A DNA stretch of 64,000 bases from an uncultured delta proteobacterium (lineage in GTDB: Bacteria > Myxococcota_A > Polyangia > Fen-1088): positions 1,312,001 to 1,376,000 of the forward strand of contig CAVYGB010000008.1 in the NCBI GenBank assembly GCA_963767925.1. The letters are read 5' to 3'. Position 1 is the stretch's first letter. Each line of letters starts with the position of its first letter. Position numbers and translations under genes: made by a program. Below, piece by piece: positions 1-64,000 of this stretch. Under the pieces are notes generated by a model. That model was not told the origin of the DNA and did not search any database. It saw only the letters and a list, made by a program, of their open reading frames with translations.

Positions 1-172
1 AGCCTATCACCGCGACGAGCGACCCGAGCTGGAGCACCGCCGTGAAGGCCGCGCCGGGGTCCGGCCGCCCCAGGAGCGCCGGAAAGACGCGCAGGTGAGC
101 CGTCGAGGAGATCGGGAGAAACTCGGTCACTCCCTGCAACAGGCCGAGCAGGATGGCTTCGAGCACGTTCAT
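1..172 (-). CDS. uppP: Undecaprenyl-diphosphate phosphatase, N-terminal part (runs off window)
   Basis: Manual translation from ATG at 172: [27 protein letters not shown]...[12 protein letters not shown], carrying the BacA/UppP signature [14 protein letters not shown]. Confidence 0.93.
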
Positions 173-231
173 GGGCGGCACGTCCGGAGAATAGGGGGAC
201 GGCCATCTTAGCACGTCGCGGCGAGCAGTGA

Positions 232-1329
232 TCACCAGCGTAGAAGCCGCCGCACGGCCCGCCAGTACAGCCGCGACAGCGGGTTGGCGAGGCGGGTGAC
301 CGGCCAGGCAGCGACCGCCGGAAAGACGATCTCTCCGGTGAAGGCGGTGATCAGCTCGCGGTCCGCCACCCGCCTGAGGGCCTGCACCGCCCGGCGCCGG
401 GCCCTCATCCGACCCCAGCGCCTGGGCGCGAGGAAATACCGGTATGCCCGGGCCTTCTCCCGCCACCAGCCGCCCTGCAAGGCCATCGCCCACACGGCGC
501 CCTCGGCCGCCAGCAAGGCGGGCGCCAGCAGCAGCAACGTGCGCCCGCTGTAACACCAGAACAGCACCAGCCAGCGGTTGCGCTCCAGCCAGTGGAACTT
601 CCCGGCGCCTTTGTGGAAGGTGTACCTATGGCGGACGCGCGAGGCCGGCGCGAAGAGCACCCGGTGACCGGCCAGGCGGGCGCGCCAGCCGAGCTCAGCG
701 TCCTCCTGGTACAGGAACAGCTCGTCCGCGAAGAGGCCGATCTCCCGCAGGGTGGACAGCCGGACGAGCACGCCCGCCCCGCTGGGATAGGCGATCTCGC
801 GGGGGGCCCGGAGCTTGTCCGCCACTGCCGGGTCGTCCAGGCGCTGTCCGTCGCCGGCGGCGTAGCCGAAGCCGAGGTAGTGCAGGGCGTTGCCCGAGCT
901 GTTGACCACCGCCGGATCCGCCTGGCGGAGCAACAGGCTCTGCACGAGCGCGATGGCCGGGTCGCGGCTGGCGACCTCGAGGACGGCTTCGAGGAAGCCG
1001 GGCTCCACCTCGGTGTCCGGGTTGAGCAGGTAGGCGAAGGTGTCCCCCTCGGCCAGGGCCTGTCGCAGGGCCAGGTTGTTGCCGCCGGCAAAGCCGAGGT
1101 TCACCGCGCTGGCGACGAAGGTGACGGGAAGCCCACCCCGGGTGTGGCCGCCGTCCGCGGCGAGCAGCTCCCGGCGCACCAGGGCCGGGGTGCCGTCCTG
1201 GGAGGCGTTGTCGACGAGGATCAGGCGCACCCGGCCAGGGTCCAGGCCGGCACCATCGAGCGCCCGGAGGCAGGGGCCCAGCTCCGGGGCGTGGTTGTAG
1301 GAGACGACGACGATGGCGGTCCGGACCAT
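232..1329 (-). CDS. Glycosyltransferase family 2 (WbbL/rhamnosyltransferase-like)
   Basis: VVVSYN...[42 protein letters not shown]. Confidence 0.9.
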
Positions 1330-1413
1330 GAGGGGATCGACGCGGCAATGCGCACACTACAGGCCCCCGGCTCCGGTGGCGACCGATCGCCCGGCCGTGC
1401 TAGACGGACCCGC

Positions 1414-2553
1414 GTGAGCATCGCGACCGCCATCCCCAACCAGGACCTCCAGGCCCACCTCGCCCCCCTCGTGGAGGAGCTGAACGCCGCCGCCCGCCGG
1501 GTCATCGCCTCGGGCCGGTTCATCCTGGGCAGCGAGGGCGAGGCCTTCGAGAAGGAGGCGGCGGCGGCCTGTGGCAGGCGCGAGGCCATCGCGGTCTCCT
1601 CGGGGACCGATGCCCTGCTCGTCTTGCTGATGGCGCTCGGGATCGGGCCGGGCGATGAGGTCGTCACCACGCCGTTCACATTCTTCGCCACCGCCGGAAC
1701 CATCGCCCGTCTGGGGGCTCGCCCGCGCTTCGTCGACATCGAGCCCGACACGCTCAACCTCGACCCCGCCCGGGCGGCGGAGGCCCTCGGCCCCCAGACC
1801 CGCGCCGTCATGACCGTTCACCTGTTCGGCCGCCTGGCCCGCACCGAAGGGTTGCGCGAGGCCTGCCAGCGCGGATCGATCCCGCTGCTGGAGGACGCCG
1901 CCCAGTCGATCGGGGCCCGGGTGGGGGCCCAGGGGCCCCGGGTGGGCCAGCTCGGGCGCGCCGCCACCCTGTCGTTTTTTCCCGCCAAGAACCTCGGCGG
2001 CCTGGGCGACGGGGGCATGGTCGTGACCGACGACAGCGCGCTGGCCAGGTCGATCCGGGTGCTGCGGGTGCACGGGGGCGAGCGCCGCTACTACCACGAG
2101 GTGGTGGGGGGCAACTTCCGCCTCGACGAGATCCAGACCGCGTTCCTGCGCGTGCTCTTGCCCCACCTGCCGCGCTGGACCGATCTCCGGCGCGAGATCG
2201 CCGCGCGCTACCGGGCCAACCTGGGGGACCTGGCCGCGCGCTCCGCGGCGCTCGTGCTGCCGCCCGACGATCCCGGCTGCGTCTGGAACCAGTTCGTCGT
2301 CCGGGTGGGCGATGGTCGTCGCGACGCCCTGGCGGCGCACCTGAGCCAGCGGGGCATCGCCAGCGCGGTCTATTACCCGATGCCTCTGCACCTGCAGGCC
2401 TGCTTCGCCTCTCTGGGTCACCGCCCGGGGGACTTCCCGGTGGCCGAGCGCGCCTGCCAGGAGGTCCTGGCGCTCCCGCTCTACCCCGAGATGCCCCTCG
2501 CCCACGTCGACACGGTGTCCGAGGAGATCGGCACCTTCCTCGGCAAGGCTTGA
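1414..2553 (+). CDS. DegT/DnrJ/EryC1/StrS PLP-dependent sugar aminotransferase
   Basis: SSGTDAL, TPFTFFATA, EDAAQS, SFFPAKNLGGLGDGG; GTG start at 1414 inferred within the longer ORF. Confidence 0.9.
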   Translation: MSIATAIPNQDLQAHLAPLVEELNAAARRVIASGRFILGSEGEAFEKEAAAACGRREAIAVSSGTDALLVLLMALGIGPGDEVVTTPFTFFATAGTIARLGARPRFVDIEPDTLNLDPARAAEALGPQTRAVMTVHLFGRLARTEGLREACQRGSIPLLEDAAQSIGARVGAQGPRVGQLGRAATLSFFPAKNLGGLGDGGMVVTDDSALARSIRVLRVHGGERRYYHEVVGGNFRLDEIQTAFLRVLLPHLPRWTDLRREIAARYRANLGDLAARSAALVLPPDDPGCVWNQFVVRVGDGRRDALAAHLSQRGIASAVYYPMPLHLQACFASLGHRPGDFPVAERACQEVLALPLYPEMPLAHVDTVSEEIGTFLGKA

Positions 2554-2577
2554 TCGCCTCCGAACGGAACTCGTCCG

Positions 2578-4188
2578 ATGACGATCCGACGGCAACTCGG
2601 CCTCTTCTTCTTCGCCTTCTTCCTGTACCTGCTCTTCGGCAGCCGGGAGGTGCCCTGGACCGACGCCAAGCGCCTGCACATGGTGGCCGAGTCGATCGTG
2701 CACCGGAACGCGGTGGACATCGACATCCAGACCTCGCTCGTGCGCGACGGCAAGCACTACGCCTTCAACCCGTTTCTGACCTCCGCCGTCCACATCCCCG
2801 GCGCGGCCCTGCACAAATACGTCCTCGAGACCTGGCCGCGGGCAGGCGCCGCCACCAAGGCCCTCGGGAGCCACCTGGGGCCGGCCCTGTCGGCCGCCCT
2901 CGTGTGCCTGTTCTTCTGCCTGCTCTGCCGGGATCTGGGCGTCTCCCTGGTGGTCGCGAACCTGTCCACAGTGGTCCTCGCGGTCGGCACCATGATCGCG
3001 GTCTATGCCCGATCCCCCTATTCGGAGATCGTCCAGACCGCCGCCTTCATGGGCCTGTTTCTGTGGGTCCTGCGGGTGGCCCGCCGCCCGAGCATCGCCG
3101 CCGCGCTGGCGGTCGGGTTCTGGGCGGGGATGGTGGTCAACACGAAGGCGATCTACGTCCTGTCCTTTCCCGGGGCGTTTGCCCTGGCCGGCTGGATCAT
3201 CTACCGGGAGCACGGGCCCGGCCGGCTCCTGCGGACGATCGGCTGGGCCGCGGTCGGCGCGCTGCCGGGGCTGTTCATGCTGCTGGCCTACAATGACGCC
3301 CGCACGGGGTCGATGACCAACATCGGTTATCCCCTGGCCGAGCAGGCAAAGCGGGAGTTCATCGAGAAGCCGCTGTTCGGCCTGATCGGCCTGTTGTTTT
3401 CCCCCGGCAAGAGCCTGTTTCTCTACAGCCCGCCGCTCATCGTGAGCCTGTTTGCCCTTCCCCACGCCCTGCGCAGCCGGCCGCGCACCTGGTTCTGGCT
3501 GCTGCTTCTGACTTGCGGCCCGGTGATCTGGTTCTACTCGCGGTTCGTCTTCTGGAGCGGAGACTGGTGCTGGGGCCCCCGATATCTGCTCTTCCTCGTC
3601 CCGCTGTTGCTGCTGCCGGCCGTCTTCCTCCTCGAGGATCTCTGGCGCCGGCGCCGCGGAATCGCCGTGGCGGCGACCGCCGTCGTGCTGGCGGCCGGGC
3701 TGTTCGTGCAGGTGCTGGGCGGCCTGTTTTACTGGGACCACTTCATCCGCATCTCGCAGGACGTGCAGCGCCAGTGGCTGGGGAGCCCCAACCGGGCCGG
3801 CGCGACGAGCCCCATCCGACCGGGCGGCTCCTGCGATCCCTGCTTCGAGGACTTCTACGCCTTCAACTGGCTGCCTCCCTTCTCCCAGCTCCGCGGCCAT
3901 TACTGGCTGGCAGGTCACGTCTGGAACGAGCGCACCTGGCAACAGGCCGAGGCCGACGCCCCCTGGCGGCCGTACACGACCCTCAAGTTCAACTTCGCCA
4001 ACAGCTACCTGCGCACCCGCCTGGACTGGTGGTACTTCGACTGGCGCGAGGGGTGGCTGCGCCCGGCCGGCCTCCGGCTGCTGAGGCTGATGAGCGTCGC
4101 CACCGGACTTGGCGCCCTCCTGTGGTGGTGCCCTCCGCTGCGGTTGCGGCTGCGGCGCCGCGGAAAGCTCCCGCGGGAGTCGACCTGA
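2578..4188 (+). CDS. Multi-pass membrane protein, probable GT-C superfamily glycosyltransferase
   Basis: About 11-12 hydrophobic segments, acidic residue in first loop (WTDAK), SPGKSLFLYSP and WGPRYL motifs. Confidence 0.7.
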   Translation: MTIRRQLGLFFFAFFLYLLFGSREVPWTDAKRLHMVAESIVHRNAVDIDIQTSLVRDGKHYAFNPFLTSAVHIPGAALHKYVLETWPRAGAATKALGSHLGPALSAALVCLFFCLLCRDLGVSLVVANLSTVVLAVGTMIAVYARSPYSEIVQTAAFMGLFLWVLRVARRPSIAAALAVGFWAGMVVNTKAIYVLSFPGAFALAGWIIYREHGPGRLLRTIGWAAVGALPGLFMLLAYNDARTGSMTNIGYPLAEQAKREFIEKPLFGLIGLLFSPGKSLFLYSPPLIVSLFALPHALRSRPRTWFWLLLLTCGPVIWFYSRFVFWSGDWCWGPRYLLFLVPLLLLPAVFLLEDLWRRRRGIAVAATAVVLAAGLFVQVLGGLFYWDHFIRISQDVQRQWLGSPNRAGATSPIRPGGSCDPCFEDFYAFNWLPPFSQLRGHYWLAGHVWNERTWQQAEADAPWRPYTTLKFNFANSYLRTRLDWWYFDWREGWLRPAGLRLLRLMSVATGLGALLWWCPPLRLRLRRRGKLPREST

Positions 4189-4237
4189 GCGGCAGGCGTT
4201 GACGCCCTCCCGATCCGGAAACGAGTATAAGAGGGCC

Positions 4238-4957
4238 GTGTCGTCCCCAGGCAGCAGCGGATCGAACCGGCTCGACGAGCTGGACTTCTCGGCCCACGAC
4301 GGGCTGAACGCGCTCACCATCGACTACCGGTACCGGCGGCTGGCCGCCTTTTACCAGGGGCGGAGCTGCCTGGAGTTCGGCTGCGCCGACGGGCGGGGGC
4401 TGGAGTTCCTCCTCGAGCGGTTCGAGGCGGTGACCGCCGTCGATGGGTCGGCCCGTCTGCTCGAAGAGACGCGCCGGCGGGTGACCTCGCCCCGCCTGAC
4501 CCTGGTCCAGGGCTTCTTCGAGGAGATCGATCTGGGACGGACCTTCGACACCGTGCAGATGGGACACATCCTCGAGCACGTCGACGACCCCCGGCGGGTG
4601 ATCGAGGTCGGCATCAAGCACCTGGCTCCCGAGGGCGTCCTCATCGCCGACGTCCCGAACGCCAACTCGATCCACCGGCACGTCGGCGTCTCGCTGGGCA
4701 TGATCGAACAGGTCACCGATCTCAACGACGCCGACGTCCGCATCGGCCATCAGCGGGTCTACACCTGGGACCGGTTCCGCCAGGAGTTCGAGGCGCTCGG
4801 CCTGCGCATCGTCGAGCAGGGGGGCGTGTTTCTCAAGCCGCTCTCCAACGCGCAGATGGAGCAGTCCCTCTCGCCCGAGCAGATCCGGGCGTTCTTCGCG
4901 GTGGGCGAGCGCTTCCCCGAGATCGCCGCCGAGATCTACGTCGTCTGCCGGCGCTGA
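4238..4957 (+). CDS. Class I SAM-dependent methyltransferase
   Basis: CLEFGCADG motif I, VTAVDGS, FDTVQMGHILEHVDDP, DVPNANS; GTG start inferred. Confidence 0.88.
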   Translation: MSSPGSSGSNRLDELDFSAHDGLNALTIDYRYRRLAAFYQGRSCLEFGCADGRGLEFLLERFEAVTAVDGSARLLEETRRRVTSPRLTLVQGFFEEIDLGRTFDTVQMGHILEHVDDPRRVIEVGIKHLAPEGVLIADVPNANSIHRHVGVSLGMIEQVTDLNDADVRIGHQRVYTWDRFRQEFEALGLRIVEQGGVFLKPLSNAQMEQSLSPEQIRAFFAVGERFPEIAAEIYVVCRR

Positions 4958-4990
4958 CCGGCCGGAGCTCGGCGGCGAGGACGTCGGCGG

Positions 4991-5611
4991 TCAGGCCAGC
5001 AGCCGGTCGAGGTCCAGCTCGGCGAACGAGCGCACGACGAGATCGGCCTCCTCGATGGGGACCCGGGCCAGGGCGGGGTTCACGCGCAGGACGCGAAGGA
5101 TCCCCAGCGCGGCGCCGACCTTCATGTCGTGGATGGTGTCGCCCACCATCCGGCAGCTCTCGGCCGGGAGCCCGAGGCGGTCCAGCACCAGCCGGGTGGC
5201 GGCGGGGTCCGGCTTCGGCGGGACCTCGTCGTCGAGGGCGACGATGGCGGCAGGAGCGGGCAGGGTCAGGTCGGCGAAGGCCGCCCGGATGGTGGCCTGG
5301 CAGTTGCGGGTGTAGATGGCGAACGGAACCGCGCGGTCGCGCAGGCGGTCGAGGAGCACGCGGGCGTCCGGGTAGAAGGCGCCCCGGGTTACCCCCGCGG
5401 CCTCGTGCTCGGCGAGGATGGCAAGCATCCGGGCCCGCTCCGCGGGCGGAGCCTTCAGGAGGTGATCGGTGACCCGACCCGCCCGGCTCCTCTCGGCGCC
5501 GCCGAAGGCGGCCGGCAACTCGGCCACCAGGGCCCGCCAGAGCGCCTCGTAGTCGGTGGCCAGGTGAAACAGGGTCCCGTCGAAGTCGAAGATGATCGCT
5601 CGGCCGGTCAC
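4991..5611 (-). CDS. HAD-superfamily hydrolase (phosphoglycolate phosphatase-like)
   Basis: IIFDFDGTL, YTRN, PKPDP, MVGDTIHD; GTGA overlap with upstream stop. Confidence 0.88.
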   Translation of the reverse strand: MTGRAIIFDFDGTLFHLATDYEALWRALVAELPAAFGGAERSRAGRVTDHLLKAPPAERARMLAILAEHEAAGVTRGAFYPDARVLLDRLRDRAVPFAIYTRNCQATIRAAFADLTLPAPAAIVALDDEVPPKPDPAATRLVLDRLGLPAESCRMVGDTIHDMKVGAALGILRVLRVNPALARVPIEEADLVVRSFAELDLDRLLA

Positions 5612-6675
5612 GCCCGCTCGGCCTTCCAGTCCTCGCCCTTCACCAGGGTGAACCCCATGTCGATCATGCGCACCCACCACCAGTCGGCGGGGACCGGGTT
5701 GTAGGTCGGAAAGGCGGGGACCTCCTGGCCGAGGCCCAGCCGCAGGTAGGTGAGCGGGAAGTTGACCCCGCAGTGGGCGTAGAAGTTGCTCGTCGTGAAG
5801 AAGCGGCCGCAGTTGATCTCGGTGACCCGGGGCTGCCCCTGCGCGTTCTCCTTGAGGTCGACGCAGAAGACGCCGTGGGGAGCCGGGTCGGACGCCAGGA
5901 TGGCCCGGGTGGACAGCTCGTTGACGTCGTCCCGGTGGACCGTGCGAGCCACCGAGGGCGAAGAGCTCTGTCCACTCGGCGTGAGGTGCCCGAAGATGTA
6001 CTCCACCCGCTCCCGGGCTTGCGACACGACCAGGCGCCCCCGGTGCCAGAGGCTCTGGAAGGCGAACTCGCGCCCGGGCAGGAACTCGCTCACCATGAAG
6101 TCGCCCCAGCCGAGGTTGCGCATGGTCTTCCAGTAGTCGACCCAGGCGCGCGCGTGCTCGACCTTCTTGACCGGCAGGCTGGCCCGTCCGCCCGCGCCCC
6201 GGATGGCCCGCAGCCAGGCCTTCTCGTGACGAGAGAAGAGGGCGCCGAGGGCGGACTCCAGGTCGGCCTCGCTCTGGAGGAAATAGGCCTCCGGAACCGG
6301 CAGCCCCGCCTGCGACATGATGCGGTTGAATTCCATCTTGTCGGCGCACCGGCGCACGGTTTCGTCGGGCGGCAGGAAGGTCGTGGCTCCGATCTCGTGG
6401 CGCCTGCGGGAGATCACGTCGACCTCGACGTCGGGCTGTGCGTGGAGGAAGTCCACCTTCTCCCGCTCGATGATCCGGTTGAGGGCGTCGAGGTAGTCCG
6501 GTGAGTCGGCGCGGGGGACCAGGTAGTTGCGGTCGGTCCGCGTGAGCGGCAGGTGGTGGGGCTTGACGTCGGCCCCGACGATGTAGAGGGACTCTTCCGC
6601 CTGAGCCAGACGAAGAGCATCGACGAAATTGTGAGCAGCCGAGCCGCCCGCTCCTGTGACGAGAATGCGTTTCAT
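5608..6675 (-). CDS. ATP-grasp ligase (CarB-like fold, polysaccharide-cluster type)
   Basis: MKRILVTGAGG, CADK, SEFLPGREF, VTEINCGRF. Confidence 0.8.
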   Translation of the reverse strand: MKRILVTGAGGSAAHNFVDALRLAQAEESLYIVGADVKPHHLPLTRTDRNYLVPRADSPDYLDALNRIIEREKVDFLHAQPDVEVDVISRRRHEIGATTFLPPDETVRRCADKMEFNRIMSQAGLPVPEAYFLQSEADLESALGALFSRHEKAWLRAIRGAGGRASLPVKKVEHARAWVDYWKTMRNLGWGDFMVSEFLPGREFAFQSLWHRGRLVVSQARERVEYIFGHLTPSGQSSSPSVARTVHRDDVNELSTRAILASDPAPHGVFCVDLKENAQGQPRVTEINCGRFFTTSNFYAHCGVNFPLTYLRLGLGQEVPAFPTYNPVPADWWWVRMIDMGFTLVKGEDWKAERA

Positions 6676-7586
6676 GTTGTCTCGGTCGCTGTCTCCTCGA
6701 CCCCGGGGAAGTGCTCGACCGCCGGGCTGGTCAGCCACATGGCGACGAACGCTCCCCCCAGCAGGGCGAAGCCGGCCAATCCCAGCAGGGGGTTGAGGGT
6801 GAGCAAGGAGAGGACCATCAGGCCGGTCGAGGCGAGCAACAGCAGCAACGAGCTGCGATCCCGCAGGGGACCGATCGCGACCCGGCTGCCGACGATGCGC
6901 GCCATCTTGCCCAGGGTCTTCGGGATCTGCTTGTGCAGCACGATCGACGAGACCTCGCGGCCATAGCGGGAGGGGCTCGGCAGCAGGGCGAAGCGACAGC
7001 CGATCCGTCGGAACTCGGTCATCATGGTGTTCTCGAGATCGTAACCGGCGGCGATGGCGCCCAGGTCCATCTCCTCGAACACCCGGCGGCGGGCCAGCAG
7101 GTAGCCGTGCAACACGTCGCTCATGCCCCGGTAGCCAAGGATGATCTGCATGAGCGCGGACACGCCGAGGTTTCCCCAGTAGCGAAAGCGCGGCATGGTG
7201 TGCAGCGAGGCCTGGTGCAAGAAGCGCGAGCCCTTGGCCACCTCCAGATCGGGGTGATCCAGGAGCACCTGGCGAAACCGGGGGATGAGGCGCTCGTCAC
7301 ACTGGTTGTCGGAGCCGATGATTCCGATGGCCTCGACCTGGGGGTCGGCCAGGAGCGCCTGCAGCCCGGTGATCACCGCCGCCCCGACCCCTCGATTGCG
7401 CGGGTGGTGAACGGCTGTCACCCGGGGGCCGTGGCGGGTGGCCAGCTCGTCGGCGATGCGGGGCGTGGCGTCCCGGCTTCCGTCGTTGACGACGACCAGC
7501 CGTTCGACCAAGGGAAGCACACCCGCAACCGTCTCCGCCAGCAGGAGCTCTTCGTTGTAGGCCGGCATCACGAAGCCGATTCGCAT
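6672..7586 (-). CDS. Glycosyltransferase family 2, polyprenol-phosphate glycosyltransferase-like with C-terminal TM helices
   Basis: VMPAYNEE, VVNDGSRDAT, NRGVGAA, KGSRF; two C-terminal hydrophobic helices. Confidence 0.85.
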   Translation of the reverse strand: MRIGFVMPAYNEELLLAETVAGVLPLVERLVVVNDGSRDATPRIADELATRHGPRVTAVHHPRNRGVGAAVITGLQALLADPQVEAIGIIGSDNQCDERLIPRFRQVLLDHPDLEVAKGSRFLHQASLHTMPRFRYWGNLGVSALMQIILGYRGMSDVLHGYLLARRRVFEEMDLGAIAAGYDLENTMMTEFRRIGCRFALLPSPSRYGREVSSIVLHKQIPKTLGKMARIVGSRVAIGPLRDRSSLLLLLASTGLMVLSLLTLNPLLGLAGFALLGGAFVAMWLTSPAVEHFPGVEETATETT

Positions 7587-7669
7587 CGGCCTTCCGGCTA
7601 ACACGCGCGGCCCGGGCAGTGCAACCATGACTCGCCGCGCTCTACGAGCGTCTGGTATGGTTCCCGGCG

Positions 7670-8704
7670 GTGAAACCCAAGCCTGTTCCCACCCTCGTGA
7701 TCGGATACGGAAACATGGGGAGCAAACACGCCCGCGCCCTCCGTCAGCTCGGGGGAGCGGGCACGGTCTGGGGGGTGGTGGACCCGCGCGCCGAACGCCG
7801 CAGCCGGGCCGAGGTGGACAACGAGGGGTGCCGGACGTTCGCCCAGGTCACCGACGCCCTCTCCGCGGCGCAGCCGCCCCCTTGCGCCATCGTCGCCGCC
7901 GCGACGCGCTACCATTACGACATCACCCGCGTGTTGCTCGAGCGTGGCATCCCCACCCTGGTGGAAAAGCCGATCGCCGCGAGCAGCGAGCACGGCCGGC
8001 TCCTGCTGGAGATGGGCACCCGGATGAACACGCTGCTCACCGTCGGTCACGTCGAGCGTTTCAATCCGGCGGCGGTCGCCGCCCGGCGCCTCGTCATGGA
8101 GAAGGTCCTCGGCGATCTCATCCAGATCAGCTTTCGCCGGGTCGGAGGCACGCCCTCCGACGTCGCCGCCTCGGGGGACGTCCTGTCCGACCTGGCGGTG
8201 CACGACTTCGATCTCGCGCGGTTCATCACCGCCGGCGAGCTCACGGTCTCCGAGGCGCTCGGCCACCGGGAAGGGGGGAGGATCGACGGGGTCCTCGTGC
8301 TGGGGGCCATCTCCACTGGCGCCTCCTTGCAGCTCCAGGTGAACTGGCGAACGCCGGTGAAGATCCGCCGCATCGAGCTCACCGGGACGCTGGGGTACGC
8401 CGAGATAAACCTGATCACCCAGCAGGTGGTCCTGTACCGGCAGAACCCCCTGCTGGTCGAGAAGGTCTCCGACCCCGACACGCACTCCTACTACAACGAC
8501 TACTTGCTCTCGTTCGCCTCCCCCGACCGCGTGGAGCTGGGGATCGTTCGCAAGGAGCCGCTGCAGGAGGAGCTGGGCGCCTTCTGGCGCGCCATCGAGC
8601 AGAAGGAGCCGGCGCCGGTGTCGGTCGCCGATGCCGTGGTCGCCGTCGAGCTCGCCGAGGCTACCCGGGCCCGTCTGGACGAGGAGAAGACCAGCCGCCG
8701 CTAG
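7670..8704 (+). CDS. Gfo/Idh/MocA family oxidoreductase
   Basis: VIGYGNMGSKHAR, LVEKPIA, VGHVERFNPA, DLAVHDFD. Confidence 0.9.
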   Translation: MKPKPVPTLVIGYGNMGSKHARALRQLGGAGTVWGVVDPRAERRSRAEVDNEGCRTFAQVTDALSAAQPPPCAIVAAATRYHYDITRVLLERGIPTLVEKPIAASSEHGRLLLEMGTRMNTLLTVGHVERFNPAAVAARRLVMEKVLGDLIQISFRRVGGTPSDVAASGDVLSDLAVHDFDLARFITAGELTVSEALGHREGGRIDGVLVLGAISTGASLQLQVNWRTPVKIRRIELTGTLGYAEINLITQQVVLYRQNPLLVEKVSDPDTHSYYNDYLLSFASPDRVELGIVRKEPLQEELGAFWRAIEQKEPAPVSVADAVVAVELAEATRARLDEEKTSRR

Positions 8705-9740
8705 CAGAGCCGCTAGCACGTTCGTCGAGCTGCCGCTTGATCCAGAGGGCGGTGACGACGACACAGGCCGCCTGGATGAGGTACATCATCGGCGACATCC
8801 AGGGGCCGCCGGTCAGGAACAGCGACTGGGTGGGGAACTCCTGGGACTTGCCCCGGAGCCCCCCGTCGATGGTCAGCCAGAGCTTGGAATAGAACAGGGA
8901 GACGGCGGCCAGGGCGAGGAGCGTCGGCCGGGGCAGGCGCAGGTCGTCGACGAGCTTGATCCCGAAGGGCAAGAGGATGGCGGCGAAAGTGAACGACTGT
9001 CGGGATTCGCTCCCGATGGCCACCGTGAGCGCCAGCAACGTGGTCAAGGTCACACCCATCCCTTGCTGGTGGAAGAGCGTGCAGACCTGGCGCCAGCGCA
9101 GGGCCATGACGATGACGATGGGCCCGAAGAACAGCACGTGGGCCAGCAGGGAGATGGCGGGCTTGGCCGTGCTGGTGAACGTGAACGCGTTGAGGGTGCC
9201 GAACACCGTGATCCCGCTGCCCTTGCCGACCCGCCAGACGGTGCCGTGGACCACCAGAATCGCGATCAGCGCCAGCAGGGTGCGGGGCCGCAGCAGGGTC
9301 TGGCAGTAAAACGAGAACCGATACAGCGGCCGGGCGTCGATCAGCCGGCGGATGTAAAAGAAGATGAACAGGGCCGCGAGCGCGATGCTCAGGCGCACGA
9401 CCTCGTAGATGGGCTGGTCGACCTCGGCGATCGATTGTCCGTAGGCCGATCCCGGGTGCAAGCGATCGGCGTGCAGCCGCTGACAGAGGACGGCCCAGGC
9501 GAGGGCGGGGAGAGCGGCGAGGGCCAGCACCAGCCAGCGCGGTCCGCCGGGCTGTCCGTCCGGCGCCGCCGTCACCTGCCCCTGCTTACCGAACAGGATC
9601 AGCGGAATGGCGGCGGGGAGGATGGTCGGCCAGGCAAAGGCCCCCACCACGGCGGTGAGCGTCAGGAGGACCGGCCGGTTCGCCAGGTAGAAGGACAGGA
9701 GGAACAGGCCGAAGGCGAAGCCCCACATGTCGCCGAGCAC
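8661..9740 (-). CDS. Multi-pass membrane protein, possibly 5'-truncated (GT-C-like?)
   Basis: About 10 hydrophobic segments; the reading frame continues upstream of the GTG (IGQVFGACVLFGSFGNAKWTAYYP) without an in-frame start. Confidence 0.55.
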   Translation of the reverse strand: MLGDMWGFAFGLFLLSFYLANRPVLLTLTAVVGAFAWPTILPAAIPLILFGKQGQVTAAPDGQPGGPRWLVLALAALPALAWAVLCQRLHADRLHPGSAYGQSIAEVDQPIYEVVRLSIALAALFIFFYIRRLIDARPLYRFSFYCQTLLRPRTLLALIAILVVHGTVWRVGKGSGITVFGTLNAFTFTSTAKPAISLLAHVLFFGPIVIVMALRWRQVCTLFHQQGMGVTLTTLLALTVAIGSESRQSFTFAAILLPFGIKLVDDLRLPRPTLLALAAVSLFYSKLWLTIDGGLRGKSQEFPTQSLFLTGGPWMSPMMYLIQAACVVVTALWIKRQLDERASGSASGGWSSPRPDGPG

Positions 9741-10330
9741 CGGGTAATACGCGGTCCACTTGGCGTTGCCAAAGCTGCCGAACAGGACGCAGGCCCCGAA
9801 GACCTGCCCGATCCGTGCGCGACGGGCGTGCGGGGCAGGGCGGTTTCGTCGAAGGTGCCTTCCTGGCTCATGGCCGGCACCTCGGCAGGCGACAGGTGCG
9901 CGCCTGGAAAGCGCATCACCCTGTTGTGGCGATTATTACGAATAATCTTTTGTGTGTCAGGAATTCGTCAGCTTCGCGCATGAATCGTCCGACCGTTCTG
10001 CCCTTCCGTCGTTCTCAATGTCGGCCGTGAACGCGCCGGATTCGGCAAATCGAGGGATCAAAATTGGGGGCCGTTTGCGAGCGGCCGTCTCGATTCGCTC
10101 GAACGAGGGCCGGCGGACGTTACCCGCGCAGAAATGTGTTGAGAAGCCGGGAGGCAATGCGATTGCGTTTACCTGGGTTTCCCTGAGACGCGGGGAGGAA
10201 GGGGGACGATCTCGCTGCCGCAGGCAGCGCGCGGCTCGGTTGCAGTCAGCGACTGGATCCAAACAGGGCAGCAATCGAAACGTGCAACAGGTCACGCCGC
10301 ACCCGAAGACATCACGGGCCGCAGGCCAAA

Positions 10331-10374
10331 AACTCAAGAAGAACTCAAGAATAACTCAAGAAGAACTCATGATG
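10331..10374 (+). repeat. Four tandem 11-bp direct repeats AACTCAAGAA(G/T)
   Basis: aactcaagaag aactcaagaat aactcaagaag aactcatgatg read directly. Confidence 0.9.
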
Positions 10375-10391
10375 AGGCACGTGGTAAGGAC

Positions 10392-10421
10392 TTGACACAC
10401 CCCACGAGCGTGCGACATCAT
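10392..10421 (+). promoter_or_regulatory. Putative sigma70 promoter for the sugar operon
   Basis: Perfect TTGACA at 10392-10397, then 18 bp, then CATCAT; about 60 bp upstream of ATG 10479. Confidence 0.5.
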
Positions 10422-10478
10422 GCTGGCGGCTTTTTCGAACTATCTTGTCCTTGAGCGTCCCAAGTTAAGCCCAAGAAA

Positions 10479-11495
10479 ATGAGCCGCATCAAAGTCGCCG
10501 TCGTGGGAATGGGGTACTGGGGGCCGAACCTGGTTCGCAACTTCCAGGCGACCGACGACTACGAGCTCGTCGGCCTGGTGGATTCGAATCCCAAGCGGCT
10601 CGAGCGGGTTGGCTCTTCTTACCCCTGGGCGCGAGGCTTCACCTCTCTGGGATTGGCCCTGGCCGAGGCCAGGCCGGAGCTGGTGGCGGTGGCCACCCCG
10701 GTCGCCAGCCACTTTCCGCTGGCCTTGCAGGCGCTGAAGGCTGGCTGCCACGTCCTCTGCGAGAAGCCCCTGGCAGCGACCGTCTCCGAAGCGGAGACCC
10801 TGCTCGAGACGGCCACCCGGGAGAAGCGGCGCCTCTTCGTCGATCACACGTTCACCTACACCGGCGCCGTGCGGCTCATCCGGGAGCAGTTCCAGGGGGG
10901 GCAGCTCGGCGACCTCTTCTACATCGACTCGGTCCGGATCAACCTCGGGCTCTTCCAGCCAGACACCGACGTGATCTGGGATCTGGCGCCCCACGACCTC
11001 TCCATCCTCGGCCACGTCCTGGGGCAAAAGGTGAAGTCGCTGCAGGCCACCGGCTCCTGCCACAACCCCCGCAAGTTCGCCGACGTCGCCCACCTGGCCC
11101 TGGAATATGAAAGCGGCGTGACCGCCCACCTGCACCTGTCCTGGCTGTCGCCGGTCAAGGTGCGGCGGATGATCTTCTCGGGGACCAAGTCATCGATCAT
11201 CTACGACGACCTCGAGGCGTCCGAGAAGATCAAGATCTACGACGCCGGAGTGAACTTCGACGTGGCGGACGTGGAGACCCGCAAGCAGGTCATGGTCAAC
11301 TACCGGCGTGGCGACATGCGGGCCCCCGCGCTCGACAACAAGGAAGCGCTCTCCGTGCAGGTCAAGGAGATCGCCCGCGCGCTGCGCGGCGCAGACCTTC
11401 GGCTAGCTAACGCCGAGGACGGTCTCGCCATCGTCCGCGTGCTCGAGGCCTGCGGCCGATCGATGGCCGCGGAGGGCGCGCGGGTTCGTCTCTGA
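10479..11495 (+). CDS. Gfo/Idh/MocA family oxidoreductase (sugar-nucleotide dehydrogenase-like)
   Basis: VVGMGYWGPNLVRNF, LCEKPLA, VDHTFTY, WDLAPHDLSI, SWLSPVKVR. Confidence 0.92.
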   Translation: MSRIKVAVVGMGYWGPNLVRNFQATDDYELVGLVDSNPKRLERVGSSYPWARGFTSLGLALAEARPELVAVATPVASHFPLALQALKAGCHVLCEKPLAATVSEAETLLETATREKRRLFVDHTFTYTGAVRLIREQFQGGQLGDLFYIDSVRINLGLFQPDTDVIWDLAPHDLSILGHVLGQKVKSLQATGSCHNPRKFADVAHLALEYESGVTAHLHLSWLSPVKVRRMIFSGTKSSIIYDDLEASEKIKIYDAGVNFDVADVETRKQVMVNYRRGDMRAPALDNKEALSVQVKEIARALRGADLRLANAEDGLAIVRVLEACGRSMAAEGARVRL

Positions 11496-11507
11496 CGGAA
11501 GCCAGCC

Positions 11508-12620
11508 ATGCCGGTCCCGTTCTTCTCGCTGCGCGAGCAGACCGCCGCCCTCAAGGCGGACGTCCTGGCCGCCTTCGATCAGGTCATCGATAGCCAGGGC
11601 TTCGCCAACGGCCCGGCCGTGGCGGCGTTCGAGTCCCAGCTCGCCCAGTACCTGGGGGTCAAGGAGGTCGTCTGCGTCAACAGCGGCACCACCGCGCTGC
11701 AGGCCGCCCTCATCTGCGCCGGGGTCCAGCCCGGCGACGACGTGCTCACCGTCTCGCACACCTGGATCTCGACGGTCTGGGCGATCAACTACGTCGGCGC
11801 CCGGCCGGTGTTCGCGGACATCGATCCCCAGACCTGTGGCCTCGACCCCGCCGAGCTCGAGCGCCGGATCACCCCCCGGACGAGGGCCATCGTGCCGGTC
11901 CACCTCTACGGCCTGCCGGTCGATCTGGACCCGCTGCTCGACTTCGCCCGGCGGCGCGGTCTGCCGGTGATCGAGGACGCGGCCCAGTCGGTGGGAGCCC
12001 GCTACCAGGGCCGCCAGACCGGGAGCTTCGGGCTGGTCAACGCCACCAGCTTCTACCCGGGCAAGAACCTGGGCGCCTTCGGGGAGGGCGGCGCGGTCAT
12101 GACCGACGACGTCCAGATCGCGGCCCGGGTGCGACGCCTCAGGGATCATGCCCAGAGCGGCCGACACCATCATGTCGAGCTGGGCTTCAACTGGCGCATG
12201 GATGGCCTTCAAGGGGCCGTCCTGTCCATCAAGCTCGCGCACCTGGATCGCTGGAACCAGCGCCGCCGGGAGATCGCTGCCCGCTACTTCGAGCGGCTGG
12301 AGGGCCTGCCCGGCCTGCGGCTGCTGCGCGCGCCCGCCACGGCGGAGCCGAACTGGCACATCTTCCCGGTCTTTCACGACCGGCGCGACGAGGTGCGGGC
12401 CCGCCTCGAAGGGCGGGGGATCCAGACCGGTGTTCACTACCCCCGGCCGGTTCACCTCCAGCCGGTTTATGCCTCCCTGGGCCTCTCGGTGGGCGCCCTG
12501 CCGAGGTCCGAGGCGGCGGCCCGGACCGAGATCTCGCTGCCGATGTTCCCGGAGCTCTCCGATCAGGCCATCGATCAGGTCGCCACGGCCCTGACCGAGG
12601 TATGTCTTGAGCTCCGGTGA
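11508..12620 (+). CDS. DegT/DnrJ/EryC1/StrS aminotransferase
   Basis: NSGTTAL, PVHLYG, EDAAQS, SFYPGKNLGAFGEGG. Confidence 0.92.
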   Translation: MPVPFFSLREQTAALKADVLAAFDQVIDSQGFANGPAVAAFESQLAQYLGVKEVVCVNSGTTALQAALICAGVQPGDDVLTVSHTWISTVWAINYVGARPVFADIDPQTCGLDPAELERRITPRTRAIVPVHLYGLPVDLDPLLDFARRRGLPVIEDAAQSVGARYQGRQTGSFGLVNATSFYPGKNLGAFGEGGAVMTDDVQIAARVRRLRDHAQSGRHHHVELGFNWRMDGLQGAVLSIKLAHLDRWNQRRREIAARYFERLEGLPGLRLLRAPATAEPNWHIFPVFHDRRDEVRARLEGRGIQTGVHYPRPVHLQPVYASLGLSVGALPRSEAAARTEISLPMFPELSDQAIDQVATALTEVCLELR

Positions 12621-13848
12621 GCGCGGGCCTTCCGGACCGATCCTGAAAGTCCCGATCGTCCGTCCCGCGCTCGGCGACGCCGAGGTGGCGGCGGTCTCAC
12701 GGGTCATCCGTTCGGGCTGGGTGACCCAGGGGCCCGAGGTGGCCGCCTTCGAGAAGGAGTTCGCCGCCGCGGTGGGCGCGCCGGAGGCGGTGGCGGTCTC
12801 CAACTGCACGGTGGCGCTCGAGCTCGCCCTCCGCTGCGCCGGGGTGGGGCCCGGCGACGAGGTGGTCACCGTGAGCCACAGCTTCATCGCCACGGCCAAC
12901 GCCATCGTGGCGGTCGGGGCGCGCCCCGTCTTCGTCGACGTCGAGCGGGATACCTTCGGCATGTCGGCCGGCGCTGTCGCGACGGCGCTGTCCCCCCGCA
13001 CGCGGGCCATCCTGGCGGTTCACCAGATCGGCATCCCCTGCGATCTGTTTGCCCTGCTGGCGGTGGCCAGCGCGGCCAAGGTTCCCCTGATCGAAGACGC
13101 GGCCTGTGCCATCGGCAGCGAGCTCCTGCTCGACGGCGCCTGGCAGCGTATCGGCCGCCCCCACGGCCTGATGGCCTGTTTCTCGTTCCATCCGCGCAAG
13201 ATCGTGACCACCGGCGACGGCGGCATGCTCGTGACGGCTGACCCGGCCATCGCCCGGCGGGGCCGGCTGCTGCGCCAGCACGCCATGTCGGTCGCCGACA
13301 CCATCCGCCATGGCAGCTCGACCGTCGTCTTCGAGAGCTACGACGAGCCCGCCTTCAACTGGCGCATGACCGATCTGCAGGCGGCCACCGGGCGCCCGCA
13401 GCTCGCCCGCCTCCCCGCCATCGTGGCCGAGCGCCGGGCGCTGGCCGACCGCTACGTCGCGGCGCTCGCCGGCAACAGCGCGGTGGAGACACCGCTGGAG
13501 CGCCCGGGGAGCCGCAGCAACTGGCAGAGTTACCCCCTCCGACTGCGCCCCGGCCGGGGAATCGAGCAGCGGCAGGCCCTGCAGTTCTTGCTCGACCGGG
13601 GCATCTCGGCCAAGCGCGGCGTCCACAACGCCCACCAGGAACCGGCCTACGCGGGGCGGGACAACTGGAGCTGCGGACCGGGTGGCTGTCACCCGGGACG
13701 CCCGGCCGGAGAACCTTGCGATCGCCTCCCGATCTCCGAGGCGGCCCGCGATCAGACCCTTCTCATCCCCCTGTTCAATGGTATGAGTCGCGCCGAGCAG
13801 GACCACGTCATCGGGGCGCTCGACGCCCTGGCCAAGGCCCTTCCATGA
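12607..13848 (+). CDS. DegT/DnrJ/EryC1/StrS aminotransferase (perosamine synthase-like)
   Basis: GWVTQGPEV, SNCTVAL, EDAACAIG, FSFHPRKIVTTGDGG, NWRMTDLQAA. Confidence 0.9.
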   Translation: MSSGERGPSGPILKVPIVRPALGDAEVAAVSRVIRSGWVTQGPEVAAFEKEFAAAVGAPEAVAVSNCTVALELALRCAGVGPGDEVVTVSHSFIATANAIVAVGARPVFVDVERDTFGMSAGAVATALSPRTRAILAVHQIGIPCDLFALLAVASAAKVPLIEDAACAIGSELLLDGAWQRIGRPHGLMACFSFHPRKIVTTGDGGMLVTADPAIARRGRLLRQHAMSVADTIRHGSSTVVFESYDEPAFNWRMTDLQAATGRPQLARLPAIVAERRALADRYVAALAGNSAVETPLERPGSRSNWQSYPLRLRPGRGIEQRQALQFLLDRGISAKRGVHNAHQEPAYAGRDNWSCGPGGCHPGRPAGEPCDRLPISEAARDQTLLIPLFNGMSRAEQDHVIGALDALAKALP

Positions 13849-14375
13849 GCCACCCTCTCCGCAACCCCGACACCGACCGCGCCAACTTCGTCCGGATCGC
13901 CGACGACGTGAAGCTGGGCGAGGACGTTCGCATCTTCTCCTTCGTCAACCTGTACGGATGCGCCATCGGCGACCGGACGCAGATCGGCGCCTTCGTCGAG
14001 ATCCAGCGGGGGGCCAGCATCGGGTCGCGCTGCAAGATCTCGAGCCACACCTTCATCTGCGAAGGGGTCACCATCGAGGACGAGTGTTTCGTGGGGCACG
14101 GCGTGATGTTCATCAACGACCGGCATCCCGCCGCCGTGCGCGCCGACGGGGCGCCCAAGGGCAACGCCGACTGGGTGTGTGAGCCGACCCGGATTCGCCG
14201 GCGGGCCAACATCGGCTCGGGCGCGGTCATCATGTGTGGGATCGAGATCGGGGAAGGGGCGCTGATCGGCGCGGGCGCCATGGTGACCCGTGACGTGCCG
14301 CCCGGCGCCACCGTGGTGGGCAACCCGGCCCGGGCCCTGGCCCGGGAACGCGGGGCGGGGGGAGGGGTGCGATGA
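13845..14375 (+). CDS. Hexapeptide-repeat sugar N-acetyltransferase (WxcM/WbpD-like)
   Basis: IGAFVEIQ, CKISSHTFICEGV, GHGVMFIND, GAMVTRDVP, GNPAR; ATGA overlap at 13845. Confidence 0.9.
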   Translation: MSHPLRNPDTDRANFVRIADDVKLGEDVRIFSFVNLYGCAIGDRTQIGAFVEIQRGASIGSRCKISSHTFICEGVTIEDECFVGHGVMFINDRHPAAVRADGAPKGNADWVCEPTRIRRRANIGSGAVIMCGIEIGEGALIGAGAMVTRDVPPGATVVGNPARALARERGAGGGVR

Positions 14376-15334
14376 TCGCCGGGTCGCGGATCTTCGTGAG
14401 CGGGGGGGCCGGCTTCGTCGGCTCCCACACCGCCGACCAGCTCCTGGCGGCGGGGGCGGCCAAGGTGATCGCGCTCGACAACCTGGTGCGGGGCAGCCTC
14501 GGCAACGTCGCCCACCTGCGCGACGATCCCCGCTTCGAGCTCGTCGAGGGGGACGTCCGCGACCGCGCGCTGGTGAGCCGGCTGATCGCCGGGTGTGATC
14601 ACGTCTTCCACCTGGCCGCCCTGCGCATCACCGCCTGCGCGGCCAACCCGCGCGAAGCGCATGAGGTCATGGCCGATGGGACCTTCAACGTCCTGGAGGC
14701 CGCCGCCGAGCACAAGGTCAGGAAGATCGTCGCCGCCTCGAGCGCTTCGGTGTACGGCGAGCCGACCAGCCTCCCGATCGACGAGCCGGCCAGCTACGAG
14801 AACAAGACCCTGTACGGCGCCTACAAGATCGCCCTCGAGCACATGTTGCGGGCCTTCGAGGACATGTACCGGATCCCCTACGCCGCCCTTCGCTACTTTA
14901 ACCTCTACGGGCCCCGCATGGACATGACCGGCGTCTACACCGAGGTGATGGTGCGCTGGATGGACCGCATCGACGCCGGCCAGGCGCCCCTCATCTTCGG
15001 CAAGGGTGACCAGTCGATGGACTTCGTCTTCGTCGACGACGCCGCCCGGGCCAACCTGACGGCGCTGACCTCGTCCGCTCAGAACGACGTGTTCAACGTC
15101 GCCACCGGTCGGGAGACGAGCCTGCTCGAGCTGTGCACCCTCATGCTGAAGCTGATGGGCCGGCCCGACCTCCAGCCGGAGTTTCGCGAGGAGAGGACGG
15201 TCAACCCGGTGCGCCGGCGCCGGGGGGGCCCGGAGAAGGCCCGCAAGCTGCTCGGCTACGAGACGCGCGTCGACCTGGCCGCCGGGCTCGAGAAGTTGAT
15301 CCAGTGGCGCCGATCCAGCAAGACCCATGGCTGA
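14372..15334 (+). CDS. NAD-dependent epimerase/dehydratase
   Basis: SGGAGFVGSH, FHLAA, ASSASVYG, YGAYK, LRYFNLYGP. Confidence 0.92.
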   Translation: MIAGSRIFVSGGAGFVGSHTADQLLAAGAAKVIALDNLVRGSLGNVAHLRDDPRFELVEGDVRDRALVSRLIAGCDHVFHLAALRITACAANPREAHEVMADGTFNVLEAAAEHKVRKIVAASSASVYGEPTSLPIDEPASYENKTLYGAYKIALEHMLRAFEDMYRIPYAALRYFNLYGPRMDMTGVYTEVMVRWMDRIDAGQAPLIFGKGDQSMDFVFVDDAARANLTALTSSAQNDVFNVATGRETSLLELCTLMLKLMGRPDLQPEFREERTVNPVRRRRGGPEKARKLLGYETRVDLAAGLEKLIQWRRSSKTHG

Positions 15335-16481
15335 TGCGCTCTTCTCCGACCACATCCCCCTGATGCGCCCCTGGCTGGGGGAGGAGGAGGCGCAGGCGGT
15401 GCGCGAGGTCATCCTCTCGGGCTGGGTCAGCCAGGGACCGAAGGTGGCCGAGTTCGAACGTCAGATCGCCGCCCTGGTGGGCGCCCGTCACGCCATCGCC
15501 ACCAACGCCGCCACCACCGCCTTGCACCTCATGATGCAGGTGCTGGGCATCCGTCCCGGCGACGAGGTCATCTTGCCCGCCTTCACCTGCATGGCCAACG
15601 CGAACGCGGTCATCATCGCGGGGGCGGTGCCCGTGTTCGCCGATATCCAGCGGGACAGCTACAACCTCGATCCGGAGGACGTCGCCCGCCGGATCACCGC
15701 CCGGACCCGGGGGGTGATGGTGGTCGATCAGATCGGCCTGCCCGCCGACCTCGATGCCTTCAAGGCGCTCGCCGGCCAGCGCGACCTGCTGCTGTTCGAG
15801 GACGCCGCCACCGCCCTCGGCGCCCGCTATCGGGGGCGCTACCTGGGAGGCCACGGCGTACCGGCGGTCTTCAGCTTTCATCCGCGCAAGGTGATCGCCA
15901 CCGGTGAGGGCGGCATGCTGGTGATCGACGACGACGCCCAGGCCGAGCGGGCCCAGGTGCTGCGGGCCACCGGGGCCTCGATCTCCGATCTGAAGCGCCA
16001 CGAGGCCAAGGGCGCGCTCTTCCAGCAATACTTCGAATACGGCTACAACTACCGCCTCACCGACATGCAGGCGGCGATGGGCATCGTCCAGCTCACGAAG
16101 CTGGAGCGCATCCTGGCCGCCCGCCGCGATCAGGCCCGGCGCTACCAGGACCTCCTGGGCCCGATCGACGAGATCAGGCCGCCCTTCGAGCCCGACTACG
16201 CGCGCAGCGCTTACTCCTCGTATTGCGTCCGCTTGCAGCCATCGGCCCGGGTCGGCGCAGACGAGGTGGTCCAGCGCATGGCCCGCTACAACGTCTCCTG
16301 CCGGCGGGGCATCCAGCCCCTGCACCACGAGCCCTACTTCGCGAGCACGATGTCGGGTCTGCGCCTGCCCGAGACGGAGGCCGCCGCCCGCGACACCCTG
16401 TTTCTGCCCATCTTCCCCGGGCTGACCGACGCCGAGCAGGTCCAGGTCGTCGAGCGTCTCAAGCAGAGCCTGCTGCCGTGA
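15327..16481 (+). CDS. DegT/DnrJ/EryC1/StrS aminotransferase
   Basis: GWVSQGPKV, FSFHPRKVIATGEGG, GYNYRLTDMQAA. Confidence 0.92.
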   Translation: MADALFSDHIPLMRPWLGEEEAQAVREVILSGWVSQGPKVAEFERQIAALVGARHAIATNAATTALHLMMQVLGIRPGDEVILPAFTCMANANAVIIAGAVPVFADIQRDSYNLDPEDVARRITARTRGVMVVDQIGLPADLDAFKALAGQRDLLLFEDAATALGARYRGRYLGGHGVPAVFSFHPRKVIATGEGGMLVIDDDAQAERAQVLRATGASISDLKRHEAKGALFQQYFEYGYNYRLTDMQAAMGIVQLTKLERILAARRDQARRYQDLLGPIDEIRPPFEPDYARSAYSSYCVRLQPSARVGADEVVQRMARYNVSCRRGIQPLHHEPYFASTMSGLRLPETEAAARDTLFLPIFPGLTDAEQVQVVERLKQSLLP

Positions 16482-17143
16482 CGACGTCGGCCGCCGGAGT
16501 CCATTTCATCCTGGGGGCTGGCGCGCAGGGGAGGGTCGTCCTCGAGGCCTGGCGGGCGCAACATCCGGGCGCGACCTTCGCCTTCCTCGACGACAACCTC
16601 GCCCTGGCCGGCCAGGAGATCCTGGGGGTTCCGGTGCGAGGCGGGCTCGCCCTGCTGGCGGGCGTCGCGGGGGAGGTCGTCCTCGCCCTGGGGCACAATC
16701 CCGGCCGGCTCGAGCAGGCGCGCCGCCTGGCCACCTCGTCCGTCACCTTCGGCCGCCCGATCCACCCCGCCGCCGCCGTGGCCCCCTCGGCCGCCATCGG
16801 CCCCGGCACGGTGGTGCTCGCCGGGGCGGTGATCAACAGCGGGGCGGCGATCGGCGCCCACGTCATCGTCAACACCGGCGTCATCGTCGAGCACGACAGC
16901 ATCGTGGAAGACGGCGCCTCCCTCAGCCCCGCGGTGGCGATGGGCGGGCGCGTGCGGGTGGGGCAGGGCGCCTTCGTCGCGGTAGGCGCTACCCTCGCCC
17001 CCCGCGTGCAGGTCGGCGCGGGGGCCATCGTGGGGGCAGGGGCGGTGGTGATGACGGACGTCCCCCCGGGCACCCTGGTCTACGGCGTCCCCGCCCGGGC
17101 GATCCGCCCGGTGGGGCCGGACGACTGGAAGCGCGTGTTGTGA
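16478..17143 (+). CDS. PglD/NeuD-family sugar acetyltransferase
   Basis: ILGAGAQGRVV, FLDD, IHPAA, NTGVIVEHD, hexapeptide repeats, GVPAR; GTGA overlap. Confidence 0.88.
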   Translation: MTTSAAGVHFILGAGAQGRVVLEAWRAQHPGATFAFLDDNLALAGQEILGVPVRGGLALLAGVAGEVVLALGHNPGRLEQARRLATSSVTFGRPIHPAAAVAPSAAIGPGTVVLAGAVINSGAAIGAHVIVNTGVIVEHDSIVEDGASLSPAVAMGGRVRVGQGAFVAVGATLAPRVQVGAGAIVGAGAVVMTDVPPGTLVYGVPARAIRPVGPDDWKRVL

Positions 17144-17907
17144 CCACCCCGGCCCGCTACCCGGACGTCCGCCTCTCGGTGGTCATCCCGGCCTACAACG
17201 AGGCCTCGAACCTGGAGCAGACCCTGCCCCGGGCGGTGGCCTCCCTTCGCCGGCTGGTCGGCGCCTTCGAGCTGATTCTGATCGACGACTGCAGCCGCGA
17301 CGAGACCTACCAGGTCGCCTCGACGATGAGCGCCCGCTTCCCGGAGCTGCGCGTGTTCCGGAACGAGGTGAACCTCCGGCAAGGCGGCACCCTCGAACGT
17401 GGTTTCAAGCTCGCCGCCCACGACCTGGTCATGCACAACGCCGCCGACTATCCCTTCGACTTCGAGGACCTGCCCCTCCTGCTCGAACATTTCCCGGCCG
17501 CCGATCTGGTCGTGGCCGCGCGCCGGAGCTACCCGGGGACCTCGGCGCCCCGGCGCTTCGTCTCCTTCGCCAACCGGGCCCTGCTGCGGCTGCTGTTCGG
17601 GGCCGACCTCCGGGACTACAACTTCATCCAGATCTACCGCCGCCAGTTCCTCCAGGGTCAGCCGACCCTCTCCCGGGCCACCTCGTTCATCACCCCGGAG
17701 AAGATCATCCGGGCGATTCGCCTGGGCCAGCGGGTGGTCGAGGTGGAGGTCGACTATCACCGCCGGCTGGTCGGACAGCCCTCCTCGGCGAGCTGGTCCA
17801 ACATCCGGGCCGCCCTGCGCGACATGGGTCGGCTCTGGCTCGAGTTCCGCCGGGCCGACGCCCGCCGCCTGTGGGAGACCCGCTCGGGGTTGGGCCGCGA
17901 TGGCTGA
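17140..17907 (+). CDS. Glycosyltransferase family 2 (Dol-P-Man synthase / Und-P glycosyltransferase-like)
   Basis: SVVIPAYNEA, LIDDCSRDET, NLRQGG, NAAD. Confidence 0.88.
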   Translation: MTTPARYPDVRLSVVIPAYNEASNLEQTLPRAVASLRRLVGAFELILIDDCSRDETYQVASTMSARFPELRVFRNEVNLRQGGTLERGFKLAAHDLVMHNAADYPFDFEDLPLLLEHFPAADLVVAARRSYPGTSAPRRFVSFANRALLRLLFGADLRDYNFIQIYRRQFLQGQPTLSRATSFITPEKIIRAIRLGQRVVEVEVDYHRRLVGQPSSASWSNIRAALRDMGRLWLEFRRADARRLWETRSGLGRDG

Positions 17908-19654
17908 GCCCGCTGGTCGACCGTTCGCCAGGTGGCTCGCGGCGTGGCCGGCGAAGGCCGGGGCGCTGCTGGCCCGCTCGCCGGTCTCCCCCGCCAGCGC
18001 GCTCGCCGGGCTGGTGGCGCTCCTGCTGGTCGCGCGGGTGGCGGTCGTCCTGGTGGGCCGCCTGCGCTACGGCGTCGACTTCAGCGACGAGGCCTTCTAC
18101 GTCGCCTTGCCCTACCGCTTCGCGATCGGCGACCGGCCCTTCGTCGACGAGATCTCGCCGGCCCAGACGGCGGCCCTGATCACGACGCCCCTGTTCTGGT
18201 CGTACCTGAAGATCTCGGGTGGCACCGCCGGGATCATCCTGTTTTCCCGGTGGTCTTACCTCGCCTTTTCGGCGCTGGTCGGCCTGGTTGTGTTCTCGAC
18301 GCTGCGGCGGGTGCTCTCCTGGCCGTTGGCGCTTGCCACGGCGACCATCGGCGTGGCCTACGTCCCCTTCTGTGTGTTCTCCCTGTCCTACAACACCTTG
18401 AGCATGGGGTTCTTCACCGCCGGCTGCTTCCTGACGGCAGGGTCCTTGCTGGGAAGGAACGGACGGGGGCCCTTGATCCTGGCGGGGGTGGCGCTCGGGC
18501 TCGCCACGCTGGCCTACCCGACCCTGCTGCCGGCGGTGGTGGTCACCGTCCTCTCGTTCACGATCGCCGCCCCGGGCGGCCGGCGCGAGCGGTTTGTCCT
18601 GCTGACCGCTGGCGGCCTGCTCGTCGTGCTCGCCGCCGCCCCCTTCTTCGTGGAGGCGGGGATGGACGCCATCGCGACCGTCTACCGTTACAGCAACGCC
18701 GTTCACGATCGGCCACCCGCCAAGCTCCTGGTGATCCTGGAAAACTGGGCGGCTTCCTCACCGCTCAGCCTCTGGAGCCTGGCCGGCGTGCTGGCCGGGT
18801 TCGGCTGGGTGGCGACCCGGCCGGGCGCGGCCTTCTGGCTGATGCCCATCGTGGCCGGCGCCCTCGCGATCTCGACGTTCACCCCCAAACACGTCGCCGG
18901 TCCCTGGATGATCGTCTACGCCGGCCTGCTGGCTCCGGGGATCCTCCTGACGGTGGGCGACGACCCGAAGATGCGCCTGCTGTTCCGGACCATCTGGTTT
19001 CCCTCCTTCGTGGCCGGGATCCTCAACGCCATCTCCAGCTCCAACGGCGGGATGAACGCCGGGCTGGGGCTCTTGCCGGCGGCGATCCTCCTGTTCACCG
19101 GCATGGCGCTGGCCGCGCAGCGGGCCGCCCAGGCGAGCGCCCGGGCGACCTGGGGCCAGGTCGCCGCGATGGCCACGCCCGTGGTGCTGGTCCTCGGTTT
19201 TCTCAGCCGGGTCAAGACCGTGTACCGGGATCACCACATCGAGCAGCTCACCGAGCGGGTGCGTTCAGGCCCTTTCCGCGGTCTCGACACCATCCCCGCC
19301 AAGGCCGGCTTCATCACCGACCTCCAGCGCGAGCTCGCCCGCCACGAGCGACGCGACGGCCGCATCATCTTCTTCCACGACTTTCCGGCGGGCTTCCTCT
19401 TTACCCGGATGCGTCCCGCCCTCAACACGGTCTGGCCGGTCGACTTCGTCGACCAGAGCTTTTACCTCGAGGCCTACAAGCAGCGGCGCAACGGCGCCGG
19501 GCTGGGCGTGAAGATGCGTCAGTTCCCCGGGCGCATCTTTCCCGTGCGCGGCGGACGCACGACGGCGCTCGAGGGGGAGGTCGAAAACAACGACCGCCTC
19601 CTCGTCGACATCGGGACCTTCGCCATCTACGAAGATCCCAAGCCGACGCCCTGA
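17900..19654 (+). CDS. Multi-pass membrane protein, probable GT-C glycosyltransferase
   Basis: GVDFSDEAFY acidic motif after TM1, about 13 hydrophobic segments, C-terminal soluble domain. Confidence 0.72.
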   Translation: MAEPAGRPFARWLAAWPAKAGALLARSPVSPASALAGLVALLLVARVAVVLVGRLRYGVDFSDEAFYVALPYRFAIGDRPFVDEISPAQTAALITTPLFWSYLKISGGTAGIILFSRWSYLAFSALVGLVVFSTLRRVLSWPLALATATIGVAYVPFCVFSLSYNTLSMGFFTAGCFLTAGSLLGRNGRGPLILAGVALGLATLAYPTLLPAVVVTVLSFTIAAPGGRRERFVLLTAGGLLVVLAAAPFFVEAGMDAIATVYRYSNAVHDRPPAKLLVILENWAASSPLSLWSLAGVLAGFGWVATRPGAAFWLMPIVAGALAISTFTPKHVAGPWMIVYAGLLAPGILLTVGDDPKMRLLFRTIWFPSFVAGILNAISSSNGGMNAGLGLLPAAILLFTGMALAAQRAAQASARATWGQVAAMATPVVLVLGFLSRVKTVYRDHHIEQLTERVRSGPFRGLDTIPAKAGFITDLQRELARHERRDGRIIFFHDFPAGFLFTRMRPALNTVWPVDFVDQSFYLEAYKQRRNGAGLGVKMRQFPGRIFPVRGGRTTALEGEVENNDRLLVDIGTFAIYEDPKPTP

Positions 19655-19727
19655 CCGCCTTGCACGGCGCAACGCTCCCGGGAGCCGGTAAGCCCCGAGG
19701 CCCGACCTGCCGATGGCTGTATCAGCC

Positions 19728-20693
19728 ATGGGCGACCAGAAGACCTACTTCATCACCGGTGGAGCTGGCTTCATCGCCAACACCATCATCGGCAGGCTGT
19801 TCGAGCGACACCGGATCGTCGTGTACGACAACTTCCACCGCGACACCCTGAGCTCGAGCCCCTACGCGAAGCATCCCAGCCTCACGGTGATCCGCGGCGA
19901 TGTCCTCGACCTGCCCGCCCTCACCGCCGCCATGAAGGGAGCGGACGCCGTCATCCATGCCGCTGGCATCGCCGGCATCGACACCGTCATCAAGAACCCG
20001 GTCAAGACCATGCAGGTCAACATGATCGGCACCTCCAACGCGCTGGAGGCGGCCCGGCTAAACAGCATCAAAGATCGCTTCATCGACTTCTCGACCTCCG
20101 AGGTCTTCGGAACGATGGCCTACCGGTCGACCGAGGAGTCGCGGACCGTCTCGGGGTCGGCCGGCGAGGCCCGCTGGACCTACGCCGTCAGCAAGCTGGC
20201 CGGAGAGCACCTGGCGAAGGCCTACCAGCAGCAGTTCGGTCTGCCGGTGGTCACCGTGCGTCCCTTCAACGTCTACGGACCCGGCCAGACCGGGGAGGGC
20301 GCCATCCACGGCTTCATCAAGAATGCCCTCAAGGGCGAGGACCTGCGCATTCACGGCGATGGCAACCAGATCCGGGCCTGGTGTTACGTCGACGACTTCG
20401 TCGACGGCATCATGCGCTGCCTGGAGAGCCCCGAGGCGGTGGGAGAGAGCTTCAACATCGGAAACGCCAGGGCGGTCATCACGATCCTGGGCCTGGCCCA
20501 GACCGTCTGCCGGGTCCTGGGGTCCAAGTCGCAGATCGTGTTCACCCCTGCGCTGTCGGCCGACATCGCCATCCGGATCCCCAGCGTCGACAAGGCGCGT
20601 GAGGTGCTCGGCTTTCAGGCGAAGGTCGATCTCGACGAGGGGATCCGGCGCACCGCGGAGTGGCTGGGCCCCCGCATCCGCGCCGAACGCTGA
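19728..20693 (+). CDS. NAD-dependent epimerase/dehydratase (UDP-glucuronate decarboxylase-like)
   Basis: [34 protein letters not shown]. Confidence 0.9.
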
Positions 20694-20699
20694 CCGCCG

Positions 20700-21504
20700 C
20701 TACCCCCGGACCAGCTCGCCGGAGAACACCCGGTGCGCCTGCCCGGCGCCGTCCCGCACCAGCAGAGCCCCGTCCTGGTCGACGTCGAGGGCCGTCCCTT
20801 CGAGCTTGCCCGCGGGCCGGTCGAGCAGGCAGGGGCGGGGCAGGGCGGCGAAGGCGCGCCAGGCCGGGAGGAAGGACGCTGGCCCGGCTGTCAGCGCCTC
20901 GTCGTAGGCGGGCTCGAAGGCGTTGGCGATCGAGGCGAGCAGCGCGCCGCGGTCCTGGGTCCGGCCGGTCACGGTCCGGATCGAGGCGGCCCGGTCGCTC
21001 AGCTCGGCGAGGAAAGTGCGCGGCGTTGACGTTGACCCCCACCCCGACCACGACGTGTTTGATCCGGTCTCGCTCGGTCGCCATCTCGGTCAAGATGCCC
21101 ACCAGCTTGCGCGGCTGGCCCCCCTGGTCGACCACCACGTCGTTGGGCCACTTGAGCCGGGGCGCGAGGCGCAGCGAGGAGAGGACCCGCGCCAGCACCA
21201 CCCCGGTCAGCAGGGTCAGCGGCGGCAGCTCGGTCGCCGGGCGCTCGGGCCGGAGCAGCAGGGAGAAATACAGGTTCTCGCCGGCGGGCGAGTGCCAGGT
21301 CCGCCCCAGCCGCCCCCGCCCCGCGCTCTGGGTATCGGCCACCACCAGCAACCCTTCGGGGGCGCCTTCTCGCGCGCGCCGGGCCGCCAGATCGTTGGTG
21401 GACGCGCAGGTCAGGCTGGCCTCGTAGCTGCGACCCATGCGGGTAGCGGCCAGGTGGGTGAAGAAGTGGCGGGGCTCGAGGTCGGCCGGCAGGACCACCG
21501 CCAT
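20700..21504 (-). CDS. birA: Biotin--acetyl-CoA-carboxylase ligase (frameshift near 21015)
   Basis: STND, QSAGRGRLGRTWHSP, LKWPND, KLVGILTE, GVGVNVN; C-terminus DGALLV...SGE lies in another frame. Confidence 0.88.
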
Positions 21505-22382
21505 CAGCGGGCGCCCTCGCGGCGCAGGGTCAGGTCCAGGGACAGATCGACCGCCCGCGCCGAGTGGGTGAGCGCCCCGATCGAGATGATGTCGACCCCG
21601 GTCTCGGCCAGCTCGCGCACCCGGCTCAGCGTCACGCCACCCGAGACCTCCAGCATGGTCCGGGGCGCCGCGGCCGCGACGAGGCGCACCGCCTCGCCCA
21701 CCTCGGCCGCGGAGAAGTTGTCGAGGAGGATGATGTCCGCGCCGGCCGCGATGGCTTCCTGGAGCTGCACGAGGTCGTCGACCTCCACCTCGACCCTCAG
21801 GCTGTGGGGAACGGCGGCCCGGGCCCGCTCGACGGCGGCCGTGAGGGAGCCGCTGGCCGCCAGGTGGTTGTCCTTGATCAGCACACCCGAGCCCAGGTCG
21901 GAGCGATGGTTCGAGCCGCCACCAGCGCGGACAGCGAGCTTCTCGAGCACCCGGGCTCCCGGATAGGTCTTGCGCGTGTCGGCGATCCGCGCGCCGGTGC
22001 CCGCCACGGCCTCCACGAAGGCGCGGGTGCAGGTGGCGATGCCCGACAGCCGCTGCAGGAAGTTGAGGGCCGTGCGCTCGGCGCGCAGGACGGACCGGGC
22101 GCCGCCCCGGACCCGCAGCAGGATGGCGCCCGCTGGGCAGGGCTCGCCGTCACGGGCCAGCCGCTCGATGGTCAGCGTGGGATCGACCCGGCGGAAGACC
22201 TCGGCTGCGACCTCGACGCCCGCCGGCACGACCGCCTCCCGGGCGACCACCTCACCGACCGCGACGACGCCCACGTCGACGACGGCATCGGTCGTGACGT
22301 CGCCTCTCCCCAGGTCCTCCTCCAGGGCGAGATCGATCAGACGGTGGGCCGCGGGGGTGATCCACTGGTCGGCGATGTCCAT
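21504..22382 (-). CDS. nadC: Nicotinate-nucleotide diphosphorylase (quinolinate phosphoribosyltransferase)
   Basis: ALEEDLGRGDVTT, AERTALNFLQRLSGIAT, DTRKT, LIKDNH, ILLDNF, ISIGALTHS. Confidence 0.96.
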   Translation of the reverse strand: MDIADQWITPAAHRLIDLALEEDLGRGDVTTDAVVDVGVVAVGEVVAREAVVPAGVEVAAEVFRRVDPTLTIERLARDGEPCPAGAILLRVRGGARSVLRAERTALNFLQRLSGIATCTRAFVEAVAGTGARIADTRKTYPGARVLEKLAVRAGGGSNHRSDLGSGVLIKDNHLAASGSLTAAVERARAAVPHSLRVEVEVDDLVQLQEAIAAGADIILLDNFSAAEVGEAVRLVAAAAPRTMLEVSGGVTLSRVRELAETGVDIISIGALTHSARAVDLSLDLTLRREGAR

Positions 22383-22404
22383 GCCGACCAGCTTATCAGC
22401 GCCT

Positions 22405-23099
22405 TCAGAGCACGGCGGACGGGGGAAGCAGGCTGGACATCCAGTCTTCCACCGGCCACCCGCGGGAACGGGCCATCTTCTTCAGCCGGGGGTCGGGGTT
22501 GACCGCCACCCGGTGCGTGACGCGCTCGAGCATGGGCAGGTCGGTGAACGAGTCGGTGTAGAACCAGCTCGCGCCCACGTCGATCTCGTGGCTGGCGCCG
22601 AGGCTCTCGGCCCAGTGGATCTTGCCCGGGCCGAAGCAGGCCGGGCCGCGGAGCTGGCCGGTCAGCTGGCCGCCGCTCCACCTCGAACTCGGTGGCCCCG
22701 ACCACCTCGACCGACAGGGCGCGGGCCACCGGCTCCACGATGTACCGGGGCGAGGAGGAGAGCAGGGCGAGTACGTGGCCGTCGGCGCGGTGCCGCTCGA
22801 CGGCGCGCAGGCCGGCGGGCAAGCAGCCGGGGCAAGCACCTCGTCCTCGACCAGCCGCTGGCACTGCTCGGCGAAGTCCTGCTCGACCTTGCCGCGCAGA
22901 AAGTCGGCCACGTGGGCCGTGATGGTGGGCAGGTCCACGATGGCCAGGCGGTATTTGGCCAGCCAGCTCAGCGCGCGCAGCGCCTTGTCCGAGCGAAATC
23001 TCGCCGCGCGCGCCGCAGATCCCGCAGGAACAGACGCCCCGTGTTGCAGGCCACCAGGGTGCAATCCAGGTCGAAAAACGCGGCAACCTTCGTCTTCAT
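22405..23099 (-). CDS. HAD-IB family hydrolase (SerB1-like), several frameshifts
   Basis: AAFFDLDCTL, LLSSSPRY, CFGPGK, FYTDSFTDLPML, AVNPDPRL spread over three frames. Confidence 0.8.
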
Positions 23100-23285
23100 G
23101 GGCGGGCTGGAAGCTAGGGTCAGACTGCTCATTGTACCACCCGATAACATCGGCGGGGGATGAGCCAGGTTGACTCCTCGGCGGGATCGCCCCGATGTGT
23201 GGCCTCGACTGCTGGCCCTGCTGGCCCCGATCGCATGGCCCTGATTGACTGAGGTTGGGGTGCGCGCTAGGAACGGGCCCCACGC

Positions 23286-23847
23286 ATGCGAGTTACGGGC
23301 GGGACCGACCGGGGGCGCAAGATCCGGGCGCCGCGCAGCAGCGGAACACGCCCGACCGCCTCCCGGGTGCGAGAGGCGATCTTCAACATCCTGGGACCGC
23401 CGCCCGAAGGCCCGGTCCTCGACCTGTACGCGGGCACCGGCGCCATGGGGATCGAGGCGCTGTCACGGGGCGCCCCCAGGGCGGTGTTCGTGGAGCGGGA
23501 TAGCCGGGCGCTGGCCATCCTCGGGCGCAACCTGCGCGAGCTGGGGTTCGCCGACCGGGCGCTCATCCTGGGCACCAACGTGCGCACGGCGCTGGCCCGA
23601 CTGGCTCAGGCCGAGCCGTTCGCCTGGGTGTTCATCGACCCGCCCTACGCCACCACGGAGGCCGAGCGGGCGCTGTCGTCCCTGGCGGGGAGCGACGCTG
23701 CTCGCCCCCGGCGCCGTGGTCGTCGTCGAGCACGACAAGCGCCGCGATGCCTCCCGGAGGCCGCCGGCGAGCTCAAGCTGCGTCGACCGCCGCTACTACG
23801 GGGACACGGGCGTCTCGTTTTACCGGCGGGCGACCGGTCTTGTCTGA
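23286..23847 (+). CDS. rsmD: 16S rRNA (guanine966-N2)-methyltransferase (frameshifted)
   Basis: MRVTGG..RGRKI, RPTASRVREAIFNIL, LDLYAGTGAMGIEALSRG, FIDPPY; RYYGDTGVSFY in another frame; precedes coaD. Confidence 0.92.
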
Positions 23848-24367
23848 GCCGGGCCCCCCTGGCGCGGGGCTCCTCGCGATCTACCCGGGCTCGTTCGACC
23901 CGATCACCAACGGCCACGTCGACATCCTGCGGCGCGGGCTTGCACCTGTTCGACCGGGTGATCGTGGCCCTCGCGGCACAACGTCCGCAAGCAGCCGCTG
24001 TTCTCGCTGGCCGAGCGGGCCGAGATGGTCCGCCAGAGCGTGGGGGTCGAGGATCGCGGTGGAGATCGATTCCTTCGACGGCCTGCTCGTCGACTATGCG
24101 CGGCGGCGCGGAGCGAAGGTGGTCATCCGGGGGCTGCGCGCCATCGCCGACTTCGAGTACGAGTTCCAGTTCGCCCACATGAACCGGCACCTGGCGCCCG
24201 ACGTCGAGACGGTGTTCCTGATGACCAGCGACGACAGCTTCTACGTTTCCTCATCTCTGGTAAAAGAGGTGGCCTCCATGGGCGGGGACATCGCGCGCAT
24301 CGCGCCGGCGCCGGTCGTGGAGGCCCTCAAGACGAAGTTCGCGAACAACACGAGAAAGGGAAAATGA
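23840..24367 (+). CDS. coaD: Pantetheine-phosphate adenylyltransferase (internal compensating frameshifts)
   Basis: IYPGSFDPITNGHVDI, IRGLRAIADFEYEFQ, SSSLVKEVA. Confidence 0.95.
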   Translation: MSEPGPPGAGLLAIYPGSFDPITNGHVDILRRGLAPVRPGDRGPRGTTSASSRCSRWPSGPRWSARAWGSRIAVEIDSFDGLLVDYARRRGAKVVIRGLRAIADFEYEFQFAHMNRHLAPDVETVFLMTSDDSFYVSSSLVKEVASMGGDIARIAPAPVVEALKTKFANNTRKGK

Positions 24368-25562
24368 GACTCGCCAAACGGCTCAACGTCATTGAACCGT
24401 CGATGACCCTCAAGGTCTCCGCCAAGGCCGCGGAGCTCAAGGCCAAGGGCGTCGACGTGGTGAGCTTCGGAGCGGGAGAGCCCGACTTCGACACGCCGGC
24501 GCACATCAAGGAAGCGGCCAAGAAGGCGCTCGATCGCGGCGCGACAAAGTACACCCAGGTGGAGGGCACGCCCCAGCTGCGCAAGGCGGTGGCAGCCTGG
24601 TTCGCCAAGGCCCACGGCCTCGAGGTCTCGCCCGGCGAGGTCATGGTGAGCGCCGGCGCCAAGCAGGTCATCTTCAACGCCTTTCACGCTGTGCTCGACG
24701 AGGGCGACGAGGTCATCCTCCCGGCGCCCTACTGGGTGAGCTACTCCGAGATCGCCAAGCTGGCGGGCGCCACGTCCGGTGCCGGTGGTGTCGCGGCCCG
24801 AAGACAACTTCGTGGTCGACCCCGACGCCGTCGCCCGGGCCATCACCCCGCGCACCCGCCTGATCCTCATCGTGTCGCCCTGCAACCCGACCGGCGCGGT
24901 GTACGACGAGAAGACCCTGCGCGCCCTGGCCGATCTGGCGGTCAAGCACGACCTCTGGCTGCTGACCGACGACATCTACCGCACGCTGATCTACGGGGAT
25001 GCGCGCTTCGTGCAGCCGGCTACCTTCGGCCCCGGAGGTGCGCAAGCGCACCATCATCGCCGACGGGGTGTCCAAGGCCTTCGCCATGACCGGCTGGCGG
25101 ATCGGCTTCGCCATGGCCCCCCCCGCGGTCATCGAGGCCATGGGGACCCTGCAGGGACAGTCGACGACCAACGCGGCGGCGGTCAGCCAGGAGGCAGCGC
25201 TGACCGCCATCGAGGGTCCGACCGAGGACCTCGAGCGCATGCGCCAGGAGTTCGACCGGCGCCGGCTGTACATGCTCGGCGCCTTGCGGGCCATCCCGGG
25301 CGTCACGTGCGTCGAGCCGCGGGGCGCGTTCTACGCCTTCCCGGACCTGTCGGCCTTCAACGGCAAGCGCACCCCCGGTGGCAAGGTCATCGACGGCGAC
25401 CCTTCGCTGTGCGACTACCTGATCGAGGAGGCGCGGGTGGCGGTGGTCCCGGGCTCCTCGTTCTACGCGCCCGGCTTCGTCCGGCTGTCTTACGCCACCT
25501 CGCAGGCGAACATCGAAAAGGGTGTCTCGCGCATGGCCGAGGCCCTGGGGAAGCTGGTCTGA
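24364..25562 (+). CDS. PLP-dependent class I aminotransferase (aspartate aminotransferase-like), frameshifted
   Basis: FGAGEPDFDTP, GAKQ, PYWVSY, SPCNPTG, TDDIY, GVSKAFAMTGWRIG, GAFYAFP, RLSYAT across three frames. Confidence 0.9.
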
Positions 25563-25563
25563 C

Positions 25564-26793
25564 GTGGCGGACCGCCCGTCGATCCTGCGGCTCGCGTGGC
25601 TGGGCGCCCTGGCGCTCGGCTGCGCGGCACAGGTGTCCCCGGCCTCGGTGAACTGGGCTTCGGGCGTCCCCTCCGCGGCCGCCGATGGTCGCTGCAAGGA
25701 GCTGTACCAGGGCGGCCTGGGCACGGAGGACCTGGGGTTCTCGCTGGACGGGCTGACCGCGGGGGTGCCCCGCGACCTCGACGCCCTCGCGGCCTGGGCA
25801 GAAGGGAAGGTGACCCTGACGCCGGTGCAGGTGTTGCCACCCCCCGCCACCCTCGATCTCGCCGGGCTGACTGGCGCGACCCCCTGTCCCGATCTCGAAC
25901 CCGCTCGGCTGCTGGTGGACGGGGATCCGACCCGGCTCCGCTCGGCCCGACCGACCGGCCTCGCCGCCGCCAAGGAGGCGGCCGCGCGCGTTCACCTGGC
26001 CGCCGGCCGGTTCCCCGAGAGCCGGGCCGACTGGCAGGTGGCCGCCCGCCACGAGGGGCTCGCCCTGCCCGGGCCCGCGCTGGCGGTGGCGGCCAGCTAC
26101 GCCGAGGAGGGCCGCTTCGCCGAGTCGCTCGTTATCTACCAGGAGGTCGGCCAGCGCTTCCCCTGGAGCCCGGAGGCCCAGGCGGGCGCCGGGCGATCGC
26201 TGCGCGCCCTCAACCGCCGGGTGGAGGCGGTCGAGGCCTGGGGCCGGAGCCTGGCCCTGCGGCCGCGCGCCCCCGATCTGCGCGCCCGGGTGGCGGCCGA
26301 TGCCTTCGCCGAGGTGACGCCCCCCCTGGGGCCACCTGCCGGCCGCTTCGAGGACGGAGGGCAGGTGCGCTGGGTGCTGCTGGCGAGCCCCGACCGCGAT
26401 CCGGCCAACCCACACGTTGTCGCCGAGGCGGCGGCCTACGCCTCCTGCAAGGAGGCCTTCCGGACGTCGCCCGATCTACGCCGCGCCGCCACCGGCCGGG
26501 AGATGGCCCGCTGGCTCTGGACCCCCGCCGAGGAGAGCGTCTGCGCCGGGCTGTGGCTGCGCACCTACCTGCGCAACCGGGGGCAAGGTCGCGCCGCCGA
26601 CGCTGGCCTGGACGATCTGGTCGAGATCGCCCGGGAGGGCCTGCTCGAGGAGCGGGCCATCGCCGACGTGGGCGCCTGGGTCCACCAGGCCGCGCCCTTG
26701 CTGCTGGAGCCGCCCCGCCGCCAGCGGCTGTTCGCCTTCGTGGAGAAGTACCGGGTAGGCCCCCGGCGCGACGCCGGCTGGCTCTTCCCCTGA
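25564..26793 (+). CDS. Hypothetical TPR-containing lipoprotein
   Basis: Signal peptide with lipobox LALGC; TPR-like helices (EAQAGAGRSLRALNRRVEAVEAWGRSL). Confidence 0.6.
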   Translation: MADRPSILRLAWLGALALGCAAQVSPASVNWASGVPSAAADGRCKELYQGGLGTEDLGFSLDGLTAGVPRDLDALAAWAEGKVTLTPVQVLPPPATLDLAGLTGATPCPDLEPARLLVDGDPTRLRSARPTGLAAAKEAAARVHLAAGRFPESRADWQVAARHEGLALPGPALAVAASYAEEGRFAESLVIYQEVGQRFPWSPEAQAGAGRSLRALNRRVEAVEAWGRSLALRPRAPDLRARVAADAFAEVTPPLGPPAGRFEDGGQVRWVLLASPDRDPANPHVVAEAAAYASCKEAFRTSPDLRRAATGREMARWLWTPAEESVCAGLWLRTYLRNRGQGRAADAGLDDLVEIAREGLLEERAIADVGAWVHQAAPLLLEPPRRQRLFAFVEKYRVGPRRDAGWLFP

Positions 26794-26821
26794 CCGACAC
26801 CCAGGCCGGCCAGGGAATCGG

Positions 26822-28270
<1,449 letters not shown>

Positions 28271-28604
28271 TAAACCGTCACAAGCGTGAGGGACAGTACA
28301 AGGCTTTGGCAGTGTCGCATTTTTTCCGGCGAGCGGTCAAGCCGCGCACCGCCGGTTGCTTTCGCGAGTGCCCTCGCCATTCCTCCCGCCGGCTCCCGCC
28401 GGTTTGCTCCCGCGGTTTCCTCGCTGCGTCCTCGTCACGGCCCGGCCGCGCTTCAGCCGCGTCGCTCCCGGCATCCTCCCGGCTTGGCCCCCGGCGCCGC
28501 CCCTATCATCGCGTGACAGGGCGCCCGGGAGGTGCGGGCCGCGACCGCTCGATGGTCTCGATCCTCGTCTTGATTCCCCGTCCTGGCGTGCATAGATAGA
28601 CGGG

Positions 28605-30351
28605 ATGGTTGACCCCGTGTCGACGCTCGTTCTGGCGATCGAGAGGGAGACGGCGCTGCTGCCGGCCGGGAAGCTGTTCCCGGCGCGGCCGGGGGCCCGT
28701 CTGCCCGAGCGGCTCGCCGAGGCCTGCGGCCGGGCGATCCCGGGCGGGCGTGTCGGCGTTTTTCGCACGTTACGACGGGGCGGTCTTCGCCCGCGAGGTG
28801 CGCCTGTTCTCCTTCGAGGAGAGCCTGCGGCTCAAGCGGGATCCCCGCCGCTCGGGCGAGCTCAAGGGTCTGTGGCCGATCGTCGAGCGGCACGGGCGCC
28901 TGTTCGCGCTCGACGCGGAGTGCCTGGGTCCCGAGGGCGAGTGGCCGGTGGTCGAGCTGGCCGACCGCAGCGTCGACCGGGCGGGCAGCACGCTTCCTCC
29001 GCTACCTGCACGCGCTGCTCGCCGACATGGCGGCAGGGTCGGAGAGCGACGAAGCTGACCGGGCCGAGGAGCGTTGCCGGCGCGATCCCGCGCTGGCCGA
29101 GCACTGGGTCGACTGGGTCGAGCTGCTCGATCGATCGCGGGCAGGTCGACCAGGCCGACGAGGCGCTGTTCGAGGGGCTGCGCAGCTCCAACCCGCTCGG
29201 GCCCGCGCTGCTCATGGCCGCCGCCCTGCGCGCGGTCGACCGCGGCGATCGCGACGCGCTCGAGCGGGCGATCCAGGACGCGCTCGAGATCGAGCCGCTG
29301 ACGGCGCGCGACGACGATGCCCGCCTCGACGCCGCGGCGGTGGCGCTCGTGCTGGCCCAGGAGCAGGGCGCCCGGGTGGCGCTGGCCAAGGCCCGCGAGC
29401 TGCTCGGCACCGCCGCCTCCTCGACCGGGGCCTACTGGCGGGGAGAGGCGATCCGGGCCCTGTCCGCCGGTCGAAAGGCGCGCGCCGATCTGGCGCTCTC
29501 GGTCGTCCTCGTCCCTGGTGCCCGACGATCTGGACGTGGCGCGCCTGCGCTCTGCGAACCCGCTGTCGACCGACGCTCTGGCGCGCGCTGTCGCGGGGCC
29601 GGGACGCGCTCGACCGGGGCGCCTTCGACGACGCGCTCTCGCGCGGCGCGCAGCGCGGTGCTCGAGCTGCGCCGAGCTGGGGCTGGCCCACGCGCTGCTG
29701 GCCGAGGTGCTGAACGCCCGGCGCGAGCGCGGCGGGCTGGAGGCCGCCCGGCGGGCGGCCGATCTGAACCCGGCCTTGATCGAGGCCTGGCGGGAGCTGG
29801 GCGACGGCTACCTCGAGCAGCGGCAGGCGGCCAAGGCCGAGGAGGCCTACCGCGAGCTGTGCCGCCGCGACCCGGGCAGCGGCCTGGGGCTGGCCAAGCT
29901 GGCGCAGGCGCAGCTCGAGCAGGGCCGCACCCGGGAGGCCCTCGAGACGGTGGAGAGCGCCGCCGAGCGGGGCGGGGACGTGTTCTTCGTCAACGCCGTC
30001 CGGGGCGACGTGCTGGCCGAGATGAGCCGCCACGTCGAGGCCGCCGAGGCCTACGATCAGGCGCTGGTTGTCGAGCCGGAGGACCACTGGGCCCTGCACC
30101 AGGCCGCCCTCGAGCACAGCCGGGCCGGCAACAATGACCGGGCCATGGAGCTGTTCGAACGGGCCATCGCCTTCGACCGCGAGGGCTGCCACCAGACGCT
30201 GGTCGACTACGCCGATCTGATGCGCCGGCTGGGCCGCATCGGCGACGCGGTCCGCCTGTACCGGCGGGCGGTGGCGGCGGTCCCCAACGATCCGGAATGG
30301 CGGCAGGTGCTCCGCGAGGCCGAGCGCGAGCTGCAGTCCGCCCCGAACTAG
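28605..30351 (+). CDS. TPR protein with N-terminal SMI1/KNR4-like domain, multiple frameshifts
   Basis: Stitched frames give SAFFARYDG...LFSFEE...LFALDAEC..EGEWPVVEL...GSTFLRYL, then multiple TPRs (AWRELGDGYL, AAEAYDQALVVEPED). Confidence 0.6.
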
Positions 30352-30387
30352 TCGGGCCCGAGCGAAGCGAGGGACCCGACTACTTCG
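30344..30387. repeat. REP-like imperfect palindrome between convergent genes
   Basis: CGAA-c-TAGTCGGG-CCC / loop GAGCGAAGCGA / GGG-a-CCCGACTA-c-TTCG. Confidence 0.6.
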
Positions 30388-30405
30388 AAGACAGTCCCTA
30401 GTCGC

Positions 30406-30813
30406 TCAGGGCAGGGCGCTGGCCTGGGCGGCGAGCTGGTCGAGCTCGGACTGCTTGAGCTCGCGGGTCTCGGCGTAGGCGATGCCCACCACCGCCCGAA
30501 CCGCACCCTGGGCGTCGTGCACGGGGAAGGCCACCGCGGCCTGAGCGTTGACCGCCTTGGCGCCCGGGCGGACGCGGCCGGTGCTGTCGTCCTTGATGTT
30601 GCAGGTGGAGATGGGCTCGTTGTGCTCGAAGGCCAGCCCCGCCATGCCCTTGCCGCGGGGGACCTGCCGGACGATCTCCATCACGGGCGGGGGGATGTTG
30701 ACCGCCGCCGCGAGGGTGAGCAGGTCGCCCTCGCGCTGGTGGACGGTGCCGGCGACGCCGCCGTTGTCGCGGACGAACTTTTCCAGCCAGACCTGGGTGG
30801 GGGAAGCCAACAT
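30406..30813 (-). CDS. Stand-alone GAF domain protein
   Basis: VPRGKGMAGLAF..NEPI..CNI, AVAFPVHD..GAVRAVVGIA. Confidence 0.8.
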   Translation of the reverse strand: MLASPTQVWLEKFVRDNGGVAGTVHQREGDLLTLAAAVNIPPPVMEIVRQVPRGKGMAGLAFEHNEPISTCNIKDDSTGRVRPGAKAVNAQAAVAFPVHDAQGAVRAVVGIAYAETRELKQSELDQLAAQASALP

Positions 30814-30820
30814 GTCCGGA

Positions 30821-33800
30821 TTATACCGAGGTGCCGCCGCGGGCGGCGATCAGACGTCGGGTCCACAGGTCGCCGAGCTTCTCCTGGACCGTGTTCTGGC
30901 CCAGGCGCTCGGCCAGGTGGGCCCAGTCGACGGTGTCCTGGGGCTGGTCCTGGTTGAAGCAGGAGAAGACGAACACCTCCTTGCCGCTCGTCGGGTCGAC
31001 TTGCCGCTGCAGGCACTGGGCGCAGACCTCTTTCATCATGCACTGCATGGGCGAGTTGATGGAGGCGATGGCCACGTGGCCAGGAGACATGAATGGCCGC
31101 AACACGCCGTGGCGGGAGCGGGCGACCGCGGCCATCATCCGATCGCTGCCGATGGCGATGATGCGCCGGCAGTCGGTAAGCGAGACGAGCTGCCGGTCCG
31201 AGCTCACCCCGGGCGTGGGCCAACATCGCCTCGACGATGTTTCCCCGGAAGACGTGATCGCCGGGACGGCGGGCCTCCGGCAGCTCGCCGCTGTCGACGC
31301 TCCAGATGACCTCGTCGGTGGCCGCCTCGATCTCGTCGACCTTGTAGATGTCTTCCTTCTTTCGGTAGCCGGCGAAATACAGGACCCGGCAGCCGCTGTC
31401 GCGCATGGCCCGGGCGATGGAGAACAGCACCGCGTTGCCCAGCCCCCCGCCACACAACACGACCGCTTCCCCGTGCGGGATCTCGGTCGGCGCGCCGGTG
31501 GGACCCATCAGCACCACCGGCTCGCCAGGCCGCAGGCGGGCGCAAAGCCGGGAGCTCGACCCCATCTCCAGCACGATGAGCGAGACCAGGCCCCGGTCCT
31601 GGTCGACCGAAGCGCCCGTGAGGGCCAGGCCCTCCATCTGCAGCCGGGTGTCTGGACCATGGCCGTTGCAGGTCATACGGGGCGACAGGCTCTCGTAGTT
31701 CTGCAGGCGGAAGAACTGGCCGGGCTGGAAGCGGCGAACCGCGGCGGGGGCGGACACCACCACCTCGACGATGGTGGGGGTGAGGCGGATGACCTCGTGC
31801 ACGGTCGGCCGCAGGTCCCGGTCGAGCCGGGCCACGAAACCTTCCCAGGCGGTCTCCCGGGCCGGCTGATCGTCCGGGCGCTGGCCGGCCAGCTCGTGGG
31901 CGAACAGGGCAGCGACGTGGGGGTAGCCATCTTTGGCCGAGGCCATGGCCTTGACCACGGACCCCGCGTACACGGGGTGGTTGTCGCCGTAGTAGGTGAT
32001 GAAGTGGTCGTGCTTCCGGTACGAGGTAAAAAAGGCGATCTCGCCTGGCGCGGCCGGCTCCAGCCGGTGCTCCCCCTCCGGGCCGGGGTCTCGCACGACG
32101 CGGTAGCTGCGGAAGGCCCGGGCCCGGGAGTCGATCTCGAAGGTGCCGGGGTGCTCGCGCTCGTAGATGACGTTCGGTGAGGTGCCGGCCGCCACCAGCA
32201 ACGAGCGGGCGGGCAGGCGGACCTGCTCGCCGGTGGGGTGCAGCTTGCCCTCCTGCTCGATCACCCGCTCGAACACCACGGCCTGGAGGGTGCCGTTGGC
32301 GTCGGGCTCGCAGGCCCGCGGGACCAGGTTCTCGATGAACGAGACCCCCTCCTCGAGGAACTTGGACACCTCCTCGTGGTTCAGGCGATAGGCCGGCGAG
32401 TCCTGCATGCTGCGGCGGTAGACCAGCGAGACCCCGCCCCAGGACGCGACGAGCCCGGCCAGGTCGGCGGCCTGCCCGGCGGCGGCCGCCCGGGCCCGTT
32501 CGGCGCGCAGCTCCCGGCCGTGGGCGACGAACTCGCGCGCCACCTCGAGCTCGCCGGGGTTGTACATCCGCAGCAGCGCCTCCTCGCCGACCTCGGCGGC
32601 GAGCGACTCCCAGCGGCTGAGGAACTTCTCCACCTGCACCGGGTAATAGGCCGCCAGCTCGGTGGTTGTGTCGATGCCGGTCAACCCGCCGCCGACAACC
32701 AGGGCGGGCAGCCGCATCTGCAGGTTGGCCAGGGTGTCTTCCTTGAAGCCGCCGGTGAGCTGCAGGGCCATCAAGAAGTCGGAGGCCTTGCGCACCCCGG
32801 GGATCAGGTTGTTCTTGATGTCGATGATGGTCGGCTTGCCGGCCCCTGCGGCGATGGCGATGTGGTGAAAGCCGAGCTGCCAGGCCTCGTCAGCGTCGAA
32901 GGTGCCGCCGAAGCGCACGCCGCCGTAGGCCCGGAAGTTTCGCCGGCGCGCCAGGCTCAGGTAGATCGCCTGCAGGAAGTTCTTGTCCCAGCGGACGGTG
33001 ATGCCGTATTCGGCCACCCCGCCGAAGCCCGAGAGGATGCGCTTGTCGAGGGGGACCGCCAGCTCGTTCCAGTCGCGCAGCGGGCGCGGCGGCCAGGCAT
33101 CTCCGCCCACCAGGTCCACCGGCAGCGGCTCGAGCTTGAGCCCATCGACCGCCACCACGCCGAACCCCTCGTTGGCCAGGTGGTGCGACAGGGTGTACCC
33201 GGCGGGGCCCAGGCCCACCACGAGGACGTTCTTGCCGTTGTAGGGCAGGGCGTGGGGCCGGGCGCGGTTGAGCGGGTTCCAGCGGGTGAGGAGGGCGTAG
33301 ATCTCGAACCCGTAGGGCAGGGCGAGCACGTCGGTGAGCACCCCGGTCTCGGCCTGGGGGATGTTGACCGGCTCCTGCTTCTGGAAGATGCAGGCCTTCA
33401 TGCAGTCGTTGCAGATGCGGTGGCCGGTGCCCGGCAACATCGGGTTGTCGATGATGACGAGGGCCAGCGCGCCCAGCGAGTCGCCCTCCTTGCGCAGGAC
33501 GTGCATCTCGCTGATCCGCTCGTGCAGCGGGCAGCCGGCCAGCGCGATCCCCAGCGGGTTGCGCTTGGCGCTCCCGTCCTTCTCCCGCAGGCCGTGCGAG
33601 CAGGAGTCCTTGCGCCGCTCGTGGCAATAGAGGCAGTACTCGACCTCGCCCAGCACCTCCCTGGCCGACATCCGGTTGTCGGTGAGGGCAAAGCCGATCC
33701 GGCCCCGGCGGTGCTCGTCGTGGGCCACCATGAGCTCGGGCAGGTCGGCCCGGGGCCGACGCAGGGGCACCAGGGCGGCGTGGTCGAGCTTGTGGGGCAG

Positions 33801-34568
33801 CCGGAAGGCGACCCACCCGGCCACCCGGGCCCGCGCCTCCGGAGCGTGGTGATGGACCGCCGCCCAGCGCTCGAACCGATCCAGGATCGCGCGAACGAAC
33901 GTCAGCTCCGCTGCCGGGGAGCCATCGGCCGGAACCGCGGGCGGGGTGATGCCGCTGCCGCCGAGCCGCGCGGCGAGCGCGCGCGCCTGGGCGCTGCCGT
34001 CCGGGCCCGGAGGGGTGGCAGCCAGCGCGGCCTCCAGATCGAGCAGCGCCGAGACCGCCCGGCCGACGAGCAGCTCCCGGTCGCCCGGCGATCCCGCCGA
34101 GCCCGGATCGATCAGCGGGAGCAGCCCGTCGACCTCGGCCTCGAGGGCGAGCGCCTCGCCCGCGCTGGCTGCGGTCGATCCGTATTTCTTGATGGCCCGG
34201 CGGGACACGAAGTCGCGCAGCCGGAACACGGGCTGGTCGCGGGTCGCGGCCCCGCGCATGCTGCCTAGCAAGGGCTCGATGGCGAACAGCTCGGCCACGA
34301 AATCGGCCAGGTGCCGGGCCACCGCGATGAGGAGGTCCCCGTCGGCGGGCGGGATCAGCTCCTCGCCGCCCCGGTAAGACTCGAAGCGCGCCGCGAGCGC
34401 CGGATCGGCGGCGGCGAGCACGCCGCGAAAGTCAGCGTCGAGATCGGCCAGACGCCCGGGATCGAAGAGGTCCCGGTAGCGGTAGCCCCACCCCAGGGCG
34501 AGGTCGCGAGCGGGATCGCTCGGTGCGTCGCGCCCAGCGGCTGCGAAGGCGTAGGGACCGAAGCTCAT
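30821..34568 (-). CDS. Large Fe-S flavoprotein: GltD/NfnB-like domain fused to a PyrK/NfnA-like FNR-2Fe-2S domain (frameshift near 31215)
   Basis: CLYCH..DSCS, GCPL, HRICNDCMKAC, VVGLGPAG, VGGGLTGID, FQPGQFFRL, LMGPTG, GGGLGNA, and SPMQCMMKEVCAQC...FSC in a second frame. Confidence 0.85.
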
Positions 34569-36946
34569 GGGGAAGCACCCGGCTTATAGCGCGCCAGGCG
34601 CTGCTTTTCCCATTCCACCCGCTCGAGAACGTCCTGGGCCCGCAGCCGGTCCGCGACCGTGCCGGCGTCGGCTCCCAGCCGTTCGAGCGCCGAGCGGCTG
34701 CGGGCGAGGTCGCCCGCCCGGAAGGCCGACTCGGCCACCAGGCTGTGGCATTCCTTCAGGAAGACCGGCGGCAAAGGGGTACGCCGCGGCTCACCCCCGA
34801 CCAGCGGACAGGCGGACTCGAGCAGCCCGAGCGACAGCGCGGGGTCGCGGTAGGCGATCTGACGACCCAGCAGATAGGGGCCCAGGGCCTCATCGGGGTA
34901 GGCGCGGGTGAACCGCTCCATCAGGAACACCACCAGGCCGGCCTCCACGCCGCGCAGGGGGCTGTCGCCGAACAGGACCCGCCCCAACGTGTTGCGAGCC
35001 GTGTCATCCGCGAGCGCGCGCAGGCGAGCCAGCGCCGTCCGCTGTTCGGCGTCTTCCGTCGCGAAGCGCACCCCGCGCTCGACGGCGGCGCGGGAACCGG
35101 CGAACCGACCGGCATGGTAGAGCGCGCTGGCCGCGATCTGGGAGGCCCGGGAGCGCAAGGGATCGGTCATCGTCTGGTCGTCCTCGATTACCTTCGCCTC
35201 CCGCAAGGCGGCGTCGGTCAACCCGGCGGCGGCGAAGGCATCGGCGAGATCGAGCCGGTAGCTGGGCTCCTGCGGGTCGTCCTGGCAGACCGATCGCAGG
35301 AGGTCGACCGCCTTCTCGGGCACCGAATACAGGCGCCCGCGGGCCTCCTGCACCCGGGCCGCGAGCTCGCGCGCGCACACCTTGCCGAAGATGGCCGGAC
35401 GCCGGAACCGCTCGCGCGCCCGGGCCTGCTCGCGCGGATCGAGCGGCTGCTTCTCGACGAAGGCGCGCCACTCGGGCTCGAGCGCGTCGAGCGGGCGGCC
35501 ATAGACCCCGGCGAAGTCTCCTCCCGACCGGTAGATGGCCCGCAGGCGCTCTGCCCCCCGGGTCTCGAGCAGGAAGTGGGTGAACGAGCCCGCGATGGTG
35601 TAGGCCCGCGGTCCCGAGATGGTGGAGAAGCCGGCCCCCACGACCTGGGCGAGCGGCGGCGCCAGCCGGGCGGCGATCATGGCCCGCGCCTCCTGGTGGA
35701 CGGTCGACCGGCCCCAGGGATCGCCAAAGTCGGCCGCCTCGGCGATGCCTTCGATGAGGCCGCTGGCCAGCCGCGGGAGGGGGAAGCGCCAGTCCAGCGA
35801 CACGCCGAACACCGGATCGCCGAAGGCGCTGGCGAACACGTGCGCCAGCTCGTGCCGGAGGCGACGGGCCGGGAAACGTTCGGCCTGGACGAAGATCTCC
35901 TGCGTCCAGGGCCTGGCGTAGAGGGTGCCGCCGGCGCCCACCAGGTCCTTCTTGGACGCAGCGCTGGGGAACAGGTACACGGTGATGGGCAGTTGGGGCG
36001 CCACCCCCAGGATCCGCACGAGCTGGTCGAAGCGGAACTCGAGGTCCCGCATGACCAGCGCCCGCTCGTCGGGAGTCCCGTCGGAAGCCGGATCGCTGTG
36101 GACGACGAAGTGGGCCGAGCGGGTCTCCCTCTCCAGGATCCGCCGCAGGTGGGCCCGGTCGACGTGAAAGCCGAGGGGGCCCCGGTTCAGGTACAGGCCG
36201 ACCGAGCCGCTCACCAGGACGGCGGCGATGAAAGCAGGGAGCAGCCAGGCGCGCCGGCCCCCGCCCCGCCGCAGCCAGGTCGCCGCGCAGGCGACCGCCG
36301 CCGCCATCCAGAGCAGGTTGACGAGCCGGAAGTGGAGCAGCCGCTCGGGCGGGCGGAGGGCCTCGTCGTAGATCGGTCCGGGGAAGTAGCCGCCGAACGG
36401 ATCGAAGACGAAGACCGGGGGATCGAAGTAGAGGCGGGCCAGCGACCAGCCGATCGAGATCACGGGGAGGAGGTAAGCCAGCAGCCGTCCCCGCCGGGGC
36501 GAGGCCAGCCCGGCCAGCGTCCCGGCCGGGGCGGCGAACAGCGCGGTGGCGACCGGCAGCAGGGAAAAGAACACGAACCCCGCGCCCAGGTTGCAGTTGC
36601 GGATCCGGAGAGCGTTGAGGAGCGCCAGCAGCAGCGGCCCCGCCAGCGTGGCCAGGGCCCCGACGATCCCGGTGGTGATCAGGGCGCCCAGGGACAGCGG
36701 GCCGCCGCTCCGCCGCGCGGCCGCGACCGCGCCGTGGCCCACGTCGACCGCCGCGAAGGCCGCCAGCAGGCCGATGGCGAACGCGAAGTCGAACCCCAGG
36801 ACGTTGAACAGGGGCAAAAAGCACAGCACCCCGCCCGCGCCGGTGAGCAACAGCGACCAGACGAGGACGCGCCGCCCGAGGCGGGCCTCGACGAAGCGAC
36901 GGGCGCGCCCGAGAGCCGAGGCAGAAGGCGGGGCCAGGGAGGTCAA
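34565..36946 (-). CDS. Membrane protein with gluzincin-type (HExxH...EG) peptidase-like domain and TPR-like C-terminus
   Basis: About 7 N-terminal TM helices, LRHELAHVF and LIEGIAEA motifs, helical C-terminus. Confidence 0.65.
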   Translation of the reverse strand: MTSLAPPSASALGRARRFVEARLGRRVLVWSLLLTGAGGVLCFLPLFNVLGFDFAFAIGLLAAFAAVDVGHGAVAAARRSGGPLSLGALITTGIVGALATLAGPLLLALLNALRIRNCNLGAGFVFFSLLPVATALFAAPAGTLAGLASPRRGRLLAYLLPVISIGWSLARLYFDPPVFVFDPFGGYFPGPIYDEALRPPERLLHFRLVNLLWMAAAVACAATWLRRGGGRRAWLLPAFIAAVLVSGSVGLYLNRGPLGFHVDRAHLRRILERETRSAHFVVHSDPASDGTPDERALVMRDLEFRFDQLVRILGVAPQLPITVYLFPSAASKKDLVGAGGTLYARPWTQEIFVQAERFPARRLRHELAHVFASAFGDPVFGVSLDWRFPLPRLASGLIEGIAEAADFGDPWGRSTVHQEARAMIAARLAPPLAQVVGAGFSTISGPRAYTIAGSFTHFLLETRGAERLRAIYRSGGDFAGVYGRPLDALEPEWRAFVEKQPLDPREQARARERFRRPAIFGKVCARELAARVQEARGRLYSVPEKAVDLLRSVCQDDPQEPSYRLDLADAFAAAGLTDAALREAKVIEDDQTMTDPLRSRASQIAASALYHAGRFAGSRAAVERGVRFATEDAEQRTALARLRALADDTARNTLGRVLFGDSPLRGVEAGLVVFLMERFTRAYPDEALGPYLLGRQIAYRDPALSLGLLESACPLVGGEPRRTPLPPVFLKECHSLVAESAFRAGDLARSRSALERLGADAGTVADRLRAQDVLERVEWEKQRLARYKPGASP

Positions 36947-36997
36947 ATCACCGCTCGCCGGGGTAAGAGGTGCGACAGAGGTACGACAGGAGCCAGC

Positions 36998-38575
36998 TCA
37001 GCGGCGGGGCTGGTAGATCTCCACCGCGTTGGAGGAGGAGCCTTCGGTATCACCGCCGAGCAGCACCACCGACAGGTTGGGCAACACGGTGGCGGTGGCG
37101 CGGGCCCGCGGAACCGCCGGCGTCTCGGCGACCAGCTCCCAGGTCTTGACGTCGTAGATCTCGGCGTTGTCGAGCAGCCTGCCGTCGGGACCGTAGCCCC
37201 CGGCCACCACCAGGTCATCGTTGATGACGAAGGCCGCGAAGCCAGTGCGCGGGTGGCGCAGGGTGACCGGACCGGGGCCGAATCGGCGCTGGGCCGGGAA
37301 ATAGATCAGGGAGTCGCCGCGCGGCTGCGTCCCGGGCGCCACCGCGACGTCCAGCCCGCCGAGGATCAGGACGCGCGCCTCGGCCGCTGCCGGGAGGGCG
37401 ATCGCCACGTGGTCCCGCCGGGCGGTGCCGGGGTGACCGGGCTGTCCCACGGCGGCCGGGTCGGGGCTGCCCGCCGCGGTCAGGTCGAGGGGGATCCAGT
37501 CCTCCTTCATCGGGTCGAACAGCTCGGCCACCGGCAGGCCGGCCGCGGCGCCCCCGTAGACGAGGATGTTGCCCCAGGTATCGCTGCTGGCCACGCTGGT
37601 CGCCGTGTGACCGACCCGGGCGGCGGCCATCTTCCGGGGCGACAGGGCGACCGGGCTGGACGGCCGCGCGTCGACGTCGATGACGATCACGCTGTCGAGT
37701 GGCTGGTCGGCCGCGTCCAGCCCCCCGAAGGCGAAGACCGGCCGCACGCTGGCCGCCATCACCGTGCGCTTGCGAGCCAGGGCCATTCCGCCGTCGTAGG
37801 GAGGCGCCATCTGGAGAAAGAAGCTCGAGAACCCCTGGCGGCCGACCGCGAACAGGTCGAGCTGGGCGGAGGTGACCGGCGCCTCCGAGACGTTGCTCTG
37901 CGAGAGGCCCCCGAACACGTAGATCCGGCCGCCGCGGCTGACCGCCGCGGCCTCCGCGCGCAGGCCGCCGGAGGTCCGGCCCACGTCCTCGGGGACGTGG
38001 GTGATGGGGTTGTAGACGTAGAGCTCGTTCGACAGGAGCTCCTGCTCGCCGCTGCCGGCGGGGACCCGCATCCGCCCGGCGCCGAAGACCGGGACGGTGA
38101 CCTGCACGGTCAGATCGGGGCCGAAGGTGCCCGACTCGGCCGGCACCGCCACGTGATCCCGGGTCTTGATGGTGAAGTCGCGGCTGCGGGCGAGCGTGCC
38201 GGGCTTCTGGACGAAGATGCGGATGAAGGGCGAGAGCTTCAGCACTTCCATCTGGGGCGTCTGCCCGAAGGCGACGACCTTGCCACTGGCGTCGAGGGCG
38301 CGGACGGCGAGGATCGCGGTGCGGGTGATGGCGGGATCGATGTCGGGGGCCTCGATCTCGAAGCGACCGTTCCCGGTCACCGCCTTGCTCGCCACGATCT
38401 GGCTCGAGACCAGCAGGTCCACGGTGGCGGCGCCGGCGAAGGTGTCGGCCGGCCCGGCGATCTCGATGGTGTACGTGTCCTTCAGGGTCTCGCCGCAGCC
38501 GGTACCGGCCAGCGCCGCGAACAACCCCGAGAGCACGCACGCCGCACCAGGGCGAGCCAGACCGGTCATGAACAT
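36998..38575 (-). CDS. Kelch-repeat lipoprotein
   Basis: Signal ending GTGC; repeats GRIYVFGG, VFAFGG, ARVGHTAT..ILVYGG, VLILGG, VVAGG, RARATAT..VLLGG. Confidence 0.8.
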   Translation of the reverse strand: MFMTGLARPGAACVLSGLFAALAGTGCGETLKDTYTIEIAGPADTFAGAATVDLLVSSQIVASKAVTGNGRFEIEAPDIDPAITRTAILAVRALDASGKVVAFGQTPQMEVLKLSPFIRIFVQKPGTLARSRDFTIKTRDHVAVPAESGTFGPDLTVQVTVPVFGAGRMRVPAGSGEQELLSNELYVYNPITHVPEDVGRTSGGLRAEAAAVSRGGRIYVFGGLSQSNVSEAPVTSAQLDLFAVGRQGFSSFFLQMAPPYDGGMALARKRTVMAASVRPVFAFGGLDAADQPLDSVIVIDVDARPSSPVALSPRKMAAARVGHTATSVASSDTWGNILVYGGAAAGLPVAELFDPMKEDWIPLDLTAAGSPDPAAVGQPGHPGTARRDHVAIALPAAAEARVLILGGLDVAVAPGTQPRGDSLIYFPAQRRFGPGPVTLRHPRTGFAAFVINDDLVVAGGYGPDGRLLDNAEIYDVKTWELVAETPAVPRARATATVLPNLSVVLLGGDTEGSSSNAVEIYQPRR

Positions 38576-38629
38576 GCCTCGCAGCCTAATACCGCGCTGC
38601 CACGAGCGCCAAGGCACAACGCCACCCGG

Positions 38630-39817
38630 TCAGCCGATGTTCATCTCGTGGTCGGCCGGGGCGGCAAACCGGCGATCGGGGCGCCAGGTGTCGAAGAAGG
38701 GGTGGGTCTCCTTGCCCAGCAGGTGGCGGGCATAGTAGCGGCTGACCACCGGCGCCATCATGAAGCCGTGCCCGACGAAGCCGCAGCAGAGAAAGAGCCC
38801 CGGCACCGCGGGGGCCTCCCCGACCAGCGGCGCCCCGTCGGGGGACATGTCATAGGGGCCAGCCCACTGCCGGACCACCTTCAGGTGCCCGAGCCGCGGG
38901 ATCACCTCCAGCATGCCGGCCGCCATGGTCTCGACGAACCGGAGGGTCGAGCCCAGCTCGACCGAGTCGGTGCGCGGCTCCTCCAGGGTGATGCCCCCCA
39001 CCACCTCCCCCCGCAGGGACTGGGAGAAATACAGCCCCGAGTCGAGGACCGAGACCATGGGCTTCAAGAAAGGCTTGAGGGGCTCGGTCGACAGGATCTC
39101 GTGCCGGGCGGGCCAGGTGGGGAGCTCGACCCCCACCAGGCGCGCCACCTCGGCCGACCAGGCCCCCGCCGCGTTCAGGATCCGCTCGGCCCGCAGCTCG
39201 CCCTTGCTGGTCGTGAGGGTGAAGCCCTGGGGTCCGGGGGTGATGGCCGAGACCCGGGTGCGGGTGTGGATCTCCACGCCCCGGCGGGCGGCCGCCCGGG
39301 CGTAGCCCCAGAGGAACGGCCAGGGAAAGACGATGGCGTCGGTCGGGTTGTAACAGGCGCCGGCGAAGGGCCCGTCGTCGATCTCGGGCACGATCCGGCG
39401 GGCCTCGGCCATGTCGAGCAGACGGGTCGGCACGTCGCAGGCGTTCTGCAGGGCGATGGCCTGTTTCATCCGCTCGAGCTGGGCCGTGCTGCGGGCGAGA
39501 AAGAGGTAGCCCCCCTGCCGCATCCAGATGTTCACCCCCAGCTCCTGGGCGAAGCCCCGGCAGATCTCCAGCGACTCCTGCATCAGGCGGATGTTGAGCT
39601 CGGTGGACCACTGCTGGCGCACGCCCCCGCCGTTGCGGCCCGAGGCCCCCCAGGCCAGGTGCTGCCCCTCGAGCACGACGACGTCCGAGCAGCCGAGGGC
39701 GGCGAGCTGGTAGGCGGTGGCGAGACCCATGATGCCCCCGCCGATGATGGCGATCTGAGCCTCCTTGCGCAGGGGCGCGGTGGCCGTCGAGCCGAGGGTG
39801 GACCGCCGGCGCCTCAC
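38630..39817 (-). CDS. FAD-dependent oxidoreductase, sarcosine oxidase beta / dye-linked proline dehydrogenase beta-like
   Basis: [55 protein letters not shown] overlap at 39814-39817. Confidence 0.88.
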
Positions 39818-40083
39818 GGGCGGCGCCTCACGCACAGGCGCAGCTCGGTGGGGTGCAGCGGAGGGCGGCTGGTGAATGGCTGCAGGGTCTCGGCAGGGAC
39901 GCCGGCCAGCCGGGCGATGGCCGCCGCCACCTCTCGCAGGCACTCCTTGCCCTGGCAGGGACCGGTCCCGAAGCCGGTGTAGCGCTTCACCTCCTCGAGG
40001 TCCGCGAAGCCGGTCTTGATCGCCCGCTCGACGTCGGAGAGGGTGACGTCCTCGCAGCGACAGAGAACGATCTTGCGGCTCAT
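39814..40083 (-). CDS. BFD-like [2Fe-2S]-binding protein
   Basis: LCRCEDVT...[21 protein letters not shown]. Confidence 0.88.
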
Positions 40084-40092
40084 TCGGCGCGA

Positions 40093-40875
40093 TCAGCGGG
40101 GCTTGGGGAGCTGGAACAGGGTGGGCGACAGCTTCTGATTGAACTTCACCTCGGCCAGCCGGGCCTCGACGGTCATGGGCCCGGCGGTTGTCTCCTCCCG
40201 GAAGGGCAGCTTGACCCCCTCCACCTCGCGCCAGTCCGAGAGCCGGGCGGAGTAGGGGATCTCTCCCTGGGGGGTGGCCTGCTTGCCCTGCTGGTAGGCG
40301 CGCAGGTGGGTGTTGGCATCGAAGCAGGCGACCGCCGGCTGGCCCACCGCGGGGACCAGCTCGACACACTCGAGCGGATCGCCCTTGGGGGCGGCCTCGG
40401 GCCGGGAGGCCGGGCGGATGGTCTTGTACAGCTTGTCGAGCTTGACGTCGCCGTTCCAGGTGCCCTCGATGCGGGCCTGCTCCTCCTCCGCGCCCTTGAG
40501 GATGCGCAGGCCGTTGATGGGATCTTCCGACCAGCGCACACGTCCGGTGGAGCCTTGCTTGATGACGCCGATGCCGGGCAAGGTGGTGACCGAGAGGACC
40601 TGGCCGGCGGCGGTCGCCCACCGCTCCTCGGTGCCGCCGACCCCCATCCCCTTGACCGCGATCTCACGCTTCACGTAGACGTTCTTGTGCTTGCCGAGGG
40701 CGCGGGCGCCTCCGATCGCCTTGCTGTAGTCGGCGAGGATCGCCTTCACGGCCCGGGGCGGAGCCGCCTCGGGGGCGGGGCTGGCGGCGGCGGTCTGGGC
40801 GACGACCGGTGGTTGGATCCCGAGGAGGATCGCCAGGGCGAGGCCGGGCGGCAGGAGGTGCGGCGCGCGGTTCAT
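40093..40875 (-). CDS. Secreted hypothetical protein (resembles lipoprotein-sorting/DUF620-like beta-sheet proteins)
   Basis: Signal peptide, [29 protein letters not shown]. Confidence 0.6.
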
Positions 40876-42299
40876 GGTGCCTTCGATGCTCGGGCCGCCG
40901 CGAGGGCGGCGTCAAGGACCGGATCCCGGCCCGCCAGCAGGGCGGCCCGCGTCTCCAGGATCCGCCGGTCGGGCTGGACCCCCCGCCCCTCGAGCAAGAC
41001 GCCCTTGGGGGTGCGAAAGTCGGCCACCACGTACTGGATGATCGCGCCTCCCGGCAGCGACTCGACCTGGGAGGGCAGCACCGCCCCCAGCGAGGTGTCA
41101 CCGACCACGATGGCCCGCCCCGCCTCCTTGAGGCCGGCGGCGAAGATCTCGGCGGTCGAGGCGGTCCCCTCGTCGGTCACGATGACCAGCCCCCCGGTGA
41201 AGGGCTTGACCCCCATGGGGGGGGTGGCGATGAACACCTGGTTGAACTCCCGGAACTGGAGGGTGCCGAGGGTCAGCGGGCGATCGGTCAGGCGGGAGGC
41301 GATGGGGATGGCCACCGCCCCCTGTCCGCCGGGGTTGCCTCGCAGATCCAGCACCACCGCCCGGCTCTTGCGAGCCCGGAAACCGTCGATGGCGGCCTGC
41401 ACGCGCGGCAACACCTCCTCGGTGAGGAAGAGGTTGAAGGACAGGACGCCGATGTCGCCGATCTGCGAGACCCGCACCTCGGGGTAGAGAGGCGGCAGCA
41501 GCCCCAGCTTGACCGGCCGTTCCCGGGAGACCTGGCGCTCGAGCACGACCTCCCCGGGCCGGTCCTGAGCGTCGAGGTACTTGACCGTGACCTTGCTGCC
41601 AGCGGGGCCCAGCAGCCGGCGGGCGGCCGCCACCCGGGCGTAGAAGCGCTCCTCCACCGGCCGCAGCGGCCGGCCGCCCCGGGCGGCGGTCTGCACCGGC
41701 CAGCCGCCGATGTGGGTGACGATGAAACCCGGCCGGATCCCGGCGCCCTCGGCCGAAGATCCCGGGCGCACGAGGGTGACGGTGGGTCGGCCCTCGATGA
41801 TCCGCAGCACGAAGCCCGGCTCCGCCTCTCCTCCGGCCGCGGGAGGCCCGTCGGGGTCGAACACGTGGCTGGCAGGCGCGCCCGGGCCGGCCACCTCCAG
41901 GTGGGACTGGCCGAGCTCGCCCAGCATCTGGTTGAGGAAGCGGTAGAACGTGGCGGCGTCGGGGGCGCCAAGCGCCAGGGGCTCGTAGCGGCTCCGCATG
42001 GCGTTCCAGTCGAGCCCACCCAGCGTCTTGTCGAAGTGCTTGTCGCGCACGAGCGTCCAGGCTCCCTCGAAGATCGCCCGCCGGATCGGCCGGTCGCCCG
42101 AGCCCCGGTCCGAGGGGTCGATGACCGGCGCCGGTCCCGCTTCGGCCAGCGGCGGCGGCGCGACCGCGGCCGCGGGGGCGCTGGCGGGCAAGGGGGCGGC
42201 GGTGGCGGCGGCCCCGGGCAGGGCCTGACGGGCGGCGCAACCGAGGACGCCCACCCCGAGCGCCCAGACCACAGCGGGGAGACCTCGCGTACCGAACAT
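40872..42299 (-). CDS. S41 family C-terminal processing peptidase, lipoprotein with PDZ domain
   Basis: Lipobox VLGC, LGQSH, PGSSAEGAGIRPG, VLDLRGNPGG, TASTAEIFA, LEGRGVQPD. Confidence 0.9.
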   Translation of the reverse strand: MFGTRGLPAVVWALGVGVLGCAARQALPGAAATAAPLPASAPAAAVAPPPLAEAGPAPVIDPSDRGSGDRPIRRAIFEGAWTLVRDKHFDKTLGGLDWNAMRSRYEPLALGAPDAATFYRFLNQMLGELGQSHLEVAGPGAPASHVFDPDGPPAAGGEAEPGFVLRIIEGRPTVTLVRPGSSAEGAGIRPGFIVTHIGGWPVQTAARGGRPLRPVEERFYARVAAARRLLGPAGSKVTVKYLDAQDRPGEVVLERQVSRERPVKLGLLPPLYPEVRVSQIGDIGVLSFNLFLTEEVLPRVQAAIDGFRARKSRAVVLDLRGNPGGQGAVAIPIASRLTDRPLTLGTLQFREFNQVFIATPPMGVKPFTGGLVIVTDEGTASTAEIFAAGLKEAGRAIVVGDTSLGAVLPSQVESLPGGAIIQYVVADFRTPKGVLLEGRGVQPDRRILETRAALLAGRDPVLDAALAAARASKAP

Positions 42300-42309
42300 T
42301 GCCTGAAGC

Positions 42310-43596
42310 TTACAAGCTCTCGGCGGCGGCGGCGCCCACTTGCGCACCCTGCTCGGCCGCGCGCTCCGGGCCGAGGTAGCCGGTCACGTCTCCGGCGACG
42401 AACACGCCAGGCAGGCAGACGCCCGACCCCGAGGTCTTCACGCAGAATCCGCCCCGCTCGAGGTCGAGGCTCACGCGGGCGCCGTGCTGTCGGGGCAGCT
42501 CCGAAGCCGGGGCGGGCAGGGCGCCCATGGCGAAGACATCCCGGCTCAGATCCAGCCTGGGCAGGGCCCCGGCCCCGGACATCGCGACCTCCACCCCCCG
42601 CTCGACGAGCCCCTGGGCCAGCCGCTCGAGGTAGGCAGGGGGGTTGTCGACCGGCTGCACGATGACCACCCGACGGCCCGGCCGGATGCCCCAGCGGAAG
42701 GCCAGGCGACCGACGGCCCGCGCGGCGAGCACGCCGGGCCGGTCGGCGTCGGGCAAGGGCAGGTTCTGATCGTAGGCCCCGGTGGCGTAGAGAAACCGGC
42801 GGGCCGAGATCCGGGCCAGGCCCTCGGGGCGGCTCACCGCCAGCAGGCCCCCCGGACCATCGACCGCCGGCCGGGCCACCCGATCTCCGGCGAAGTACCC
42901 GATCGCGGTCGCCGACCGCCAGAGCCGGGCCCCCAGCCGCTCGGCCGCGCCGGCCAGCTCCCCGGCACGTGGCCCACCCGCCGGCTCGGCCAGCAGCGAG
43001 CCGCCGGGCCGGTCCTGATCGTCGACCAGCAGCACCGCCAGCCCGGGCCGCCGCTGCAGGGCCGCGGCGGCCGCCGCCAGCCCGGCGGGGCCGGCCCCCA
43101 CGATGCAGAGATCGACCGTCTCGTCCTGGATGGGCGGCAGGTCCTCGGGGGGCTGGTCGGGCAGGGTGCCGCTGCCGCCCATCTGACGGACGACCTTGAC
43201 GAAGAGCTCGTTGGCCAGTCGGTTGCCCGTGAGCAGCTCGTGGTGGTCCATGCCCCGGGGAAACAGCCAGTCGGCCGCCCGCAGCAGGTCGAGCTCAGGA
43301 TCTGGAAACGCGTTCTGGCGGTCGCAGCGCAGCCCGGGACGGGCCGGGACGACACAGGCGCGCAGGTTGGGGCGGCCGTCCACCCGCATGAGGCAGGAGG
43401 CGCAGTGACCGCTGGCGCAGAACAGGCCCCGGGGGCGGTGGTACTTCGGGGAGCGGGCCAGCAGGCGGATCCCCCCGGCGAACAGGGCCACCGCCACCGG
43501 CTCGCCTTCGTGGGCCCGCACCGGCTGGCCATCGAGCTCGATGGTGATCACCGGACCGCGCGGCTCGGCGGTGGGCAGCGTGCGCAGGTCGTCCAA
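42310..43596 (-). CDS. 2Fe-2S/FAD oxidoreductase, sarcosine oxidase alpha / proline dehydrogenase alpha-like
   Basis: RSPKYHRPRGLFCASGHCASCLMRVDG..RAC, IVGAGPAGL, ATGA, VFVAGDVTG. Confidence 0.85.
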   Translation of the reverse strand: MDDLRTLPTAEPRGPVITIELDGQPVRAHEGEPVAVALFAGGIRLLARSPKYHRPRGLFCASGHCASCLMRVDGRPNLRACVVPARPGLRCDRQNAFPDPELDLLRAADWLFPRGMDHHELLTGNRLANELFVKVVRQMGGSGTLPDQPPEDLPPIQDETVDLCIVGAGPAGLAAAAAALQRRPGLAVLLVDDQDRPGGSLLAEPAGGPRAGELAGAAERLGARLWRSATAIGYFAGDRVARPAVDGPGGLLAVSRPEGLARISARRFLYATGAYDQNLPLPDADRPGVLAARAVGRLAFRWGIRPGRRVVIVQPVDNPPAYLERLAQGLVERGVEVAMSGAGALPRLDLSRDVFAMGALPAPASELPRQHGARVSLDLERGGFCVKTSGSGVCLPGVFVAGDVTGYLGPERAAEQGAQVGAAAAESL

Positions 43597-43606
43597 CGCC
43601 GGTAGT

Positions 43607-44101
43607 TTAGTACTTTATCCGGCCGGCGAGGGACTGCCACAGCTCGAAGGGTGCCTCCGCGCCGGCCAGCGGGATCCGCACGAAGGGCAGCTTCCGCGCG
43701 TCGACCGGGCGGGCCAGCTCCTCGTAGATCAGGGCATCGTCGAAACCGACCGCCGCCGCCTCGGCGCGGGTGGCGGTGTAGTACACCGCCCGCGGCCGGG
43801 CCCAGTAGAGCGCCCCCAGGCACATCGGGCAGGGCTCGCAGCTCGCGTAGACGTCGCAGCCGTCGAGCTGGAACCGGCCCCGGGCGGCGCAGGCCGCGCG
43901 GATCGCCTGCACCTCGGCGTGGGCGGTGGGGTCGTTGCGGGAGACAACCTCGTTGTGGCAGCCCGCCAGCACCCGTCCGCTCTCCACCACCACCGCCCCG
44001 AAGGGCCCGCCGTGGCCGCCCCGCGCGCCCGCCGCCGCCAGGTCGATGGCCATGCGCAGGTACCGCTCGTGGACGGCCGGATCCCCCGCTGGCAGCGTCA
44101 C
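43607..44101 (-). CDS. Guanine deaminase / nucleoside deaminase (cytidine deaminase fold)
   Basis: GGPFGAVVV, NDPTAHAEV, SCEPCPMCLGA, GFDD; GTGA overlap. Confidence 0.9.
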   Translation of the reverse strand: MTLPAGDPAVHERYLRMAIDLAAAGARGGHGGPFGAVVVESGRVLAGCHNEVVSRNDPTAHAEVQAIRAACAARGRFQLDGCDVYASCEPCPMCLGALYWARPRAVYYTATRAEAAAVGFDDALIYEELARPVDARKLPFVRIPLAGAEAPFELWQSLAGRIKY

Positions 44102-44816
44102 GGGCTGGTCTCCCGGGCGCCGAAGATGGCGGTCCCCACCCGGACCAGGGTCGATCCCTGCGCGACCGCCACCTCGAGGTCGTGGCTCATGCCCATCGAC
44201 AGCTCCCGCAGCTCGACGTGTGCCCGGGGCTGCCGGGACTCGGCCTGGCGCAAGGTCTCGACGGCGGCGAAGTGCGGGCGGGCATCCTCGGGGTTTTCGG
44301 TGAGCGGGGGTATCAGCATGAGACCGACACAGCGCAGGTGGGGGAAGCGGGCGAACTGGTCGAGCAGGGCGGGCAGCCCGGCGGGCTCCACCCCCCGTTT
44401 CTGGGTCTCTTTTGCCACGTTGACCTGCACCAGACACGCCTGGATGTCGGTGCCGCCGGCCAGCCGGCGCTCCGTCTCCTCGAGCAGGGCGAGGCTGTCG
44501 AGGGTGTGGATGAGATCGACCTTTCCGGCCAGGTACTTGACCTTGTTGCTCTGGATCGGGCCGATGAAGTGCCAGCGGGGCGAGGGGCCGCCCCCCTCCG
44601 GCAGAGCGGCGCGCTTGTCCCGCAGCTCCTGGGCGTAGTTCTCGCCGAAGTCGACCTGCCCGCAGGCCAGCGCCGCGGCGACGTCGCCGGGCGGCTTGGT
44701 CTTGCTCACCGCCACCAGCCGCACCGACCCGGGGCTCGCCCGGCCGCCCGCTCGGCCCGGGCCAGCCGCTGGCGAACCCGCTCCAGGTTCTCCACGATCT
44801 CCTGCGCTCTCGTCAC
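44098..44816 (-). CDS. yggS: PLP homeostasis protein YggS (frameshift near 44740)
   Basis: LVAVSKTKP, FGENYAQE, WHFIGPIQSNKVK, GLM, LSMGMSHD, VRVGTAIFG. Confidence 0.93.
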
Positions 44817-45511
44817 GGGGTCGCCCCGAACCCCGGTGGCGGCCAGCCGGGCAGTCCACCCAGCGCGCGCAGGTCGGCCACCGCCTCGGACAGGGGGAGC
44901 CCCACGACGTTCGTGATCGAGCCCCGGATCTCGCTGGCGAACAGGGCGCCGATCCCCTGGATGGCGTACCCGCCGGCCTTGCCCTGCCACTCGCCCGAGG
45001 CGACGTAGGCCGCGACCTCCTCGCTGGCCAGCAGGCGGAACTTCACCACCGTGATCACCGTCCGCTCGGCCACCGCGCCCGCCCGCTCGATCCGGTAGGC
45101 GGTGATGACCTCGTGGCGCCGGCCGGACAGCGCGCCCAGCATGGCCGCCGCCTCGGCGGCGTCGGCGGGCTTGCCGAGGATGCGGCCCTCGAGGACGACG
45201 ATGGTGTCGGCGGCCAGCACCGGCAGCGGGGGGGCCCCGGCGCCGAGCCGCTCGAGGCAGGCGGCGCACTTCTCGGCCGCCATCCGGCGGACGTAGTCCA
45301 CCGGCCGCTCCCCGGAGTGGGGCGTCTCGTCGATGTCGGCGGGGGCGATCTGCAGGCGCAGCCCGACCCGCGCGAGCAGCTCGGCCCGCCGGGGAGAGGC
45401 GGAGGCCAGCACCAGATCGACCGGTCCAGGATCCCTCGGATGCGCGTTCGGATGTTCGCTGGGAGGATCGCTCGCAAGTCCGATCGGATGTCCGCTCGCA
45501 GGTTCGCTCAC
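44813..45511 (-). CDS. maf: Maf-family nucleoside triphosphate pyrophosphatase
   Basis: LASASPRRAELL, AADTIV, ILGKP, LSGRRH, GKAGGYAIQG, NVVGLPL. Confidence 0.93.
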   Translation of the reverse strand: MSEPASGHPIGLASDPPSEHPNAHPRDPGPVDLVLASASPRRAELLARVGLRLQIAPADIDETPHSGERPVDYVRRMAAEKCAACLERLGAGAPPLPVLAADTIVVLEGRILGKPADAAEAAAMLGALSGRRHEVITAYRIERAGAVAERTVITVVKFRLLASEEVAAYVASGEWQGKAGGYAIQGIGALFASEIRGSITNVVGLPLSEAVADLRALGGLPGWPPPGFGATP

Positions 45512-45620
45512 GAAGGGATGTCTAGCCGCTTTTTTTCAGCCCGTCGAACCTCCCCGACACACCCCGCGACCGCCATCCCGGCGGTGGCTGCCTCTGGCGG
45601 TTAGTGGTAGGAACTACGCG

Positions 45621-45698
45621 ATGTCTGGCCACGACCGCTGGTCCAAGATCAAGCACGAGTTCGAGCTCGACGAGCCGCCGGTCGGCGGCGCCAAGTAG
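45621..45698 (+). pseudogene. yebC: yebC/pmpR remnant (25 codons)
   Basis: MSGHDRWSKIKH matches the YebC N-terminus (MxGHSKWxxIKH); GGTAGGA RBS-like sequence upstream; sits directly upstream of ruvC, the usual yebC position. Confidence 0.7.
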
Positions 45699-46183
45699 TG
45701 GGAGCGGCGGCACCCGGTCGGCGGCGCATTCTGGGGCTGGATCCCGGGACGGTGCGGCTGGGCTACGGAGTCATCGACCACTTCGGCCAGGGCCGGCAGC
45801 AATACGTCGATTGTGGCGTGATCACCGCGCCGACGCGGGCCAGCCGCGATGCGCGCCTCTTGACCATCGGACGCGACCTGCGCGAGCTTCTGCGGGAGCT
45901 TTTGCCCGACGTGGTGGCGATGGAACAGGCTTTTCACGGGAAAAACGCGCAGGCGGCCCTGGCCCTGGGCGAGGCCCGGGGGGTGGCGCTGTTCGTGGCC
46001 CAGGAGCAGGGGCTGGAGGCGGTCGGCTATCCGCCCGCCCGGGTGAAGCTGACCGTGACCGGCCGAGGCGCGGCGACGAAGCTGCAGACCGCCTTCTTCG
46101 TGCGGGCCCTGCTCAAGCTCAGGCGGGCCCCCTCGGCCGATGCGGCCGACGCCCTGGCCATCGCCCTGTGCCACGCCCGCTGA
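45698..46183 (+). CDS. ruvC: Crossover junction endodeoxyribonuclease
   Basis: ILGLDPG, GYGVI, VAMEQAF, LGEARG, ADAADALAIALCH. Confidence 0.96.
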   Translation: MGAAAPGRRRILGLDPGTVRLGYGVIDHFGQGRQQYVDCGVITAPTRASRDARLLTIGRDLRELLRELLPDVVAMEQAFHGKNAQAALALGEARGVALFVAQEQGLEAVGYPPARVKLTVTGRGAATKLQTAFFVRALLKLRRAPSADAADALAIALCHAR

Positions 46184-46201
46184 CGAGGGGCGGCCGCCCA
46201 G

Positions 46202-46812
46202 ATGATCGCCCACCTGCGCGGCCTGCTGGCCGAACGGGGCCCGGAGGCCGTCGTGATCGACGTGGGCGGGGTGGGCTACGCCGTCACCGTCACGGCGGCG
46301 GCGTTTCGCGCGCTGCCGGCGACGGGCAGCGAGGTACGGCTTTACACCTATACCCACGCCGTCCAGGACGGCCCCCTGCAGCTCTTCGGGTTCGTCGACC
46401 CCGACGAGCGGCGGCTGTTCGAGGCCCTGCTCTCGGTCCAGGGCGTGGGCCCGAAGGTGGCGGTGGCCATCCTCTCGGGTCTGGCGGTCGGTGATCTGGT
46501 CCGGGCCATCGCCGGAGGAGACATCACCCGGCTCACCCAGATCCGCGGGGTGGGGCGCAAGATCGCCGAGCGGCTCGCGGTCGAGCTGCGCGATCGGATC
46601 GCGGCCCTGGGGGTGGGCGGCCGCTCGGCCGAGCCCCTCCCGTCGCCCGGGGCGCGCGCGATCCCCCCGGCCGGCTGGGCGAGGTGCACGGGGCCCTCGT
46701 CGCGCTCGGGTACCGGCCGGCCGAGTTCGAGGGCCTGCTCGGCGGCCTCGACGCGGAACGGCCCACCGCCGACCTCATCAAGCAGGCCCTCGCCGGGCTC
46801 CGGAGAAAGTAG
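46202..46812 (+). CDS. ruvA: Holliday junction branch migration protein (frameshift near 46665)
   Basis: [47 protein letters not shown]-terminal ALVALGY..IKQAL in another frame. Confidence 0.95.
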
Positions 46813-47915
46813 TGGCCCGCAAACGACACGACGACGGCAGCGAGCCTGGCCCGCCCGGCGGAGGAGCGGCGGCCCCGCCCGATCGCCTCCTCGCCCCCCA
46901 GGCCACCCCCGGCCGCGACGAGGACGACGCCGCCCTCCGGCCGAAGACCTTCGCGGAGTTCATCGGCCAGCGCAAGGTGGCCGAAAACCTCGCGGTCTAC
47001 GTGACCGCCGCCAAGAAACGGAGCGGAACGCTCGATCACGTCCTGCTGTCGGGGCCGCCCGGCCTCGGCAAGACAACGCTCGCCCACGTGATCGCTCACG
47101 AGCTCGGGAGCGAGACGCGGGTGACCTCCGGACCGGCGCTCGAGCGGAAGGGCGACCTGGCCGGGATCCTGACCTCGCTCGGCCGCGGCGACGTGCTGTT
47201 CATCGACGAGATCCACCGGCTCAGCCCGGTCATCGAGGAGAGCCTGTATCCCGCCATGGAGGACTATCGGATCGAGATCGTGACCGGGGCGGGCGCGGGG
47301 GCCGCGGCCATCACCGTGCCGGTCGAGCACTTCACCCTCGTGGGCGCCACCACCCGCACCGGCCAGCTCACCTCGCCCCTGCTGTCGCGGTTCGGGATCG
47401 TCGAGCGGTTCGACTACTACGGGGCCGAGGAGCTCACCGCCATCGTGAAGCGTTCGGCCCGCCTGCTGGGCATCGTCATCGACGAGGACGGAGCGCGCGA
47501 GCTGGGGCGCCGGGCTCGGGGAACCCCCCGCATCGCCAACCGGCTGCTGCACCGGGTGCGCGACTTCGCGGAGGTGCGCGGCGACGGCCGCGTCACGGCT
47601 CCCGCTGCTGACTATGCCCTCCGGCGCCTCGAGATCGACGAGCTGGGGCTCGACGCCGGCGACCGGCGGATGCTGACGACCATGATCGAGCGCTACGATG
47701 GCGGGCCGGTCGGCATCGAGGCCCTCGCCGCCTCCCTGGCGGAGGATCGCGACACGCTGGAGTACGTCTATGAGCCTTTTCTCATCCAGGAGGGCTTTCT
47801 CATCCGCACGCCGCGTGGTCGGCAGGCCACGGTGAAGGCCTACCAGCACCTGCGCCTGCCGCCGCCGACGCGCCCGCCCGGCGGCCAGGGTGGTGGGCAG
47901 GGCAGCCTTTTCTGA
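46812..47915 (+). CDS. ruvB: Holliday junction branch migration helicase
   Basis: [56 protein letters not shown]. Confidence 0.97.
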
Positions 47916-47968
47916 ATTTCAGCGGGCTCGTGTCTGTAACAAACCTGGCTTTCCGTGATGTTGGAAAG

Positions 47969-47977
47969 TTATCCACA
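47969..47977 (+). promoter_or_regulatory. Consensus DnaA box TTATCCACA
   Basis: Exact match in an AT-richer intergenic region; function unproven. Confidence 0.45.
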
Positions 47978-48045
47978 GGCTCGCTCTTGTTGCTTTCGGT
48001 CATCCTGACGACCCGCCAGAGGACCACGCCCAGGGACCGACCAAA

Positions 48046-48078
48046 GGGCGACGACGGGGCGACGACGGGGCGACGACG
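48046..48078 (+). repeat. Three perfect tandem 11-bp repeats GGGCGACGACG with degenerate flanking copies
   Basis: Read directly from the intergenic sequence. Confidence 0.85.
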
Positions 48079-48310
48079 AGGCGGCCAAAGGCAACGACAC
48101 ACCGGACCGAAACGAAACTGCAGGCTCGGTGAAAACAAGCCGAGAAATGCGTGTTCCGGTCCCAATATCTAGTAAGGTGCGACAATGCAGCGGGCGCGGT
48201 GCCACCATGCGCTCAGTCGGCCCCATTTGTCGCTCCATGAGCCGAAAAAAGGGAGGCGCGATCTCGCGCCTTCGATTCGTTTGCGGCCCTGGACATGATG
48301 GGAGAGGTCG

Positions 48311-49687
48311 ATGAGCCTTCTTGATCGCCTGTTCCGGAGGGAAGGAGACGAGAAAGAGCCTGAAGCTGAAGGGCAAGCGCAACCGAACCGCACGACGAGG
48401 CCCCCCAACTCCGAGCAAAAGCCCTCGCGAGGTGCCATGGCAAATTCCAGCCCACACAACCGGACGGCGCCCGAGGCGGTGCGTCCGGTGCCTTCGATGC
48501 CCCGGCCGCAGACTCCCGCTGCTCCACCGCCGGTGACGCGGACCTCGGGTCCGCCGAGGGGCATCGCCCCGCTGGGCCTGGCGCGCCCCTGGTCGCAGCG
48601 CAAGCGGCAACAGCGCGAGGACTCCGGCGCCAACGCCATCGCCTCGTTCATCGAGAAGGCGGTCGACGAGCTCGGCGATCCGGTGATCGATCGCGCCCTC
48701 GACAGCCTCGTCGATCGGACCCCGGTCAACAGCCCGCGCCCCAGCCACGACGGGGTCTCGACGCCGGTCGACCTGGCCGCCGTGCAGGCAACCTACCAGG
48801 AGCTGGCGATCGAATATTGCGCCCCCGTCCGCAACGTCATGATCGAGATTGGCCGGGCCGAGCCGCCGTTGAGCGTGCTCGACTTCGTGCGGCCCGCCAT
48901 CGAATGGCTGCAGGGCACCGCCCGGAAGATGGACCTGACGGAGCTGGCCGGATGCCTCGAGAGCTTCAGCGCGGCGCTGGCGGCCGCGTCACGGGCGACC
49001 CAGTCCACCATCCAGGGTGAGCTGAAGTGGAACCTGCAGCGGGCCTACGCGCCTCTGGTGGTTCACCTGCCCCAGGCCTTCGACATCGAGGGGGAGCGCG
49101 AGCGGCGCGAGCACATCATCCTCCGGTCGCTGCTGCTGCTGGTTCCCGGGGTCGACGCCATGGTCGTGGATCGGATCCTGGCCGCCGGCCTCAACACCCT
49201 GCAGACGCTGTCCAGGGCGCGCGCCGAGGAGCTGGCCGCCGTCGCGGGGCTGGATCGCGACCTGGCCGAGGGCATCGTGGAGGCGCTCCGCGCTGAACGC
49301 ACCGCCGCCGGCTTGAGCCTGGCGGTGGCCGACGTCTCCGAGGAGAAGAAACGCCTCAAGGCCCTCGTGACGAAGCTGTCGAGCGAGCACGAGGCTTTCG
49401 AGCGGGCCGGCCGGGGCTGGACCGAGGCGCACCGCGAGGAGAAGCGGCGCTTCCGCCAGGAGCGAGAGCTCACCTTCTTGCGGGTCAAGGTTGCGCTGGC
49501 CCGGCTCGGGGACGTCGACCGCATCGTCCGGCTCGAGAGGTTGCCTTTCGGCAGCAAGATCCAGGAGCTCGAGACGCAGATGCGGCTCGCGGCCAACGGC
49601 ACCGGGAGCGGGAGCGGGAGCGGGCGGGCTTCCGCCAGCCCACCGCCGCGGCCGGCGAGCGGATCTACGCGCCAGCGCGATACCTGA
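48311..49687 (+). CDS. Hypothetical protein with tandem helix-hairpin-helix motifs and coiled-coil C-terminus
   Basis: GGAGAGG RBS; Pro-rich N-terminus; LLLVPGVDAMVVDRILAAGL..EELAAVAGLDRDLAEGIVEAL. Confidence 0.75.
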   Translation: MSLLDRLFRREGDEKEPEAEGQAQPNRTTRPPNSEQKPSRGAMANSSPHNRTAPEAVRPVPSMPRPQTPAAPPPVTRTSGPPRGIAPLGLARPWSQRKRQQREDSGANAIASFIEKAVDELGDPVIDRALDSLVDRTPVNSPRPSHDGVSTPVDLAAVQATYQELAIEYCAPVRNVMIEIGRAEPPLSVLDFVRPAIEWLQGTARKMDLTELAGCLESFSAALAAASRATQSTIQGELKWNLQRAYAPLVVHLPQAFDIEGERERREHIILRSLLLLVPGVDAMVVDRILAAGLNTLQTLSRARAEELAAVAGLDRDLAEGIVEALRAERTAAGLSLAVADVSEEKKRLKALVTKLSSEHEAFERAGRGWTEAHREEKRRFRQERELTFLRVKVALARLGDVDRIVRLERLPFGSKIQELETQMRLAANGTGSGSGSGRASASPPPRPASGSTRQRDT

Positions 49688-49705
49688 ACGGAGGCCATTG
49701 GAATC

Positions 49706-50965
49706 ATGCCCGACCTGACACGCGATCAACTCCTGCAGAAGCTCAAGCGCGGCGAAAAACTCGAACGCGTCGATCTGCGCGGGCTGGATCTCTCGAAGAC
49801 CACCCTGGCGGGGGCCGCGCTGGCCCGCTCCGACCTGGATGGCGCCAACCTCGAAGGGGCCAATCTGCAGAAGGCCCGCCTGAAGAACGCCACGTTGCGC
49901 GAGGCGTTCCTGGTGGGCGCCGATCTCACGGGCGCGGTGCTCGAGAACGCCGATCTGGAGGGGGCCAAGCTCGACCGGGCCAACCTGTCAGGCGCCAACC
50001 TGGTCCGCGCCAACCTGGAAGGGGCCAGCATGCAGGGCGCGAACCTGAGCGGCGCCTGCCTCAGCTTCGCCCAGATCGCCTCGGCCACGCTCACGGGAGC
50101 GGACCTGCGTGGCGCGGTCCTCACCCACGCCGACCTCGAGCAGACCTGCCTGCGGGGGGCCAAGGCGGTGGGAGCCAACTTCTCGGGGGCCAGCCTGGAG
50201 TCGGCGGCCATCGAGCAGGGCGACTTCAGCGTCGCCGTGTTCAGCGACGCCAAGATGGCGAACCTGAAGGGGACCGGGGCCAGGCTCGGCGGAGCGTCGC
50301 TGCTGCGGGCGGACCTGACGAAGGCGGTCTTGCCGAAGGCCGACCTGCGAGAGGTCGACGCCCGGATGGCGAACTTCACCGGCGCGATCCTCACCGATGC
50401 CCGCCTCACGGGGGCCAAGATCTTCGGCCTGCGCGGCACCGGCGCTCCCCTGGGGAACGTCGAGGCGGAGTGGATCGATGCCAGCACGGCCGGCGACGGG
50501 GCCAAGCGGATCAGCAACGGCGAGATCAGCGCCTTGCTCAGCGGCGGCAGCCAGGGCGACCGCCAGGTGTCCGGGGGCCCCGGCCACCGCTATTTCGGCA
50601 AGGGCGACGTCCTCCGCAACGCCTCCCTCGCCTTCGAGCGGGGGGCCAACGTCGAGATCGACAGCTTCTTCCAGAACTGCTCCATCACCCTCGGCGAGGG
50701 CACCCAGCTCGTGCTCGGCAAAGACGGCGTGCTCGCCGACTGCAAGATCTCCGGTGGGGGAAAGATCGTCATCCACGGCCAGTTCTTCGAGCGCGAGAGC
50801 CCCGGCATCATCGGTCCCAGTGAGCTCACGGTGTCGGCCGACGGAGCGCTGGTGGCGGCGGTTGCCCAGAACGAGTCGCTCACCCGCTTCGCCTTCGAGA
50901 AGGGCTGCAAGCTCCGCGTCAGGATCCTCAAGAACGCGAACGTGAGCGCGAAAGGAAAGGTATGA
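49706..50965 (+). CDS. Pentapeptide-repeat protein with C-terminal bactofilin-like domain
   Basis: About 240 aa of A(N/D)LxG repeats; C-terminal YFGKGDVLRNASLAF..VEIDS..LVLGKDGVL..IVIHG..FEKGCKL follows the bactofilin pattern. Confidence 0.8.
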   Translation: MPDLTRDQLLQKLKRGEKLERVDLRGLDLSKTTLAGAALARSDLDGANLEGANLQKARLKNATLREAFLVGADLTGAVLENADLEGAKLDRANLSGANLVRANLEGASMQGANLSGACLSFAQIASATLTGADLRGAVLTHADLEQTCLRGAKAVGANFSGASLESAAIEQGDFSVAVFSDAKMANLKGTGARLGGASLLRADLTKAVLPKADLREVDARMANFTGAILTDARLTGAKIFGLRGTGAPLGNVEAEWIDASTAGDGAKRISNGEISALLSGGSQGDRQVSGGPGHRYFGKGDVLRNASLAFERGANVEIDSFFQNCSITLGEGTQLVLGKDGVLADCKISGGGKIVIHGQFFERESPGIIGPSELTVSADGALVAAVAQNESLTRFAFEKGCKLRVRILKNANVSAKGKV

Positions 50966-51474
50966 GCGACAGCACGAACGGCCGATCCGGGAAGCGAACG
51001 CTCGTCGACGAGGGCACGGAGCTCAAAGGCAGCGTGAAGTCGACCTGTCCGGTCGTCGTGATGGGTCGGGTCGAAGGTGATATCACCGGGCCGTCGGTCG
51101 AGATCGCGGAGAAGGGGACGGTCATCGGGAAGGTGAAGGCGACCCAGTTCACCTCGCACGGAGAGATGTTCGGAGAGATCGAGGCCGACAGCGTCGAGCT
51201 GTCTGGCAAGGTCCGGGACGGCACCGTCATCCGCGCGCGTTCGCTCGACATCAAGGTGAACCGCCAGGGCCCTCGGGAGCCCATCCAGTTCGGCGACTGC
51301 GAGCTGTTCATCGGCGACGAGCCCGACAAGGCCGCGGCCATCGCCCGGGCCACCGCGGCCAACCCGGAGCTCCGCAGCGAAGGTGCCGCGATGACCACCG
51401 AGGCGCCGGATCCCCGGCAGCTCAAGCGGGCCAAGGAAGCGGCCGCCTCCCTCGAACCGGCCGGCAAGAGCTGA
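50962..51474 (+). CDS. Bactofilin (polymer-forming cytoskeletal protein)
   Basis: TLVDEGTELKGSV..VVVMGRVEGDI..VEIAEKGTVIGKVKA..GEMFGEIEADSVEL; ATGA overlap. Confidence 0.88.
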   Translation: MSDSTNGRSGKRTLVDEGTELKGSVKSTCPVVVMGRVEGDITGPSVEIAEKGTVIGKVKATQFTSHGEMFGEIEADSVELSGKVRDGTVIRARSLDIKVNRQGPREPIQFGDCELFIGDEPDKAAAIARATAANPELRSEGAAMTTEAPDPRQLKRAKEAAASLEPAGKS

Positions 51475-51517
51475 CGAGACCGGTGCGGCCGGGCGCGGGA
51501 GGGCGCCCCGCAGTCCG

Positions 51518-52138
51518 TTATTGCCCCGCGATGGCCTTGAGGTAACCCTCGAGGCACTTGCGCTCGGCGTCGTTGACCGGGTCGAGCTTCGGCTCGAACC
51601 CGGCCTGAGGCGGCATGGTGATGCCGGTGTTCGAGGCGCCCGGGGGACAAACCGGCGGGCTGGCCGCCTGGACCTTCGCCCAGATCACGCTCTCCTGCCA
51701 GGCGGTCGAGTTGATCATCTTGCCCGGCTTGCAGGAGACGATCGGCGTCTTGTCCCGCATGCGCCGCCACACCTCGGCGGTCTGAAGGTCGCTCCAGATG
51801 TTCGCCGCTGCGATCACGTGGCAAGACATACCGGCCGCGCATCGGTTCGAGAAGAACTTGTCCATCTCGCCCAGGTTCGGCCACTGGGGGCAATCCGCGA
51901 CAGGCGTCGCCGCGTTCACGCCACCCGCGCCGCCCGTCGGGTCCCCGCCGCCGGTTCCGCCGGCCCCACCGGCGCCACCCACACTGCCCGCGCCCTCGCT
52001 GCAGATGGCCTGCCACTCGGGACTCTGGTCGCAAGGCAACTCGCCCGGCTGACAGGAGAGCCAACAGGCCGCCGACAACACGGCGACCGTGGCCCCCGCG
52101 CCGAGGCCACGCTTCTGTCGCAGTGGGGCGGTAGTCAT
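51518..52138 (-). CDS. Lipoprotein, putative atypical c-type cytochrome (CX5CH), paralog 2
   Basis: Lipobox WLSC, Gly-rich linker, RCAAGMSCH, ITMPP. Confidence 0.65.
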   Translation of the reverse strand: MTTAPLRQKRGLGAGATVAVLSAACWLSCQPGELPCDQSPEWQAICSEGAGSVGGAGGAGGTGGGDPTGGAGGVNAATPVADCPQWPNLGEMDKFFSNRCAAGMSCHVIAAANIWSDLQTAEVWRRMRDKTPIVSCKPGKMINSTAWQESVIWAKVQAASPPVCPPGASNTGITMPPQAGFEPKLDPVNDAERKCLEGYLKAIAGQ

Positions 52139-52221
52139 GGTACTACCTGGCTTTTCGGGGGCCAGGCAGCCGCCCTTGAGCGACTATTTGTCGAGAGGCC
52201 GATGAACGGCCGCGAGCGGGG

Positions 52222-52842
52222 CTATTTTCCGGTGACAGCTTTCAGGAAGCCTTCGAGACAGTTGAGCTCGGCCTGGTTGAGCGCGGCCATCTTGGGCTCG
52301 TAGGTCATCTGGGGCGGCATGCTCAGGCCCGCGGCGCCGGTTCCACCGGGGCAGGTAGCCGGGGACTGAACCTTCAGCCAGAGCACGCTGTCCCGCCAGT
52401 TGCCCCCGTTGGCGAGCTTGGAGCCGGCGCAGGAGACCTTGGCGTTCGAGGAGGCATCGGTGATGAGCCTCTGCCACATGCCGGTCTTCTGCATGTCCGT
52501 CCAGACCGCGCCGGTGGCGTGGCAGGTCGTGTTCACGCCACAACGCATGGCGAAGAACTTGTCCATGTCGCCCAGTGTCGGCCACTGCGCGCAGTTCGCG
52601 ACCGGCGTGGCGGCGTTCACCGCACCGCCCATTGGCGCAGGGGAAGGTGCGGGGGCAGGAGCGGGGGACGGGGCAGATCCACCCGACCCTCCGGTGGCCT
52701 GGTCGCAGACCGCTCTCCACTGTTCGTCCTGGTCACAAGGAAGCTCGCCCGGCTGGCAGGACAGCCAGATGGCGCTTCCGAAGATAAGGGCACCCACCAC
52801 CGTCCCGACACCCGCCGTGCGCTGCTGAGAGGCATGCTTCAT
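52222..52842 (-). CDS. Lipoprotein, putative atypical c-type cytochrome (CX5CH), paralog 1
   Basis: Lipobox WLSC, Pro/Ala linker, RCGVNTTCH, LSMPP; GGGAG RBS-like sequence. Confidence 0.65.
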   Translation of the reverse strand: MKHASQQRTAGVGTVVGALIFGSAIWLSCQPGELPCDQDEQWRAVCDQATGGSGGSAPSPAPAPAPSPAPMGGAVNAATPVANCAQWPTLGDMDKFFAMRCGVNTTCHATGAVWTDMQKTGMWQRLITDASSNAKVSCAGSKLANGGNWRDSVLWLKVQSPATCPGGTGAAGLSMPPQMTYEPKMAALNQAELNCLEGFLKAVTGK

Positions 52843-53009
52843 GTTTCGTCTCCCGAGGTCTGCGTTTTGGGGGCGGCCCCTGCGGCAGTGTGGGGGAAAA
52901 AACTACCACAGGTGTTCCCGCGAGGTATTCGACAAAAGTTAGTGAAACGAATCAGATCCAGTAGCCAAGTCCTTGAAGGGCCCGGACACCGCGCTGCGGC
53001 TCTCTATAT

Positions 53010-53960
53010 CTAGGCGGCCGGCCTTGCGGGTGGTACGAGCTCGGCTGGGTCTATCTCGGATTCAAAAACGATCGAGGCGGGGCCCCTCATGAGGACGCCT
53101 TCTATGGTGTGAGGAGCCTTGCGCTCAATCTCTACAGCTATCTCCAGCGTACCACCTGGCAGATGGATGGGGATAGCCCCGAGTTGCTGCGTGCGCCCCT
53201 CAAGGTAAGCCGCGACGGCGGTGGCGCAAGCGCCTGTCCCACAAGCGAGGGTGATACCGCACCCCCGCTCCCAGACGACGAGGTCGATTTCCTGATCGGA
53301 CCCCGAGCGTCCGGCGCGGACCCGGGCGAACTCCACGTTGGTGCGCCGGGGGAACAGGGGGTCCACCTCGATCTGGGGACCGTAGGTCTCGGCCAGTTCC
53401 CGCAGCGAGGCGGCGGGATCGTCGACGAAGATGACCGCGTGGGGATTACCCATGGAGACGCCGGTGAAGGTGAAGAGGCGGTCCTTCGCCTTCACCGTGG
53501 CCCGGAGGGCCGGCTCACCGGCCGGGCCGGCCACCGGGATCTCTCCCCGGAGCAGCCGGGGCCGCCCCATCTGCACCTGCACCGACCGGACCTGCCCGTC
53601 GACCTCCTCGATCGCGCAAGCCAGGAGGCCGGCTCCGGTGTCGATGTCGATCACGGGCCGCCGGAGGCTGGGGTCGGTCTCGTAGAGGACCTTCGCCACG
53701 CAGCGGATGCCGTTGCCACACATCTCGGCCTCGCTGCCGTCGGCGTTCATGATCCGCATGCGGGCCTGGCCGGACTGTCCCGGCAGGATGGCCAGCACGC
53801 CGTCGGCGCCGATGCCGAAGTGCCGGTCACAAAGGGCCCGGGCCACCTCCGGATCGAGAGGGGAGGGGGCCACCTCGGCCCCCGGCCGGCCGGGCCGCAG
53901 GTCGACGACGACGAAGTCGTTCCCCAGGCCCTGAACCTTCAGGAATGGAAGACGTGCCAC
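53010..53960 (-). CDS. dapF: Diaminopimelate epimerase
   Basis: FLKVQGLGNDF, LCDRHFGIGADG, NADGSEAEMCGNG, SMGNPH, TNVEF, WERGCGITLACGTG. Confidence 0.95.
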   Translation of the reverse strand: MARLPFLKVQGLGNDFVVVDLRPGRPGAEVAPSPLDPEVARALCDRHFGIGADGVLAILPGQSGQARMRIMNADGSEAEMCGNGIRCVAKVLYETDPSLRRPVIDIDTGAGLLACAIEEVDGQVRSVQVQMGRPRLLRGEIPVAGPAGEPALRATVKAKDRLFTFTGVSMGNPHAVIFVDDPAASLRELAETYGPQIEVDPLFPRRTNVEFARVRAGRSGSDQEIDLVVWERGCGITLACGTGACATAVAAYLEGRTQQLGAIPIHLPGGTLEIAVEIERKAPHTIEGVLMRGPASIVFESEIDPAELVPPARPAA

Positions 53961-53977
53961 GATCGGCGAGGCGGCCC

Positions 53978-54472
53978 CTAGGGGGCCTTCTGCGGCGCCG
54001 GTGAAGGCGGAGCGGACGGGACCGCGGGGGTCGCAGGAGGTGCCGTCGCAGGAGGCGGCGTCGCCGGGCTGCTGCTGCTGGCCGGCTCGGACGAGGCAGC
54101 GGGGGGGGTGGCCGCGGCACCCTTCTTCTCGAGCTCGTCGCGCGCCTTCTCGATGTCCTTGACCACCTTGGCCTTGGCCGCCTGCTCGACCTGCTTGGCC
54201 GCCGCTTGCTTGTCGGCGAGATCCTGCAGGCGTCGAGAGTCGGACTGGCTGGAGAGATAGGCCAGGGCGAGCGAGTTCAGGAAGAAGATGGCCGCGCAGA
54301 TCGCGGTCATCTTCGTGAGAAAGTTCCCCGCGCCCGAGGAGCCGAAGACGGTCTGGCTGCCGCCGCCGCCGAAGGCGATGCCCATGCCCCCCCCCTTGCC
54401 TGCCTGAAGGAGCACGACCAGGACGAGGAAGGCGCAAACGAAGACGTGTACGACAATCAAGAACCAGTACAT
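53978..54472 (-). CDS. secG: Preprotein translocase subunit SecG
   Basis: VVLLQAGKGGGMGIAFGGGGSQTVFGSSGAGNFLTKMT; follows tpiA. Confidence 0.95.
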   Translation of the reverse strand: MYWFLIVVHVFVCAFLVLVVLLQAGKGGGMGIAFGGGGSQTVFGSSGAGNFLTKMTAICAAIFFLNSLALAYLSSQSDSRRLQDLADKQAAAKQVEQAAKAKVVKDIEKARDELEKKGAAATPPAASSEPASSSSPATPPPATAPPATPAVPSAPPSPAPQKAP

Positions 54473-55248
54473 GCGCTCGTCCCTTCTTTCACGATTTTGA
54501 CAAAGGAATCAACCGTCAGCGACGCCCCGCCCACCAGGGCACCGTCGATTTCGGGCGCCGCCATGAGGGCGGCGACGTTGTCCGGCTTGACGCTGCCGCC
54601 ATAAAGGATGCGGATGATACCCGCTGTTTCGACGCCCAGCCGCTCCACGAGCTGCGATCGGATGAAGCGGTGAACCTCCCCGGCCTGCTCGGGGGTGGCA
54701 TTTCGGCCGGTCCCGATGGCCCAGACCGGCTCGTAGGCAATGACGCAGGTGCCGGTCTCCGGGCTGGTCAGCGGCTCGAGGGCCCCGGCGAGCTGGGTCC
54801 CCACCCGCTGCAGGGTCTGGCCGCCGTCGCGCTCGGCCAGGGTCTCGCCGATGCAGATGATGGGCACCAGGCCGGCGGCGAGCGCCGCCTTGGACTTCCG
54901 GGCCACCCCGGCGTCGGTCTCCCCGAAGATCTGGCGCCGCTCGGAGTGGCCGACGATGACGTAGCGGGCGCCGGCGTCCACGATCTGCTGCAAGCCCACC
55001 GCGCCGGTGAAGGCTCCCTTGTTCTCCCAGTAGCAGTCCTGGGCGGCGACGCCCAGCCGGCTGCCCTGCAACCTCTGCGCGACGGTCGCCAGGGCCACGA
55101 AGCCGGGGGCCACAGCGGCGTCCGACGCCGCCACCCCCGCGACCCCCTCGCGAACGCCCTCGGCGAGGGCTATCGACTCGGAAAGGGTGCCAAACAGCTT
55201 CCAGTTGCCGCAGAAGAAAGGGCGCGGCCGGGACGGACGGGTGGACAT
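54457..55248 (-). CDS. tpiA: Triosephosphate isomerase
   Basis: GNWK, GAFTG, VGHSERR, AYEPVWAIGTG, LYGGSVK, LVGGASL. Confidence 0.97.
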   Translation of the reverse strand: MSTRPSRPRPFFCGNWKLFGTLSESIALAEGVREGVAGVAASDAAVAPGFVALATVAQRLQGSRLGVAAQDCYWENKGAFTGAVGLQQIVDAGARYVIVGHSERRQIFGETDAGVARKSKAALAAGLVPIICIGETLAERDGGQTLQRVGTQLAGALEPLTSPETGTCVIAYEPVWAIGTGRNATPEQAGEVHRFIRSQLVERLGVETAGIIRILYGGSVKPDNVAALMAAPEIDGALVGGASLTVDSFVKIVKEGTSACTGS

Positions 55249-55258
55249 CGAGATCTCC

Positions 55259-56443
55259 TCAAGCTTCGAGAGCCACAAGCCCGGGAAGCTTGCGGCCCGA
55301 CAAGAGCGCGAGCGCCGCGGGGCCCGCGCTCGCGCAGTGGGTGAGACGGCTGATCACGCCCGCACGCTCGACGGCAGCCGCCGTGTCGCGGCCCGCCGCC
55401 ACCGTGAGAACGGCCCGGCCGCCGGCGATCGCCCGCGCGATGCCCAGCGTGCCGGCGGCGAATGGCTCGGATTCGTAGGCCCCCAGCGGGCCGTTCCAGA
55501 AAATGGTTCGGGCGCGGCCGAGCGCCTCGCTGAAGGAGGCCAGAGTATCGGGGCCCACGTCGAGCGCGGCGAGATCCTCGGGCAGGCGCTGGGCCGCGAC
55601 AACCCTCCCGGCGGGCGAACGGACGCCGGCTGCCGCCACGAGATCGCGCGGCAGCAACACCGAGATGTCGTTGGCCTGGGCCCGGGCGAGGAACGAGCGC
55701 GCCCAGGCCAGCCGGTCGTCGTCGAGCAGGGAGCGGCCGAGGGTGGACCCTCGGGCTTTGAGGAAGGTGTTGGCCACCGCGCCCCCGAAACAGAAGCCAT
55801 CGGCCCGCAGGAGGAGGCTGTCGAGCGCGGGAATACGCTCGGTGAGGCGGGCGCCGCCGAGGACGACCCAGAACGGTCGCTCCACCTCGCCGGTGAGGCG
55901 GCTCATGGCCGCCAGGTCCGCCTCCAGGGCCAGGCCCATCCCCCGGGAGGAGACATGTCGTGGCACGCCGGCCACCGAGGCGTGGGCCTGGTGGCAGACC
56001 GAGAGCGCGTCGTTGACGTACACGTCGGCGTAGCTGGCCAGGGCGCGGGCGAACCGCTCGTCGTTGGCCTCCTCGCCCGGTGAGAACCGCAGGTTTTCGA
56101 GGAGGGCCACCGCCCCGGGGCGCAGGTCGAGGATCACCTTGCGCGCCCCGTCGCCGACCGGCTCGTCGGTGAGCAGGATCTCCTGGCCGAGCAGGTCGGC
56201 CAGGCAGGCGCCGACCGGCTCGAGCGAATATTCGGGGTGCGGCCGCCCTTCGGGCCGTCCCAGGTGCGACGCCAGCACCACCCGGGCGCCCCGGCTGAGC
56301 ACCTCGCGGATGGTCGGGAGGTTGAACGACAGGCCGCCGGCGTCGGCCACGCCGCGAGCCGGGGTCAGGGGAACGTCGAAGTCCACGCGAACGAGGACCC
56401 GGCGCCCCTCGAGATCGAGCTGCGACAGAGAAAGGGCCGGCAT
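55259..56443 (-). CDS. pgk: Phosphoglycerate kinase homolog with degenerate active-site motifs
   Basis: RVDFDVPL, SHLGRP, LLENLRF, YVNDA, AHAS, IFWNGP, LPGLVALE; several invariant residues substituted. Confidence 0.85.
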   Translation of the reverse strand: MPALSLSQLDLEGRRVLVRVDFDVPLTPARGVADAGGLSFNLPTIREVLSRGARVVLASHLGRPEGRPHPEYSLEPVGACLADLLGQEILLTDEPVGDGARKVILDLRPGAVALLENLRFSPGEEANDERFARALASYADVYVNDALSVCHQAHASVAGVPRHVSSRGMGLALEADLAAMSRLTGEVERPFWVVLGGARLTERIPALDSLLLRADGFCFGGAVANTFLKARGSTLGRSLLDDDRLAWARSFLARAQANDISVLLPRDLVAAAGVRSPAGRVVAAQRLPEDLAALDVGPDTLASFSEALGRARTIFWNGPLGAYESEPFAAGTLGIARAIAGGRAVLTVAAGRDTAAAVERAGVISRLTHCASAGPAALALLSGRKLPGLVALEA

Positions 56444-56500
56444 GAAAGCGCCCACTTTCTACACGTAACCGCGGGTTGCTTCCACATAGTCCCCGGTCCG

Positions 56501-56533
56501 AAAAAACCGAAGGGGCGCCCGTGGCGCCCCTTC
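56501..56533 (-). terminator. Rho-independent terminator
   Basis: On the minus strand: GAAGGGGCGCC-acg-GGCGCCCCTTC stem followed by GGTTTTTT. Confidence 0.85.
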
Positions 56534-56570
56534 AAGGAAGTGAGTCTAGTTCTAAGGAGACTTGAGCTTG

Positions 56571-56765
56571 TTAGTCGAGCCGTCCGTCATCCTTCATGTC
56601 GGAGGTCACGAGGGCGACGATCTCGGTGGCCAGAGCGACAATCTGTTTCGGCTCGTAGCCGTTTTGACGGAGCTCGCGATAAAGAGATTTAGACAGGATT
56701 TTGAGCGCGCGCTCCCGGTTAGGAACCGCTGGTGCTGCTACGCGCGTCGCGAGTGCTTGTGACAT
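56571..56765 (-). CDS. Small helical hypothetical protein (64 aa)
   Basis: GGAGGAGG RBS, ATG at 56765, ALKILSKSLYRELRQNGYEPKQIVALATEIVALVT; flanked by a promoter and a terminator. Confidence 0.8.
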   Translation of the reverse strand: MSQALATRVAAPAVPNRERALKILSKSLYRELRQNGYEPKQIVALATEIVALVTSDMKDDGRLD

Positions 56766-56799
56766 GGACCTCCTCCCAAAGAAGGTTGCTCTTCCGGTC

Positions 56800-56816
56800 A
56801 GCATGGCTCGTGCCAG
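56800..56816 (-). promoter_or_regulatory. Sigma54 (-24/-12) promoter
   Basis: CTGGCACG-AGCC-ATGCT versus consensus YTGGCACG-N4-TTGCW (one mismatch); AT-rich IHF-like tract upstream. Confidence 0.7.
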
Positions 56817-56995
56817 GCACGGGCGCGATGCAAACCATTGAAATTACTAGCAAGATGTAGGTGTTAAAACGCTCTTGGATGACACAGAGCGCGTAGACCG
56901 CTACGCATCTGCCGCGGCCGCCAGGACGCCCCTCCGGGGCCCAGACGCCCTGCATTCCGCGGCTTACGACTGTAAACGATCGTAATCATTGTATT

Positions 56996-58737
56996 TCACG
57001 GGTGTGTAGCGCCCTTCGCAGACGGAGGCAGGGGAAGCTCCGAGGCGCCGCGGCCGCTTCGCGGTTGGGTAGCCCCCTGCTCGGTCCGCCAGCGGCGGGA
57101 GCGCTCCACGATGGCCCTGTAGCCGTTCAGGCTTCGCCTGGCGCGGACGGGGGACCACCCGAGCTCTTCCCCCAGGATCTCGGCCACCAGGGGCGCACAG
57201 CCGAGGCCCTGCTCGCGGTCGACGCGAAACAGGGGCACCCGCCGGCAGAGGACGTCCTCCACCTCGACGGCGTGCTCATAGCGCGCAGCATAAAGAACCT
57301 CCGCGGCCAGGAAGGGCAGATCGGGCGTCAGACGGAGACGCAGGCGGTCGTTTGCCTCGGCCGCGAGCGTCAAGACCTGCCGGGCCCGCACGCCGTAGCT
57401 GGCGACCAGGTGCGTCCGGACGTCCTCGCCCAGCTCGTGCAGCGCCTCGAGGGTATCGCCTTCCCGGCCGGTCCAGCCCTGCGCCCCGGGCAAGGGCTGG
57501 TGGCGGGTGACACAGGGGCGCAGCGGACCATCGCGGCCCCGGCCGCGCAGCAGCTCGACCAGCCGGTCGACCGCCTCTTCCCCCATCCGGCGCATGGTCG
57601 TGAGCTTTCCTCCCGCGACCGTCAAGATGCCGCGGCCGTCGACCCAGATGGCGTGTTCCCGCGAGGTGGCCGAGGGGTGAGCGGCGCTGCTGGACAGCAG
57701 GGGACGCAGGCCCGCGAAGGTGCTGCACACGTCGTCGGCCTGCAGGCGGACCGAGGGGAAGGCGTGGGCGGCGCACTCGAGCAGATAGTCGACGTCCTCG
57801 GCGTGGGCCCGGATCTCGTCGCCCGGCGCGGGGCCCCGCCCATTTACCTCCGGCCAGTCGGTGTCGGTGGTCCCGATCAGCGTGCGCGGGCCCGCCGGCA
57901 ACACGAACATCACCCGGCGGTCGCGCGGCGAGCGCAGCACGAAGGCCTTTCCGCTGCTGGACAGGCGCTCCGAGTCGACGACGATGTGAACGCCCAGGGT
58001 GGGCCGCAGGATGCGCTCGCCGCCGCGGAAGGCGTCCGAGAACGGTCCGGTGGCGTTGACGACAGCCCGGGCCCGGATGGTCAGCCGTTCGCCGCTGTCG
58101 CGATCGCGCGCCACCACGACGTGGAGCTGACCGCGGCGCCCGCCGGGGGGCTCGATCTCCAGATACGAGGCGACCGCCGCCCCGGCCAGCTCGGCGTCGA
58201 GGACGCTCTCGAGCACCAGGCGGGCATCGTCGGTCTGGCAATCGACGTAGGCGATGGCGCCTTGCAGGCCAGCGCGGCGCAGGCCGGGCGCCAGCTCGGC
58301 CAGCTCGCCAGCGCTCAGCCGCCGGCTGCGCACGGGCGGGCGAAACAGGGCCAGGGCATCGTAGAGCGCGACCCCCACCGAGAGCTTCAGCAGCGAGGGG
58401 TCCTCGCCCCGGAAGGCGGGGAACAAGAACTCCACCGGTCGGCACAGGTGGGGCGCCGTCGCGCATCAAGCCGGCGCCGCTCGGCCAGCGCCTCGAACAC
58501 CAGGTGCAAGTGGCCGTGTTCGAGGTAGCGCAGGCCCCCGTGGATGAGCTTCGAAGAGTGCCCCGAGGTCTCCCCCGCGAAGTCGCCCCGGTCGCACAGG
58601 GCCACCTGCAGCCCGCGCAGGGCCGCGTCCCGGGCCATCGCCGCGCCGGTCGCGCCCGCCCCGACAATCAGGACGTCGAAGGCGTCCTCGCCGAGCCGGG
58701 CGAGCGTGGCCGACCGGGTTGCAGGGGGAGCCAGCAC
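56996..58737 (-). CDS. glpD: Glycerol-3-phosphate dehydrogenase/oxidase (frameshift near 58460)
   Basis: DVLIVGAGATG, RDAALRGL, TSGHSSKLIHGGLRYLE, TDDARL, VNATGP, GTTD, FAGLRPL, SREH, AGGKLTTMR. Confidence 0.92.
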
Positions 58738-60559
58738 CTACAACTTGAGGGCGATGTGGAGCTCGTCGAGCTGGCGCTGCGCCACCGGGGAGGGCGCCTC
58801 GGTGCAGAGATCGGTCCCCTTCTGGGTCTTGGGGAAAGCGATCACGTCGCGCAGCGACTCGGCTCCGCACAGGAGCATGGCCAGCCGGTCGACCCCGGCT
58901 GCGATCCCGCCGTGGGGTGGCGGACCGTACTTGAAGGCGTCCAGCAGGAACCCGAACTTGGCCCGGGCGTCCTCCTGGCGGTCAGACCCAGGGCGGCGAA
59001 CACGCGGGCCTGCACGTCGGGCGAGTGAATCCGGATCGAGCCGCCCGCCACCTCGTTGCCGTTGAGCACGAGATCGTAGGCCCGGGCCCGCACGGTCGCC
59101 GGCTCGGTCTCCAGCCGGGGCAGATCTTCGGGCATGGGCGAGGTGAAGGGATGGTGGGCGGCGACCAGCTTGCCGTCCTCGGTCTCCTCGAACAGCGGAA
59201 ACTCGGTGATCCAGCAGAACTTCCAGCCGCAGCGCCCTCCTTGGGGATCAGGCCCAGGCTCTCGGCCAGGTGCAAGCGCAGGGCGCCCAGCACGGTGTTG
59301 GCCAGCTTGCGCGCTCCGAACTGGAGGAACAGACGAGGTCGCCCTCCTGCAGGCCGGCCGCGGCGTTCAGCTCGCTGCGCAAGGCATCGGTCATGGTCTT
59401 GAGGGGCGACTGGGTCCAGGCGCCCCTCGGCGGCCGATGCGGGCCCGCGGCCAGCCCGCGCGCGCCGAAGCCCTTGGCGAAGTCCTCCAGCTTGTCGACC
59501 GCGCTGCGGGCCAGCTGGCTGGCCGTGCTCGGCCGGCAGGCGCCAGCCCTTGACCACGCCGTCACCCTTGCCGCTGGCCAGGGCCGCGCGGAACATCTCG
59601 ACGCCGCCGCCGTCGTGGCGGCGCACGACCTCGGTCAGGTCGCACAGGGGCAACCCGAAGCGCAGGTCGGGCTTGTCGCTGCCGTAAAGACCGATGGCCT
59701 CGGCGTAGGGCATGCGCTGAAAGGGCGTGGGCAGATCCAGCCCCAGGACGTCCTTCCACAGCGACGACCATGAGCCTCTCGACGACGTTCTGGACGTCCT
59801 CCTCGACGACGAAGCTCATCTCGAGGTCGATCTGGGTGAACTCGGGCTGGCGATCCAGGCGCAGGTCCTCGTCGCGGAAGCAGCGGACGATCTGGAAGTA
59901 GCGGTCGAAGCCCGCCACCATGAAGAGCTGCTTGAAGATCTGGGGCGACTCGGCCAGCGCGTAGAACGTGCCCGGGGTTGAGCCGCGAGGGGACCAGGAA
60001 GTTGCGGGCGCCGCCCGGGGTGTACTTGACCATGAAGGGGGTCTCGATCTCGAGGAACGCCTTGCTCGGTGAGCACGCGCCGGGTGGTCTGGTAGATCGC
60101 CGAGCGCACCAGGAAGTTTCGTTGCAGCGAGGGGCGGCGCAGGTCGAGCGCCCGGTGCTTCAGGCGCAGCGGTCTCGTTGGCCGAGGTGTCGTCCTCGAT
60201 GTCGAAGGGCGGGCGTCTCGGACCGCGAGAAGATGGTGAGCCGATCGCAGTGGACCTCGATCTCGCCGGTCGGCATCTTGGGGTTGCGGCCGGCGCCGCG
60301 GTCGACCACCATGCCGGTGATCGCCGATGCAGAACTCCGAGCGCAGCTCGCCCGCCAGGGTGTGCGCCTCCTGGTTGACGCTGGGCTCGAAGACGATCTG
60401 GGTGAAACCACCGCGGTCGCGCAGGTCGATGAAGACGCAGCCGCCGTGGTCGCGGCGGGAGGCAACCCAGCCGAACAACACGACGCGTTTTCCTACGTCG
60501 GCGGCGCGCAGGCTGCCGCAGTCATGGGATCGTTTCAGGTCGGTGAGGAACTCGGACAT
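58738..60559 (-). CDS. aspS: Aspartate--tRNA ligase (many frameshifts)
   Basis: [82 protein letters not shown]. Confidence 0.95.
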
Positions 60560-60654
60560 GGCAGCGGGAGTTACCATCTTTGAAGTGCGTCATGACGCCG
60601 AGGGTGGCCGATATCGACCTTGGCCGCGGTCCAACGTTTGCTATCGTCACGACG

Positions 60655-61618
60655 ATGCGTTTGCGAGTTCTTTACCACGGCAACTGCTTCGACGGGTGCA
60701 GCTCGGCGGGGCTTTTCGCCCGTTTTTACCGCGAACGGATCGCCAAGGGGGACGGTCGACGTCCTCTTCCATCCTCTCGAGCACAAGGGGGCCGGTCCGG
60801 CCATCCCCGCCAACCTGTTCGACGGCGACGAGAACGTCTGTGTGGACTTCCGCTACTCGCAGGACCCCCGCCTCACCTGGTGGTTCGACCACCACATCTC
60901 CGCCTTCCAGGAGCCGGGCGACGAGGCCCACTTCCGGGCCGACGCGAGCGGTCGCAAATTCTACGACCCCACCGCCAAGAGCTGCGCCCGGTTCCTGGCC
61001 CGCACGGTGGCCGAGAAGTTCGGGTTCGACACCGGCCCGGTGGCCGAGCTGATCGAGTGGGCCGAGATCATCGACGGGGCCCTGTTCCCCAACCCGCGCA
61101 TGCCGGTCGAGCTGAAGGAGCCGGCCCTGCGCCTGATGACCTGGGTGGAGAACAACCGGAATCCGGCCCTGGCGGTGCGGTTCATCGAGGACCTCGTGAG
61201 CAAGCCGCTCGCGGCCATCGCCGCAGAGCAGCTACGTGACCGAGCCGCTCGGGCCCGATCCTCGAGCAGCACGCCCGCAACATCGAGACGGTCCGGCGGG
61301 TGGCCCGGGTCGACGACGACGTGGTGGTCACCGATCTCCTCGACGAGAAGGTCGGGGGGCTCAACAAGTTCATCGTCTACTACCTGCACCCCGAGGTGCG
61401 CTACTCGGTGACGCTGCTGCCGGTGGGCAACAAGCTCAAGATCTCGGTGGGGTCGAACCCCTGGTCGCCCAGTCCCCCGCACCCACAACATCGCCGGCAT
61501 CTGCGAGCAATACGGAGGCGGCGGGCACCCGGTGGTGGGCGCGATCTCGCTGCCCGGGGACGACGTACCGGGCGCCCGCAAGGTGGCAGCCGAGATCATC
61601 GCTCGCCTGAAGAGCTGA
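60655..61618 (+). CDS. DHH-family phosphoesterase-like protein (frameshifted)
   Basis: YHGNCFDG, CVDF, WWFDHH, KISVGSNPW, YGGGGHPVVG across frames. Confidence 0.78.
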
Positions 61619-61621
61619 CGT

Positions 61622-62607
61622 TCAGCGATTGAGGCCGGGATCGTAAGGGGTGCGCTTGCGGGCCCGGCGCTCGCGCTTGTGGGCGACCTGGGCGTTGCGC
61701 TTCTCGATCAGCCAGGGGGGCGGCTTGCGCCCCGTCAGGGCCGCCTGCTCGGCGTGATGCTCCTCGAAGGTGCCCGGGCGCGCAGCCGAGCTCGAAGATC
61801 GTGACCTCACGCCGGCCGCGCTCGCCGATGCGCAGCGGCATCACCGCCGCCCCGATGCCCGGCCCCGACGTAGACCGCCCCGTGGGGCTGGGGCAGCGCG
61901 GGATCGCGCGCCGCCCGGGAGCCGTAGAGCCCGTGCACGTATTTGTGGCCGGCGATGCGACCGACCGCGAGCTCGTGCAGGCGGGCGAAGGTGACCTGAC
62001 CGCCGTGGGTGTGGCCAGACAGCACGAGGGGAACGTCGTGGCGCCACAACCCGTCCGCCTCCTCGGCGATGTGGGAGAGGCCCGAGCGTTGGTAGATCGC
62101 TGCGCAGGCCCTTGACCGCCTCCTCGCGCCGGGCGTGACCGGTGTAGGCGTCGTCGAGACCGACGCACCTGCAGCCGCTGATGGCGCAAGGTCAAGGTCG
62201 TGTGCTGGTTGGCGAGCACCTCGACCCCTCCGCGCAGGAGCGCCTGCCGGACCTCGCCCGCCCCGGCCCAGTAGTCGTGGTTGCCCAGCACGGCGATCAC
62301 CGGCGCGGTGAACTCCCGCATGAGCGACGGTGAGCTGATCGAGGTAGAGCTGGCTGTGGCAGACGAAGTCGCCCGTGATGACCACCAGGTCCGGCCGTTC
62401 GCCGTTGGCGAGGGCCACCGCGTGGCGCTGCACGTGGTAGGGGGTCACGCGGCCGACGTGGAGGTCGGTGAGGTGGGCGATCCGCAGATGGGAGAGAGCC
62501 CCGACGTATGCGGCCGGGCCGGCAAAACGTCGGACCCGGATACGTGTATTGCGGAGGCGCTCGTCGCCGTCGGGCGTCAGAACCCTCCGCGGGCCCAGCA
62601 GAGGCAT
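61622..62607 (-). CDS. Calcineurin-like metallophosphoesterase (YkuE/YaeI-like), frameshifted
   Basis: HLTDLH, ITGDFV, VLGNHDY, GLSH, LSGHTHGGQ. Confidence 0.85.
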
Positions 62608-62700
62608 GTGCTGCGGTCGAGTGTAAGCGCGGGCCGTGCGTCAGCAAGGACGATTCCCGGCCCAAACCGCGACCGCAGCGCCCCAGAGACCGGGGACCGC

Positions 62701-63483
62701 TCAGGATGCGGGCGTGCGGCTCAGGAACCCGGCAATGGCCTGAGCAAAGGGCAGGGGCGCCTCGAGGTTGGCCAGGTGACCGGCGCCGGGGATCTCGACG
62801 AGGACGGCGCGCGGGATCGCGGTGGTCATCGCCGCCGCCTCGCTGGGCGGCGTGAGGACATCGTCGGCGCCGACCAGGATCAGCGTCGGACACTCGATGC
62901 CGGCGAGCTCGCCCCGCCGATCGGGACGATCGCGCAGGGCGGTCAGGCCCGCCAGCACCGCCTCGGGCGGCTGGGCGCCGAGCGCGCGCACCTGTTCGCT
63001 GACGGCGTCCGCCGCCACCGGTCCGACCAGCTTGGGCAACACCGACTCGAGGTACGCCGGCACGCCGGCGCTGCGCACGAGGGCCATCGCTTGATCGCGG
63101 GCTGTCCGCGCCTCGGGGCTGTCGGGTCCCGCCTTCGTGTCGGCCAGCACCAGCCCCCGCAGCCGGCGGCCGTGCCTGGCGGCGAAGGCGAGCGAGACGT
63201 AGCCACCCATCGAGATGCCACCCACCACCGCTCGATCGACCCCCAGCTCGTCGAGGAGCTGGGCCACGTCGTCGGCGAGATCGGCGATGACATAGGAGCC
63301 ACCGAGGTCGGAGGCCCCGAAGCCGCGCAGGTCGGGCACCAGGATGCGGGCCCGGGCACCCAGGCGCTCGCCGAGCGGCGCGAGCAGCCGACGGTCGAAG
63401 GGGAACGCATGCAACAGGACACAGGTCGGGCCCGTTCCATAGACGTCGTAGGCGAGTCGCCGGCCCGAGATCCGGATCTCCAT
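62701..63483 (-). CDS. Alpha/beta fold hydrolase
   Basis: LLHAFP, PDLRGFG, GISMGG nucleophile elbow, VGADD, GAGHLANLE. Confidence 0.9.
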   Translation of the reverse strand: MEIRISGRRLAYDVYGTGPTCVLLHAFPFDRRLLAPLGERLGARARILVPDLRGFGASDLGGSYVIADLADDVAQLLDELGVDRAVVGGISMGGYVSLAFAARHGRRLRGLVLADTKAGPDSPEARTARDQAMALVRSAGVPAYLESVLPKLVGPVAADAVSEQVRALGAQPPEAVLAGLTALRDRPDRRGELAGIECPTLILVGADDVLTPPSEAAAMTTAIPRAVLVEIPGAGHLANLEAPLPFAQAIAGFLSRTPAS

Positions 63484-63587
63484 GCGCTTTACCGCTGGGG
63501 CCGAACATGCCACGCGAGACCGGGCCGGGGAAAGCGAAAACCCGGAGAAACTTGCGCGCTTGCGCGGCGACGCCGAGGATCCAGGTG

Positions 63588-64000
63588 ATGACCATCGACC
63601 TGGCGATCCAGCAGTTCCTCGACCACCTGAAAGTCGAGCGACAGCTCTCGCCGGCGACGCTGGCAGCGTATGGCGGTGACCTCACCTGCTTCGCGGCGTT
63701 CCTCGCCCGCCGGAAGGTGCCCACCGTCGCGGCGATCCGCACCATCGACCTGCTCGACTACCTGGCCGATCTCGGGGGCACGCTCTCGGCGCGATCCCAG
63801 GCCCGCCGGCTGTCGGCGATGCGGCAGCTCTTCAAGCACCTCAAGGCGGAGCGGATCATCCCCGGCAACCCGGCCGAAGACGTCGACATGCCCCGGTTCG
63901 GCCGGCGGCTCCCGTCTTTCCTGACGCTGGCCGAGGTGGACGCCTTGCTGGCCGCGCCCGATCGCCGGACCGATCGGGGTGCCCGCGATGGGGCCATGCT
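63588..64000 (+). CDS. xerD: Site-specific tyrosine recombinase XerD, N-terminal part (runs off window)
   Basis: Manual translation: FLDHLKVERQLSPATLAAYGGDL..SARSQARRLSAMRQLFKHL..NPA..RRLPSFLTLAEVDALLAAPD...GARDGAM. Confidence 0.85.
   Translation, partial: MTIDLAIQQFLDHLKVERQLSPATLAAYGGDLTCFAAFLARRKVPTVAAIRTIDLLDYLADLGGTLSARSQARRLSAMRQLFKHLKAERIIPGNPAEDVDMPRFGRRLPSFLTLAEVDALLAAPDRRTDRGARDGAM

Follow-up and report, generated by a model that had tools for sequence, protein, structure and literature searches.

Three adjacent genes, encoding an adaptor protein with an (HhH)2 domain (gene 1), a pentapeptide-repeat protein with a bactofilin-like C-terminal domain (gene 2) and a divergent bactofilin (gene 3), are strictly associated with each other, and very likely this triad is one functional unit. 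The best explanation is a three-gene cytoskeletal module in which gene 2 docks end-on to polymers of gene 3, and the odds of this being correct appear about even. What this analysis establishes is the gene order, the domain content, the fold as predicted, the strict co-occurrence and that fused forms exist; from the synteny, the fusions and the fold the docking itself is inferred.

All three genes are found on the + strand of the window (the whole 64-kb stretch of DNA that was analysed), where the list of open reading frames has gene 1 at 48311-49687 (458 aa), gene 2 at 49706-50965 (419 aa) and gene 3 at 50962-51474 (170 aa). The TGA stop codon of gene 1 is followed by a spacer of 18 nt that includes a GGAGG (49688-49705) and then by the ATG of gene 2, and the TGA of gene 2 shares 4 nt with the ATG of gene 3, forming an ATGA (sequence GGAAAGGTATGA). 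Coordinates and sequence agree exactly with an earlier sequence-only reading of this DNA, which had described three co-oriented genes with an 18-bp gap and an ATGA overlap. The genes ruvC, ruvA and ruvB are located directly upstream of the triad, and none of the three proteins matches a PADLOC defence-system model at E <= 0.1.

A search of genome contigs for encoded relatives of the C-terminal domain of gene 2 detected 180, the best 80 of which were kept and correspond to 77 distinct loci. In these loci from the best 80 of 180 relatives, a gene 3-type bactofilin is encoded directly downstream of gene 2 in 76 of 77 cases, the exception being a locus (L048) whose sequence ends 71 nt past the match, and a homologue of gene 1 is encoded upstream of gene 2 in 73 of 77. 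The stop codon of gene 2 overlaps the start of gene 3 in 42 of the 76 pairs, in 31 of them by exactly 4 nt, and the largest spacing is 98 nt. Co-occurrence was analysed in 301 genomes sampled evenly from the phylum, with E <= 1e-20 required for a gene 3-type bactofilin and E <= 1e-113 for a full-length gene 1, and all three parts were found in the same six genomes (G000, G104, G139, G214, G224, G244). The gene 2 C-terminal domain was not found in the remaining 295 of the 301 sampled genomes, and in this sample the gene 3 clade never occurs without gene 2; ordinary bactofilins are encoded in 59 of 61 sampled genomes. The module is confined, as far as sampled, to a part of the class Polyangia (Myxococcota). 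A survey of the neighbourhood had been proposed in the sequence-only reading, and the synteny and the common set of genomes show the three genes to be tightly co-conserved.

The triad is self-contained and moves as a block. No family of flanking genes is common to more than 5 of the 77 loci, and the dapF/secG/tpiA flank is shared by L001 only. A second complete triad is present on another contig (C2) of the window's own genome, and in four loci (L012, L015, L021, L024) a tandem second gene 2-gene 3 pair shares one gene 1 with the first pair. Another gene 2-gene 3 pair has no gene 1 in its 3.1 kb of upstream DNA (L002). In-frame fusions were seen among 17 representatives that were chosen for odd length and scanned with Pfam: gene 2 and gene 3 are combined in one predicted protein in five of them (P0191, P0244, P0225, P0232, P0209), of which P0244 is colinear with both the gene 2 and the gene 3 protein, and gene 1 is fused to gene 2 in two (P0215, P0224) and additionally in a 966-aa ORF of locus L034. 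Every fused form was predicted from metagenomic data, and some may be products of sequencing errors; P0056 is a frameshift chimera, and locus L069 contains frame changes.

Gene 3, to judge by its sequence, is a divergent bactofilin. As had been claimed from the sequence, it belongs to the bactofilins: residues 13-98 match the Pfam Bactofilin family (PF04519) with E 7.4e-13 and 49 bits, above the cut-off of 27.9, and a six-frame genome scan gave 50.1 bits. Profile matches include BacA (2n3d, E 3.4e-7) and TtBac (6ria, E 3.9e-7), and hhalign against canonical bactofilins of the phylum reached a probability of 95 %. The core (about aa 13-120, 50998-51321) terminates with an F110-G-x-C-E-L..G-D motif in invariant alignment columns. 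From canonical bactofilins such as BacA of C. crescentus and TtBac of T. thermophilus (6ria, 6rib), gene 3 differs by its score, which is the lowest of 126 Bactofilin matches in the phylum sample (50 bits versus 56-106), and by its N-terminus (MSDSTNGRSGKR), in which a membrane-targeting peptide of the MFSKKKK type, typical for bactofilins albeit not obligatory, is absent. MFSKKKK is the consensus as stated in section 8 of PMC12448750, and the gene 3 clade has the N-terminal consensus MSxxxxxxxxKRTLVEEG, in which position 2 is not hydrophobic.

Gene 2 begins with a region that is without doubt a pentapeptide-repeat solenoid (about aa 20-250, 49763-50455), with tandem repeats of the A(D/N)LXX type in eight stretches matching Pfam PF00805 (E 3.7e-52, 173.8 bits versus a cut-off of 20.2). 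In this it is like MfpA, Qnr, AlbG and HetL, proteins of a type that dimerises through a C-terminal helix, and it differs from them by its bactofilin-like C-terminal domain of 120 aa and a net charge near zero. The best partial NCBIfam matches are models of the Alr5209, HetL and PipB types, of which the Alr5209 model is just passed (127.9 versus 125) by summing four repeat stretches. Gene 2 stays under the curated cut-offs for Qnr (60.6 versus 240 bits), MfpA (65.7 versus 360) and HetL (119.7 versus 260). The topoisomerase-protecting proteins Qnr and MfpA have a strongly electronegative, DNA-like surface, and the repeat domain of gene 2 is near neutral in net charge, with +2 over 250 residues and -7 to +2 in 21 homologues. 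With Qnr and MfpA models this far under their cut-offs and such a charge, the earlier suggestion of DNA mimicry and gyrase binding finds no support, and a link of this kind is quite improbable. The repeats are followed by a linker (aa 251-294, 50456-50587) that carries a conserved W-x-D-x-S...GDG..R motif in the alignment, with W256, D258, S260 and R268 being invariant.

The C-terminal domain of gene 2 (aa 295-410, 50588-50935), which is assigned to no Pfam family, probably has a bactofilin-type fold, a beta-helix with three strands per turn. The predicted model was built on a shallow alignment of 13 sequences and has a pLDDT of 86; the 13-sequence homologue alignment contains 36 invariant columns. 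In structure comparisons, bactofilins were the top 2 of 48,161 chains and the top 3 of 238, matching over the whole chain with an rmsd of 1.4-2.3 Å, and the three solved bactofilin entries outrank all other solenoids, pentapeptide proteins by a wide margin. Foldseek alone placed BacA only 42nd (E 1.2). The domain is distinguished from canonical bactofilins by the missing Pfam match, by its fusion behind a pentapeptide-repeat rod and by a loop of 11 residues (ERxSPGIxG), also conserved, that separates winding 4 from winding 5.

Sequence homology of this domain to bactofilins is not established, and the profile-profile similarity is weak at best. Pfam Bactofilin does not match the domain alone at E <= 10, nor does it do so at E <= 1 when the genome is scanned in six frames. 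A search of PDB sequences with the domain profile gave no bactofilin either at E <= 10, and BLASTP against gene 3 gave E 1.2. A Bactofilin match in P0056 arises from a frameshift-fused part of gene 3. Among 1.84 billion representatives the profile detects only 171 proteins, and in the 17 of these that were scanned with Pfam, a bactofilin domain is present in the fused forms only, downstream of the matched stretch. With shallow profiles, hhalign gave a probability of 1.9 % for domain and bactofilin; with profiles of 75 and 28 sequences, against canonical bactofilins, it gave 23 %, with a score of 26.3, P 8.7e-4 and 73 columns in register. All 24 controls scored lower: three other comparisons reached 19.0-20.0, a fourth reached 16.8, and 20 column shuffles did not exceed 17.2. 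The motif string that had been quoted earlier for the C-terminus of gene 2 is present in the translation and lies within this strongly conserved domain; of the bactofilin assignment made from it, the modelling as a bactofilin-type beta-helix stands, and a recognisable membership in Pfam Bactofilin does not.

As membership of the bactofilins is not recovered by any of the sequence methods, another view is that the resemblance is convergent or a modelling artefact, and that the genes have a non-cytoskeletal function centred on the pentapeptide protein, such as an MfpA/Qnr-like protection of topoisomerases, with the HhH protein on DNA and the bactofilin merely localising. The pentapeptide repeats are the strongest sequence signal of the operon, gene 1 has an (HhH)2 domain, and the position behind ruvCAB in the window would fit as well. 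However, the ruvCAB neighbourhood is found in 0 of 77 loci, with upstream flanks of only about 1-3 kb there, the Qnr and MfpA models and the near-neutral repeats argue against protection of topoisomerases, the charge of the (HhH)2 domain is in most cases slightly negative, and the structural match is a whole-chain match that is specific to bactofilins over other solenoids. This view is very improbable.

Bactofilins polymerise into filaments independently of nucleotides. In the cytoskeletal module that is preferred here, gene 3 would form the polymer and gene 2 would be its obligate partner, whose cryptic bactofilin-like beta-helix would dock to the ends of gene 3 subunits and act either as a second subunit of a co-polymer or as a cap. 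The rigid pentapeptide-repeat rod of about 230 residues would decorate the filament as a protein-binding platform. In the C-terminal domain, the first and the last winding are the most conserved (0.80 and 0.69, versus 0.47-0.60 inside), which is the pattern expected from end-on contacts, and that the domain contacts gene 3 via the helix ends can be neither favoured nor disfavoured clearly. The same fold, synteny and fusions would also agree with gene 2 being a regulator and not a structural co-subunit, which caps or nucleates one end of a gene 3 protofilament and thereby sets the length or position of the polymer, with the pentapeptide rod as a steric block or a targeting handle. The two end windings are unequally conserved, and the N-terminal end always carries the linker and the bulky rod, which could block one end. 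The translational coupling suggests a roughly fixed stoichiometry and not a substoichiometric client, but equimolar, translationally coupled synthesis fits a cap no better than a co-polymer, and canonical bactofilins also have N-terminal tails and still use both ends, according to Deng et al. (bioRxiv 10.1101/617639). A purely regulatory gene 2 is considered unlikely.

The C-terminal domain could also be a self-association module by which gene 2 assembles with itself into a polymer or an oligomer, with genes 3 and 1 associating only indirectly, for example by gene 1 acting as a bridge between two separate assemblies. The domain is a distinct and well-conserved family (171 representatives) without detectable affinity to the gene 3 sequence, gene 1 offers candidate protein-binding modules in its four-helix bundle, its hairpin and its (HhH)2 domain, a type that forms heterodimers in ERCC1-XPF, and fusions of gene 1 with gene 2 do occur. 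Yet gene 2-gene 3 pairs exist without a gene 1 of their own, as at L002 and in the tandem second pairs, gene 2 is fused to gene 3 no less often than to gene 1 (5 versus 2 among 17), and in the 301 genomes the gene 3 clade always comes with gene 2. An indirect association is considered improbable.

Gene 1 consists of a disordered N-terminal region, a four-helix bundle (aa 152-256, 48764-49078), an (HhH)2 domain (aa 258-334, 49082-49312) and, at the C-terminus, a hairpin of helices or coiled coil (aa 342-432, 49334-49606). Its AlphaFold model has a pLDDT >90 at aa 150-430 and <50 over most of aa 10-122, and a Pro-rich, disordered spacer reaches to about aa 105. After the HhH region, the model has helices at 342-367, 372-399, 402-410 and 413-432; the hairpin part contains the conserved motifs GWS and LARLGE..LERLPF, W370, R382, R385, G400 and F413 are conserved in the alignment, and the C-terminal hairpin is kept in a shorter paralogue on contig C2 of the same genome. 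The tandem HhH plus coiled coil that had been read from the sequence are thus both recovered, the former as a Pfam HHH_5 match (residues 274-327, E 1.7e-6, 28.8 bits versus a cut-off of 27), the latter as the modelled hairpin. The region is an (HhH)2 domain, with two helix-hairpin-helix motifs in a five-helix domain, and residues 258-334 match the (HhH)2 domains of RadA/Rad51 (N-terminal), UvrC (C-terminal), ERCC1 and DisA (RadA E 1.2e-6, fold rmsd 1.7-1.9 Å). Unlike these proteins, gene 1 has no recombinase, nuclease or cyclase domain, and the net charge of its (HhH)2 domain is -4 (-5 to +4 in 26 homologues, mostly slightly acidic). The charge lends no support to a non-sequence-specific binding of DNA, and because the domain is not basic, DNA tethering by gene 1, as envisaged earlier, is weakened to a possibility.

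For gene 1 the public gene call is a protein of 416 aa that starts at Met43, but close orthologues have 455-462 aa and MSLLDR matches an orthologous motif, which is why the start at 48311 is favoured. The motif, M[SG]x[FL..][SDT][RK] (MSLLDR, MSIFSR-like), is present at the N-terminus in 39 of the 73 gene 1 loci, a zinc ribbon takes its place in 15 of 73 (one locus has both), neither is present in 11 of 73, and the 5' end is cut in 9. The hydrophobic-plus-basic peptide MSLLDRLF (48311-48334) is a possible membrane-targeting peptide, with a likeness to the bactofilin consensus in composition only. In the proposed module, the helical hairpin and the four-helix bundle of gene 1 would bind the gene 2-gene 3 assembly, the (HhH)2 domain would bind DNA or another protein, and the end of the Pro-rich spacer, with its peptide or, in some lineages, the zinc ribbon, would anchor or target the assembly, most plausibly to the membrane, so that the peptide would stand in for the one missing from gene 3. 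That gene 1 provides the anchoring can be proposed only tentatively. A related case is that of BacA and PbpC, in which a client protein, when overproduced, can take over from the membrane-targeting peptide of BacA, as PMC12448750 states, and the same division of labour would hold for an MSIFSR-like peptide of gene 1 and a peptide-less gene 3. Gene 1, in contrast, is no enzyme of the cell wall, its peptide is alike in composition only, and the zinc ribbon is an alternative in 15 of 73 loci.

Among known systems, PadC of Myxococcus xanthus is an adaptor with a ParB-like domain that binds ParA. The BacNOP-PadC scaffold (PMC5703909) resembles the triad in combining a myxobacterial bactofilin polymer with a dedicated operon-encoded adaptor that positions components. 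The triad differs in that a Pfam scan of gene 1 at E <= 1 gives HhH families only and no ParB-like domain, that the bactofilin is partnered by a pentapeptide-repeat protein which has a bactofilin-like domain itself, and that the module occurs in Polyangia genomes. Beta-helices of a bactofilin-like kind whose recognition depends mainly on AlphaFold models have a precedent in the halofilin HalA of Haloferax volcanii (PMC11459167), and its two bactofilin-like domains per chain follow the same tandem logic as P0244 and the other gene 2-gene 3 fusions. The HalA subdomains reach Pfam Bactofilin in HHpred, the weaker one with 89 % probability (PMC11459167), whereas 23 % is all that the C-terminal domain of gene 2 attains against a bactofilin profile, and HalA is archaeal and has no pentapeptide repeats.

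Taken as a whole, the triad suggests a decorated bacterial cytoskeleton. A far more specific version, an obligate two-component gene 2/gene 3 filament, in which one subunit is a bactofilin paralogue beyond recognition by sequence, with a regular array of pentapeptide rods and an HhH tether to chromosome or membrane, forming a periodic platform that positions or sequesters DNA-handling enzymes such as topoisomerases, has a low probability; if true, a decorated bactofilin heteropolymer would be described for the first time, as would a cellular role of a pentapeptide-repeat protein as a cytoskeletal appendage. A literature search returned no paper linking bactofilins with pentapeptide-repeat proteins, the one paper that mentions both being irrelevant, in line with the earlier remark that no characterised pentapeptide-bactofilin fusion is known. 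The window's genome also encodes three tandem canonical bactofilins elsewhere (C8:1764879-1765903).

Three genes follow one another on the plus strand, namely gene 1 (48311-49687, 458 aa), gene 2 (49706-50965, 419 aa) and gene 3 (50962-51474, 170 aa), and the ORF listing gives exactly the positions at which the sequence-only reading had seen them. The TGA stop codon of gene 1 is followed by 18 nt that include a GGAGG and then by the ATG of gene 2, whereas the TGA of gene 2 and the ATG of gene 3 share an ATGA overlap with a GGAAAGG just 5' of it. The G+C content of the region is about 68-70 %, as in the surrounding DNA. Gene 3 encodes a bactofilin (Pfam Bactofilin, E 7.4e-13, 49 bits, cut-off 27.9), the profile of which matches the sequences of both BacA and TtBac at E of about 3e-7. 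In the phylum, bactofilins are near-universal (59 of 61 genomes), and among those sampled gene 3 is the weakest match to the family (50 bits versus 56-106). Its N-terminus, MSDSTNGRSGKR, like the consensus of its clade, is devoid of the hydrophobic-basic peptide that serves as membrane anchor in most bactofilins and has the consensus MFSKKKK (PMC12448750). In the last winding, F110-G-x-C-E-L..G-D is invariant throughout the clade. Canonical bactofilins are also found elsewhere in this genome: three genes in tandem on its contig C8 (1764879-1765903, minus strand, 80-86 bits each), outside the window and reminiscent of the bacNOP arrangement, and a fourth on contig C10 (1181563-1181850).

The three genes are inherited together, as a survey of conservation asked for by the sequence-only reading has found. 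A search for related loci with the gene 2 C-terminal domain gave 206 pattern matches, and a relative is encoded at 180 of them. The best 80 of these 180 fall into 77 separate loci, whose titles almost all name MAGs of Polyangia, Polyangiaceae, Kofleriaceae, Haliangiales, Labilithrix or Sorangium. By tblastn, a gene 3-type bactofilin lies directly downstream in 76 of the 77 loci, the other one (L048) ending 71 nt past the match, and a gene 1 homologue lies upstream in 73. Where gene 1 has no match, three loci (L019, L036, L046) have less than 560 nt of upstream DNA each, and L002, the second copy in the MAG of the nearest relative L001, has 3.1 kb of upstream DNA and no gene 1. The stop codon of gene 2 overlaps the start of gene 3 in 42 of 76 pairs, 31 times by 4 nt. 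As the gene 2-gene 3 pair is duplicated in tandem behind a single gene 1 in four loci (L012, L015, L021 and L024, in each of which gene 2 is matched a second time near 5044-6283 and the bactofilin near 5567-6722), the pair looks like the core unit, and one gene 1 may serve two such pairs.

Co-occurrence gives the same pattern. Six of 301 genomes spread evenly over the phylum have the gene 2 domain, and the same six contain the gene 3-type bactofilin (E <= 1e-20) and a full-length gene 1 (E <= 1e-113), adjacent in each; as the genomes are related, these counts are a pattern and not a statistical test. Nine further genomes gave weak matches to the HhH region of gene 1 only, in a search with a stricter first look. 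The bactofilin of the gene 3 clade was not seen without its two specific partners in the sampled genomes, and the triad is confined to Polyangia that have been little studied and for the most part not cultured. A second triad is encoded in the same genome outside the window, on the minus strand of contig C2 (about 1684318-1687021; L082:5318-8022), where the gene 1 paralogue (288 aa, 34 % identity) has kept the HhH domain and the hairpin without the four-helix bundle, the gene 2 paralogue (414 aa, 58 % identity to gene 2) has the same C-terminal domain, and the bactofilin has 202 aa. Just upstream of this second triad is a Ser/Thr kinase gene with a PEGA domain (L082:8247-10121, minus strand).

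The first part of gene 2 is a pentapeptide-repeat domain (Pfam Pentapeptide, E 3.7e-52, 8 stretches), and NCBIfam likewise gave partial matches to pentapeptide models only. The C-terminal domain, at about residues 295-410, is more difficult to classify. The last 150 residues alone have no match to Pfam Bactofilin even at E <= 10, and a BLASTP comparison with gene 3 gave E 1.2. Residues 270-419, used in a word-indexed search, gave 52 proteins, 50 of them with pentapeptide Pfam domains and none with a useful name. From these, 21 were aligned (alignment A1), and 13, P0001 with 12 typed stretches, were aligned over the C-terminal domain only (A2), with 36 invariant columns among the 13 sequences. 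The A2 profile matched 171 proteins at E <= 0.001 among 1.84 billion cluster representatives, and in the 150 of them that were listed, most full-length proteins have the domain at their C-terminal end or close to it, while in fused forms it precedes the bactofilin domain. With the same profile, no bactofilin was found among PDB sequences at E <= 10, and PF04519, run over all six frames of the genome at E <= 1, gave six bactofilin genes, the gene 2 domain not among them. By sequence comparison, the C-terminal domain thus forms a separate family. Its short representatives (154-186 aa) start within the linker or the repeat region of gene 2, and these stand-alone-looking domains may come from gene calls that were truncated. 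The 3037-aa metagenomic protein P0311, in which 8 stretches match a 45-residue part of the domain profile (E 9.6e-11), may be a giant protein of beta-solenoid repeats that is not related to it.

It is in three dimensions only that the domain looks like a bactofilin, as far as the predicted model can be taken as a guide. The AlphaFold2 model made on A2 (mean pLDDT 86, core 94-97) is built of sixteen short strands, with three to each turn. Foldseek against the PDB found nothing at E <= 0.001 and listed generic solenoids, with BacA (2n3d) only at rank 42 (E 1.2), and the ESM Atlas gave generic solenoid clusters only, at scores <= 0.85. In the structural comparison, every solved bactofilin entry among the candidates ranks above all other solenoids, and because of this ranking and the coverage of the whole chain at low rmsd the bactofilin-like fold was judged persuasive. 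An alignment of shallow profiles by hhalign gave a probability of 1.9 %. With deeper profiles, made from P0001 and 74 of 86 representatives of near-complete coverage for the domain and from 28 of 30 loci of other genomes of the phylum for canonical bactofilins, the probability was 23 % (P 8.7e-4, score 26.3, 73 columns), with domain positions 16-99 aligned in register to bactofilin positions 30-102; the gene 3 clade reached 95 % against the same bactofilin profile. All controls scored below 26.3, namely reversed profiles (19.4 and 20.0), 20 column shuffles (<= 17.2), and the pentapeptide region compared with the domain (19.0) and with the bactofilin profile (16.8). The profile score is a hint of distant homology to bactofilins, not proof. 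The sequence-only reading had placed a bactofilin beta-helix at this position, which agrees with the predicted fold, whereas membership of the domain in PF04519 did not hold. Conservation within the domain is highest in the end windings (0.80 and 0.69, versus 0.47-0.60 for the rest).

Fused forms further connect the three proteins. When 17 of the 150 listed representatives, picked for unusual length (long or short), were scanned with Pfam, a bactofilin domain was found in fused forms only and downstream of the matched stretch. Five of the 17 (P0191, P0244, P0225, P0232 and P0209) are single chains in which the gene 2 domain occurs with both pentapeptide repeats and Pfam Bactofilin, and in two others (P0215, P0224) it occurs with HHH_5 and repeats. 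P0244 is colinear with the whole of gene 2, followed by gene 3 from its own Met, with a joint of about 20 residues, and in locus L034 a single ORF of 966 aa spans genes 1 and 2. The fusions are supportive and not decisive because some apparent ones are spurious: a frameshift makes P0056 a chimera, and in genome G104 an open frame of 838 aa at gene 2 has gene 1 in a different frame. The weak Pfam Bactofilin match of P0056 belongs to a piece of a gene 3 orthologue that is fused to it and does not count as evidence for the C-terminal domain either.

Gene 1 has a match to HHH_5 (Pfam, E 1.7e-6, residues 274-327), and its AlphaFold model is confident at residues 150-430 (pLDDT > 90), with disorder before about residue 105 and a helical hairpin at 342-432. 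Alignment A4 of gene 1 has 26 sequences, the protein of the window and orthologues from 25 of the 73 gene 1-bearing loci. Foldseek and VIA-align found nothing beyond generic helical bundles and local matches to (HhH)2 domains, ERCC1-XPF being among the matches of the (HhH)2 domain. Such domains also make protein-protein contacts, as in ERCC1-XPF. All gene 1 homologues found are named 'hypothetical protein', and in the ESM Atlas gene 1 matched only clusters of Myxococcota hypothetical proteins of its own. Among the 73 gene 1-bearing loci, the N-terminus has an MSIFSR-like peptide in 39 and a zinc ribbon in 15 (one locus has both), neither element in 11, and a cut 5' end in nine. The short CxxC...CxxC zinc ribbon replaces the usual N-terminus of gene 1 for example in L043, L049, L051, L055, L060 and L064, and it also starts some gene 2 homologues (P0046, P0048, P0051, P0047, P0049); it has the look of a targeting element that can be exchanged at the N-terminus. 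The spacer of gene 1 is long and flexible, and its end peptide matches in composition the bactofilin membrane anchor that is absent from gene 3. That a client protein can substitute for this anchor is reported in PMC12448750.

How the triad may work can be proposed from these data. Co-occurrence, translational coupling, fusions, the bactofilin-like fold and the conserved end windings together suggest an end-on contact of the gene 2 C-terminal domain with gene 3 subunits, as between bactofilin subunits, and the domain would then be a co-polymer subunit or a cap. In either case the pentapeptide rod would be an appendage of the polymer, which suggests that this pentapeptide clade has a job fixed to a cytoskeletal polymer. 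Gene 1 would be an adaptor, as it has three modules of a protein-binding type and a flexible spacer with an anchor-like terminal peptide. The sequence-only reading had also thought of DNA tethering by the HhH protein and of a gyrase-binding DNA mimic. The HhH domain and the genes ruvC, ruvA and ruvB, which lie 5' of the triad on the same strand, would fit that reading, but the (HhH)2 domain is slightly acidic (charge -4; -5 to +4 in 26 homologues), and the ruvCAB neighbourhood is found in this genome only, the flank of the nearest relative being cut. Neither ruvCAB nor dapF is a conserved neighbour, as ruvB occurs in none of the 77 loci within upstream flanks of about 1-3 kb and the dapF/secG/tpiA flank is common to L001 only; the largest gene family in the flanks reaches five of 77 loci. 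As for gyrase, gene 2 stays below the NCBIfam cut-offs of Qnr (60.6 versus 240 bits), MfpA (65.7 versus 360) and HetL (119.7 versus 260), the short Alr5209 model being marginally passed (127.9 versus 125, summed over four repeat stretches), and the net charge of the repeat domain is close to zero (+2, with a range of -7 to +2 over 21 homologues). The DNA and gyrase reading is unlikely; the anatomy described in the sequence-only reading largely stands, and its functional part is without support. PADLOC defence models did not match the triad proteins.

Bactofilins are widespread polymers, and to our knowledge their clients are known from few species only; we likewise know of few cellular roles in the very large family of pentapeptide-repeat proteins. 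The polymer-bound arrangement proposed here resembles BacNOP-PadC of M. xanthus (PMC5703909) and BacA-PbpC (PMC12448750), which according to the available parts of these papers are likewise bactofilin scaffolds with a dedicated partner. Similarly close are the halofilins, for which AlphaFold exposed diverged or tandem bactofilin domains (PMC11459167). The triad differs from the known scaffolds in that the partner carries a putative cryptic bactofilin-like domain of its own and is a pentapeptide-repeat protein, and in that a third, HhH-bearing protein is co-inherited as presumed adaptor. In the limited collection searched, no relevant work joins a bactofilin with a pentapeptide repeat, and the matches listed under Sorangium, Haliangium, Polyangia or gene-neighbourhood terms contain nothing on the triad. 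If the fold assignment is true, the bactofilin superfamily reaches beyond sequence models, as with the archaeal halofilins. The triad would be a defined three-protein system for studying how partners are recruited to bactofilin polymers, cap them or co-assemble with them, and for one clade of pentapeptide-repeat proteins it offers a concrete, testable role.

Between 47700 and 51800, a promoter scan found no promoter-like site, and a terminator scan found two sites that are one G+C-rich stem-loop with a 9-bp stem (48252-48273, between ruvB and gene 1) read on both strands, which is no more than expected by chance (2 versus a shuffle mean of 2.4). A tenth of the sampled sequence words are present in one soil-metagenome DNA run, and no RNA run was listed. 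Further upstream, at 46202-47915, the ruvA frame is open for 469 codons and runs into the ruvB frame, and the longest ruvB ORF starts about 148 codons 5' of the RuvB_N domain; the lengths of both genes are overstated by their longest ORFs because the DNA is so G+C-rich. On the 3' side, the opposite strand carries two adjacent paralogous ORFs of 206 aa each (51518-52138 and 52222-52842, minus strand), followed by dapF. Neither ORF has a Pfam family at E <= 0.001. The two have in common an N-terminal hydrophobic stretch, then SCQPGELPCDQ and then a Gly- or Pro-rich segment, and the pair also adjoins the triad in L001.
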